Assembly: GCF_052425735.1 (NCBI RefSeq)
Contig: NC_135758.1
Location: 23,374,001-23,438,000 of the forward strand
DNA length: 64,000 nt
Direction of reading: 5' to 3'
Source of the DNA: Oculina patagonica
Taxonomy: Eukaryota
The translations under genes were made by a program, and so were the position numbers. The notes beneath the pieces are model-generated. The model was not told where the DNA came from and made no database searches. It saw nothing but the letters and a program-made list of their open reading frames with translations. How positions within the stretch are numbered: position 1 is the stretch's first letter; every line of letters begins with the position of its first letter. Of this stretch, positions 1 through 64,000 are shown piece by piece.

Positions 1-719
1 AGCTTATTGAAAAGTTCTTATTCCAAAAAAGTTAAAAAAGAACTCATTGAAAGAAAATAAGTTTTTCGATGAGTTGTTTACACAAGCTTTACACAAAAAG
101 TAAGGGTTGTGTAAACAAGCGATGCGAGACAGTTCACGTGCTCCACGCAACATTTCTTTTTTTAATGAAAATAGTATCCTATCTTGCTAGCGGTAAGGAA
201 AGGCTTTTGGTCTAATAACTGCTGTTCTTGTAGGATTCTAGGTTTTTATTTGCATGAAAAAAGGCATTTGTCGTGAACGACGTGACAAAGGGTCACACCA
301 CGCTCCTTCACATTGCGTGACATCCCAAGCGGCAATGGTAACGTTTGTTTCTTGAAGCGTAGTACATAAGACAAGTAATAGTACACTTTGTTCTTCCAAC
401 AGTCTTGTAAATAATAAATTGATTGACAAGTTCTTTGTTTTTTCGCCTTGTATCTCGAATTACTCGATTCGAAACTTGAAGTTGTTGACTGCTACAGTAA
501 CTCATTGATTAATTCATAATGTCAACTTTTATTCAAATGAAAGTCCACACATGTTCGCATAGCGGACTCACTTTTACTGTTATTAACCTCCTTACCAAAA
601 TGCCTCCATGACAAAATTGTTATTCAAAAAATGACAACTTATGCTAGGAAGATTAAGAAGAAAGATACCCTTCTGCATACTGGACTTCATCACCAGCGCA
701 GTTGATCGCTACACTTGGC

Positions 720-892
720 CTATGCATCGGTCAACTGTTGGTCGAATGACAGTCTAAAACCCACAGACTATTGGTCGACAGTCAGTTGACTATCGAGCGA
801 TAGTCAACCGATAGTCGACTGATATATTGGTTGACTGTTGACCGATATATGGGTCTATATATTAACTGAGGCCACCTATAGTACACATGATC
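720..892. repeat. Degenerate repeat fragment with short GTCGAC/CCGATAG-type internal repeats (intronic TE remnant)
   Basis: Recurring gtcgac/gttgac/ccgatag units ending in gaggccacctatagtacacatgatcc. Confidence 0.5.
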
Positions 893-958
893 CGAAATCT
901 CAAGTTCGATGACAATCTAATGTTAAATATTTGTGTGCACCACATGTACAGTACTCAC

Positions 959-1063
959 TTTATCACCTTCTGCCACATCACAGATCTTTTCCTCATTCAC
1001 TGGATTAACGGTAGGAAATGTTTTTCCACTGACAGAGTCCACAAACTCATTATTGATAAACAG
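959..1063 (-). CDS. Aldehyde dehydrogenase (ALDH1A/ALDH2 family), coding exon 2; gene continues beyond the left edge
   Basis: tttcag acceptor, 105-bp exon [41 protein letters not shown] donor. This is the classic ALDH1/2 N-terminal sequence. Confidence 0.93.
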
Positions 1064-1586
1064 CTGAAAGAAAAAGGAAAACAAATTAATCAAGTTAAGG
1101 TTACTAACTAAAATGCTTTTAAAACATGACTTCCACTGAAAGTTCAAGCAGTAAGTCCAAAAAATAATTACGAAGAATCTACTCATAGCATGGTTACCAT
1201 AGCAATTTGTTTACTGTTTCAGACAATCTCACCGTAGAGAACAGACACTTGTCAATAAAAGATTTTGGATAGACTGTTAACCTAGCTCTAAGGTAAAAAT
1301 TAATGACATTGATCCACACACCCCAAAATTGATTCAAGTACCTTGTAGTGTAGCTGTACCCACCCCAATTTTTTTCCTGGGGGGTAGGGGGCATGGTGAT
1401 GGGTACAGCCTAATGTAGGCCATAACACACCCCACCTCCACCCCCTGTGCATCCCTGTTACTTTCAAATTTACCTTCCCTCCCCAACACCACTGCCAACT
1501 CCTCCTGGGAATTACAATAAAATTAGCTTGGGGTGGAGATCTACAGGATTTTTTTGGCACAGGGTGTTTTAATCATCGGTTTACAT

Positions 1587-2553
1587 TTGCGTGATCCGTG
1601 GTGAACTTGCAGAAAAATAAAACAAAAGAAGTGGAAAGAAAGACGAAATATGGAGTCTATTAGAACCACACGTTTAACTTACATATATAATGTATCCAAG
1701 AAACCGTTTTTTTCTGTAGAAGAAAGGCTAATCTGGCGAGTTTTAAAGGAGTGTTTGACAGGAGAAATCGAACTCTCGTCGACGCCCTTGTTAATTAAAC
1801 AATCAAGCTTATAAAGTTTGTATTTACACTTCAAAACAGCTGACATGAAAATTAAAAGATCTAATGCGCGAAGATTAAAGCACCGTTAAAATTTCTCTTT
1901 ATAGATGATCTTGTTTCAGAGTCCTGTCTTAAAGAATTCTTAATAAAATGAATACACAAGCTATAATCCCTTGCGTGTGACTTACTAGCTAGTTAGTGAC
2001 AATAAAGTGAGTACACTTAGTTACCCTAAAATTTTACGTACCAAATTCAAAGCAGTGGCTTACCTTTGTGAACTTGATTTCCGGATTCCTTATGGCTTTA
2101 GGCATTTTGGACAATTGAATTTCGAAAGTTGAACCGGATAAGTGAGTAGACACGAAAAAAACCGTAGCGTCTGCAAGGAAAGGAGCTGAAAGGGTGAACT
2201 TGCACCGCACCGTACCGCTTGGCTAAGCTGAGAGAGCTGTCCCAGTCGGCGCGAACAAATATAGCCCCTTGCGTGACCCCTGCGTGTGACCCCGGGAGAC
2301 GATAGGAGATTGGAGCGAATGTGGCTGTGCAAGCACAAGATTGCGTGACAAGCCACTGCAGCAATAGAGCCAAAGGTGTCCTCGCGTGATGATATATTTA
2401 ACTAAGGCCTAGGGAAAATACCTATAATAAAATACGTGAACTGGTTTGCATCCAATCTATGGCTACAGGATTTCCAATTTCACCAGCGGCATATTATTAT
2501 TTTGCAAGACTCAATCAACGTGGCAACATGTCATTTTTGGTTCCGTCACGCGA
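1587..2553. promoter_or_regulatory. ALDH promoter/intron-1 region with clustered TNGCGTG (XRE-like) motifs
   Basis: TTGCGTG at 1587, 1971, 2269 and 2341; TCGCGTG at 2382; reverse copy CACGCGA at 2547; an extra GCGTG core at 2282; weak TATA-like element near 2257-2263 on the minus strand. Confidence 0.5.
2064..2105 (-). CDS. Aldehyde dehydrogenase (ALDH1A/ALDH2 family, cytosolic-type), coding exon 1 (MPKAIRNPEIKFTK)
   Basis: ATG at 2105, 14 codons, then an AAG|GTAAGC donor. Joins in phase 0 to the 959-1063 exon. No mitochondrial presequence, so ALDH1A-like rather than ALDH2-like. Confidence 0.88.
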
Positions 2554-3292
2554 TCTTCCTTCCCAAGTTTTGCGACGAAACAAGAATGTGACTTTGTAGA
2601 GAAACAGCCAACGAAGATCTTTTTGCGCAATAGCGATCATAGTGAAAATCTCCTTTCTTCCAACGCGTCTGTGGGCTTTTGCTGATTAGCAGTCGGTAGC
2701 ATGGCCGTGTAACAGTAACTTAGGAATTTAAAAGGCGGTTACCAAAAAATCAAGATTACTTTTGCTTTATATACCTGTAGAATGAAAGTATAAAGTAAAA
2801 ATTGAATTTCGGTTGAAATAGGCTTGGTCGAGTTTGTCAAGTTTGTCGGACTGACAAAGCACATTTTTATTTACAAAACCTTAGAAATAATTGTAAATAT
2901 GTACAGAGTCTATAATACAACATAGAGCAAATAGTTTTTCGGGAATTTAAGAATCACAAATGGCTTATTGTTCTGATATTCGCGTTCCATCAGTTCCATG
3001 CTGTTTGTGACAACCATGCACCGAGCTGAGTGTACATGGGCCAAAAAGTAGTGTTTTAACAATCACCTTTTGTATAAAAATCGAGAGAAGGCCAATGACA
3101 ATCGCTATAAGCGTATTCTTACTGTGGAATATATACATACATTTGCGCAACCTCAATCTAGTTGACTCTAGTTAGCCCCAGATGCTCAAATGCGCTGTGT
3201 CCCCGTAACAATTTGAGGGTTTCTATTAACAAAACTGGAATATTAACTGTTCGGTTGATAAGTTTAAGCTTGCTTACAAGTGAACATGTGTA

Positions 3293-4065
3293 CGTATTTT
3301 CTCAATTAAACGCCCCTGGCGTTTATTTCAAACTTGGCTTCGTGGACCCGGCGTTTATTTGAAGTCGGCGTTTAATCGGAGCCCGGCGTTTATTAAAGGA
3401 CTGTTATTTTTTGTCAATTTTTCAGATTGATCTGCTGTTACTTATCTCCGAGACCAAGGTGCAGTTTGTCAAGGCGGGGCGAGTTTTCTCTTCGTTTTGC
3501 CCCGAAAAACTGTTCCTGGGTCTTCAAAGTTGATAATTAACCAAAGGTACATTATTGCGGATTGGACACGTTTATGTTGCAATCAAGATTTGTGACAAAC
3601 AGAACATAAACGGTAAATGAACAATAAAGGAGCATGCAAGTAAAGGTTATGGGTACAAAGTTTTAAGTCCATAAACGGCAATGTCGACAACGTCTCACTC
3701 GTTTTTAAACGATCTCGTCCAACTTATAAGCAAACGCTGGAGGGATCCTAGAGATTTCAACGTGAGCACTAACATAAGAAAGGAAATGCGTCAGTCATGA
3801 AGACAGGATCGCGAACTTTGCTGGGTTTTATTTTGTTGTATTTTGTTATTTTGTTTTATTTTGTTTGTTGCTTAACGTTTAAAGAAATTTCCAAAGCAGC
3901 ATACCCTACTAGTATGTCATAGCGCTGCCATTCAAGAGAGTATATTTACTTGTTAGCTTGACCTCAAATAAGCGCCGAGACCTCAAACAAATTAACAATT
4001 TTGACCCAGCGTTTACACGAGGCCGGCGTTTAATCGGGGTCCGGCGATTAATCGAGAAAATACGG
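3293..4065. mobile_element. MITE, Tc1/mariner-pogo type
   Basis: TIRs cgtattttctcaattaaacgcc / ggcgattaatcgagaaaatacgg, TA flanks, repeated subterminal GGCGTTTA motifs. Confidence 0.8.
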
Positions 4066-4310
4066 TACATAATAATTAGACTTTCTCTAAGCCTGTTTCC
4101 GGTCGCGACTTCGTCGCTCAAAAGTGAGAGTCGACTTGTGGCAAGTCTAACATAATAATTTTCTCTGTTATTTGCAACAAAACTTCATGCTATTCAAACG
4201 ATATCGCCTTTTTTAATGCAGAACTGAATTTTAACGCCGGATGAATTGCCGAGTAGTTTCAACCGCTTTACTGCGTGTTGAAAGGTGATGTTATGACTTG
4301 TGCAAGCAGG

Positions 4311-4374
4311 GAAAGGTATCCCTTTCGGGAGGGGCTTCCCCCATATAGTCAACTATAGGGAGTATCCGGGGGGG
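4311..4374. mobile_element. Terminal fragment of the same MITE family as 12524-12928
   Basis: aaaggtatccctttcggg...tatagggagta matches 12860-12911. Confidence 0.6.
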
Positions 4375-4562
4375 AATTACATCCGTGTTTAGACTTCGGA
4401 AGCATATCACGGATTGTGCCCATCTAGGGCCAGTTCAAGAGGCCAGAAGCGCTTAGTTGCTGGGCACAATTTTAGCGTTGACTTTAAAAAGCCTTGCAGA
4501 CAGTTACCGCGGATGCCAACTGACTTTTTATTTTTCTTGTTTGATTAGAGTAAACTTCGAGC

Positions 4563-4790
4563 CTCATTATAATTGTCACTTAAATCTTGCGGCATATTTT
4601 TGTGACTTCCCTATTATAAGTGGCATATTAAATTTGAAGGAAACAAATAAATAGCACTGCTAGCAGCACAATAACCTACTTTTGCAAGAACAATCTACGA
4701 AAGCCTAGCGTCAGGGTAATGAGTACATCTGAGATGTACATTACATCTAATTAATTGCCCTTGGCCTTGTTCGCTGGTGGTGTCAATAAA
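4563..4790 (+). repeat. Non-coding segment duplicated (direct) at ~14716-14931
   Basis: Shared blocks gcggcatattttt, gtgacttccctattat, gaacaatctacgaaag, tcagggtaatga and ttgttcgctg.tggtgtcaataaa. Confidence 0.8.
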
Positions 4791-5980
4791 TTACCTGGCG
4801 GGAAAAAGCTGACGAGGGACGTTTTCCCAACCGGTGCCGCACGTGAAAGCTTGTTCCGCTATATCGAGAAAAACACGCCCCGGGCTGAAGTGGTATGTAT
4901 CAGTTTTCAGTTTAATTTCCTTACTACGGTCTCGCGCTGTTTAAAGATAGTTCACACGGAACCGTTATATTTATACAATTTCCGACACCAAAATCATCTG
5001 TTTCAGTGGCATGCCTGTAAACTAGCTATCTCGAAGAGATGGGAAGCTAAGTGCATGACCACTAGTACTATGAAAAACATTTACATTTTTTAAGGGCCAT
5101 GGAAATGACCCAGAAAAATAGAGGCGTTCCGGCGAACTTTAGGCAAAGAGAACGAAACATTCCACGCATTTGTCCAGCTTAAAGTGGAAAAAGTGAGATC
5201 TCGCGAGCTACCAAGCTCGGACACTATTTTGCGCTTATTTTTATCTTATTCGCCAGCAGACAGTAGAGTTTCCGAGTTAGTTTTGTTTTCATGCTTTATT
5301 TTCCTGTGAATCTAACAAGTGAAGACACGAAATGACCAAAACATTGTGGGGAATCCACTCGCCCAACGTGAAGGACTCGAAGGACACTTTCCGACTTCTG
5401 TCTACTTCCGCCTTTTGTTTAGCAAAGTCAAGTGTCTCTCAACTGAATATGAGCGATACGTAATATACCTGGCGGCTACCAGGGATTCTCCAGCCATAAG
5501 ATTTTATGCAGTTGGATAACGAGTAATGATGTGGAAAGTTTTATGGGGTTGCAGTATCCTGCCAATATGTTCTTTTAATAAAAAAGAAAAGTCTCCAGCC
5601 TAGTTTTAAACAGCCTACTTAAAACCATCAAGGGTTGCCAAGAGCATGCGGAACAGCCCGGGGTGTACATCGCATTTAAAAATAATAATGAAGTGCGTTC
5701 GGAAACGCCTACCTCACTCAGTTCCCTGTAAGTTCCTGTGGCTTTAGGAGGTTTGGTCTCATACCATGTTTCTCTACATTAATACGAATGGAAATGTGAA
5801 CTCATTGTGGTCTGGTCAAGGAGAAAGAAAATTGACAAAACTCTCCTAAATAGCTGCAAATCGCTCCATTTGAGGAATATTTTTATGTTATTTTGAGACG
5901 ATTTTAGTGTTATGAGCCCGCAATAAACGATGCGAGCGTTTTAATGGTGTGGTTACCAAGCAGCTTCGAAGCCTTTTTAA

Positions 5981-7756
5981 GGTGACTCGATCGAAATAAA
6001 TGACGTGCTGTATGCCTGTCAAAAATTTCCAATAACTTCGCCATTTCTCACTCGATTTCTCTGAAACTTTCGCATTTTACTCGAAATTTATCGAAGAATA
6101 ATACGCACGTCAATATGTCGACGTAATGATCGTGAGTTTTGCGCGATGTTAACTGTATTGAACACACCTATTTGGATAAAACTGCTATTTACAGAAAACT
6201 GAGCGCTAAGATTTCGTTTAAACTACTGCAATTAGCTCATTATAACATCTTATTATGACTCTCTAAGTTTCCGAGAAATCGTCGGAACAGAAATCTCGAT
6301 ACAATTTGATCGTCAAAATATTAACCTCGGTCAAACTTCGAGGCTTGGAACGCTCCAGCGCTTCCACATTTCGCCCAAAAGTACCATAACCGAAGGCAAA
6401 GAAAGTTCAATGCATCAGTTTTGACAGCTCCAAATCACATTCGGCTACTTCCAACGATGAAAAAGTTTGAGCAAATATTATAAACTCACCATTTGCGTCA
6501 AAATGTAGGAAGGTCGCCAAATTTACGTTTTTCTGAATTACATAAAAACTAACCGTACGAATTAATTAAAACAACCGGAACATTAAATTGAACATCTTAC
6601 ACAAACTTTGTGCTACTCTATGCTTCTGGAGCTGCCTTGATTTGGATGAAATAATGCTTTAAAGTGAAGCACTGCTCCAACTCTCTTGTGAACACGGCCA
6701 TGTTGTTGTTTGGATTCTACAGCTAACGCTATGCAAATTTCCTTGGAATTGACGAGAATTTGAAAAATTTGCACATGGATAAAGGGGGGTGCATTGACAG
6801 TGTTCAGTTTCTTCATGTTCTGATGTCAGAGGTGTCCTTAATTTATGCTACATGAAAGTTGAAAAGGGTTGGTACTAAAGTTGAAATTAACACATTGTAG
6901 TCTGCTTATTGTCATTCAAATAACCGCTGTCTTACGGGGTAAAATGCACCCCCCTTATCCATGTCTAAATTCTTCAAATTCTCACCAAACCCAAGGCAAT
7001 TTGCATAGCGTCAGCTGTGGAATTCAAACAACAATATGGCCGTGTTCAAAAGAGAGTTGAAGTAGTGCTTCACTTTAAAACATTATTTCATCCAAATCAA
7101 GGCAGCTCCAGAAACGTAAGGTAGCACAAAGATTGTGTTAGATGTTCAATTTAATGTTCCAGTTGTTTTAATATTTTTGTACGGTTCGTTTTCATGTAAT
7201 TTAGAAAAACGTAAATTTGGCGACCTTCCTACATTTTGACGCAAATGGTGAGTATATAATATTCGCTCAAACTTTTTCATCGTTGCAAATAGCCGAATGT
7301 GATTTGGAGCTGACAAAACTGATGCATTGAACTTTCTTTGTCTTCGGTTACGGTACTTTTGGGCGAAATGTGGAAGCGCTGGAGCGTTCCAAGCCTCGAA
7401 GTTTGACCGAGGTTAATATTTTGATGATCAAATTGTATCGAAGTTTCTGTTCCGACGATTTCTCGGAAACTTAGAGAGTCATAATAAGATGTTATAATGA
7501 GCTAATTGCAGTAGTTTAAACGAAATCTTAGCGCTCAGTTTTCTGTAAATAGCAGTTTTATCCAAATAGGTGTGTTCAATACAGCTAACATCACGCAAAC
7601 CTCACGATCATTACATCGACATATTGACGTGCGTATTTATTATCGATAAATTTCGAGTAAAATGCGAAAGTTTCAGGGAAATCGAGTCAGAAATGGCGAA
7701 GTTATTGGAAATTTTTGACAGGCATACAGCACGTCATTTATTTCGATCGAGTCACC
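5981..7756. mobile_element. Kolobok-type non-autonomous foldback element (1776 bp; ~815-bp inverted arms, ~150-bp spacer)
   Basis: TTAA on both sides (5977-5980, 7757-7760), GG...CC termini (ggtgactcgatcgaaataaatg / catttatttcgatcgagtcacc), arms ~5981-6795 and ~6943-7756. Confidence 0.88.
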
Positions 7757-7872
7757 TTAAGTCGTGAATGCAAAGAACGACTTATAGCGGTTTGCTGGAG
7801 AAATTCAATTAAATTTGTGTAAACTCCCTTGGTAACCTGGCAATTTTATATTAAGTTTAAATTAAGTTCAAA

Positions 7873-8073
7873 ATGGCTGATGAACGTGTACAAGGGCCGG
7901 TTTCCCGAGTTGTAATGCAAACTTGTGGATGTACATCAGGAGAATACGAATATTTTTTCCTTTCTGGAAGGAATTTTTCTAGTGAGGCCAGTGCTCGAAT
8001 CCACATTTACACACAATGCAATGGAAAGGATGGCCAATGCAAGGAAGCAAGAAACTTGCACGCCGAACAATAG
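7873..8073 (+). other. Candidate 66-aa small ORF/uORF in a probable 5' exon of the protease transcript
   Basis: aaaATGG context, Cys/His-containing peptide, G|GTAAGT donor at 8133/8134 and a matching acceptor at 10390. Confidence 0.3.
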
Positions 8074-10414
8074 CTTATTTTGAAAGTCCGCGGATATGAA
8101 ATTATCTTCCATTGAAATGCAATCAAATAGTGGGTAAGTAATAAATCACCCTAAATAAGGCAGTATTTTCCGCTACAAATTAGTCTCACTCAGCAAGATT
8201 AAACTGATGCGTTTGGAAACAATTAGAGATATCTATAGTAGGCTTGCTTTGTCTTTCGGTCGATCATTCATTTGCACGTTCGTCAAGTTTTTGTATCTCG
8301 TAATATTTTATATTCGTTGTCACACTCTCGTTAACGAAGTTCCCAAGTACATCTATCTCATGACTTAAACTTAAATCAAAATTTCCTCTGGCATTCGTAG
8401 CTCATTAGGTAGCAAGCCTTATCATGTTATGTGAATGATAAATTTGCTCTGCTTTTGAAGGCAAAACTACATTTGTAAACACAGTATTATGCATCAAACC
8501 CTTACAATTATTTTTTCTTCATACACATGGTCTGTCAAAAAAGGGACATATTAGTTCAACTGTGGTAATTGTAGTTCTCCAGGGGTGTATCATTGCACTC
8601 AGGTAATTTTTTGCTTTGTCAACATCCACTGAGTGCTATGGGGTAGACATTCAAAGAAATACTGAGAGAGTACTATTGTTAGCAGCTATTAATTTTAACG
8701 ATTTTTTCTGAGCAAGATTTAGCGACTATATAGGGATTTTCCAAAAACTTCAAAAAATAGTAAATATATCGTGTAAACCAGCTTTTACTGGCTGGTGATG
8801 AATATATGGATAAGATGAAAATAAATGTTCAGTAAAAGAAAAAGACTACCATATCTTGACATTGAATGAACATAAATTGCATTGCCTAAAAGAACAAAGT
8901 TACCAGTATCCATTTTTGTGTTCCATTAGGGTGGGAAGGGAGTACCGGGGAGGTACCGGGGTACTTGAAATTTGACCAAGACAAATTTTAGCAAGTACTA
9001 AATTAAGCGATTTTCGCCCAACTCACTAAAAGCGCTAAAATGTAATAGCCACTAATATAACAATAGTAACCTTAAGGTCGATTTCTGTACATGTCCTATG
9101 CCTCCCCCCCCCTTATCTCAGCCAAAAAGGAACCTGGTTGCATGCCATGCTGATAAATAACAAATTGCTTACACTTAGATGGTTTGTTGTACGTGTTGTC
9201 CTACAGATTTATTTTAACAAGGCACATAGAATTTTGAATTAATTTATAGATTCGCCAAAACAATATCCTGCAATACAACACATCACTGAACTCTGCATGG
9301 GGCTAGGCTGTCAAGAGGTGTGGGCTGGAATGAACATCCTCCTGCCGTAACGTTGTATGAAACACATGATCAGAAAAAGAATTTTATTTCAAATTTACTC
9401 TCATATATTTTTCACAAACAGTGAATACTGCTCTCTATAAATTGACTTTTAGCAGACTGTACAGCTTGAAAAATAAAATATTTGGAGTTATTGTTATTGA
9501 CTGCTGAAAACAAAGAGTAAAAGATAAACAAGCTTTCAGGTTCAGATCCTTTAATCCAATATGGCCATCAAATCTTTGCAGGATGGCTGGCAATGTATAG
9601 AGATTATTTAAAAATGAATTAATAAGGCTGATTAAAATGCATTGATGATTTTCGTGGCATGTAAAGGGGTAAAGTAAACTTTTTGGTTGCAAGTAAAGAT
9701 ACCAGAAAAGGAAATAAGCAGCAGTTTTCATTTGTTACATGTATCACGCCTCTAAATTGATAATAAATTTTGTTGGCTTTACTGTTTCCTGCCAATTTCA
9801 ATTCTTAGAAGTCACATGTATGAGGCATCTGTTAGTTTCTTTTAATTATTTGCCTTCTGTCACAGTGTCTGCCATTCTTTAACAGAGAAAAATGTATGTC
9901 GAATAATACCACTGTCCTGTATAAAATGGCTGAGCTACCTGGTTATTAATTAAAGAACCCTTTAGCAAACGTGAAACAGTTTGGTGGAAAAAAATCCCTA
10001 GCTTCTTTCCATTACCAGCTTCGCAGCATCTTAAGGTACCTCATATCTTGTTACCACTATACGTGTCTCTCTCAGCATTAATTATTTTAAGCTCTTCTTA
10101 GCTGCTTAGCTAGAAGGCCTCGATGGACTACTGGATGGTTAGTTTTCAGTTAGAATATGGGGTTATTTATCACTTACCAGCTAGAATTTTAAACATGACT
10201 CAACTGTGACATATGTTAGCAGATTTCATAGACAATTACAAAAAATGTTGTTTGTCAGCAGACATTTAAAATTTATTTTGGCTAATTCTGGGCTATCAGT
10301 TTATAATATACCACATTCACGACTTTGCTCATAGAGCCTTTGATTTCTTCTTTTCTCGTTTGCTTCCACGTGTCCATTGTAATTGTTCAGGTTTGTAAAA
10401 CGTAAACGTTCAAA

Positions 10415-12448
10415 ATGCACAACGGTGGTGTTCTTGGCGACGAGGGAAGAAAAGCTCTAAACGCTTGTGTAAAGGTCAAGATTTATGGGAAACCAGAAAC
10501 TCGAAAATATGATTTTACGACAGCAGCGAAGCGTTTAAATGGTTGTTATGCTGGTGAGTTGCCCGCCGGGTCGTACGCCTCGTGTTCGCTTCCCGTGAAA
10601 CTTGATGAAAGAGGACGCATGATCGAGAGAACTTACGACATTGTTGATATTCATGATGCGCTTGTTAACTTTGATGAAAAGATATGTGTTGAAAAATACC
10701 CGACAGAAGGACCGGGATCTGATAAACTGAAAGACTTGATTGAAAAACGAAGAGCTGATATTGAAAGAGAGCTTGAGGAAGCCACTGCTGACCCAAACCG
10801 ACGACACAGATATTCCTGGGTTGTTGCACAGCGAAGAGTGAGGGACTGCTTTGCTGGAAACTTTGCCGAAGATCGATGGCTAGTTTTAAGGTCAGGTGGA
10901 AAACCCCTCGACATTATTGAGATTTATCATGATGTTTCTCGTTGGGACAAAGCAACAAAAAAAGCCAGTGAAAAAAGAGCTACTTTAGAAAAGGAATATG
11001 CCGAAGCTGCTGCTGCTGTGGAGGAAAATGTAAAACATACACTCCGTAGATATCACCACGAAGAAGTAGTGAAGCGTTTGTGTGCTTGTTATTATGAGTC
11101 CATTCCTTTTAATGAAGTAAGAGATTCTGGCGTAGTCCCTGTCGAAATTGATAAAAATGGTCATAGGAATTTTAATAGTGATTATGATATTTTTGATATT
11201 CACAAAGCATTTCTTCAACTTAATGGGAAAAAACTGCTACAAAAATACCCAGAAGAAGGGCCTGGTTCTGAGGAATTGAAAAAGTTAATTGATGAACACA
11301 GAGATAATCTAAAAGAAGAATATCAGAAAGCCACATGTGATACAGGTGGTGAACCACGTCTACGTGAATATTCTGCAAGTGAGGCAGAGCGCAGAGTGAG
11401 AGATTGCTTTGCTGGTGCCCACTTGAGGGACACAGATATACTTGCCACAGTGAAGAAAGATGGAAATGATGGTGACCAGACTTATGACATTTTTGATATA
11501 AAGCAAGCAGTTGATCATTTTGACATAAAGACATTTGTTGATGCATTCAAGTACCCTAAAGGAGGGCAAAAATGTGGTGAAAAGAAGCAAATGGTTGATG
11601 AACAAAGGGCTGATATTCAAGAAGAGTATGAGCTAGCCACTAGTTGTACTGAAATTGAGCATGGCTCAGGGTTTATAGTTCATAATCATTTTATAATTAC
11701 CAATAGGCATGTGATTGAAACCTATTTAAATGAGACAGAGAGTCATGAAATCCGAATTTCCAATGCAGCCATTGGTGAACTGGCTTGCACGGTTGCTTAC
11801 TATGATGCGGGGAAAGATTTGGCATTACTTTTTTGTCCAGATCTCAATTTAGAGCAAAGTGGAATTTGTCCATTGCAGCTGTCCAGCCAGTCATTATTAC
11901 CAGGCATGTCAATTTTTTCTTTTGGTTATCCCATGAGCCATACAGAAGAAACAGCTCTCTTTGTAAGTGGCAATGTCTCTGGTTCCAAGAAAACCTTAGC
12001 AGGTCATTCAATGGTTGTTTTGAATTGCTCCCTCAACTCTGGCAACTCAGGTGGTCCGGTACTGTGTTGGGTCAATGGTCAATTAAAGGTGGCTGGTGTT
12101 GCAACACAGAAACATTTGAAACAGATTCTAACCTTGGAGGAGAGGAAAATCATTGAAAAAATACGGAATTCATTACAAACCCATGCCATTCCTGATGTGC
12201 CAGATGATCATCTTGTAAAGCGTTCAGAGGCAAGTTTATTTCAGACTGATTATTTTTTAGAACTGCATCCAGTTTGTCAGACTTCTATGTCCCTACTGAC
12301 ATTGAAACTGTACGATGCCTTGGAAACACACTCTCAGTTTAATTTAAGTAATGCCTTGCCTGGACATTTAGTTAATAAGTTTATCAAAAACGCTATCAGT
12401 GAATGTACTGGAGTGTACAAAGAAGAGTTGGCAGAAATGTTAAAGTAA
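10415..12448 (+). CDS. Trypsin-like serine protease (HtrA/Trypsin_2-type motifs) with four internal repeats, single coding exon, 677 aa
   Basis: GSGF, TNRH (His432), KDLALL (Asp468), FGYP and GNSGGP (Ser545). Polypyrimidine tract and cag acceptor at 10390, in-frame stop just before the ATG. No signal peptide or PDZ domain evident. Confidence 0.92.
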   Translation: MHNGGVLGDEGRKALNACVKVKIYGKPETRKYDFTTAAKRLNGCYAGELPAGSYASCSLPVKLDERGRMIERTYDIVDIHDALVNFDEKICVEKYPTEGPGSDKLKDLIEKRRADIERELEEATADPNRRHRYSWVVAQRRVRDCFAGNFAEDRWLVLRSGGKPLDIIEIYHDVSRWDKATKKASEKRATLEKEYAEAAAAVEENVKHTLRRYHHEEVVKRLCACYYESIPFNEVRDSGVVPVEIDKNGHRNFNSDYDIFDIHKAFLQLNGKKLLQKYPEEGPGSEELKKLIDEHRDNLKEEYQKATCDTGGEPRLREYSASEAERRVRDCFAGAHLRDTDILATVKKDGNDGDQTYDIFDIKQAVDHFDIKTFVDAFKYPKGGQKCGEKKQMVDEQRADIQEEYELATSCTEIEHGSGFIVHNHFIITNRHVIETYLNETESHEIRISNAAIGELACTVAYYDAGKDLALLFCPDLNLEQSGICPLQLSSQSLLPGMSIFSFGYPMSHTEETALFVSGNVSGSKKTLAGHSMVVLNCSLNSGNSGGPVLCWVNGQLKVAGVATQKHLKQILTLEERKIIEKIRNSLQTHAIPDVPDDHLVKRSEASLFQTDYFLELHPVCQTSMSLLTLKLYDALETHSQFNLSNALPGHLVNKFIKNAISECTGVYKEELAEMLK

Positions 12449-12523
12449 TTTTTTGTGACTCATTGAAATGCAGTAATTCTTAACTATGCCTTGGATCATT
12501 CATCAATCAATGTAACTTTTAAT

Positions 12524-12928
12524 CCCGGGGCGGTGGGGGGGGGGGGGGCACTCAAAAAAGTTTTATACGGGGAGGCTCCGCCCCAAGCTTTTACCCCTTA
12601 CCCTTTTATATACCATTTTGACAGAAATTGTACCCCTTTTGTATACCTTTTAATGAAAAAAGGTACCCCTTTCATATACCTAAAAGACATGGCATAGACT
12701 AAAATAGATAAATTAATTAAAATAATACAGCCATAAAGTGCGTCTGCTCGAAATATTATAACTAAAGGCCCAGTTAAAAACATAAATGACGGATTTTCAT
12801 ACCCTTTCGTTTACCAAAACTTTTGAAACTTCTACCCTTTTATACACCTAAAGCCTAAAAAAGGTACCCCTTTCGGGTGGAGCCTCCCCGTATAGGCCAT
12901 TATAGGGAGTACCCCCCCCCCCCCCGGG
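12524..12928. mobile_element. MITE with CCCGGG(G)n termini and 8-bp TSD
   Basis: Exact TSD cttttaat at 12516-12523 and 12929-12936; internal TACCCCTTT repeats; inserted 75 bp after the protease stop codon. Confidence 0.88.
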
Positions 12929-13599
12929 CTTTTAATATGTAGTTGTTACACTTAAAAGGTACAGAAGCAATAAGTTACTATTGAATAAATAAGGAACACA
13001 GTTTATGTAACCTAATGTTATTAGGTAGACTTCTCACACATCCTGTCAGTGTTGGCTAAAAAGTGTTTCATTCGACATATTTTAAGGGTGAGCTGCATAC
13101 AAAGATGTTAAGTGTCCTGTTCTATAGAAATTTCACAGGGACTGTAGTTGTTTGATAGCTGCTTGAAACAGGATGTGATAATTTGCATTCATGTATAAAG
13201 TTGTTAATGAGGTACAAAAACCTTTCTGCAAATTCTATTTACCATGATGTTACTTCTCTTTTATATATATGGTTTTGCTAGCTGGCATTTAACGCAACTG
13301 AAAGTTTAGTCATATTTATTTGTAGTTATGGATCAAGAGTTTGTTATAAATTAAATGAACAACTGTAACATACAACCCAGTTAAGAAATAGAAATTGGTG
13401 GCATAATTTTATTTGTTCTTGTAATCAGTGTTATCAAGGCTTGTTTAGGCACAATAAATAAATTTAATTTCTTAAAATAGTATTATTTCACCATAAGTGC
13501 ATTCTTTCCCATGGTTAAGGCCAACTAGCATTGTGCACCATGAGCCAGTCATACCAAAATTTAATAATGATACTGCTATACATCAATCGAAAGTTTTGC

Positions 13600-14146
13600 G
13601 TGTTTTATAATGACCGAGCTATGAACAAATCATCTAAATTACTGAGTAATTTAGATGATTTGTTCCGGACATTGGGGTGGCGAAGACACTTATCAAAGTT
13701 TAGAACAGAAGTCTATCCTAATGTATAAAACATTACATGGTATGACTCCTGATTATCTGAGATCAAGATTCGTATATCGTGACGATGTTAGTGCTTATCG
13801 TTTAAGGAATACCGAAAACAAATTAGTTCTTCCACAACCTCGAACTGATTTTCTCAAGAAAAGTTTTTCGTACAGTGGAGCTCAGTTGTGGAACAACTTA
13901 CCTGAAGACCTAAGACAAGCATCTTCACTGGCCGATTTCAAATCTAAATTAATTCGGCACAGTTTAAAGTAATATCTCAATTGTAAGTAAATTTTAGACA
14001 CGGCCTCCATGAAAAGCAGACTTTTCTTTTGTTATTTTGAATTTGTTGTTATTAAATTTTTGTAGTTAGTTAGATAGGTAGATAGTCCAGTAACTTAATT
14101 GACTGATGGAAAACCGTGTATAAATAAAGTTATCTTATCTTATCTT
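13600..14146 (+). mobile_element. 5'-truncated L2/Crack-like LINE 3' end
   Basis: YKTLHGMTPDYL...YRLRN...LPQPRTDFLKKSFSYSGAQLWNNLP is the typical ORF2 C-terminus; ends in aataaag(ttatc)n tail. Confidence 0.85.
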
Positions 14147-14363
14147 AGCATTTGAACTGGTACAAGGGCCATTTAAAAAGGTTTTAAATTTTTTTCAAAT
14201 TCGGGGCGCAAATAAATTTTTAAAAGGGAATTTTTTTTTTTTTTTTCTTTTTTTTTTGGGGGGTTTTTTTTTAATTTATTTAAATAATTTTTCCCGCCGG
14301 GGGGGAAATAAAATTTTTTAATATTGTGGTACAAGGGCCGGTACAAGTCACTACAAGCGCTTA

Positions 14364-14633
14364 GGGGCGGACCATTTTTTTTTTGGAGGGGGATATAAAA
14401 AATATTAAAAAAAGGTTTGCAGGGCCTAGAAAGACAAAATAAATTGTTTGCAAACACGATATGTATAACAAAAAATAGTTTGCATTTCGAAAATCGTTTG
14501 AAGAGGAAACGTTTTCGCACCTACCCCCCTACCCCCCTAACAAAAAAAAGTTTGCATTTCGAAAATCGTTTGAAGAGGAAACGTTTTCGTACCTACTCAC
14601 CCCCCCCCCCCCAAGAAAATAATGGTCCGTCCC
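14364..14633. mobile_element. MITE (PIF/Harbinger-like)
   Basis: TIRs ggggcggaccatt / aatggtccgtccc; internal ~70-bp tandem duplication. Confidence 0.65.
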
Positions 14634-15450
14634 TTTGGTGCTGGGAACAATTTTGGCGTTGACTAAAGGGCCTTGAAGACAGTTTTATTGTTCTATTAGA
14701 ATAAACTTCAAACATCATTATTATGGTTATTTAAATCTAGCGGCATATTTTTGGTGACTTCCCTATTATTAGTAGCATATTGAATATGTACAAAACAAAT
14801 AACGAGCACTGCTAATACACAATATCCTGTTTTTACGAGAACAATCTACGAAAGTCTAGCATCAGGGTAATGATTAACTGAGATGTGTAGTAAAACCAGA
14901 TATGCTCTTGTTCGCTGTTGGTGTCAATAAAATAATTAATAGTGAAATTGATGATTTTGAATGTCCAGTAAAAAAAATTTGTCGGCTTCGAAAGCCAACA
15001 GAGAGACGGATGTCCAATTTATGTAGAAATTAAACCAACAGAAGAAGATGTTCAAATAGTGTCAAAATGTCAATCAATAACTTTATTAAATTTAAACTTA
15101 CAAAGGGACAGCTGAAGTTAAAAAAAAAGCTAATCAGCTAACGTCGGTTGAACTAACCTCCTTAGAAAATTCAACTGCAATATAACGTGTCTCCGATGGT
15201 CTATATCTTTGTACTACTGCCTCAGTTGGAGTATATTCTCCTTTGAGATGTGAATAAAACGGAAAAGCAAAAAATACTAATATTACAACTTTTCACTAAA
15301 CATTTGAAAAATGATTATCAGTCAATCTTTCATTTGAATATGTTAGAAAGGGAATTTTTATTACAAAAAGGAAAACTCAAATGGCAGGTGGCTTTAATAT
15401 AGATCAGTTTGGAGGTGATTACACAAGTTCTGTGTTAGAAGGATTGGAAA

Positions 15451-16353
15451 ATGGAAACCTGGTTCACGATTCTCGGATGGTTTCTTACGATCTTGACCTT
15501 GACTGGAAATGGATTTATCATCTTCCTTGTTTGCAACAAACGGCAGCTTCGCACCAAAACCAACGCTTTTGTTGTTTCACTGGCAGTGGCGGATTTCTGC
15601 GTCGGGGTGATCGCTGTTCCCTCGTTTTTCTTTTCCGAGGAGACCCACTCAGAAGATCAGCTACCTGCTGACGGGGAACACATTTTACGATGGCTTTTCA
15701 TGGACGCGTCCGTGACGAACATGTGTAGTCTTGTACTGGACCGCTACATTGCTGTTGTAAAGCCTTTGAAATACATAACATTTATGAAGCGAGGTCGCGT
15801 CATTCAAATGATCTCCTTCTCTTGGGCAATCCCAGTTGTTTTTGTTACGTTTGAAGCATCACTCTTGCTTAGTTTTAAAATTCCTGTTGTAATTAATGTT
15901 TTCCTTTGGCTGGTTATGATATTTTTTGTGGTTGTTCCAAGTTTTATGTTAATCTTCTGTTTTGCATCCATGTTACATGTTGTCTTCAAGCAACATCGGG
16001 CTGTGCGTACATTGGCGAAACAGTTGCGTTTTAACCACCACGCCTTACATAAAACTCAAGAGAAGGCTGCAGTGATCACAATGGCAATCGTTATTGGAGT
16101 ATTTCTCCTGTGTTGCGGAATTCATTTGCGTTGTGGCTTTCTGCTAGCTTTCGATAACCAAGCTGCTAATAATCATTGTAATCATCATTATTTCGAAGTT
16201 CCTATTGTGGTTCTAAACTCTGCAGTGAACCCTTTAGCTTACGCTTTATTCAAGAGAGACGTTAAGAAGGAGCTTAAAAGAATGATATATTCTATAATAC
16301 AAAAGAACGTAAATTCATGTAACTCTGCGGTTAATTTCAGTCATTCTAGATAG
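15451..16353 (+). CDS. Class A (rhodopsin-like) orphan GPCR, cluster 1, 300 aa
   Basis: GN in TM1, SLAVAD in TM2, DRY, W in TM4, NSAVNPLAY in TM7; single exon. Confidence 0.93.
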   Translation: METWFTILGWFLTILTLTGNGFIIFLVCNKRQLRTKTNAFVVSLAVADFCVGVIAVPSFFFSEETHSEDQLPADGEHILRWLFMDASVTNMCSLVLDRYIAVVKPLKYITFMKRGRVIQMISFSWAIPVVFVTFEASLLLSFKIPVVINVFLWLVMIFFVVVPSFMLIFCFASMLHVVFKQHRAVRTLAKQLRFNHHALHKTQEKAAVITMAIVIGVFLLCCGIHLRCGFLLAFDNQAANNHCNHHYFEVPIVVLNSAVNPLAYALFKRDVKKELKRMIYSIIQKNVNSCNSAVNFSHSR

Positions 16354-17237
16354 CCCGAGTTTTTAGGAAAAGAGCCGTTCCTCTCGAGGGAATCGAGAGT
16401 TTTCTCCTGGCCGTCCCAGACTGCCGAGACGAGGGATGTTCAGTAGGTCGGGGTCCCTCAGTGTCAGTTTCAGAGAGGGCGAGACATTCAACTGGGGAAC
16501 CCAACAATATTTGGTAAATCGACGAGGCAAGTGCCTCGTCCTGCCTCTTGCTAGTTACGGCCCTGTTCTCTTGACGTCGCTTAAAAAAATCTGTCGGTCA
16601 ACGCGTGGAAAATTAAAAATATGTCATACAAAATATAATTACATCTTACGGCACTGTTATACTGTAAAATGACAAGTCAGTTAAGAGCAGGAAAGTTGCA
16701 GAGAAAATAAGAATATCTCAAGGAGCTTGTCTGAAAATTTAGGAGGAAAAGATAATGTTACAAGCGAGGAGCAGTGCTTTTACATCTTTTGAGCCAACTG
16801 GGATGTGACTCAATGGCGCTTTGGAGAAAGTTCTCTTGCCGAAGATTTGTAAGCTACGTACGTTCTGCATTCTGTATTCCATTTGCTTAATAAAGAATTT
16901 TAATGAACTGATAATAATAAAGGTGCCCCTTCAGTTCGTTCGTCTAATTGCCTTTTCGTACATGTCGTATTTCTCTTTTTTTTTGTGCACAACAAAGCAC
17001 TATCCCAATGTAAAAAGGAAAAATATCCCTGCTCATTCCTGGCATAAACGAAGAAATGATTAATAAAAGAAGCGAATTGATGAAGTGTCCTTAAGAATCA
17101 AGTAGTTTCAAGCGCTTTTCTCCTGTTTGAAAAGGCGATGTTATGACTCGTGCAATTATGGCAATGCCAGCTGGGAGGGAGCTGGATCCTAGTCATAATG
17201 TGTCGTCATAACATGGAAAACGCAAGAAATCCCCAGT

Positions 17238-17512
17238 GGTTTTCAAAAACCAAAACCAAAGTTCTCACTTAGGCCAATCACAAAGAACACAGACAACCCA
17301 GTGAACCAATCAAAACACAAAGCAAATACACGACGCGAAGCGCGGGTAAATTTGTGGGGGCGAGTCATGATTGGTTTTGATTTTACTTCTGATTGGTCGA
17401 GAAAGGGGGCGCGAGATTTTTTAACCAATGATCACCAATCACTCTGCGTAGTAACGCAAAACCAAAGAAAACGCGAATACTTTTGACACTCGTACGAAAA
17501 TGAACCGCTCTA
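17238..17512. repeat. Interspersed MITE-like repeat with CCAATCA/TGATTGG inverted motifs
   Basis: aaaaccaaaaccaaag...ccaatcac...tgattgg...gacactc...aaccgctcta organisation. Confidence 0.6.
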
Positions 17513-17869
17513 AAAGGCCATCGTAACATAAAATTTTAAGGTATGAGATTGCCGCGAGCTTAAGTTGCGCATGCGTTACAGGTTAGGTCATTTTCATGGT
17601 CTATTCTCTCATCGATCATAACTTTCGACCAGTGACGGCACACTTCTATACTACTGGAATTTTTCTTTTTTTTTTTTTTTTTTTTGTTCAAATTCAAAAT
17701 TTGTTTAAATTTGTATGCTTTCAGGCAAATTCGGCATAGAAAAGTTGGAGTGATTCTAACTTTTCTATGCCGAACTTCTATTTTCCCGCAGTTTTTTTCG
17801 CGTTTCCCTCGCCCCCACTAACTGCCCCTGGGTCTCCGAGGATGTCCAAGTATAAAAAAAAAATGTTCC

Positions 17870-17953
17870 TGTCAGGAGTGGGATTCGAACCCACGCCTAC
17901 ATGAGTAGACTGCGACCTGAACGCAGCGCCTTAGACCGCTCGGCCATCCTGAC
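17870..17953 (-). tRNA. tRNA-Leu(CAG)
   Basis: GTCAGGATGGCCGAGCGGTCTAAGGC...CTGCG TTCAGGT CGCAG, long variable arm, GTGGGTTCGAATCCCAC TCCTGACA; downstream oligo-T terminator. Confidence 0.96.
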
Positions 17954-18620
17954 CAACTGATGTATAGCTATAGCAGGCAAGTGAGTCATTACCTTGGTTT
18001 TTGTCTGACAATAAATTTTGACGCGATAATGATTTACATGGATTAAGTGTAAGATTTCTCGAAAGATTTGCATTCATTAAAAGTTTTAAAATTTGCATTC
18101 ATTTTATTATTCTATTATTATTCCTGAAAATACTTATACAAAAAGAGAGCGATGAAAGCAATAAGAAAAAACAATATCACACTTTTCCTTGTCAAATTAA
18201 AAAAAACCCTTCTCATTCGTGGAAGAAATGTGCTGCAGCTAGTCTGTCCTACTTCCCTTTCTTCAATATTTTATCTTAATCACTTCGCACTATTGAAAAT
18301 TAGCCAATAATTTGTGAAGTTTATTTCAACTGGATTACCAATTCCTGCGTTCTATTTCTATCTCCGCCTTGGACAATTCATAAAAACAAGAAAAAATTTC
18401 CAGCGAATTTTGCGGCAATTGATTAATATCAATTACCCTCGTTATTAACGATTCTGTCATTTGAATGTCATACAAGGGAATTATAAATACAAACAGGAAA
18501 ATTTAACATACAGTATAAGATGACCCGGCAGATGGTTTTAACATAACTTCTGTTCCTTTGGGGTGAATATATCTTTTTTTCCAACAAAAAGTCTCTTGAT
18601 AAACGTCCTCTAACTGGAAA

Positions 18621-19490
18621 ATGGAAACTTGGTTCTGGATTCTCGGCTGGTTTCTTTCAATACTGACCATAACTGGAAATGGATTAATTATCTTCCTTGT
18701 TTGTTGCAAACGACAGCTTCGCACCAAAACCAACGTGTTTGTTATTTCACTGGCAGTGGCGGATTTCTGCGTCGGTTTGACCGCCGTTCCCTTGTTATTC
18801 TCCTCCAGGAAGACTCACTCAGAAGATCAGCTACCTACTGACGGGGAGCATTTTGTAACCTGGCTATTTATGGAGGCGTCCGTGACGAATATGTGTAGTC
18901 TGGTACTGGATCGCTACATGGCTGTCGTGAAGCCTTTGAAATATCTTACCTTTATGAAGCACCGTCGCGTCATTCAGATGGTCTCTTTATCTTGGGCTTT
19001 CCCAGTTGTTTTCATTATTGTTAAATCATCGCTCTTGCTTAGTTTTAAATCAGCTGTTAGTGTTTTGATGTGGCTGTCTATGACATTTTTTGAGTTCGTT
19101 CCATGTTTCATGTTAATATTCTGTTTTGCTGCCATGTTACGTGTTGTTTGTAAGCATGATCGAGCTGCGCGGACATTGGCGAAACAGTTACGTTTTAACA
19201 ATCATGCTTTGTGTATTAAACCTCAAGAGAAGACGGCGGTTAACATTATGGCAATCGTTATAGGAGTATTCCTTGTATGTTGCGGAATCCAATTGCGCTG
19301 TGGCCTAATGATAGTCTTTAATAGTAACATTGACCAATTATGCAATGTTCTACATCTCCAAGTACTTGTTGTGGTTCTAAACTCTGCTGTTAATCCTTTA
19401 GCTTACGCTTTATTCAAGCGGGACATAAAGAAGGAGCTTCATAGACTGATCTGTTTTTCGAGATTACAAAAGCGGAACTACCTCAGTTGA
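18621..19490 (+). CDS. Class A orphan GPCR, cluster 1, 289 aa (paralog of 15451)
   Basis: SLAVAD, DRY, NSAVNPLAY; close similarity to 15451-16353. Confidence 0.93.
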   Translation: METWFWILGWFLSILTITGNGLIIFLVCCKRQLRTKTNVFVISLAVADFCVGLTAVPLLFSSRKTHSEDQLPTDGEHFVTWLFMEASVTNMCSLVLDRYMAVVKPLKYLTFMKHRRVIQMVSLSWAFPVVFIIVKSSLLLSFKSAVSVLMWLSMTFFEFVPCFMLIFCFAAMLRVVCKHDRAARTLAKQLRFNNHALCIKPQEKTAVNIMAIVIGVFLVCCGIQLRCGLMIVFNSNIDQLCNVLHLQVLVVVLNSAVNPLAYALFKRDIKKELHRLICFSRLQKRNYLS

Positions 19491-20247
19491 TTTATTCATA
19501 CTCATAGTAGGTCGAAATAAGCTGTTCCTCACGAGCGAATCCCAAAAGAGATTTGCGTAAACTGACGGGTACTGGCAAAAAAGAAATAGATTGTTGTATA
19601 GGAAATACGATTGCATCTCAGGTTACTAACTCTACCAGTCAAAACAGGTAGACGAGTATTCAATGTATTTGCATTTTTTTAAATTTTTTAGAATTCTCAA
19701 AATTATAAGTATTAATTGTATTTTCATTTTTAGCACTTTTAGGATTTTTACAATTATTTAATGTATTTTCATGGTGAACCTGGAAACTAGCTTTTAGCGA
19801 AGTGTTCTAACCATGTAAAATAAAGTTATCTTTCTATCTATCTATGTAGAAAAATATGTACATTGTAAAAAAAAATGTGTGAAAAGTTAACTTTATAAAA
19901 AAGGTAGTTCATACATTACTTTTATTTACTCGGATTACAAGAGTAGCTACTCATTAAAAGCTAATTTCTCCGAGAAAGAGAGAGAAAAAAAAATTAAATA
20001 AATGAAATAACTAAAATAAAAATAAAATCGTTTGTAATATATATTAAACTACTTTTTAAATGCATCTAGTTTAATCAAACCCTGGAAAGAGACGTTAATA
20101 GTTCTTTGATGAAAGTTGGATATTGACGAGCATTTGTAAATATAACCATGTATACATTTACGTATTTCTACATTTTGACGGAAGATTTTAATAAATATGG
20201 TAATTATTCAGTTGATTCCTTGAGTTGATCTTGTCGTGTATCACAGT

Positions 20248-20331
20248 GTCAGAATGGTCGAGCGGTCTAAGGCGCTGCGTTCAGGTCGCAGTCTACTCAT
20301 GTAGGCATGGGTTCGAATCCCACTTCTGACA
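20248..20331 (+). tRNA. tRNA-Leu(CAG), divergent copy
   Basis: Full cloverleaf; acceptor stem GTCAGAA/TTCTGAC fully paired; G.U pair in the D stem and an A-C mismatch at the first T-stem pair. Confidence 0.82.
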
Positions 20332-21468
20332 GCAGCATTTTATTTTTATTTGAACCAAAAGAGAAACACCGAAACGTAAAATAGAAAAGCAATGAAGTTA
20401 CTTAGCAACATTTCTGCTAAAAACGCGGGCTTATTAATTTCCAGTCCACGAAGTTTCATGTTCCACCGTCTAAAGGAAGTACTGCAATAAAATCGTAATG
20501 CTTTCTTTGAAAGTGCAAAATGGCTCACTGTTGCATAAATTATGCAAAAGCACACAACATACAAAACCACCTTTCCATATGCAAAGAGCGAGAGGAACTT
20601 CATCTGCATCCTTAATTTTCGCTGCGTTTTCCGTCTATTTGGGTTGTGATGTGTTACACTGACACAATTGAAAAAAAAACCTAGCAGTCGTTTAGATACA
20701 GAGCTTCGATGAGAATAAATTAGAAAAAAAGTTTAGAAGTAAACTCAAGGAATCAACTGAATAATTACCATATTTATTAAAATCTTCCGTCAAAATGTAG
20801 AAATACGTAAATGTATACATGGTTATATTTACAAATGCTCGTCAATATCCAACTTTCATCAAAGAACTATTAACGTCTCTTTCCAGGGTTTGATTAAACT
20901 AGATGCATTTAAAAAGTAGTTTAATATATATTACAAACGATTTTATTTTTATTTTAGTTATTTCATTTATTTAATTTTTTTTTATCTCTCTTTCTCGGAG
21001 AAATTAGCTTTTAATGAGTAGCTACTCTTGTAATCCGAGTAAATAAAAGTGATGTATGAACTACCTTTTTTATAAAGTTAACTTTTCACACATTTTTTTT
21101 ACAATGTACATATTTTTCTACATAGATAGATAGATAACTTTATTTTACATGGTTAGAACACTTCGCTAAAAGGTAGTTTCCAGGTTCACCATGAAAATAC
21201 ATTAAATAATTGTAAAAATCCTAAAAGTGCTAAAAATGAAAATACAATTAATACTTATAATTTTGAGAATTCTAAAAAATTTAAAAAATTAAATTTATTT
21301 TTAATTCCTCCTCTCCTTTTTTGGGGGGGGTAGTAACCTGAGATGCAATCGTATTTCCTATACAACAATCTATTTCTTTTTTGCCAGTACCCGTCAGTTT
21401 ACGCAAATCTCTTTTGGGATTCGCTCGTGAGGAACAGCTTATTTCGACCTACTATGAGTATGAATAAA

Positions 21469-22340
21469 TCAACTGAGGTAGTTCCGCTTTTGTAATCTCG
21501 AAAAACAGATCAGTCTATGAAGCTCCTTCTTTATGTCCCGCTTGAATAAAGCGTAAGCTAAAGGATTAACAGCAGAGCCACAACAAGTACTTGGAGATGT
21601 AGAACATTACATAATTGGTCAATGTGATTATTTAAGAGTATTATGAAGCCACAGCGCAATTTGATTCCGCAATACACAAGGAATACTCCCATAACGATTG
21701 CCATAATGTTAACCGCCGTCTTCTCCTGAGGTTTACACAAAGCATGATTGTTAAAACGTAACTGTTTCGCCAATGTCCGCGCAGCTCGATCATGCTTACA
21801 AACAACGCGTAACATGGCAGCAAAACAGAAGATTAACATAAAACTTGGAAAAAACTCATAAAATATCAAAGACAGCCACGTTAAAATACTAATTATAACA
21901 GTTGATTAAAAACTAAGCAAGAGTAATGACTTAATAATAAAAGCAACTGGGAAAGCCCAGGATAAAGAGACCATCTGAATAACGCCAGTAACGCGACAGC
22001 GTTTCATAAACGTTAAATATTTTAAAGGCTTCACAACAGCCATGTAGCGATCAAGTACCAGACTACACATATTCGTCACGGACGCCTCCATAAATAGCCA
22101 GGTTACAAAATGTTTCCTGTCAGCAGGTAGCTGATCTTCTGACTGAGTCTTCCTGGAGGAGAACAACAAGGGAACAGCGGTCAAACCGACGCAGAAATCC
22201 GCCACTGAAAGTGAAACAATAAACGCGTTGGTTTTGGTGCGAAGCTGTCGTTTATTGCAAACAAGGAAGATAATTAATCCATTTCCAGTTATGGTCAGTA
22301 TTGAAAGAAACCAGCCAAGAATCCAGAACCAAGTTTCCAT
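21469..22340 (-). pseudogene. GPCR pseudogene (inverted paralog of 18621)
   Basis: In-frame AAA>TAA nonsense change at 21906-21908 and a 7-bp deletion near 21578 that frameshifts away NSAVNPLAY. Confidence 0.85.
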
Positions 22341-22658
22341 TTTCAAGTCAGAGACGTTTATCTCGTTGATGATAAAGAAACTTCTCGGTTTGGAAATTAG
22401 TTTTAAAACCCAAAATGAAAAAAGATCAATAAAAGCTACAAACCATCTGCCGAGTCATCTCATGATCAATTTTCCTGTTTGTATTCAAATTTCCCTTTTA
22501 TACCGTATTCAAATTTTAACAGTTTAATAACGAGATCAACATTGATAAAGTGAAAACTGACCACCTATTTTCTACGAGAGCTCAGTCCAAGGCGGAGTTA
22601 GCAACAGAACGTCGAGGTCTTGATGAAAGAATACTGGTTAAGTAGTTTTTTTATCAAC

Positions 22659-22728
22659 GCGGAAGTCATCTTGAAGTCTGACTTACACTCAGGTTATCAA
22701 AACTTCAGTCACCAACAACAGTCTTTCG
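22659..22728. mobile_element. Degenerate Penelope-like terminal-repeat remnant with a short inverted piece
   Basis: gcggaagtcatc followed by tgactt..actcaggttatcaaaacttcagtcaccaacaacagt resembles a decayed PLE hammerhead region. Confidence 0.4.
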
Positions 22729-23159
22729 CAAGCTGATTGGTCCAGAGACCAAAAGAAATATGTCCAAATTAATCATGTCAAGATGTCAGTCAATAACCTA
22801 ATTAAGTAAGAACGGCTGGTTATAAGCTTTTTAACAATAACTTCCATTGTTAAGAGGCTGTCACGATCGTTCCAAATCGACACTTTTTCCTCCGTCTGGT
22901 TTCAGGAATCATTACAAGACTTTGACGCTTTAAAAACATAATCAACAAAGATATTACTGAGTCAGTCCTTTCAGAAAGAGAGTTTCCAAAGGTCAAAACA
23001 GGAGTTCATGTGCTTTTATTTATTTCCGTAAAATCAGTAAAATGTTCTCAAACTTTGTAGTCTTTTCAACTAAAAGGTTAAAATTAAAATATGTTTCCTT
23101 AATTTTTTTTTACATTTTTGGGGTATGACTTTTTTGTTTAAGTAAAAACAAAATGTTCG

Positions 23160-23243
23160 TGTCAGGAGTGGGATTCGAACCCACGCCTACATGTGTAGAC
23201 TGCGACCTGAACGCAGCGCCTTGGACCGCTCGGCCATCCTGAC
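23160..23243 (-). tRNA. tRNA-Leu(CAG)
   Basis: Two substitutions relative to the 17870 copy; same 3' trailer (aaaatgttc on the + strand). Confidence 0.95.
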
Positions 23244-24625
23244 CTTACAGTTGATAACTTTATAAAGGAACTTATCTGTTTCTTCTGCGGAAAAGCGAAA
23301 TATTTTCATTTATTATTTCACTTCATTTTATTTCATGATTTGAATGTTTAAAATAAATCACTCGACCAGTTCTGCGTCCGCCACGGCACCAACTTCAAGT
23401 TCAAAAACAACTCTAGTGTGTTTCATCCAAGTTGTGATACAAGAATTCATTAAATATATTTTTGTTTCATGGATACGATTGAGTTGATTGGTCCGAGTAA
23501 AATTCACATTCCAGTGGTTTTCGATTGCATAACGTGAAGCTGTGTTTCAGCGACACTTGATACGCAAAAGTAGAATTGTAATAATAAAGTATACGTTGAA
23601 AATGGCCCCTTAGGCCACTGATAGGACTGCAATGCGTACATACGCCTTTGCTTCTCTAAAGATGTCGACAAATAAGTGCTTACAATTTGAAGGATAAACA
23701 GTTAGGGTGAACGATGCACAATGATATAAGCGATTTTCTAAGTCCTCGACCAACAGTTATTGTAATGGTAAACTAGCACGTACCATTAGAATATTGTTAT
23801 TCCGTTTTTTTCTGTCAATATGGCGGTCTTGCTTTCACAGAAGATGTCAACGGAAAAACACAGAAAATATCTTATTTAGTATTGAACATCGAAATTATAC
23901 TTTGCTCAAAACGATTATTATTGGTTAATAAACAGTGGAATTGAGTTTGCTCACGTCAGAGCTTGCATACGCGCCGAACCGTGATACTTTCAAGGAAGAA
24001 AATGTTTAAATTAGTCTTAAACATCTTTTGTCCGAACGATCTATTCTTGGTTCATAAATAGTGGAATTGAGTGGGCTTACATCAAAGCTTGCATATGCGC
24101 CGAACCGATGTAATTTTTCTAAATTGCCAATTACTCGATTTAAAAGCCACAGCCAAAAAATCGTTGATTTAAATATTTGTAAAAAAACATTGTAATCATC
24201 TGGATGAATTAATGAAATAAACGTTTCCTTCGGTTAAAGGCAAAAATACTTCTTAAAACAAATCATTTCCATTTAATAAAAGGATAAAAATGAAAGAGAG
24301 TGCGATTTGCACAGCTATATTTCAATGCGAGGGGTGAAATATAAGCCTACACATTTTCCGCTTACGTTGAAATATAACTGCGAAGAAATAATTCTCTTTC
24401 GTTCTTTCCACGGCAGTTCATATATGTGATTTATTTTATATAATTATACATTTATCATCTCACAAGTTACTAATGCTTGTAAAGTTAGGAAAATATACTT
24501 TCTACACGAATTAAACGCTGACTGTACACACGTCATTCGTCCATTAAATTTGTAACAGCACTGGGGTGAAAATAAAGTAGAAATACATAATCAGATCAAC
24601 ATTACTTAAAAGCACAGTGATTATG

Positions 24626-24995
24626 CACGCTTGTGTAATTTCAGGGTAAACATTTTTTTTTGCATCTTTTCCACGACTTCGCTTTTGTATAGCCTTTACA
24701 ATATTTTAAGTGCCGGTTGATGAATTTAAATCGTTAAACATTTTATATATAATAATAAAAGCATTTTCGTTTGATGTTTGGAACGTGACAGAAATGCAAT
24801 CGATAGATAATTAATTTCAATTGAGAGTTCATTTTTTCCGAACCGTACCCACACGCACAGCAGGCACAACTGAGGCACCTCTATAAAAGCAGGAATTTGA
24901 CAAACTGATAGACTTTCAAAATGAAACTTTATTTCTAAGTTAAGCTGGGACAGCAGAGCTTTTAAACAGGAGGCAAAACAACATTGAAGGTAAAC
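24626..24995 (+). promoter_or_regulatory. Promoter plus non-coding first exon, copy A (paralog of 33256-34110)
   Basis: TATAAAA at 24882-24888, GAAG|GTAA donor at 24989/24990, colinear homology with copy B. Confidence 0.55.
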
Positions 24996-25609
24996 AAAGA
25001 AGATTTGCTATCTCTATATGTTCCAGCAATAATATTTGAACGCTTGAGACAAAACTTGAGCAATGTCTTGCATTGACATGTAGCGCAGCAAAAAGGTTTT
25101 CTTTAAGTAGGTGAGCGTGCTTCTTGGCAATAGTTCTAGTAAGAGCAATCGATCATATCAAGCAAGAACGTTTGTTGTGTTGGTTTCTGATCCTTTTTTT
25201 GCTCCATTCAAATGTATGTTACTTAGTATATGTTTTCATTATTGTTTTTTTCTTCAAAAGGGACTGCTTCTTGGTAACAATTCTAGTAAGCGCTGGCGAT
25301 CATATCCAGCAAGAACGTTTGTTGTGTTGGTGTTTGATCTATTTTGCCCACTCAGATGTATTACGTAATACGTTTTCACTGTTGTTTTTTTAAAGCGTGT
25401 TTCTTGGTTATATAGCTTTACACAGGCGGCCATCAAAAAGATTCTACCGACATATTCAACAAGAACTTTTGTTAGCCGTAATTTTTTATGTTACTTAGAA
25501 ATAATTTTGATCTGTTTTACGGCACTCTAATATATATGTGTTCTAGAGTAGATTTTTTTATTTTTTAAAAAAAAAATGTTTTTGGTAACAGCGTTACGTA
25601 ATAATAATT

Positions 25610-25780
25610 CGGTTTTTTGTTCTCGTCCTTGCTCCGAGGGTTTTTCTCCGGGTTCTTCGGTTTTCCTCCCTCCACAAAAACCAATACTTCCAGATTCAAT
25701 TCGACCGGGAATACACGGCCCCACAAGCCTCTAGCTTTAAACCTAACCATGTCTAAATAAAGGTAACTTATTTATTTCAT
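25610..25780 (+). mobile_element. 5'-truncated SINE (V-domain-like core)
   Basis: ggtttttctccgggttcttcggttttcctccc core and aataaagg...ttatttattt tail. Confidence 0.6.
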
Positions 25781-25789
25781 TTACATAAC

Positions 25790-28030
25790 CAGCATTAAAT
25801 AGATACTGGCGATCATATGAAACAAGAAGATTTGTTTGCGCGTGTAATTTTTCTCAATAGGCGGATGAAAAGATTAAATGAGATCGACTGATAGTGAGCT
25901 TCTCTGAAGCGAGTTTATTTCACAGATGAAACGTTTAATATGCAAATTTGCAGATAGGTTTTGTTTTCCGCAAAAGGGTTTGTGACAGCAGCTGTTCAGA
26001 AAAGAAAAATGCTTCGTAATTTCGATGTAACCGAAATATATAGTTTAATGTGTTACCCCCTGAGCATTAAGTAAATGGGTCATCATTTTATTTTACTTTT
26101 ACTCAGCAGTAGGAAATAATAATAAAAAAACTATGCCGCTGAGCGTACAGAATACGTAGTCAAAGCGATGTACTCACTTTCACCGTTAAAACAATAAACA
26201 GCAGACCGAAAAAGTCGAATTTTTACCGCTTGCAAGAAAAAAAAACCGTGATATCGATCTTTCTAAGCATTTGCCTGAAATAATCATGAGATGATGTTTA
26301 CTTTTAGTCAATTTTGGCAACAATGTGTGTGTATAAGTGATTTTATTATAAACGTACCAAAATATCATTATTTAGGTTTTGTTTTTCTGAATGTGTTAGA
26401 AAAAATAAAATCAATTAATTTGTCAGTTATTGCACTGAGGAAACTGTCCATTTCCTCTGTTCGAGTTTTAAAGCATAACTGTGTTACAGGAAGATGCTAA
26501 ATCGTCGAACTTTTTCTACTTCAGCAAGTGAACGTAATTTTTTTTTTGCACTTTATACGGAGAAAACCTTTTAATTTAGCTTCGCAAATCTTTCACAATG
26601 ACAAGGAAATTTGCTGGAAGTTTGAAGGAAGAAGAACAATGTGAAAATTATAATACAGTTGAAACCCTTTAAAGCGGCCAACAATTAAGCAGCCACCCCC
26701 TACTGAAGGGGCCTGTTATTAAAGTCCCGAAAGTGTTGCCAGTGTTTTACTGTAAATTAAACCCGTATTTAGCGGCCACCTCTATTAAGCGCCGCGGCCA
26801 CCTTTCGGACGCCCCGATGAGGATTCGTCTATTGTTTTTACCCCTATTTAGCGGCCACCTTTCGGACGCCCCGATGAGGATTCGTCTTTTGTTTTTACCC
26901 CTATTTAGCGGCCACTACGAATTTAATAGACGTAGTTTGACCTTGTTTTCAACAAGCTAAAGACATATATAAGAGTCCAAAATAGGAAGTGACTACTGAT
27001 AAAAAAAAAAAAACTCTTATTGTTGTCTTGACGTGATTCCGTTGTCGTATAAATAACTAATAATAATTTGATTTCCTGGCAATAAAGCGATGTTTCTACC
27101 ACGCCTTATGCTAATTTCTGACGAACCCTTATTAACTGAGCAGCCAACCTTTATTAGGCGGCCACTTAAATTACCTTTTCCCCAATGGTAGCCGCTTAAA
27201 AGGGGTTCGACTGTAATATCTTTTTTTTGGATTTTATGGAGTCGCTGCTTTCTGCAAGTGGTAGAACAAACAAAATTTGTCTGAAAATGCTCGATTTTAA
27301 CCGCGAGCTTCGCAAGTCTTTCACAATGAAAGGAAATTCGCTGGAAGTTTGATAGAAAGTAGAACAATGTGAACATCACTAACTAGAGAAAGTTGAAAAT
27401 AGCTTTCAAAGGAGTAAACTTGTCAATTCATATGATATTGTTCAACCCAAACGATAGAGAGGAAACGCGTCAGGCTAATACAGAAAAAAATAAAGAGGCA
27501 TTAATTTAGAAGGAAATTAAGCTAACAACAGGAAAGAAAAGAAGTCCACCTGTCCAGCTCTTATGAGCATTCAAAATATACAACTTGATGTAAACATTTC
27601 GCCAGGCGGTGTTTTCATGCATACCGGATCCAGATCAACTTTTAATTTCTCCCCATGATTTTAATACTTTGACAAGCAGACGTGTGATAAGAATGGAGAA
27701 AAATCATCAACAATAAGTAAGGAGAATTACTGTTTTGAGCAATTACTGATAGGTGTTAATAAAAGCTGAGAGTTTTCAATAAAACGGTCTTCCAACGCGC
27801 GACTTATTTGTAGATCTCATTTGCAGCAGAGGTGATTTGAGAGTTATAATAAACTTCTTCACAAACCAGGTTTGTACAAGTTAAAATTATGTGTAAATGC
27901 ATAGAAGAATTAATATACATGTCTTAGTTTGTTTTGGTTAATTAACTGTGTGTCCAAAATCTCGTGTTGTTTCGACAGTCAATATTTGTTAGTCTACCAG
28001 TAGGATAACTCGTACGTATAGGTTATTCCT
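25790..28030 (+). repeat. Non-coding segmental duplication, copy 1 (copy 2 at ~29245-31820)
   Basis: Colinear matches, e.g. 26080-26290 with 30375-30590 and 27550-28015 with 31345-31795; each copy carries different TE insertions. Confidence 0.85.
26656..27213. mobile_element. Tc1/mariner-pogo-type MITE
   Basis: TA|cagttgaaaccctttaaagcggc ... gccgcttaaaaggggttcgactg|TA; internal ~58-bp tandem duplication. Confidence 0.85.
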
Positions 28031-28240
28031 TATCTAAAACATTTAAGGTGATGACATACGTCTCTGCTACATTTTAAAATTATAATAATAACAACTTTAT
28101 TAAATGAGGTAACACATTACACTAAAACTGATAAACCTGTGGCCCTCCCCTAGATTAAAAGTTACAAATCTTAAAAATATGTAAATAAAACAGAAATCAA
28201 ATGAAATAGAAATACCAGACAAAAAAAAAACAATAATTAT

Positions 28241-28650
28241 CAGGGGCTCCCAATGCAACCAGCCGTTTCGTTGAATATCTGTTCGGAAGACCTACAATGG
28301 CCTACGATTTTCGGATTAAAGTATGATAAAAAACTGGAGATTTCTTTAACTCAAACTTTCGTAAAATGGGCAAAGTAATGCCTGTTGTTCTCGGAGAAAG
28401 AAAAATGTCGTTTTGGGTCAAAAAAAGGCCAGCTACAATTATCGAGAAGGCGACAGTGGCTCGTAAATTCGGTTAATAATATTTCGTTCCCTTAAATCTT
28501 CTGAAGTTTGAAAGTTCAGCTAGTGTATCCGTAAAGATACGCTTTTCTTAGCGTTTAAAAATAAGGCTTTAAATCGAACGAAAAGGACACTTATAACGTT
28601 AAAATGGTGTTCCGACACCTATAGTAAAATTGTCTCGTTGGGTGCCCCTG
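28241..28650. mobile_element. hAT-like MITE
   Basis: TIRs caggggctcccaa / ttgggtgcccctg; imperfect AT-rich TSD (aataattat / aataatat). Confidence 0.7.
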
Positions 28651-29576
28651 AATAATATGGGTGTGACAGTGTGTGTAGATGTTGTGATATTGTCGCTGCT
28701 ACAAGTCGCTGCAGCTTTTGTCCCTTCCAATAAATGCATCCATTTTTTTCTGAAGTGGACCATGCCACTATTTCTTTCAATCCTATAAATGCAATGGAAA
28801 AAGTATTTTCCAGATGAAAAGCTTTAACCTTGCCTGCGTAATTTCGGACTGAAAGTCTACAGTATTTTTTCACGATTTCGCTTTTGTGTAGTAAAAATAT
28901 TTTGACTAACTCAAATCGTTGAAAGTTATTATAACAGTAGCAAATATATGAGTTTGATATTTGCAACCTCCCTGCTACACATGTTGCTACACCTCTTAGT
29001 AGGAATGAAACAAACTGATACATGTAGAATTTCTGAATGAAACGTGTGTTTTGGTAACAGGGTTACATTTTCATATAATATATTGATGCTAGCGAATATA
29101 TGCAACAAAAAATTTGTTTGCATTAAAACGTTTTTTTTTCTTACTTAAAAACATGTTTAAACTTTTTTGTGACATTCGAATCTGTGTTGCTAAGCTTTTT
29201 TTTTCACTTTATTGAAATTATTTTTGGTAACAGCGTTACAAAAGCAGCCATTTAATAGATGCTGGCGATTACATCCAACAAAAATTTTGTTTGTGTGTAT
29301 GTTCTTTACAACAGATAAGAAGAGGAAAATTCTAAATGTGATCGACTGATCTGTGGGCTAATCTGAAATTTGTGTATTTTACAGATGAATGGTTTAATGT
29401 GCAAATTTCCAGGGAGCTTTTTGTTTCTCCGAAAAATGTTTTTTAATTTTTTAATAGATAGGGTGATGTCTGTATGTATTTTATCAGCTTATTTGGAGAA
29501 AAACCTGCTTGATGTAACTGCGAGGTATTCGAAAGATGAAGTAAAATGTATCACCTCTTTGAGTATTGATCACATG

Positions 29577-30364
29577 GTAACCGGTTGTTTCGCCTACGAG
29601 TTGTTTCGCTAACGACCAGTTCGCTAACGAGTTAGGTCGTTTCGCCTACGTCTGAAGTCGTTTCGCTAACGAGCCTTGGGTCGTTTCGCTAACGTATTAT
29701 GAAGATTCATATTTTATAATATGTACTAATAGAACATAACAATAACAAATCAATCCGCATTAAAGACCCGTTGAGTTTGACGATGACATCAAACTCAGCG
29801 ACGTAAACACAACAGTTTAAAACATACTGTAGTTAAATGTGTACGTGATCAAGTATACGTGATCAAAAGTTTATTTCACCCAGCTTTTCACTAATTCACT
29901 GATTGTAAATAGAAGTAAGGCTTCGAGAAATAAAATGATTACTTTGTTGTTTCCATTTACTAGCGTTAATCTTGAAAAAAAAAAACTAGAATCGCTTCTG
30001 AAAAGTAGAAATACTAATTTGAATTTGCAATGCACAATTTGCCTTCTGCGAAACAAAATGGCGGCTTTAAGTCTTGGAAATTAGAGCTCGCTAACTTCGG
30101 GCTTTCAAGCTTAACTTTTTGAAGCGATTCGAGTTTGTCTTTCGGCAAGAGCGTGAGTTCGATTGTCTTATTCTGTTGATGAAGAAGCTTTGTTTCTCTG
30201 TTGATGAAAAAGAACTAAAAGAGACGTCAGGGTATTAACTTTATACGTTAGCGAAACGACCTACAGCTCGTTAGCGAAACGACTTTTGACGTAGGCGAAA
30301 CGACCTAACTCGTTAGCGAACTGGTCGTTAGCGAAAAAACTCGTAGGCGAAACGACCGCAAGTC
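29577..30364. mobile_element. Mutator/MuDR-like MITE with long repeat-rich TIRs
   Basis: TSD gatcacatg at 29568-29576 and 30365-30373; ~120-bp TIRs built of TTTCGCTAACG/TTTCGCCTACG units; empty site present in the paralogous copy near 26070. Confidence 0.85.
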
Positions 30365-32452
30365 GATCACATGGCTCATCATTTTATTTCACTTTCATTC
30401 AACAAAAGAAAATAATTTAAAAAAATCTCTTTTGGTAGCGTACAGAATAAGTATACAACGAGATGTATTCACTTTTACCGGAAAACAACTAACAGCACAC
30501 AGAAAAAAGTAGAATTTTTGCCTCTTGCAAGAAAAACAGATGTGATGATCAATCTTTCTAAAAATTTGCCTGAAATAATCACGAGGTGAAGCTTACCTTA
30601 AGTTAATTTTGGCCATAATTTCTGGACAAGTGATTTGGAAGGTAGAATTGCAATCGTGCCAAAATATTACTAGGGTTTGATAGAGTTGTTGTTTCTGCAT
30701 GTAGTAGAAAAACAAAATTATTTTGACTGTTTCTCAGAGGAATTTCAAATGTTTGTTTTTAAAAGCATATTAAGTGTGTTACAGGAATAAAAATAAATAA
30801 ACCAACGAGCAATTTAATAGTCAAGCAAGCCTGGTGAACGTAAACCGATCTCTTGCATTTTATACGAAAAAAACCGTTTAAATTAAACTCTGGGAGACCT
30901 TCACAATCACAAGAAAATCCGCTGGAAATTTGATTGGAAAAAGAACAATGTGGAGATTACTTACTAGCGAAACAGATATTCCTAGTGTCGAAAACAGCTT
31001 TCAAAAAGAGTAAACCTGTTAATTCATTCGCTATTGTACTAAAATATTTTTTAAGGTTTTAAAGAGTCACTTTTTTCTGCGTGTGGTAGAACAAATCTAT
31101 TTTGTCTGCTTTTCCAAGGGTAATTCTAGATTTCAACTAACGAGCTTCGCCACTATTTCTCAATGACAAGAAAATGAGCTGGATGTTTGATGGAAAGAAG
31201 GACAATGTGGAAAAATACTGGACATTACTTACTAGAAAAAGATCGATGAAAACAGCTTTTAAAAGAAATTAACCTGTCAATTCATGCGTTATTTGAAATT
31301 GAGAGGAAAAGCTTTACGCTAAAAAAGGAAAGAAAAGAATGGCATCTGTCCAGCTCCCATGAGTTTTGAATATACACCTACATTGTAAACATTTTGCAAG
31401 GCGGTGCTTTTATATCAGCCAGATCCAAGCCAAATTTCTCCTAATGATTTTAATACTTTGTCAAGCAGTCGCGTGATGAGAATTAAGAAAAATCATCAGC
31501 AATACATATGGAGAATTACTGTTTTGAGCACTTACCGGTTAGTGTTAATAAAAGCTGAAAGTTTTTCAACAAAACGGTCTTCCAACGCTCGACTCGTTTG
31601 AAGGTCTCATCTGCAGCGCTGATTTTCAGGTGTACAACTCATCACAAACCAGGTTTGTACTTGTTAAAATTATGTGTAACTGCATAGAAGAATTGATATA
31701 TCTTAGTTTGTTTTTGTTAATTAACTGTGTGTCCAAAATATCGTGTTGTTTCGACAGTAAATGTTTTTTTAATTTACCAGTAGGATAACTCGTACATAAA
31801 GGCTGGTCCTGATCTGAAACGATGACAGTCATCCGTAGTTATTCTGGGCACACTCGTACACGACAAACTATGTCATTACAAAAATAAATAAATAAAAAAA
31901 ACAAGTAAAATCACAAGCAAATTTTTTTATTGGTTACAACTATACTATATAGGTTGTTGTAGGCCTTCACGGGGAGAAATTATTTAAAGTATTTCCCCCT
32001 CATTAAATTTGTAAAAAAAATGATTTTGAACATGAAGAAGGAATTGATTCAAGTCCCCAAAACATTGCGCCATAGATTATTTAGGAAAAATTGTTTTCCA
32101 GTAGACTGTTAGTGTAGTAACAGCTGGTAGTACTGAACGTATACTTTTTTGTACAAACTAGCTGATTTTTACGTTATTTTCAGTGATTAAATATTTCGTA
32201 ACCGCAACCGTTCTCAGAGCTCCATTTATATTATAAAATATTAGCCACGATCTAAGGCCTTTTTACAATCAAAGGTCTCTTTGAGACTACGACTATTTTG
32301 CATCAGAGGAATGAAATGATAGTATTGCTATAAAATTATCAGCATTTGAAGTACAGTATCGTCTAAAATCATATCAGTGACCAAAAACTGCTGGCATTTT
32401 AAGGCAATATACGTTTACTAACGATACGCTCTTTCCCGGGTGTAAACATGAG

Positions 32453-32756
32453 ATGATATCTGGCTAGTCACGTTTTCATTTGTTATGCAGTGTTTGATAT
32501 GCGCTAGTAAGGATTTTAATTTGTTATGTAATGTTTGATATTATCTGGCTAGTCACGTTTTCAATTTGTTATGTAATGTTTTTTTGATATACGCTTGTCA
32601 CGGTTTAACTTGTTATGTAATGTTTGATATTATCTGTTTAGTCACGTTTTCAATTTGTTATGAAATGTTTGATATACGCTAGTCACGTTTTTAATTTGTT
32701 ATGTAATGCTTGATTTGATCTGGCTAGTCACCTTTTCAATTTGTTATGTAATGTTT
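32453..32756. repeat. Minisatellite, seven ~40-49-bp units alternating A-B-A-B-A-B-A
   Basis: Consensus tgat(attatctg/atac)gctagtcacgttttcaatttgttatgtaatgtt. Confidence 0.88.
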
Positions 32757-32989
32757 AAAACGCACAAGCGTTATCCACAAGTCAGCGGATTTACAATTTG
32801 TCTACAGGAACTGAAGGGTGTTGTGATGGGTGGAAGGAGCAAACTGAGGTCACCTTCGGTACACCTATTTTTCATATTGTTCCTAAAAATGGGATAGTTA
32901 TTGCTTTAATTCGTTGAAAGATATTGACTGACTCATTGTGGGAAAGCACAACATCTTGCGAAAAGCGTTAACTTGAATCTTGATTTACT

Positions 32990-33253
32990 TAAAAACGCTT
33001 TTAAAGATCTTTTTTTAATTTTGTCTACAGGTAGTAAATCTACTATACTTTGACATATTGCGATGACATATTGCGTTATTTATCATAGTTGCTATGGTAA
33101 CTTCTGTTGCTCTAGAATTACCAGTAAAATAATTAAACTATGGTCATCATAGATTTATGGTGTAGTTTGGCAAAAATCGAAGACTGGGTTCCGAGCGAGT
33201 TTTTTTTCAAAACTACCACCCAGAGGCTAAAAAACCACATCGAGCGTGCTTAA
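32990..33253. mobile_element. Half-element related to the Kolobok-type MITE at 39392-40237
   Basis: ttgtctacaggtagt, gttgctatggtaac and accaccc.ag.ggctaaaaaa..acatcgagc shared with 39975-40237. Confidence 0.65.
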
Positions 33254-33414
33254 CCACGCTTGTGTAATTTCAGACTAAACAGTTTTATCTTTGCATCTCT
33301 TTCACGACTTCACTTTTGTATAGTTTCAAAATTTGAATTGCCGTTTGACGTACTCAAATTATTAAACTTCATCATGATGATAACAAGTATTTTGGGTTGA
33401 TAATTGGAACATGA

Positions 33415-33900
33415 TTTTATAATGAAATTAAACGCTAAAATATTGTTAAAATTCATTTTTAAACTTTAAAAACTTTAAAAAAGTAGACGACGTTTCGGCG
33501 CTGCTCTACGCCATTATCAAGTCAAAAGAAGTGATAGTTAAAATAAGAATATATATAACGTGAAACAATAAAAATAGTTGTGTGTCCTATGGGCATAATA
33601 CGTAAAGTAAAACAATGGAAAAACTAAAAGTTCTAATTAAAAATAGGGAAGTGTCAAGTAAATAATTTGGCGCGGATAGAGTCACTCTGGGTGTTCAGGG
33701 AAGGATTAATGTCCCTGATGAACAGCATTTCATATACGAGGCAGTCAAACTTGCTTCTGCATTTCTTTAACACTTTGAAAAGGTGATTAATCTTTGCTCC
33801 TTTGCTGCCATGTTGTGCCTCAAGGTGTTTACCGATCGCAGAATAACGGTGCTCACTAATGCGTTGATGTAGGTGTCGGGCAGTAAACCCGACACCTACA
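33415..33900 (-). mobile_element. 5'-truncated Penelope-like retroelement (GIY-YIG endonuclease C-terminal part plus 3' region)
   Basis: Minus-strand translation VGFTARHLHQRISEHRYSAIGKHLEAQH...FKVLKKCRSKFDCLVYEMLFIRDINPSLNTQSDSIRAKLFT*; absent from paralogous copy A. Confidence 0.88.
33486..33523 (-). ncRNA. Minimal hammerhead ribozyme motif (U3-A8 variant) of the Penelope element
   Basis: GAC UUGAUAA U GGCG uagagcag CGCC GAA ACGU C GUC: stem I GAC/GUC, stem II GGCG/CGCC, palindromic ACGU helix III. Confidence 0.7.
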
Positions 33901-34110
33901 TTGAAATGTTATCGATACAAACTGATTAGTTTTATAGTTCATTTGCCAAGAACCTACCCACAAGCACAGCACGCACAACTGAGGCGCCCCTTAGAAGGAT
34001 CTAAACAAACTGCCAGACTTTCTAAATGGAACTTTATTTCTAGGTTTAGCTTGGACAGCAGAGCTTTCACTTAAGCAAGAGGGAAAACACTCAGATCATT
34101 GAAGGTAAGA
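33901..34110 (+). promoter_or_regulatory. Promoter plus non-coding first exon, copy B, probable 5' exon of the GPR19-like gene
   Basis: GAAG|GTAAGA donor at 34104/34105; acceptor ttgcag at 37066, 12 nt before the ATG. Confidence 0.55.
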
Positions 34111-34574
34111 AAGGAGAGTTGCTATATGTTTTAGCTTTGTTGATTCAGTTCCTTTTTCGCAATCCCGATTACGAACTTTTGTCTTCTTGTAATGTTTGAT
34201 TTTGAGCGCTTTCTAAAAAATCTTAAAAACGGCTCTATAGAATTTTTGCAAACGCTGACCACGCATACTTGATAATGCAACGAATTTTATTACTATGTTT
34301 TGTTAACATTGATTCACTTCAACCTTTTCATATTTAACGACAAAAGAAAAGGGTCGTTTAAACCGACGAAAAATTGTGGTTCACAAACTTCTGGCAAAAT
34401 AATGTGTTCTGCATTTCTTTATGATGCAATAATGTAATCCGTAATGTAACAAATACGGACAATAAGAGCAGGTCAGGGTAGATTGCGGTTGCCACGCCGT
34501 TACTATCTTATATCTCTGTCACTTGTATACATACCGCGATTCACTATTTAAATTACCTCAACCTGCTCTCGTCC

Positions 34575-34765
34575 GACCTCGTAGCTCAGTCGGTAGAGCG
34601 TAAGTAGATCTAATCTGGAGATCGTGGATTCAAATCCCCCGGTGATTGTCACCAAGATTGTCCTTGCCCCTTGGGATAACATTCACAAATTTTCTTCAGC
34701 AGGGGAGTAACCCTGGGGGATTTGGTGTACCGGCAGTATGGCCTACTACCGGCACCCAGTCACAT
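34575..34765 (+). mobile_element. tRNA-derived SINE
   Basis: A box gtagctcagtcggtagagc and B-box-like ggattcaaatcc, no intact cloverleaf, followed by an unrelated body. Confidence 0.65.
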
Positions 34766-36700
34766 ATATACCTCTTATTAATCGAGTTCGAGGTCCGTAC
34801 TGTAAAATACGGACCGAGTTTTTTCCCTTCGACTTATGGCCCGAGCGCTTCGCGCTTGGGCCATAAGTCGACGGGAAAAAACGAGGATCCGTATTTTACA
34901 GTACGGACCGAGAAAACGAGGTTAATAAGATATTTATTATATCTCTCACTCTGGAGTAACCTGCGATCAGGCGTTATTTTTCTCGCGGTGGAGGGGTCAA
35001 CGGAAAAATGAACGCCTGATACAATTACTTGTCGAGTCGTCTGTAAAAAGTCCAGAATCTGGACTTTTTTCTGATTGGTTGAAAAACAAAAGGCAACATT
35101 AGAACTCTATCCTGATTGGCTAATTGAGTTCAAGTCTAATTTCCGGTCCAAAAATATCGCACGTAGATGATTGTTATGATGGCGGGTGTCGAGCGGAATG
35201 AAGTAGAGAGCGAGTTCTTCTAGCTTTTAGAAAATCTTTCAAGAATTTCGTTCACAAAACATTTAAGGACGAACAAAGGGAGTGTATTCGACGAATAGTT
35301 TGTGAAAAGAAAGATGTTTTGGCGGTGCTTCCGACGGGATTCGGCCAGAGCGTGATCTATCACCAATGGTGTCGAAGATTATTACATCACACCACCAAAG
35401 ACGCCAGACGATCGTGCCAGTGACGAAAACTACGACCTTAAAATGTCTGATCTGAGCCTCACACAAAATCAGCCTTTGCTGAAAACAAATTTTAAAAACC
35501 ATCCGATCAGCTCGTTCAAAAAGGGTAATTCAAACACATGCTTGTGAGAGTAAAAATATAATTGGAAGGCGCTAATCATGCACGCTTATCTGATGGCATC
35601 GCCGACATTCTCGACGACGTTGACAGATATTTTAATAAGGGGGCGGCAGACGACTTGACAAGTAATTGTATCAGGCTTTCTTTTTTTCTCCTTCCCTCCG
35701 CCGCGAAAAAAAAGAAAGCCTGATCGCAGGTTAACTCTGGAGAAAAGAAAACATTTCAAGTCAAGAGTGCTGGAAGCGGTTTCGTTTGACTGACGCACGT
35801 CAAAGGCGAAAGGACGAGTGAATTTCATTGGCTTTGTCGTAAACAATTCGGCCGTTTAATAGCTCGATTGATAAGCGTATAAACATAATTTAAATCCAAC
35901 CTTTACTACTTTTTTTCTGCAATTAGTTTAACAGTAATTTCAGTGACAGGATGAAACAAGATACAGTGCAAGTTTCCTTTGGAATAACTTCTAAAGTTCT
36001 TTTCTTGGCGACGAAAGTGCCGCGATTGACAACATGCGTTATAGCTTATCAAACTTTCGAAAACTTATGGCAGTGTTTGTAGAAAATACTGAACGAGAAA
36101 ACACGTATAAAGTTTGAAGGAACTACTTAAAAAAACTTAGCTCTTTAAGGCGGCGTTGAATGCTACGTTGAAAGCTTGAAATGCTGTCTGGCTCGTACTC
36201 AGCTCTATCGCGTTTGCGTACGTCTTTGAAAAACTTTCCGAGGAGCTTATCGGGGACGTCAGCAGGTACGGTTTCTACATGAAATGTTCTGTCAGTCTGC
36301 TCTTAACAATAATTGTCGAACCGTTTCCATTCACTTTTCGTCTTCTTGACCGTGTTTGCATATTTCTCGACACTGATGAAACTTTCAAGTTCTTGACTTG
36401 AATCCTGCTCGGGTTGCTCTAAGTCCGCCACATCTGAGGGAAGTTTTCTCCTTCCAACAGATCACAAAAATTGAGTTTAAAGTTCGGTAGACCTTCTTCG
36501 CTTCGCCTTTGTTCCTCGCTTTTTTCCTCTGACTGCGAACGTTGTAGGAAGTTTTGAAAATCTTCTTCGCGAGGCATTTCAACTTGCAAAGGCGTACGGC
36601 ATCAGGAGAACTCTCAGTCAAATTTCGCGGGCCGTACTGCAGAATACGGCCCGCAAAATTGACCAATCACAGCGTGCGTACTATCTCAGAGATATAATAA
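34766..36700 (-). mobile_element. Crypton-like (DUF3504/tyrosine-recombinase family) defective element
   Basis: Minus strand ~36124-36400 translates as QELESFISVEKYANTVKKTKSEWKRF...DKLLGKFFKDVRKRDRAEYEPDSISSFQRSIQRRLKE with a stop; ~155-bp terminal hairpin 34774-34929; tttattatatctct / agagatataataaa inverted pair. Confidence 0.75.
34957..35733 (+). mobile_element. AcademH-like non-autonomous DNA transposon nested in the Crypton
   Basis: TIRs taacctgcgatcaggc / gcctgatcgcaggtta; exact 9-bp TSD actctggag; internal RecQ-like helicase relic FKDEQRECIRRIVCEKKDVLAVLPTGFGQSVIY at ~35262-35360. Confidence 0.85.
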
Positions 36701-37078
36701 AATAAAATATTAATAAATCTTAGGGTAGATTACAACACAATACATATATCACGGATGCATGTAATATACATTTATTTAGAAGGGATTATTGGCCGTGTGC
36801 AATGCAAATCTTAAAGGTAAAAAAAATTAATCTGCACCTAATCGAGGAAAAGCTGAAAGTTTTATTTCATTATCGTGTATTGTTAAAGAAATATGGCCAA
36901 ATATAGTTTCTTTACGAGCTAAAATTAAACATAAGCTTACCTTATATTCGGGAGGGCTTGATGTTATTGTTCAGTGGTGGGATGTTTGCGTTTGAGATTC
37001 GGAAGGGGACGCTTTTATCGGAATTTAACAGTATGTTGATATGAATTATACGATATTATTTTGCAGGTGAATTTCACG

Positions 37079-38464
37079 ATGTTTCATAACAAAACTACAA
37101 AGCCGGAGTACAGACTGAATACTGAAACAAGTTCCAGATACAATACAAGCTGGTCATCGCAAACTATTAATGCCACTGAACAGGGTGGCAGAATCTACCT
37201 TCCTACACCTTTAGATCCACTTTCAAAACACTGCTTATTCGTCTCAATGGCAGTTGTGGCAGTTCTTGGCTTTGTTGGAAATGTTTTGGTTGGCTATCAT
37301 TTCAAAACAAGACAGGAGAGGTCACGATCACGTCGTAACAGAAACCTCACTTTATTTGCAGAACGCCTAAACTACTACATCGGTAGTTTGGTCATCTCAG
37401 ATACTTTGTGCACCGCTGTCACGCTACCGTTATTTTACCTGCAAATTTTCTCTGATGTGTTTCAAAAGGACTGGCATTGTAAACTAGAGAGATATTTTTA
37501 TTTTGTCTTTCCTTGTGTAACTATAAACAACCTGCTTGTTATAGCCATAGAGAGACTTTGTGCCTCGTGGGAGATAGCTCGACGATTCAGCTTTTCCACA
37601 GTTCAAAGATTAATTGTTTTTGCCTGGTTTTCAGCTCTGCTTGTCACTTTTGCCCCAGTATCTCAGTTCAGGCTCGTGCAGTATGACCTCAACGCTACCC
37701 ATTTCACTTTGACCTGTAGATTCGTCAACAGTGAACCCCTATCTAGAGCAGCCATGCTTAGCTTCACTGTACTGGAGTTTATTTTACCAAGCGTATTATT
37801 GATAATTTGTAATATATGGGTCATGAATCAAGCATGGCAGAAGTTGCAATTTGTCCGGCGAACGCTTGGCCACAATAGACATGACAGCCACCATAGACAC
37901 GAAAACGTTTTAATAAGTAAGGGGATCTTTATGCTTGTTGCGATAACGTTTGCTTTTATAATTCCATATTTTTTAAGTTTTACCTACATCCTGTATAATG
38001 TAATTGTAAAACCAGCTATGAGTTATCGCACGGACTATATTATTCGCAATTCTGGAGGAATACTTGTAACAGCTAACAGCGCTGTAAACGTTATAATTTA
38101 CACATTACAACTACCAACCTTTCGTAATATGTTGAAAAACATGGCTCGTAAACCATTTATGTGCACGATCACTTCTGCGGAAAGAGTCGCACCTGTAACA
38201 GACGAAAATGTCATTCTTGATAAAGGTATCGAAGCGTTGAATGCAGACTTCAACAATGTTGAGGAAGTTAAAGATAAACAATTAATGAAAGAAACTGGGC
38301 GAGACAAAGCGCCATGTGAAGAGGCGCATGAATTAGAAGAACGGAGTACACCGCCTTCCAAACGGGAAAAACATGTTGGTAATAGCATGGAAGAGGTGCA
38401 AGCTGTTGAACATAAGAAAAAGGAAGCGAGTTGCCAGGTTGTAATAGCAGCTGATGTACATTGA
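37079..38464 (+). CDS. Class A GPCR, GPR19-like/peptide-receptor-like, 461 aa
   Basis: First ATG at 37079 after the acceptor; N-glycosylation sequons NKT, NTS and NAT; CKLERYFYFVFP in TM3 resembles GPR19 CKxxRYF; ERL motif; ECL2 Cys; NSAVNVIIY; long acidic tail. Confidence 0.88.
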   Translation: MFHNKTTKPEYRLNTETSSRYNTSWSSQTINATEQGGRIYLPTPLDPLSKHCLFVSMAVVAVLGFVGNVLVGYHFKTRQERSRSRRNRNLTLFAERLNYYIGSLVISDTLCTAVTLPLFYLQIFSDVFQKDWHCKLERYFYFVFPCVTINNLLVIAIERLCASWEIARRFSFSTVQRLIVFAWFSALLVTFAPVSQFRLVQYDLNATHFTLTCRFVNSEPLSRAAMLSFTVLEFILPSVLLIICNIWVMNQAWQKLQFVRRTLGHNRHDSHHRHENVLISKGIFMLVAITFAFIIPYFLSFTYILYNVIVKPAMSYRTDYIIRNSGGILVTANSAVNVIIYTLQLPTFRNMLKNMARKPFMCTITSAERVAPVTDENVILDKGIEALNADFNNVEEVKDKQLMKETGRDKAPCEEAHELEERSTPPSKREKHVGNSMEEVQAVEHKKKEASCQVVIAADVH

Positions 38465-39391
38465 CATGTGATGGGACATTAAATAAATCAATATTTTATA
38501 CAGTTTATATCAAATAAATATTCTATCCTTGAAGTTTAATGATTAATTTTTATTAATAGTAAGGTTGCTGTATGCGCGTAGACATTCGCGTTGTGGCTTT
38601 AGCGATTATTTTTCTAATAATATATCCCAGTGAAAAAAAATAATTCATCCAAATTTTCCAAAGGAAACACATCTTCAACTTACGTTTTCCGCTTAACACT
38701 CAGTATCAAAGTAAAAAAAGTTAGTTGTCTGGAAACCATTAGAAAGCATCCATTCATTGCGTATTTTCATCAGTGTAGGTAATCACATGATATCGAGAGC
38801 AATAAGGAATAGATCTTAAGTAATTTTTGGAAGTTTTCAGTTAAACTTCGGTTCCTTTGAAGCCTTTAGGTGATGTTTGGAAATCTTTTGAAGTCTTCTA
38901 AATATTTTTGGCAACCTGTTGGAGACGTTGAGTGAACTTCGGCCATTTTAGAAATAACCCAGATGACCGTCGGCACCCGTTTTTAAATTTTAGTTTCTAC
39001 ATACCAACTTATGAATTATTCGTTGGAACTTGCACTGGTACAACTTTGCACTGATCCGTACAGTTGAGTTACAATACATTCTTAGCCTGAGAGAGAGAAG
39101 CCTTTATTTAAATAGGGCTACTCCATCAGCTTTACAATAAAAACTGTTATCCTTAGAGGCCCTAGTAAAAATTAAAAATTAAAAAATCGCCTAAAGTCTT
39201 ACAGTGTACCTAAAATGGAAGTTAAAAAGATTAAAATATATAAGAGATACTAAGATATAAGCTAAAATTATGTTACATTTGTATAAAATCGAAAAATTTA
39301 ATTTTAGCCAATCAAAATTGATTATTTTTTACGTTTATTATTAGCAGCAGTAGGTTTAAATCATTCTAAAAACTCTTTTGGTCTCATTCAA

Positions 39392-40237
39392 GGAGGCTCG
39401 ATGTAGGTTTTTTAGCCCTAGAGTGGTCGTTTTGAAAATGAAAATTATCTAGGAAGCCAATGTTCGATTTTTTGCCAAAATACACCATAATGATCATTAA
39501 TGACCAAAGTTTATTTTTTTATCCGTCACTTAGTCACAAAGGTACCATAGTACCATAGCAACGATTGTTGTTTCCTTTTGTTTTAAAACAAGCCTAATTT
39601 TCTCGAAATCTAGATTGACTTTTGGTATTCATTTTTTGATATGTTTAAGATTAGTAGATTAACTAACTGTTGACAGAATTTTAGAAAAATCTGTAAGAGC
39701 GTTTTCAAGTAAATCAAAAATGAAATTTTCAGAAATATTCCGTTGTAATGTAAAAAGGGTGCTTTAAAATTGTTTCGTAGTATTTGAACGCAGTTATTCA
39801 AAATGAAATATAAATACTTACACCATCAAAGACCATTAACTAAAAGCGAGAGAGCTGGAGTTTTTGCTTTAATTTGGCAAAATATATCGACTGCCAATTG
39901 TCGGAAACTACACGAAGTTACAAAAAACTTCATTCTTGATTACCTCTAAAACGCTCTTACAGATTTTTCTGAAATTTTGTCTACAGGTAGTCAATCCGTT
40001 GTACTTAAACATATCAAAAAATAAATACCAATTGTCAATCTACATTTCGAGAAAATCGAGCTTTTTGGAAAACAAAAGAAAACGACAATCGTTGCTATGG
40101 TAACCTTTGTGACTAAGGGACCGGTAAAAAATTAAACTTTGGTCATATTTGATCATTATGGTGTATTTTGGCTTCCTAGATAGTTTTCATTTTCAAAACG
40201 ACCACCCTAGGGCTAAAAAAAACTACATCGAGCCTCC
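39392..40237. mobile_element. Kolobok-type palindromic MITE
   Basis: Termini ggaggctcgatgtag / ctacatcgagcctcc, long inverted arms, degenerate TTAA flanks (tcaa / ttta). Confidence 0.8.
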
Positions 40238-42240
40238 TTTATATGAAGAAGTGGGAGCAACATGTCCTCCTCTTTGTCTTTGTTTCACCTTTCCCTTTCT
40301 TTTCAATTTTATTTTTACTTCCAGACTCGGTTAATTCACTGCTGGGCTGATATAATTGTTCACTCTTTGATGTTTCATTAAAAAAGAAAAGAGAAGGAAA
40401 ACTAGGTCTTTGAGTTAATATAAAGAGGCGCAGTTCCTACGATTTAAGAACGAAACATAGTTTTCTTGCGAGCATGGTATTTAAAAGAAACCCGCCAACG
40501 AATTTCTGTTTTGATTCCTTCAAATGAAATTCTGCCACAACAAAAGAACATAGTGGATAAAAAACTGGGTAACTAACCGTGCTCGTTTTCTGGTAATAAC
40601 AGTAACAAAATATTTTTCCCCAAGGACCGTCATGCACCGAAAAAGCAAATGCAGGACAATTATTTAATAAATACTTGAAGGGTGGAACATATAAAAGTAT
40701 TTTGAATGAAAGGAGAAACCTCACTGGAGAAGGCCATAATCCTCGAATATTGCATTCCCAATATTTATACAGTAATAAGTCATTTCCGAGTTCCCTTTTG
40801 CCTCTGCTTAAAAACGAGTCTACTTGCGTAACCATTCAAATAAAAAATGATTTTGATTTGCATGAAAATGGACCAATTGGTGTCTTACTTACAAATTTTG
40901 ACTTAGTATTGATTTCAGATATTTAAAGGTATTTTTTATTTCTTTTCATACCACATTTATATGTTCTTCTTATTACGTTAGTGTAATTATTTCTTATTGC
41001 TACTTGCGTATTAACTATTGTAGGTCCACGGCCTATTAAATTTCAATTAACTCTTGGCAATTAACCCTAAAGTTTAGGTGAGATAAGGCCGAATAGTTTT
41101 AAAAAGTGGAAGAATTTCACGGCGTAAGGTAGACTCCAATTGAGTGTATTCAACTGCACGACTGTCATCAAAGCTTTATTTTACCAAAAGAAAAATAAAT
41201 CTGTGTTGTACAATAAGAAAAAACAGAAAGATGTTCAGTCTCCTGCCGAGGACACCCGTTTTAATAAAATCGTTAAATACAATTAAGAAACTTCTTATGC
41301 AAATTGCAAAAGGTTCCTATTGTGGTGATAACAAATCGAATTAAGACTAAGTATGCTTATAAGCGATAAATGCTCCCCTGGTAGGCATGGTATCTTGACT
41401 TTTAATTGCTTTCATGGAGCATCGCATTTCCATGGACTTTTGAAAAGGAAGCTCTCTACATGAAACTATTTTTTGAACCAAACTGGTGATGAAAAGGATT
41501 TGGAAAAACTCCAAACCTGATATGATCAATAATGGCGACACAGCCGAGTGATAAACAAAATTGGATGACTGCAATGCGGGACACCGATTTGTTAATCACG
41601 AGTATGACTATAAACAGGTTGTTAGGAGAAAAGTATCATTTTATTAATAATAGTTGAAGCAAAACTGGAGGTTGCTTCTTAGGGATTACAGTTTGGTTGA
41701 TTAACAATAGAACGTTAATTAGCCGCAACTTAATTTTGTCTATCTGTCAAAAATAATCCTTGTGAGCTTTTATTTCGGTCAGCAATATTTATTTAACTAA
41801 CACTGCCGAATAGCAAGGCTTAGAATTTTTAACTTTGTGCAGTGACTCTCGTCGAAAACGTTTGGTTATAAATTAACTTTTTTTTTTGTTTAAAATATTA
41901 ATGCTTGTTATACCACATTTATAGTGTTTCAGCAAAAATTATCTCCACATAAATATTCATGCCAAAAAGCTTATATGGTGTTTAATTGTTTCTTTTCATT
42001 TTCAACTTGTGTGTTTACTAGGTCCACGGCTTATATAATTTCAAATTTACTCTTGGCGAATTATATCGCTAAAGCCACATAGTTCAGGTCAGGAAAGGAC
42101 ATTGCTTGGCTTCATCCCGAATAACCAAGGTAAATTTAACGAACCCGTCATTAATGTTTATTTCGGATATTCATGTAAGATGTAAACCGATTAGCAACGC
42201 CTTTTTCATGCAGTTTTGTTTATGCATATCCGAATAGAGA

Positions 42241-43176
42241 ATGACCAACACAAGCTACAACAGCCCTGAGTATACTATGTTTAAAGGAGTCTCGTGGATG
42301 GTTGTTTACATCTGTGAGGCAGTTTTGATACTCATTGGAAACTCTATCACAGTTTACATCTTTTGGAGCATTCGAAAACGACTGAAGCGTACCAGTTATA
42401 TTCTCATCAACCTGGCAATTGCTGATATTCTTGTGGGAATAGCAATCACACTTTTTATCGTCGCAAGGATTGGAGTTTATTTGGAGTGGGATGTTAATGA
42501 TAATTTTGTAGTAATCAAAACGGCATCTAGTATTGATCTTATCGGAACAACATCTTCAGTGTTATCATTGGCTTTAATTTCTTTAGAACGTATGCTTGCA
42601 ATTTTGTGGCCATTTCGTCATCGGCTATTAAATATATGGTGCTACCATGTTTCGGTTGGGTTTATTTGGTTTGTTTCAGCGTTAAATGTGTTTATAAACG
42701 TAGAACTTGACCCCCATACCACCACAACAGAGAATGCTTATAACATCTTGACTCCTATTACATTTGTCTGCTCAGTTATAATCATCACCGGAGCATACCT
42801 CGCCATATGGATCTCAACGAGAGGAAACCAAGTAGACGGTAAAAACACTCGCAGGCAAATGGAACAGAGCAGAAAGCTCGCAAAAACTCTGCTTTTGGTG
42901 ACAACCTTGTCAATAATTACATGTGTGCCATATGCTATCGGTATTGCATTTACAGACTTCCTAAAAGATATGTATACATTCCAGGTGCAAATTACTTTTG
43001 CAGCACAATACGCGAATTCGTTTTTGAATCCAGTTGTTTACTGTTTTAAGATGCCCGAGTTTAAGGAGTCGCTGAGAAAGCTTAGCTGTCGTTGCGCACT
43101 TCGATGCCCTTTGTTTAATAAAAGTGCATCAGAAACAAGCAGTGGAATTACTCTGAGATCATTCAAGGATCGATAG
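42241..43176 (+). CDS. Class A orphan GPCR, cluster 2 (type C), 311 aa
   Basis: GNS, NLAIAD, LERM, ITCVP and NSFLNPVVY motifs. Confidence 0.93.
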   Translation: MTNTSYNSPEYTMFKGVSWMVVYICEAVLILIGNSITVYIFWSIRKRLKRTSYILINLAIADILVGIAITLFIVARIGVYLEWDVNDNFVVIKTASSIDLIGTTSSVLSLALISLERMLAILWPFRHRLLNIWCYHVSVGFIWFVSALNVFINVELDPHTTTTENAYNILTPITFVCSVIIITGAYLAIWISTRGNQVDGKNTRRQMEQSRKLAKTLLLVTTLSIITCVPYAIGIAFTDFLKDMYTFQVQITFAAQYANSFLNPVVYCFKMPEFKESLRKLSCRCALRCPLFNKSASETSSGITLRSFKDR

Positions 43177-44899
43177 TTTCTAATTAGTTACATGATAAAA
43201 AAGGCTTTTTTGTTTATTAGTTCAGAAATGCAAGACCCAGCTCAAGACAATCGTTAAACAAAAGTGATTGAAAGAAATTACTTTATTAAATGTCCAAAGT
43301 TCTGTTTTAATGAAATGTGTGTGTTTTTCTTTAAAGAACACCCGGAGTATCAGCTACAGTAAAAACACGCGAGTAGGAACCTGCATTTCCCCAAGTTAGT
43401 TTAAACAGGTTCTTACATCACTGGTAATTAGTACAAATTTAGAATATTTTTAGGTTTAATAGACTCTTATTTTCTGTGGAAAAGTTAACATTAGAGCTAA
43501 TAGAATTTTAGTAGTACTCTGAGCTTTTTCCGCTTTAAGTGAAATTTGCAAACCATTTGTATTTATATTTATATCATCGTATCAATGATAATATTTTATG
43601 ATTTGCAACATTGGCATGTACATTGCAAATGGAGTGATTAGGCCCCTAGGTGTCTCCAAAGAGGATCCAGAATGTCGACTTATCTTATTTATACATTTTT
43701 AATCGATTTTAGAAAATAAGAACCTGTTTCCAAATTTAAGGCTTTATGGATTCCTATAAAGAGAGTGTCTTACTGGTAAATTTTAACATAACAGGGTTCT
43801 TAAAAGTTAAGTTCTTACTCGCGGATTTTACTGTAGTGATTTTTAGATAAAAAAACATCCAGTAGATTACCCAAGGTAGACTCTAAGTAAGCATACTCAA
43901 CTACACGACTGTCATCTAAGCTTTATTTTAAAGTGCTACTGTGATCAAATTTTAACTTCTTGCATTTTTATTTAACGAAAAAGTCAAAATGGCGTTTTCT
44001 GTTTTCAAATATCTGTTTTAGCTTAGTTTCGGAGATATTTAAGCTTAAAAAATCATAAAATGTGCAAATTAGGGGAATCAATGACGTCATCTAATCGACC
44101 AAATTTTATTTTAAGTACCTTATTACATGAAATTTTGGCGACACGTTAATTAAGCGATTTTGAAAAATCCGTATTTAGCTACATTTTAATTTAGCGATTT
44201 TTTGATTTTTTTTTTGAATCGCTTCATTCGCTAAATTACACAAATCGACTTATCTCGTAAGATGAAACTTGGCAGTTATAGTTATACAAGTTATACAGTT
44301 TAAGGGGTTATACAAGTTCTAAGCGAAGCAACTTGCAGAGTTTTCAATTAAATTTCAAACAGTTTATTAAATTTTTTTTCACAAATTTAAACTGGAAAAA
44401 ATGATGTTTTACATTAAAATTGTAATAAAGTTAAAATTTATTTGAGGTCCTTTGCCATTAGCCTGAAAGCAATCTTCCAGAACTTTGGTTTTTAGTTTTA
44501 TCCAAAACGTTTGAAAAATAAAAACGTATGTGAATTTTTACTAGATTGTTTTTAAATCTCAGACGTTGGATTATTACTCGATGGAGTTTTTAATCAAATT
44601 TTACTTCCAGTAGTGAGTCTTCAATAAAAAGTAAGGTACTTTTCACTTGTGTGGATAATTACTTGTTATTTAAAAAAATGTGTGTTCTGACTTATAACTG
44701 CTTTGTTTGCTTAGTATATCTTTAGTATATCATACAAAAAGCCACAAAAGCAAGATAATTAAGCTGGAAGTGACAATAATGAGATATTCGATAACGACAT
44801 GTGGCTATTCCCAGCTAATTGGCATTTGCGATTTTCGATGCAACAATAGATAAATTCACCATTCAATTTCTATTTCGGATTCTTCAATGCTGTACAATT

Positions 44900-45325
44900 T
44901 TCACAACAGAGGAACATTATATGAACCTCATGTAGAGTACATGAAACAAAATGTTGCCGAGATCCGCCAGATTCCGATTTTGAAACAGATGTTTTTCGCG
45001 GTATAATTTGTAATAATAAAAGAGTAGGTTTAAGCATCTTTCATTTCTTTTTCATGTTATGTTCCTCTGTTGTGGCAATTGTGCATCACAGTGGATTTCT
45101 CTGTTGTTGCATAGGGTCATGAACATAAGAAAAAGCCAATTAGCTGAAAACCACATGTTGGCTAAATCCGCCACTGAGATCCCGATTTTGATACAGGCTT
45201 TTTCGCGGTGTAATTTGTTATCAGAAAAAGGAGGTTTCATTTCGTTTTTCAAACCTACTTTTTTATGATTATAAATAATACCTCGAAAAAAAGCCTGTAT
45301 TAAAATCGGGATCAGGCGGATATGG
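44900..45325. repeat. Direct plus inverted repeat cluster (TE remnant)
   Basis: atccgcca..ccgattttga.acag..tttt.cgcggt unit at ~44963 and ~45166, inverted copy at ~45250-45322. Confidence 0.55.
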
Positions 45326-46912
45326 AAACAGCTTGGTTGGTGTATTTTAAAATTTCTTTAAAATTGCCTAAGAAAGTGAAACATGTGGCAGATGGTGCTA
45401 ACAATGTATATAAAGTTAATTCTAACTTCTAAATAAGGGATAAATCGATTGATTTATTTTTGTTAATGTGGAAACAAAAGGATACTTTTTATCTGTAACC
45501 TTACTTGCCTTCCGCTGTTGCCAATCGAAAAAAAACAAAAGTTTCGGTCTTTTAAGATATGGCTACAACTGTAAAAGACATAAGTACTGTATTGTTCACA
45601 GTGTTAAATTACCGCTTTGTTTTTTTTAAACATCTCACCCTGGCCAATCAATTTGCAGCATTGTCAATCTAAACGCAAAAACGTCAAGCCGAACATCTTA
45701 TTTAAATTTGTACATGTTAAAAATGTCATCAAGGCAAGATATTTTTTAACAGTGCGAATACTGATTCATGACACATATGGTAATGGAAATATTTGGACCT
45801 ACGATAATTCCTTTGTTTAGCCATTTCCCTTTGAAAAATTTCGCCATTGAATTTTGATCTTGGTCTTTGAGAAAAATATCGGGTTCTGTACAGAGGAACT
45901 TGACCGAAGAAAACCAGGGTAAGTATTGAAATTATTGTAATATCTGCTTGAGAAATAATTTTCTCCGAGAGATGCCACACACTGAAAAAAGATTGTTTAT
46001 TTTACTGCGTAGAACTGGAGTGTTGTACTAACTAGACTTCACGACAACGCCTTCCACGGCTTTCAGGAAATGCAGGCGAAGTCACGTTGAGATTCTTAAA
46101 GGTTGTCGACACTTTTCGAACTTATCAAACTGTAGAGGTCTCTATGTTCCATCAAATTGGTGCTACTTAAAAGAAGTCAAGTCCCTGAACGATATGATTA
46201 TTTCGAACCGTCAGGGGAAACAAATAATAGTTCGAAATAGCGGGAATTCGAAATAGCCGGTAGTAAATGACTGAAGGGCAAATTATAGAGGAATTGGATT
46301 TTAGTTTAAAATATATAACGCGCTCAACGCGGAGTGAAATAGGAGAAGCCACGACCAAGCGCCCTCCGGTCTTTCTTTTTTTTTCCGTTTTTTTGGTGGG
46401 GGGTTCCATCCCCCCCCGGGGCCACCCCGCCCCCTTTCTCTAAACCCCCTGGGGGGGGGGGGGGGGGGGGGAACCGAGTTCAAATTAGCGGGGTCAAGCT
46501 GTATTTCCGTTTGATGTATCCATGATTCTTTTGACGTGGTGTCTATCTTTGGAGCATGCATTAAAAGAAATAGTAATAAGAAATAGTAACATTCAGTGTA
46601 ACTAAATACGGATGTATTTCGTGGTTTTTGCTTACAGTCCGGTTTATTTATACCTACCCAAAACGTAAGCTCAATAAAACAGAGAATCCGATCTTGTCAC
46701 GTCTTTTCCCTTCCTTTCAGTTGCGTAGCAACCTCATTCTCTAAGCCCTCCTCTTAACCTTAATAGGTAAACATCGCGCGTAACTCTGTTAGCGATAGGT
46801 TGCAATAAAGCCTGCCAAAAAAGTCGTACCGGCGTCTCCAATTAACACAACAGTGAGTGCTTTTAATTTACATAAGACTGCTTTGGCTACGTTGTCTGTT
46901 GCTCCAATTTAA

Positions 46913-47260
46913 AGGGACTGTGTCACGGATTTAAGTCAAATTTAGGCATCGGAAATGACCATCAATTCGGTAAAATAAAAAAAAAATAACCTCTTACAGT
47001 GAAGGAACATTTCAATAACACAGCAAATACAAAAGAAGGTATGGATGGCCAAAAGTGACGAAGATTGAAACGGATTGCAAAGTTAGTATGTTTTTTGTAA
47101 CTTTAAATTGTAACGCCCGGAAAACAAGTTTGGTTGCAATGATGCTATGCGTTTGTCATTTGGATCCACAGGAGTTATTTCTTTGCAAACATTACGTTTC
47201 ATAGCGAGTATTTGGCAAAACTAAAAAAAATGAACTTAACTCAGCCGTGACACAGTCCCT
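46913..47260. mobile_element. Kolobok-type MITE
   Basis: TTAA|agggactgtgtcacgg ... ccgtgacacagtccct|TTAA. Confidence 0.88.
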
Positions 47261-48020
47261 TTAAAACATATGATAGCACCCTTGAATGTTGTTTTTAATC
47301 AACTTTCAGCATTTTCATGTACGCATTAGTTTTAGTATCATAAAGGGAACGTCACATGACCTGAAGCTTAACGGTTCTATTAAAAAAAAGCAATTTTAAA
47401 AGCACGATTTTTTTCAACACTGGGAATAACTACTTGCTGGTGGACATACGTTCTGAGCTATAATTCAGTTGTTTTTTCAGCTACATTCAATGAAATAAGT
47501 TCGCCATGAAAACGTCAAAACAGTGTCGAACTAACATGGGCAATTTGCAAACTCCTTTACATTATTTTCCTGTGAAGGTCTTGAAAAATCCTCCAAAATA
47601 TCTCAGCAGGGTTGTCAATCAACCTCAGCTCGTAGATGAATATCATATCATCGTTTCGTATCGTGTACGTATCATTAATAGACCAGTTTTAGAGCTAAAT
47701 TAAATTTTATGGTCCCTCTGTCAAAATAATAATTTAGAGTTTTAAACTTTGTTAACAATATTAATATTGTTGTATAAAAAGGCTTGAGAAATTTTGACTT
47801 TGCGAGGAAACGTTTGTTTTTAATTTCACAATTTGTAAGTCTTTTATATCTCTAAAAAGATATACCTTAGGTTTGTTAAATTTGAAGATTTTTAAAACTG
47901 GCGTAAGGACATTGCTTTATCCCGTATTACCATTTATGTATATTTCGGATATTCATGTGAGGTGTAAACCGATTAGAAAAGCTTTTTTCATGCAGTTTTG
48001 TTTTTATCTCCGAATAGAGA

Positions 48021-48968
48021 ATGACCAACACAAGCCACAACACTGGCAATCCTGAGTTTACTAGGTTGATTGGCGTTCCGTGGATGGTGGTTCAAATCTG
48101 TGAAGCAGTTTTGATACTCGCTGGAAACTCTATCACAGTTTACATCTTTTGGAGCATTCGGAAACGACTGAAGCGTACCAGCTATCTTCTCATCAACCTG
48201 GCAATTGCTGATATTCTTGTGGGAATAGCAATCACACTATTTCTCTTGGCAACGATTGAGGTTTATTTGGAGTGGGGTATTAATTATTTTGCAGTAGCTA
48301 AAACGGCATCAGCTATCGATCTTATCGGAACAACATCTTCAGTGTTATCATTGGCTTTAATTTCTTTAGAGCGAATGCTTGCAATTTTGTGGCCATTTCG
48401 TCATCGGCTATTAAATATATGGTGCTACCATGTTTCGGTTGGGTTTATTTGGCTTATTTCATCGTTAAATATGTTTCTCAACACATATCTTAATTTACAT
48501 GCCACGGAAACAGAAAATGTTAATATTAGCATCTTGACTCCGATTACATTTATAACCTCAGTTATAATCATCAGTGGAGCATACCTCGCCATATGGATCT
48601 CAACGAGACGAAACAAAGTACACGGTAAAAACACTCACCGGCAAATGGAGCAAAGCAGAAAGCTCACAAGAACTCTGTTTGTGATGACGGCCTTGTCAAT
48701 AATTACATGTTTGCCGTATGGTATCATCCTTGTATTTAAAGACTTCATACAAAATGCGTTTTCAGTCAGTGGTCAAATCATCATAGCAACACAATATGCG
48801 AATTCGTTTCTGAATCCAGTTGTTTACTGTTTCAAGATGCCAGAGTTTAAGGAGTCACTGAGAAAGCTTTTTTGTCGTTGTGCAATACGACGCCCTTTGT
48901 TTAATGAAAATGAATCAGAAACTAGCAGTGGGATTACTTTGAGATCATTTAAGGCTATCGAGATCTAA
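48021..48968 (+). CDS. Class A orphan GPCR, cluster 2 (type C), 315 aa
   Basis: Close paralog of 42241 with the same motifs and a shared 5' flank. Confidence 0.93.
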   Translation: MTNTSHNTGNPEFTRLIGVPWMVVQICEAVLILAGNSITVYIFWSIRKRLKRTSYLLINLAIADILVGIAITLFLLATIEVYLEWGINYFAVAKTASAIDLIGTTSSVLSLALISLERMLAILWPFRHRLLNIWCYHVSVGFIWLISSLNMFLNTYLNLHATETENVNISILTPITFITSVIIISGAYLAIWISTRRNKVHGKNTHRQMEQSRKLTRTLFVMTALSIITCLPYGIILVFKDFIQNAFSVSGQIIIATQYANSFLNPVVYCFKMPEFKESLRKLFCRCAIRRPLFNENESETSSGITLRSFKAIEI

Positions 48969-51253
48969 TTAGTTAAACGGTACCACATAATAAATTACTC
49001 CTAGTTCAATTTATAACGAGATTAAAAAAAGCTTCTAGGTTAATTAGTTAAGAAAAATGTTACCCAGTGGAAGGCAATCATTTAAACAAACTAAACAAAG
49101 TAATTACTTTATGAAATTTGCAAAATTCTGGTTCAATAAAATTTGTGTTTATTCAAAGAACATTCGGAGTATCAGCTAGTGATTGTTAAATTCAAATAAT
49201 TTTCAGACAATTACCGAAGGTAGACTCTAAGTGAACAGATGCAACTGCACGAATGTCATCTAAGCATTTTATTTCAAGTAGGCATTAGAATAAAACTGAT
49301 CTCATTCCACATTAGTTCCTCTTTGGAGCCTAACAAAGATGTTAATTAAAACGTTTTACTAAAATTTGCTTTTCCATAAAAAGATACTTGTGTTGAATTG
49401 TGTTTTAACACAATTTTTAATTACTTGAAAGTAATTAAAACAGATGCATAAATGAGGGTCACCATGTGTCATTGTTGTTAGATTTCCAGCCAAGGTCACC
49501 CGTTTTAACAAAATTGTTAAATTAAACAACGAAACGGCTTAATGAAAATCGCACAGCTCTCCTGTTGGGAAGAGAGAAATTACAAATTACAAAGAAATTA
49601 CTTAATGAAATTTGCAAAATTCTGGTTCAATAAAATTTGTGTTTTCTCCAAAGAACATTCGGAGTATCAACTAGTAATTGTTAAATCTAAATAATATTGA
49701 GATAATTACCAAGGTAGGCTCTAACTGAGCATATTCAGCTGCACGACGGTCATCCAAGTCTTATTCTAAGTAGACCTTACATTTATTTACTTTTGGAGTC
49801 TAACACATATGTAACTTAAAACGTCTTATTAGAACTTGCTTCTAAACCTGTGTTAAATAATTAAAACAAATCTAGAAGTGAGGTTCATCATGAGTCATTG
49901 TTGTTAGATCTCCAGCCAAGGTCACCCGTTTTAATAAAATTGTTAAATTAAACAAAGAAACTACTTTATGAAAATCGCACAGCTTTCCTGTTGGGGTGTT
50001 AACGAATCCAATTCAGACTCGGCGAACTTATTCACTTTTTTACACGCCCTGGTGAGTATGATGTTTTGTATTAAATTGCTTCCAAGTAGGATGGGGAAAG
50101 TTTCCAAAAACGTTTACACTTACGATATTTTACTTTTTTCGTCGACTCTCGAAAAGAAAACTCCAAATATGAATTGATAATGACCACAACATGAATTTAG
50201 AATTAATCCAGGCTATAAGGTTTTGACACTTAATATAGTTTCTTATCTTTATCTTATCTTAATCCAAAATGCGACGACAAGTAATGATAACACAACTGAG
50301 TGATAAACAAAACCGAAAGGCTGCAAGGCGAGATACCAATATCTTAATTTCGATTATGATTATAGTTCGAATTGGACAACATGGGGTCCTGTAACCGATT
50401 AATCACAACTGACAGACTATGAGGAAAAACTAATCATCGTTATCGATTTAAGTAAATAGGAAGATAACATTTGAGTTTGTTTTCGAAGTCCACGAGAAAA
50501 AGAAATCCATTTATTAGTTCTGACCTATAAAAGCGCACCAATAACGTGTATCGTCTAATTACTTTGTTTTAAGTAGTATGCTGTCCTAGTTGGCTAACCA
50601 ATCAAATTCGTGAGTTTTTATAGCTTTGATTAATATCTGATAAGCTGTGCAGTGTTAATTTGTTTCTTTTTTAAGCTTATTCATGACCAATGTTTATCAA
50701 CAAAGAGCTCCCCATAATTAGTTGAGGGAAGAAACATTTAATACACAAAAATCAGGGAAAGTCATTTTCAGTTCGATGGTAAGTACCGTGTAAATGTCAC
50801 CGATTCAGGTTTGAACAAATTGATTAACTTTGGACCTATCTACAAGAATATAACGAAAGGTTGTCGAGGATTGAACTTATAGTGGTTGACAACTCATACA
50901 GTTGTTATAAACGTTGTTTCGGGAGAAGAGAACATTTTTGCCGGGAATCGTGATACTTGATAAAGTTGTCTGTGATAAAGCGATATTATAGATACATCAG
51001 AACGCTACCAAAGACATCGGAAACGTCAAAGAACTTTGAAAAATATCGAGAGCAGCTAAAAAATTTCGAGACGAACTTTACTGCTGCAGGGTAGCGCTCG
51101 AACAACCTTTGTTAGAATAAGAGATCTAAATGAATACTCGTATAATCGGATGGAAGACTTCTAGCTGCATAGTTCAGGGATGGAATACCAATAGAACACA
51201 GTCGAGTGAATGTTCTCTTTTTCCTTTCTCTCATACTCAGATCTAGATTGACA

Positions 51254-52183
51254 ATGAACAACACAAACCCTGAAGTTTTATACTTGTTTAAAGGAGTTCC
51301 TTGGATTGTGGTTTACATCTGTGAAGCATTTTTTATACTCACTGGAAACACCATCACAGTTTATATCTTTTGGAGCATTCGGAAACGACTGAAGCGTACC
51401 AGCTATCTTCTCATTAATCTCGCAGTTGCTGACTTCTCAGTGGGAATAGCAATTACATTTTTTCTGTCTCTTCACATCACCACTGCAATACCACTCCAAA
51501 GTGTAAGCACTGTAGTCAAAACAGGCGTGTTCATTGATACCATTGGAGTAGTTTCTTCTATATTATCATTGGCTTTAATTTCTTTGGAAAGGATGCTCGC
51601 AATTTTGTGGCCATTTCGCCATAGAACTATGAACGCATGGTACTACCACATTTCTGTTGGAATTGTTTGGTTCTTGGCTTCGTTAATCGCATTTGTAAAC
51701 TTAACCATTGACATCTATCGAACAGAAAGTGACAATGGACTAAGTTATTTGTTTGCTATCATTATTATATGTGCAGTCCTGATCATTACTGGCGCGTATC
51801 TGGCGATTTGGATCTCAACAAAGCGTAACAAGATCCCAAACAATAGTTGCAGGTCCACGAAACAAAACACAAAGCTTGCGAAGACTCTTTTCATCGTGAC
51901 GGCCTTTTCAGTTATTACCTGTCTGCCTTCTGGTATCAGCCTTGCTCTAAGAGATTACCTACATCACATGTACTCATTCAGAGTGCAAATCACTTTTGCA
52001 GCACAATACGCAAATTCGTTTCTGAATCCAGTTATTTACTGTTTCAAGATGCCGGAGTTTAAGAACTCGCTAAAGAAGCTACTCTGTAGTTGTCCACGAC
52101 AACGACTATCGTTTAATGACAATTCATCAGAGGCAACTAGTGGAGTTACTTTGAGGTCCATGAAGAATATCGAGATAAGTTAG
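51254..52183 (+). CDS. Class A orphan GPCR, cluster 2 (type A), 309 aa
   Basis: ATG at 51254 (MNNTNPEV) after the ctcag acceptor at 51240; LERM, ITCLP, NSFLNPVIY. Confidence 0.92.
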   Translation: MNNTNPEVLYLFKGVPWIVVYICEAFFILTGNTITVYIFWSIRKRLKRTSYLLINLAVADFSVGIAITFFLSLHITTAIPLQSVSTVVKTGVFIDTIGVVSSILSLALISLERMLAILWPFRHRTMNAWYYHISVGIVWFLASLIAFVNLTIDIYRTESDNGLSYLFAIIIICAVLIITGAYLAIWISTKRNKIPNNSCRSTKQNTKLAKTLFIVTAFSVITCLPSGISLALRDYLHHMYSFRVQITFAAQYANSFLNPVIYCFKMPEFKNSLKKLLCSCPRQRLSFNDNSSEATSGVTLRSMKNIEIS

Positions 52184-52860
52184 GCACTTCCGCTAAACAG
52201 AGCAACAAAACCTTTCCGTTAAAGTTATCAAGCTTGACGTTTGTGAAGTCAGACATTACTCCAATCAAAATTCCAGTTTTGGAACAAGCTTCCATTTAAA
52301 TATTATACTCAGTCTTAATTTGAAGAATGGAAGTCTGAAATAAAGAATGAATTTAACGTTTCATTTACAAATTCATTGCAGTCAGTTGACTCAAAGTAAA
52401 TCAGTAAAATTCTTGTGAGACCCTTAATGAAGGGCCTTTCTAACTATAAAGCTGGGCTTAATAACGGGTGTTTCCAAATTGACCAGATCAGACAAGGTGT
52501 CATTGTTGGTTATCGGATCTTTGTTATTGCGTGTTTTAGACAACCGCTTAGCTAACCTTTTACTAAAACTTACCTCTCCGAAATAAATTCAGAGTATCTT
52601 TGTTGGTTAATTAAAAAAAAAATCAGATAATTATGCAACGTAAACTCTCAGTCTCTGAATACTTACATTTAAGAAATAATTGTAGTCTTATAATATGTAA
52701 TCACGAACATTGTTGCAGAGTAAAATTAGCTTGACAAAAGTAATAAATGTATGTATAAATGTAAATGTATGTATGTCTCTGTTGAGCAATTAAGATAATT
52801 TAAATAAGACGTTGTCATTATACTTCCGGCCAAGGGCAACCGTGTTGATAAAATGGTTAA

Positions 52861-53616
52861 GGTCGCGCAGGACCCTTGCTCATTAATAAATTCATTAGCC
52901 AAATTTCTTGACGGGGTGCTATCTTGTAAAGCTTTAATTCGTTACATTTTGAACATCGACTCCCTTAAAATTTATCAAGGGTAATAGGGGATGATGGAAT
53001 TACATCATGATTGTCCTTTTACTGAGAGGTGACTGTTTACTGTGATGTTTGAACAGCGCACAGAATTAAATGATTATATAACCGAATAAGAAATCATAAC
53101 TTTTTTTGTGTGTTCTGACAAGAACGAAAATTTCGATTTCAAAAACTGCTGGAAACTAATGGCTTCTAAAAGAGTAAAAAATGCGAAATGTAAACTTTGA
53201 AACGCGCTATCATGTTTTCGAGAAAGACGTTCCAAATTTGTCTCTTGTCAGAACGCAAAAGTGTACATTAAGTTTATGTTCCTCGCGAATCAACTCCTGA
53301 AAGTCTATATCGGTGGAGAAAACTTGGGCACAAAATTGCAGGTTTAAGACTTACGAAGACCTTCCAAGTCATTGTTTACAACAACGCGTGCTTCATTTAA
53401 AGCTGTGAATTTAATTATGATAATTTGCTTTGCTCCAGCGCACCGGACACAAAACTGAGATCAATAACTTATAATTACTTCTACAAAGAACTTTAAGAAA
53501 AACAAATTCACATTAATATTTCGTTTGTTGTCGGCTTTAGTCAGTTTAGTCGTCGCAGTTCGGGCATACTCTTAAAATAAATACATACAAAATGATTGCA
53601 AGGGTCCTGCGCGACC
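52861..53616. mobile_element. Kolobok-type MITE
   Basis: TTAA|ggtcgcgcaggacccttgc ... gcaagggtcctgcgcgacc|taa. Confidence 0.82.
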
Positions 53617-54810
53617 TAACTTAAATAAGTAGTACAGAAACTGGTTTATGCAAATTTTAAAGCTTTACTGTTTGAGTGGTGTATGCCCTGATTATTAACT
53701 TTTGCCAAATAATACTGAAAACCTTTAAATTCGTTGATGTAATTTATTTTGTTAAGATACAGGGCCGCTATGGAGACCAGCCTTAGAAATGAATGGGCTA
53801 CCTTATGTAAACAAAGTTTCACTTTACTGAACCACTAGAACGGATTACAAAAATTGTACCTTTATTAGTTGCAATGGTTCCTGAGGGTAATGTACAGTAG
53901 TTTCCTCGATGGTTTTGTGTAAGACAGCTATAATTCTCAAAGATTTCAAAACTCCTCCGGAAGAAACCTGCAAATGTGAGATTTATCATAATCTAAACCT
54001 GCAATTTGAATAAGTCAGAACATTTGGGTAAACCAGCATGTTAGGCGCTGAAAATCCATCGCGTATATCAAAATGTTAACAAATTAAAGACGACAGCTGG
54101 TTACAGCTTTCGCACAGTCATTTACTGAACATAATATTTCTCTTGCGTTGCTCAATTGGGAGTGCATCGAAATTAGTTGTCAAATGGCTGTTACAACACA
54201 GTGAGATCTTTTGTTTAATATTCTCTGTGAAAGTTTGGAAATAAAGGGGAGATTTGCTATCCGAATGTTTCAAATAAGAGAGTGTCTTCATATGAACACT
54301 CATTTCAAAGAATAATTTATAAAAAAAACTTTACTTATTTCTATTTGTCAGCTCAAGATACGTTCTTATATTATTCTGACATACGAAAATCTCCAAAGGT
54401 TTAAGTACAGAACGAAAACCAGGCGATTAATATTTGACTAGGTCCTGTAGTGCTTAATTATTACGTTTCTTAGATGCATTTCAAATTTTTATTTTGCAAA
54501 AATGATTTTGACAGCTAATTGAATTTCAAATAAGAGGATTCAAGAGGAATATCGATCAGTTTGGACAGAGAACTTTATCTTGCGACGAAACGTTCGGTGA
54601 GTCACCTTCTATACCTAAAGTCAGGTAAGAAAATTGATCGTTTTTATTTTAAAACAATGATTTATTTGAGCACGTCAAGATAGAGGCACTCATCGTAGAG
54701 TATAAAGATGAAAGAAAGACCAGCTGTATGATCCATTTATTTCTCTTGTTTTGCTTTATTTTTTTCTCTTGTTTTATCAGTTTCTCCTATGCCCAAGGTC
54801 TCGACAGACC

Positions 54811-55740
54811 ATGAACAACACAGGACCCAAACTTTTGCACTTGTTTAAAGGAGTCTCGTGGATGGTTGTTTACATCTGTGAAGCAGTTTTGATAATCATT
54901 GGAAACTCTATCACAGTTTACATCTTCTGGACCATTCGGAAACGACTGAAGCGTACCAGCTATCTACTTATAAATCTTGCAGTTGCTGACATCTTAGTGG
55001 GAATAGCTGTTATCTTATGGTTCCTGGATGGTATTGCAGTGATCATGGAAAGGGAACTTAGTAGCATTGTCGTAAAAACAGCCTTAATTGTTGATGCTAT
55101 TGGAACAGTATCTTCAATATTATCATTGGTTCAAATTTCGTTGGAAAGAATGTTGGCAATTTTGTGGCCATTTCGTCATAGAACTGTAAAAACGTGGTGC
55201 TACCACGTTTCCATCAGCTTCATTTGGTTTGTAGCTTCCCTAAACGGAATTGTAAACGCAAGCATTGACCTCTATAGTAGAAAACGTAACAATGGACTTA
55301 CATCCTTAACGGCTATTACCATCATCTGTTCAGTACTGATCATTATTTGCGCCTATCTGGCGATTTGGATCTCAACGAAACGTAACCGGTTTCGCAATAA
55401 TACTTGCAGGTCTATGGAACAAAACACAAAGCTTGCTAAGACTCTTTTCATCGTGACAGCCCTTTCCGTAATTACCTGCCTGCCTTCTGGCATCAGTCTT
55501 GTACTTAGAGATTATCTACACCATCCATATTCATTCAGGGTACAAATTACAATAGTAGCGCAATACGCGAATTCGTTTCTGAATCCAGTTGTTTACTGTC
55601 TCAAGATGCCTGAATTTAAGGAATCGGTGAAAAAGCTACTTTGTCGTTGCCCACGGCCACGGCGGCGGTTAAATGGAACTTCATCAGATGCAACAAATGG
55701 AATTATTTTGAGAAGTGTCAAGACTGTCGAAACCCTTTAA
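54811..55740 (+). CDS. Class A orphan GPCR, cluster 2 (type B), 309 aa
   Basis: ATG at 54811 (MNNTGPK); LERM, ITCLP, NSFLNPVVY. Confidence 0.92.
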   Translation: MNNTGPKLLHLFKGVSWMVVYICEAVLIIIGNSITVYIFWTIRKRLKRTSYLLINLAVADILVGIAVILWFLDGIAVIMERELSSIVVKTALIVDAIGTVSSILSLVQISLERMLAILWPFRHRTVKTWCYHVSISFIWFVASLNGIVNASIDLYSRKRNNGLTSLTAITIICSVLIIICAYLAIWISTKRNRFRNNTCRSMEQNTKLAKTLFIVTALSVITCLPSGISLVLRDYLHHPYSFRVQITIVAQYANSFLNPVVYCLKMPEFKESVKKLLCRCPRPRRRLNGTSSDATNGIILRSVKTVETL

Positions 55741-56970
55741 TTATCACCACGTATTATAAAACCCTTATCCTACATAGCATTGATATGTGACGAATATCGA
55801 TGTTAAGCCCTGGTAGAACAGTCTAAACATGGTTATTCAAAACTTGATTGCTTGAAAAGGCTGAAGTCAGTCGTTTGACCACCCGGTGCTTAAAGATTAG
55901 GACGAAATTGTAGGAACCATTAATTTTAATAAATGCGAAGTTTTTAATTACCTTACAAAATGAAACAAAAAACTTGTCAGTGCAAGCCATATGGATTAAT
56001 CTGCAGACTTGTCATTCAAACTTCAATTTCCAGCTGTGTCTTTCAAGCTAGTTTGATTTATACATAGAAAAGCCATAAAGGCAAGGTATTTTGTGACCGT
56101 GTGAGCACTGATTACTGACATTTTTCGTCAAGGAAATGTGTGGATCTGAGATAATTGATTTTTTACCTAACAGATACATATGAAATAATTTAGCTATCGA
56201 ATTTTGGTGTTGCCAGTAATTAATTTAAGAAGCAGATCAGGTCGGTCTACAGGGGAACATAAAGAACTAAAACCAAGGTAAGTGACAGTGAGAAAGATGT
56301 TTGAATAAGATCTCACTGATTTTTTAAAACAGAAATCATAGGAACTTCAAACTTTGAACCTAGGAACGTCAAAAACACTGAACTATGTTTTGGATTGATA
56401 GAAATTCTAGCCTCGTTGAAAAAGGTCGTGCAGCCATCAAATCTTAATGTTTTCTTCATGATTATTTAAATCGGTAAAGGAAATGCTAATTCAGTTTTTT
56501 TATTGTCTCATGTAGCAGTAGGTCCACTGAACGACAATAAATAAAGGTTGTCAGTGAATAAGCAACATTACATGTACATCAGGATGTTACAAAAGATATC
56601 GATAACGTCAAACATAATTTTGAAACAAATCGAGAGTTGCTCAGAATTTTAGAAACGAATTTTACTGCGATACCATTACAGTAGGAGATCTGAATTATTA
56701 CTCGTTTAAATGGATGAAATTTTCATTTGTGGAATACTAATGATTCTCAAGATAATCACGACATTTTTTATTCAAAACATTTTTCTAAAGAAACTCCATC
56801 CATTTTCAGTACAAGTAAAGACATGACTCGAAAAATATCACTGGCTACAAACTTTTGTTTGGCAATCCGTGCATTTTGGTCAGAAAAAAATTTGGAATAC
56901 TCATAGAATACACTGAGTTGCGAAACATTTTCTGTTTTGCCTTTTTTTCAACCTCAGGTCTGGATCGACA

Positions 56971-57900
56971 ATGAACAACACAGACCCTGACGTTTTCCAT
57001 TTGTTTAAAGGAGTTCCGTGGATAGTTGTTTACACCTGTGAAGCAGTTTTGATACTCACTGGAAACTCTATCACAGTTTACATCTTTTGGAGCATTCGGA
57101 AACGACTGAAGCGCACCAGCTATCTTCTCATTAATCTTGCAGTTGCCGACTTCTTAGTAGGAATAGCAATTACTTTGTTTCTGTCTCTTCACATCACCAC
57201 TGCAATGACACTCCAGCACGTTAATTATGTAGAAAAAACAGCCGTGTTCGTTGATACTGTAGGAGTAGTATCTTCTATATTATCCTTGGCTTTAATTTCT
57301 TTGGAAAGGATGCTCGCGATTTTGTGGCCATTTCGCCATAGAACTATGAACACATGGTACTATCATATTTGTGTTGGAATCGTTTGGTTCTTGGCTTCCT
57401 TAATCGCAACTGTAAATGTAACTATTGATGTCTATCTCACAGAACGCGACTATGGATTAAATTTTGTGATGGCTATCACAATTATCTGTGCAGTCCTGAT
57501 CATTATTGGTGCATATCTGGCGATTTGGATCTCAACAAAACGTAGCCAGTTTCCAAACAATACTTGCAGGTCCATGGAACAAAACAGAAAGCTTGCCAAG
57601 ACTCTGTTTATCGTGACGGCCTTTTCAGTTATTACCTGCTTGCCTGCTGGTATCATTATTGCTCTTAGAGTCTACCTACAGCATATGCATTCATTCAGGG
57701 TGCAAATCACTTTTGCAGCACAATACGCAAATTCGTTTCTGAATCCAGTTATTTACTGTTTCAGGATGCCGGAGTTTAAGAACTCGCTAAAGAAGCTACT
57801 GTGTAGTTGTCCACGACAACGGCTTTCGTTTAATGACAATTCATCAGAGGCAGCCAGTGGCGTTACTTTAAGGTCCATGAAGAATATCGAGATACGTTAA
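56971..57900 (+). CDS. Class A orphan GPCR, cluster 2 (type A), 309 aa
   Basis: Closest to 51254, including shared 5' and 3' flanks. Confidence 0.93.
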   Translation: MNNTDPDVFHLFKGVPWIVVYTCEAVLILTGNSITVYIFWSIRKRLKRTSYLLINLAVADFLVGIAITLFLSLHITTAMTLQHVNYVEKTAVFVDTVGVVSSILSLALISLERMLAILWPFRHRTMNTWYYHICVGIVWFLASLIATVNVTIDVYLTERDYGLNFVMAITIICAVLIIIGAYLAIWISTKRSQFPNNTCRSMEQNRKLAKTLFIVTAFSVITCLPAGIIIALRVYLQHMHSFRVQITFAAQYANSFLNPVIYCFRMPEFKNSLKKLLCSCPRQRLSFNDNSSEAASGVTLRSMKNIEIR

Positions 57901-58289
57901 GGAGTTCTGCTAGACTGAGAAAGAGAGCCTTGTCGCAAAACATGATCAAGCTTGACGTCTTTTAAGCCAAAGATCAATTCAATCATAATTCTAGTTTTGG
58001 ATCGAGCCGCCAATTGAATATTATGTTCATTCTTTATTTGAAGAATGGAAGTCTGAGATAACGAATGGAATTAAAGTTCCATTTGTGAATTCATTACAAT
58101 CAGTTGACCCAAAGTGAACCAGTCAAATCACCAAGAGACCCATAGAGGTTAAAGAACATTTCGAAGTAAAAGGTAGCGCTTAAAACCGGGTGTTTGCAAG
58201 ATTTACCAGATCAGACATCCTAGTGACTTGAAAAAGTGTAAAGAACAAGTGATGACTGCACACAATGAATGTGTCTGAGACTTGTTAAC

Positions 58290-58570
58290 AGCTCCGGAGA
58301 AATTGAGATCCAATAGGCCAGTACCATCGAAGCGTTTGTGGTCTTACATTAAATCTAAGAAATCTCATGATGTTGGAATTCCTCCACTGAAAGATAATGC
58401 GGTGCTGATGTTAATGACAACTATGGAAAAGCCAACATATTAAGCAATCATTTCAAGTCAGTAATCTTCATAACATTCCATCTCTTGGCCCAAGTTTTTA
58501 TCCTAATGTTCCATCCACTGTGTTTACCATACCAGGAATTCGGAAGGTATCGAAGAAAGCAAATGACCCT
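58290..58570 (+). mobile_element. CR1-like LINE internal fragment
   Basis: KRLWSYIKSKKSHDVGIPPLKDN ... GKANILSNHFKSV (frameshifted), typical pre-RT region. Confidence 0.7.
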
Positions 58571-58715
58571 TATCTGCTTACTATTGTCAAGTGCCTTGGC
58601 AATTTTCCCAATTGCAGTTATGAGCTGATTGCTGAGATTTCACAAGGAAACTTCCGGCTGAAGCCATGTTGAGAGTTGACTAGAACATTGTTAGAGTCAA
58701 GGTGGGTCAGTATGT

Positions 58716-59165
58716 CGGATTCATTTGGTTTGCAGATGGATTTATTTCTTTAATAGCTGTTACCATCATCTGGTCAGTATCGGTCATTACTAGCGCGTAT
58801 CTGGCGAGACGTAACCGGTTTCGCAATATAGTCGAGACACATTAATTACCACCACGAGCTTAAAGAAAACTTATCCTACATAACATGGACACAGAGCTGG
58901 GTAATGTTGATGTAAGGCTTTGGTGAAACAGTCGAAACGTTTTGATCCACAATCGATTGCTTGAAAAGGCTGGAATCGTATTATCACCCATCTTTGGCTA
59001 AAATTGTAGGAAATGTTATGTTGGGCAAGATACTTTATCATAACAAAATGAGGCAAACTTGACAATGCCGGCCGTTTGGATTAATCTTTATACTTGTCAT
59101 TCAAACTTTAATTTCCAGCAAACTGATTACCTTTTTGGTCAAGGAAATGTCTAGATCTGAGAAAT
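58716..59165 (+). pseudogene. Heavily deleted GPCR remnant (type B) plus its 3' flank
   Basis: Colinear pieces matching 55221-55234, 55292-55363, 55380-55399 and 55727-56150. Confidence 0.8.
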
Positions 59166-59188
59166 AATTTTTCTGCCAGCTACCAACT

Positions 59189-59304
59189 GTCCGTATTAGA
59201 GAGGTGACCGTCTTATAGTGGGATACGTTACTGAAAAACGGCAGGGACGGGACCAACACCAGGTTTTCATCTTATGGAGGTGTCCGTTAAGAGAGTTGAC
59301 TGTA
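59189..59304. mobile_element. Terminal fragment of a mariner/pogo-type MITE
   Basis: gtccgtattagagagg...gaggtgtccgttaagagagttgactgTA end. Confidence 0.55.
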
Positions 59305-60405
59305 CAGCTTAAAAGTAACTCCGCAATACACTTATGTGTCTGCTTAAGGTTCCATTTTGTGCGCTCAAGAATTGGTAGCTAATACGAGGGGCTCCAAATG
59401 TAAGTGTTCAAGTTAGACATACTGCTGATACTGGAGGTTGTTGACAATTTGCATGAAGAGTGTGTCAAGTCAAACGTTTGTGCAACACGTTCCGACATTT
59501 GAAAACCTGTGTGAAACAATCAAGCAGATTACCCAATCAACACGTTTCGTTGTTGGGCAATTTCAACAAGGTCCAACATGTTAGTTGTTGGATCAAAAAA
59601 TGCACAACGTGACCACCAAATTTCCAGAATATAGCATTAGATGAGAAATGTGGCAATGAGGAAGTCTCAAGCTTTTGGGGCAAAAGTCGGTTTAAGTTAT
59701 AATGGTAGTATTTAATGTATGGTGTTTTATTGTGCCCTCACTGTAAAAATTTGGCGTCACACACGGCCGGTCATTTGGAAGGTTTTACTGTGCGGCGCCG
59801 TACCTTTCATGCAAAAATCAGTTACTGTTGGCGGTCAGTCTACCAGGCCCTATTTCAAGCTCTTTGAGCTTCTTGTTAAAAAAATGAAGTAAAATGCTTG
59901 ATGTTGGATTCGTTTACTTAAATTTTACTATTTCCTTCCTATTTTCTTATTCATAATTGCACTAATCATGGCGAGCCGCGAGCCTTAGCAACTGAAATAT
60001 GGGGGAAAATTCGTCCCCCATCTGACCTGGACGCTTTTGTTTGAATTCACTGGCGCGTACACTGCTGACAGATAAAACCCACATCCATCTGGAAATATGA
60101 ACATCTTTTCGTGATAGTCACTAACACGTTTATCGACTTAATCTGTCAACGGCTTATTAACTGAAACATACGCCGACGAGACATAAAGTCCCATGCTGAT
60201 ACAAGTCGTCAAATGTATTCAAAAAGGTTTCAAAACTTCTCCACTGAAAAATTCAGTATAGCACCGATAGCACCCTGCCGCAAAATAACGTAGTATAGGC
60301 CATACCAGATACAATATAAATCAAATTCAATTTTTATTTTTACAAGAGCGCTAAAAGATAAAATTAAATACACGCACGCTTTTTGTCTTTAAAGATAAAA
60401 TAAGC

Positions 60406-61479
60406 TCATAGTTCAACTATAAGCTGTTTAAGGGATATTCTAACATGCAGAGCGCGGGCGAGACATTTGTTACTGACGCTCTCTAAACAATCATTACGTC
60501 GGACAAACTTGCCCAACATTTTTTGCAACAGAAATCCCAAAGAGAAAACGTCACTGGCTGGAGACTGTGTGTGCGTACCACCAATAAGCTCAGGGGCAAT
60601 CCACGGATATTTACTTTTGTAAAATTTCTTCTGAACCTCTGTTAGTTCATACCGCTTTGGATTAGAGCGTGGTCTACTTTTGCCAAAATCGATTACAACT
60701 GGTTTCCACTCTTGCGGCGTTCGATGCATTAGTACATTGTTCTCTTTTATATCGTTGTGTAGCCAACCGGCTTCGTGAAGGCAGCGAATAGCATCCACAA
60801 TTTGCTTAAAAATTCTTTCGATATGATCGAATTCGATTATACCGTATTCAATTGCCTTCAGTAAAGAAAAGGACTTCTTGGCCTTACCATAAAATTGAGA
60901 TACCATTAAGTATGGTTTCTCTTTCATACAAACGCCTAAAACGTAGGGCAAGTTTGGGTGATGTTCTTTTTGAAGTTCAGAAATAATTCCTGCCTCCTTT
61001 TTGACTTCATAAACGTTGTTCATTTTAAATTCTTTAACAGCCACTGGAAAATTGCCGTTAAAGTACATAAGGCGCGTTACACCATATGTTCCTTCCCCGA
61101 GTACGATTTCTTTCTCGTCAGGAGACGAGAGCATGGAGCGAGATAATTCTGGCACTGTGATCTTCGGCTGGTGGCGCACTGGTCCTAGCGTACCCTTGTT
61201 GCTTATCCTACTGGGAAGAACGGCTGATCGAAGATATGGTGTCAAGAAAGTCGAACGCGGATTCCTACCCACTGCCATTTTTACCATTGTGCGGGCCCTC
61301 GAAAAATAATTGGCTTTCGGCATTGTTGGTGATTCAACAGCAACAGCGGCGGCAGACTTTTCTACTACCGAAGCCTTTTTAGCTTGTTTCTTTTTGAGTT
61401 TCCTTTGTTTTTTATACTTTTTCCTATCCTCTTTAGTGTGCCTTTCTCTTTTAATGCCTTGTTTTTTTTCCTGATCCAT
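60406..61479 (-). CDS. Intronless Ser/Thr-type protein kinase (non-RD) with Lys/Arg-rich N-terminus, 357 aa
   Basis: First ATG at 61479 (aaaATGG); LGEGTYG, VAVKE, HPNL, LHNDIKENNV, IDFGK, WIAPE, SDVFSLG; AATAAA downstream near 60334. Confidence 0.9.
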   Translation of the reverse strand: MDQEKKQGIKRERHTKEDRKKYKKQRKLKKKQAKKASVVEKSAAAVAVESPTMPKANYFSRARTMVKMAVGRNPRSTFLTPYLRSAVLPSRISNKGTLGPVRHQPKITVPELSRSMLSSPDEKEIVLGEGTYGVTRLMYFNGNFPVAVKEFKMNNVYEVKKEAGIISELQKEHHPNLPYVLGVCMKEKPYLMVSQFYGKAKKSFSLLKAIEYGIIEFDHIERIFKQIVDAIRCLHEAGWLHNDIKENNVLMHRTPQEWKPVVIDFGKSRPRSNPKRYELTEVQKKFYKSKYPWIAPELIGGTHTQSPASDVFSLGFLLQKMLGKFVRRNDCLESVSNKCLARALHVRISLKQLIVEL

Positions 61480-61726
61480 TTTTTCTTTATAGTTTTTGTG
61501 AAAGACAATATTGATTGCGAACCACAAAATACTAATCACTGACTAGTAAAGGGGGATTATATTATAAAGGGGATTATTTCATCAGTGACGAGTTTAAAGA
61601 TTTCGCATATTTTAAACTATTACTGCTGCTGCCCAGTGTGCTGTTGATAGACAATTTACACGGCTCAATTGTCCCAGCATCTGTACGTCGACGATACATG
61701 AGTTTTGGCTTAGAAATTGGAAAATC

Positions 61727-63019
61727 ATGAAAAACCGATTTACTTGCGATGTGAAATGTCCATCTTGTCACCGCCGCTTCAAGTCCTCAAGGACAACCAT
61801 AAAGCACGGCTTAACTAAACACGGACTGACTCTCGATGGGAGGCGCCTGGATTTTTACGACAGTTCAGAAGAGACAGTCACACTCCCTGAAGCGAAAAAG
61901 ATCAGCCCTGCGAGGCTTGAACTATACAAATCCTGGATCGCGTCTTTAACCGAGCGCGTAGGAGAAGCCCTTCACCCTGCTTTGCCAGGTAAGTTAAAAA
62001 TTAGTTATACTGCTTGTATTGACTACTGTGACTATGACGGCCGATACTGCCACACTACTTTTACCAGTTTTTCCGACTGAATCGTTGTCACAATATACTA
62101 TTGAGTCACATTATTTTCGTCCCCAGGCCCCCAAATTTTGATTGGGTATTTTCCTGTTCCGAATAAAATACAGAAACGTACCTAAATATTGAAAGGAAAA
62201 TGCACGTGGATTTGATTTGGCTTCAAATTCAAGATTCTCAAAAAAAGAACACTGCCTATAAAATTCAGTCCGCGGTTCGATTCTTACTAAACGTGACGCT
62301 ACGTTTCTTCTACTATGTGATGTTGCATTCTTTTATATAGTTTACCGATACGACAGCTTTGGTTTTGTATAATTAGTTACAAGAGAAAATTATTTGTCTA
62401 TGGAACTAGGACCAAACAGTGTTTAGCGTGAGCTAAAATTATACAGAACACTTTCCTAACGAAATTAAAGTGAGGCAATTGCAAGGCGACTTCGATGCTC
62501 AAAAAATCACCATTATTTTACTTTTATACTACAGGTAAATGGGTTCGTCTTGAAGATGCATTTTGTCCTAGTGATTTATTTCAGCATCTTCTCTACGAAC
62601 TACACGGACACGCAGAATTCGGACCTCATTCCGTTTCATTCCAGCCCCATCGGAAACTTCCCTACAGGTCCAGTACCATCAAAATATCATACAAAATGTA
62701 CAATATTCAATGGATGAGGGAAATCTTAAATCAGAACGAAGGAATGCAACTTAAAACAGAGGAAACGTTTTCTGGTCTACAAAGTATTCCCAAAGGTGGA
62801 TCTCTGGAGGAGAGGAAAGCGATGGCCAGATCATCGGGTTTGGCAGGTTTTCTAAACAGCCTACAGAAACGTCCAACCTCCATGAGCAAGGTCGTGTGTA
62901 AGGAAAAGGAAGGAAGGGCGACACGCGAGTTGGAGTTGATTTGGTGGCCAAATATTCTCCAGAGTTCCGCATGCGGAAAATTTCAACTACGTTTATATGT
63001 ACAAAAGGCTTTAGTATGA
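61727..63019 (+). CDS. Two-exon 248-aa protein (61727-61988 + 62535-63019) with an N-terminal C2H2 zinc finger and an unrecognised C-terminal domain
   Basis: CPSC-x12-H-x4-H; CCAG|GTAAGT donor and ctacag acceptor join in phase 1 to give HPALPGKWVRL; total 747 nt open. Confidence 0.8.
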
Positions 63020-63583
63020 CATTCAGTTAAGCAACTACGCGTAATTCTTTTTTATCTTTTCGGTGCAATGTTTGCACATTTATCAATACTGGAAGATTAC
63101 GATTACACCGAAAAAATAGTTTTAAGAAGGTTAAAAATGGCTTGTAACTGGTGGAATTTTCAATGTACGCGTCTTTTCTTTTCAGTATGTTGATTGTCGG
63201 GGTATTAAATAATGATTGACCACAGCCGCAAGACGCAGTTATCAATTGGGTTTTGAACTTAAATAAATGGGGGAAGAATATTAGGCGCAATGACAAAGGT
63301 AGGGGTGGAGCGGTTGGGTAAAGGTCACCCTTTTTCCAGGGAAGACGAAACTAAAATTTTAATTCTGACATCTGTAACATTTGGGCTGGATGTTCTGCAC
63401 CTTCAACAAAAATCTGTTGAGTCTCCTGTTTCATCCTGTGTATAAACAAAAAACAAAACAAAAAACAAACAAACAAAAAGAAAAAACGTTAGTATAACAA
63501 CAAATTGAATATTTTAAACCTGCACATGTTGCATAGAATATGTTTCTTCTTATGAATATTAGCTTTATTCATGAACATTCATA

Positions 63584-63900
63584 CACTAAGCGAAGGCGAC
63601 TCACCCGATCGCTTGCCTTTCTCAGGCGACACACCCAGAAAAGCACGTGCAGAACGTAGCTACATCACCTGTATTTCTCAACTTAGCAAATTATAAATGT
63701 AAGAGTGTACTGTTAAAAAGAAAAATTACTCTGCCCCATCCAAATAAATTGCGGAAAAAAAAAACAGTTTAAGATTTCTTCATTATAAAAGCCTTTTCAC
63801 CTACAAAATACACACATACCAAGTTTCCTTGCACTAAGCAAAGGCGACTCACCCGATCGCTTGCCTTTCTCAGGCGACACACCCAGAAAAGCACGTGCAG
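63584..63900 (-). repeat. Direct ~69-bp duplication comprising an exon end and G|GTGAGT donor; probable 3' exons of a minus-strand gene entering from the right
   Basis: cactaagc.aaggcgactcacccgatcgcttgcctttctcaggcgacacacccagaaaagcacgtgcag at ~63584 and ~63832; minus-strand cag acceptors near 63934, 63669 and 63436. Confidence 0.55.
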
Positions 63901-64000
63901 TAGAACTTTGGCCGTGGTTATACAACTTATGCTCTGCGAGAGAACTCAGTGCAACAGGCATGTAAAAATAAACATACCAAACAATAAACATACCAAACAA

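Follow-up and report, generated by a model that had tools for sequence, protein, structure and literature searches.

A PDZ-less HtrA-like protease of stony corals with an array of a previously undescribed domain placed by modeling at the loop LA position

The window (the whole 64,000-nucleotide stretch of Oculina patagonica DNA which was analyzed) contains a complete, single-exon open reading frame encoding a 677-residue protease, the features of which are collected in Table 1. The start of the protein, MHNG(G/D)VLGDEGRK, is kept across its homologs, and on re-reading of the sequence the reading frame, motifs and residue numbers quoted in an earlier note on this DNA were all found to be correct. 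The DNA surrounding the ORF is AT-rich and gene-poor, and the other long ORFs within the window encode rhodopsin-type (7tm_1) GPCRs arranged in tandem and one protein kinase, a gene content which marks the DNA as animal. Neither a signal peptide nor a transmembrane segment was detected in the 677-aa protein (maximum Kyte-Doolittle value of 1.04 per 19-residue window) and its N-terminus is acidic and non-hydrophobic. As no targeting signals are present in the sequence, the protease is predicted to be cytosolic.

Table 1. Features of the protease gene, in positions of the window
Feature	Position (nt)	Strand	Basis
Complete single-exon ORF, 677 aa + stop	10415..12448	+	ORF reading; conserved start in homologs
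N-terminal helix (8-17) and strand β1 (18-25), aa 5-25	10427..10489	+	AF2; VIA-align; 88% family identity
Repeat unit 1, aa 26-127	10490..10795	+	Unit comparison, unit HMM
Repeat unit 2, aa 128-208, shortened, basic, long helix 167-203	10796..11038	+	Unit comparison, AF2, charge
Repeat unit 3, aa 209-312	11039..11350	+	Unit comparison
Repeat unit 4, aa 313-411	11351..11647	+	Modeled alone
Core of chymotrypsin-fold protease (Trypsin_2), aa 412-566	11648..12112	+	Pfam, PDB sequence matches, AF2 structural alignment
Catalytic residues	His432 11708-11710; Asp468 11816-11818; Ser545 12047-12049	+	
Second, mostly helical insertion, aa 567-643	12113..12343	+	Foldseek and VIA ranges, AF2, conservation
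Last barrel strand (644-649, FNLSNALP motif), C-terminal helix and terminal helix, aa 644-677	12344..12445	+	AF2, VIA-align, Foldseek

A Pfam search identified a Trypsin_2 domain (PF13365) at residues 417–557 (E 2.4e-19; score 70.9 bits, cut-off 27.6), with the GSGF motif beginning at residue 417, and returned nothing significant upstream of this position. Sequence matches in the PDB were to HTRA1, plant Deg1 and mycobacterial HtrA-like proteases, all of which begin at approximately residue 414. The catalytic triad, which the earlier note had described as intact, was invariant (H432, D468 and S545, the last within GNSGGP) across the 69 aligned family members. No PDZ domain was matched in Pfam at E values up to 1, and the C-terminus beyond the protease fold was modeled as a single helix.

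Residues K13–G25 (KALNACVKVKIYG) had been read as the first helix and strand of the protease, separated from the remainder of the fold by the repeats, and to examine this assignment we used an AF2 model of the full 677-aa protein which was built with 69 homologs as input (mean pLDDT 82.5, pTM 0.70). In this model a helix (residues 8–17) is followed by an eight-residue strand (18–25) and the next strand is formed by residues 412–421. As there are no strands of three or more residues within residues 26–411, the partners of strand 18–25 must lie in the protease barrel. Superposition with VIA-align placed HtrA1 (3nzi_A) on the model with 196 of 211 residues superposed at 2.5 Å (Z 25) over model residues 1..663, and approximately 50 solved HtrA, Deg, DegP, DegS or DegQ entries gave Z scores of 23–25 and rmsd values of 2.1–2.8 Å over 177–199 aligned residues, with every alignment starting at model residues 1–12 and ending at 661–665. 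The contiguous core (412–566) comprises only 155 residues, so that the rest of the alignment can only be supplied by the N-terminal 25 residues together with residues 644–665. In a Foldseek search against Swiss-Prot all of the top 30 fold matches were HtrA/Deg proteins, and residues 196–377 of HTRA1 (182 aa) aligned to query residues 409–667 (259 aa), leaving approximately 77 query residues unmatched. PDB sequence searches with residues 1–30 and 618–677 gave no match, and the two end pieces are therefore placed in the protease fold by structure alone.

According to this computed fold assignment the protease domain is assembled from three separate pieces (residues 5–25, 412–566 and 644–665), and the modeled domain includes the N-terminal helix, β1 and C-terminal helix of an HtrA-type fold. 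The model also supports insertion of the four units between β1 and β2, which is the position of loop LA in HtrA proteases; both parts of the earlier description, a split fold and repeats nested at LA, agree with an alignment that reaches so far beyond the core. Mean pairwise identity across the family was 0.88 for residues 5–25, 0.73 for the protease core and 0.43–0.54 for the repeat units, a distribution which fits a discontinuous protease fold and indicates that the units evolve faster than the catalytic core. Residues Q641, N643, L644 and A647, at the start of the third piece, were invariant in the alignment of 69 members.

The four repeat copies which had been proposed within residues 26–411 were found to be real. 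Smith–Waterman comparison against 300 shuffled sequences gave z values of 33 (units 1 and 3), 22.7 (1 and 4), 18.9 (3 and 4), 12.2 (2 and 4) and 6.2 (1 and 2), with only a weak value of 2.1 for units 2 and 3; BLASTP of residues 1–415 against themselves returned the identity match only. Unit 2 is shortened and is without the KYP-EGPGS segment. Units 1 and 3 share PVx[LI]DxxG and KYPxEGPGS, while units 2 and 4 share RRVRDCFAG. The units are acidic on average, with a mean net charge of -2.7 and a pI of approximately 5 for units 1, 3 and 4. When modeled alone (pLDDT 78), unit 4 gave a two-residue β bridge (residues 5–6 with 42–43), helices at 7–15 and 45–58, an ill-defined loop at 16–41 and a long helix at 72–96, and in the AF2 models a long terminal helix of 22–37 residues closes each unit.

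The repeat had been called unrecognised, and searches with the unit found no Pfam, PDB-sequence or significant fold match. A profile built from 56 units and searched against 1.84 billion cluster representatives matched 90 proteins; among the distant matches examined all contained Trypsin_2 except two repetitive proteins, which are chance matches. Among the profile matches examined the unit of approximately 95 residues thus appears, from sequence, to be confined to this protease family. The same profile gave only chance matches to PDB sequences (E 0.3 or higher), and a Pfam scan of the 56 individual units gave nothing significant. Fold searches with a single unit were likewise without significant match in any of four libraries, namely the PDB (Foldseek, E 2.3 or higher), the AFDB clusters (E 1.3 or higher), VIA in wide mode (best Z 4.2) and the atlas, and an ESM-atlas feature search with units 3–4 scored an uninformative 0.68 at most. 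Two candidate identities for the unit were rejected. A death-fold or effector-associated adaptor domain was discounted as no death-fold chain appeared among the PDB, AFDB or atlas matches, and the unit fold consists of β bridges and three main helices whereas the death fold is a six-helix bundle. Residues 1–61 of the unit showed a recurrent, weak shape resemblance to the N-terminal domains of MerR/HTH_17 proteins, but assignment as a MerR/excisionase winged helix was not upheld by the scores (Foldseek E >1, TM <0.5 by query, VIA Z ≤4.2). The module is a previously undescribed domain with no known relatives.

A further insertion of approximately 75 residues, absent from the description in the earlier note, was observed in the C-terminal half of the protein. 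On its N-terminal side is the strand which follows the catalytic serine, and on its C-terminal side the last strand of the barrel (FNLSNALP), a position which we take, from standard HtrA nomenclature and the alignment ranges, to be that of loop L2. The flanks of this insert are conserved (identity 0.72–0.75), and its middle part (591–618) is variable (0.29) and of low pLDDT.

A word-index search, in which the 8000 best candidates were scored, recovered at least 563 proteins with E values no higher than 1e-3. Most of the matches listed align end to end with the 677-aa protease at 41%–67% identity, and the named species among those listed are all stony corals (Oculina patagonica, Desmophyllum pertusum and Stylophora pistillata). 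The S. pistillata homolog is annotated as 'putative periplasmic serine endoprotease DegP-like'. The family genes are uninterrupted (intronless) ORFs and tandem paralogs occur in another coral assembly; the family is large and lineage-expanded in stony corals. Literature searches for DegP-like proteins in corals and for PF13365 with coral retrieved no paper on the family. Its anatomy was computed with the unit HMM, which found 3 to 6 units in full-length members and 0–6 overall, in keeping with the suggestion that the array is expandable. The N-terminal motif (D)VLGDEGRKALNACVKVKIYG hardly varies, and shorter members keep it, followed by a variable insert and then by GSGF. Their inserts consist of one unit, of one unit with an acidic low-complexity linker, of a stretch of approximately 150 residues unmatched by the unit HMM or of only about 85 residues.

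To follow the history of the array a maximum-likelihood tree was built from the repeat units across paralogs. The first, second and last units each formed one clade across paralogs, indicating that the array already existed before the family radiated. The deepest split separated first and second units from third and last units (support 99/96), and the fifth unit of five-unit proteins formed its own clade inside the third/last group. The units of single-unit proteins were on long branches and had no settled placement. The arrangement of the copies as (AB)2 stands as far as motif sharing between units 1 and 3 and units 2 and 4 is concerned, but as an account of the duplication history it finds no support in the tree, the deepest split of which is not the one expected from an (AB)2 block duplication.

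The description of the enzyme as bacterial-style is borne out by its closest folds, which are HtrA/Deg, and by true bacterial homologs, three of which (P0181, P0315 and P0191) were found on bacterial contigs, each with one unit. P0181, from a Gammaproteobacteria MAG, is 44% identical to the coral protease and C-terminal part. It is flanked on one side by an HU gene and on the other by genes for a Schlafen/AlbA_2 ATPase, a PDC-S06 protein (PADLOC E = 0), SbcD and an LmuB/SbcC-like ATPase, a setting which is a defence island. P0315 is surrounded by DnaJ-ankyrin, OTU, U-box, astacin and IS3 genes, which is presumably, judging from this gene list, a content typical of host-associated bacteria with eukaryote-like effectors. 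P0191 lies among housekeeping genes and looks truncated. In a maximum-likelihood tree of the protease, rooted on Roseateles S1 peptidases, the three bacterial homologs formed one clade (99/98) adjoining the eukaryotic one-unit clade. Since the outgroup branch is extremely long (approximately 9 substitutions per site) and eukaryote monophyly was not rejected (AU p = 0.1), we claim no direction of transfer. A search of GTDB species-representative genomes with two peptide patterns gave 172 pattern matches, none of which was confirmed as a further copy. Direction aside, gene exchange between bacteria and corals is clear.

Regulation of HtrA proteases usually falls to PDZ domains and short sensor loops, and the hallmarks of the family are at least one C-terminal PDZ domain, an extracytoplasmic or organellar location and a basic unit which is trimeric, with higher oligomers. 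In common with HtrA/DegP/Deg proteases (MEROPS S1C) the coral protease has the N-terminal helix and β1, a GSGF-containing β2, the His-Asp-Ser triad, the GNSGGP motif and the C-terminal strand and helix, at the Z scores given above, and in common with E. coli DegP it carries a long element at the LA position. It differs from HtrA proteases in lacking a PDZ domain as well as any signal peptide or targeting sequence, in the extra helical insert borne by L2 and in the extent of LA, which is a loop of approximately 50 residues in DegP but comprises 386 residues with four folded modules in the coral protein. Sequence identity to the HtrA family is only 18%–26%. The coral protease is not filed as a canonical HtrA because two family-defining features, the PDZ domain and the extracytoplasmic location, fail. 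It resembles an HtrA in fold and probably in catalysis. The absence of a PDZ domain means that the canonical HtrA activation logic does not carry over directly.

Two other groups of proteases invite comparison. FAM111A/B are, as is the coral protein, intracellular animal PF13365 proteases with large non-catalytic regulatory regions, and FAM111A is known to autocleave and to restrict viruses (PMC9798293). In FAM111 proteins, however, UBL and DNA-binding regions are N-terminal to the protease, whereas the coral repeats are nested inside it. No UBL match was found in the coral protease by Pfam, the 30 best fold matches in Swiss-Prot did not include FAM111, and there is no homology to the repeats. 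Trypsin-like effectors also recur in prokaryotic conflict and defence systems, including trypsin domains linked to EAD or bDLD domains (PMC8195603). PADLOC matched the coral protease domain to RT-Protease_XI (E 9e-18), LmuA (3e-12) and Avs1b (5e-9), but these matches involve the protease part only and are no stronger than that to generic Trypsin_2; in contrast to the defence systems, an RT, STAND, SMC or adaptor domain is absent both from the coral protein and from its neighbours in the window. The coral protease is neither a FAM111 protein nor a known defence-system effector. We regard it as a protease of an already known kind, Trypsin_2/HtrA-like, the novelty of which lies in the nested array of a new domain and in the L2 insert.

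DegP is inactivated by its LA loops, which extend into the neighbouring active site and distort L1 and L2 there (PMC3081313). We consider it fairly likely that the coral protein is a PDZ-less cytosolic HtrA-like protease with a three-piece fold which is regulated by the LA array and the L2 insert. Two adjacent strands of the barrel, next to the loops of the active site, would anchor the ends of the array, and L2 contributes to the S1 pocket; from these positions both inserts would assume the regulatory role which PDZ domains and LA have in DegP. Together, the array and the L2 insert may constitute a regulatory lobe that adjoins the catalytic cleft and holds the enzyme off, and displacement of this lobe by a ligand, by a partner or through altered oligomerization would release proteolysis, with the fast-evolving, copy-number-variable modules acting as the recognition part. 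Gating, which we infer from the model, would be one among several possible roles of an insertion at LA. As to biology, a role in immunity, stress or allorecognition is plausible speculation, given the lineage-specific expansion, the likeness to prokaryotic defence effectors and the cnidarian pattern (PMC8195603). A more specific version of this speculation holds that these are coral-specific intracellular sensor-executioner proteases in which the array binds a microbial, viral, symbiont or non-self ligand and triggers proteolysis, making the protein a one-chain, NTPase-free counterpart of NLR and Avs proteins and the bacterial homologs either the prokaryotic source or copies captured by bacteria which live with corals; we regard this version as quite unlikely.

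The array could instead serve as a scaffold for oligomerization or for a cage, and not as a sensor, with the C-terminal helices of the units building an assembly which sequesters the active sites. The long helix at the end of each unit would suit such a function, the pTM of 0.70 suggests defined packing of the units, and in DegP hexamers the LA loops act as pillars between trimers (PMC3081313). The fast evolution and varying number of the repeats are, however, less expected of a fixed architectural element, and we judge this explanation unlikely. If the array were a pro-region or polyprotein which the protease cuts out of itself, the N-terminal strand would be retained in the barrel through non-covalent contacts, the protease would be activated and/or modules of approximately 95 residues would be freed. 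The chymotrypsin A chain, which stays bound after cleavage, provides a model for this; an insertion between two strands that remain paired makes excision topologically possible, and autoproteolysis is known in FAM111A, another animal Trypsin_2 protease (PMC9798293). The units nevertheless pack as high-pLDDT folded domains with short linkers, free units were not seen and every non-fragment repeat protein examined carries the protease, so that excision appears very unlikely.

An explanation with nucleic acid as the partner, in which the units are degenerate MerR/excisionase-type winged helices that tether the protease and make it DNA- or RNA-dependent in a FAM111A-like manner, draws on the shape resemblance of unit residues 1–61 (atlas TM 0.60 by hit over 50 residues, 2.6 Å), on MerR/HTH_17 domains in at least 6 of the 30 top AFDB clusters and on a weak Pfam match of the long helix in unit 4 to MerR-DNA-bind (E 0.0016). 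We find it highly improbable: in addition to Foldseek E values >1, MerR was missing among the top VIA matches, of which the best had Z 4.2, MerR-DNA-bind was matched by only 2 of the 56 units at E 0.06 or worse, the recognition-helix region is the least confident part of the unit model and the negative average charge of the units disfavours nucleic-acid binding. Lastly, the nested fold was deduced from one AF2 model and from alignment ranges, and the N-terminal 25 residues might be a separate targeting or interaction motif, which would leave a plain N-terminal fusion of the array to the protease. This seems scarcely credible to us, as the eight-residue strand needs partners and residues 26–411 offer none, the HtrA alignments, about 50 in number, all begin at the extreme N-terminus, and the motif stays directly N-terminal whatever insert follows.

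On the preferred reading, that of a three-piece protease regulated by its two inserts, folded insertions fill LA and L2, the pair of loops by which the active site is controlled in DegP. If the array does gate the enzyme it would represent a novel design for a switchable protease and a possible scaffold for engineering. Little is understood of intracellular immunity, symbiosis control and stress responses in reef-building corals, and the strong expansion of the family in these animals provides concrete candidate genes for immunity, symbiosis and stress, in addition to a clear case of bacteria–coral gene exchange.

With regard to expression, no reads (0) fell inside the ORF in one true polyA raw-read run. 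Contigs from runs which were guessed to be RNA covered the ORF at low depth and without splice joints.

The protease family grows by tandem duplication. This conclusion is drawn from two members lying on the same strand in a locus (L006) from another coral assembly, together with several further assemblies in which three to four members were found on a single contig. Coordinates of these and of the other features described here are collected in the table below.

Features around the protease gene and its homologs
Feature	Sequence	Positions	Strand	Details
High-copy repeat element	window	12482-13017		first nt 34 nt past protease stop codon; seen in summed contig depth
105-aa ORF	window	13655-13972	+	no Pfam match
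Rhodopsin-family GPCR ORFs, at least 8, single-exon, tandem	window	15451-57900	+ (all)	7tm_1, E 1e-17 to 3e-31
Protein kinase-domain ORF, 377 aa	window	60406-61539	-	Pkinase, E 1.3e-26
P0181 neighbourhood	L001	7496-17584		Schlafen/AlbA_2-HATPase gene, PDC-S06, SbcD, LmuB/SbcC-like ATPase
P0191 (ends at 319 aa), 98-aa ORF directly after	L004	7965-9223
Family member, 723 aa	L006	10001-12172	same for both
Family member, 626 aa	L006	18671-20551	same for both	6.5 kb from the 723-aa member

The three bacterial homologs, each with one repeat unit, were found in differing gene surroundings. P0181 lies in a defence-island context, where the adjoining candidate defence gene PDC-S06 was identified by PADLOC with E = 0. 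P0315 is carried on a 100-kb bacterial-type contig of JGI metagenome 3300059835, is flanked by eukaryote-like genes (DnaJ-ankyrin, OTU, U-box, astacin and FG-GAP) and itself has a Ser/Thr-rich tail of 200 aa; its source may be a host-associated bacterium which uses the protease as an effector. The gene for P0191 may have been split by a stop codon or frameshift.

The N-termini of some paralogs (P0033, P0093, P0106) read MGNCFS or MGSCFS and resemble signals for N-myristoylation plus palmitoylation. Some one-unit members (P0299, P0185, P0288) have Cys-rich, CaaX-like C-terminal tails (..CCIQ, ..CMLC, ..CTLC). Taken together, these termini suggest membrane anchoring for some members of the family.

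Within the window, summed contig depth reached 500-3500 over the repeat element compared with approximately 10-50 over the protease ORF. The GPCR series, which lies downstream of the protease, appears to form a lineage-specific array of chemoreceptor-like genes. Our impression of the 105-aa ORF, judged from the look of its sequence, is of a possible C-terminal remnant of a retroelement ORF.
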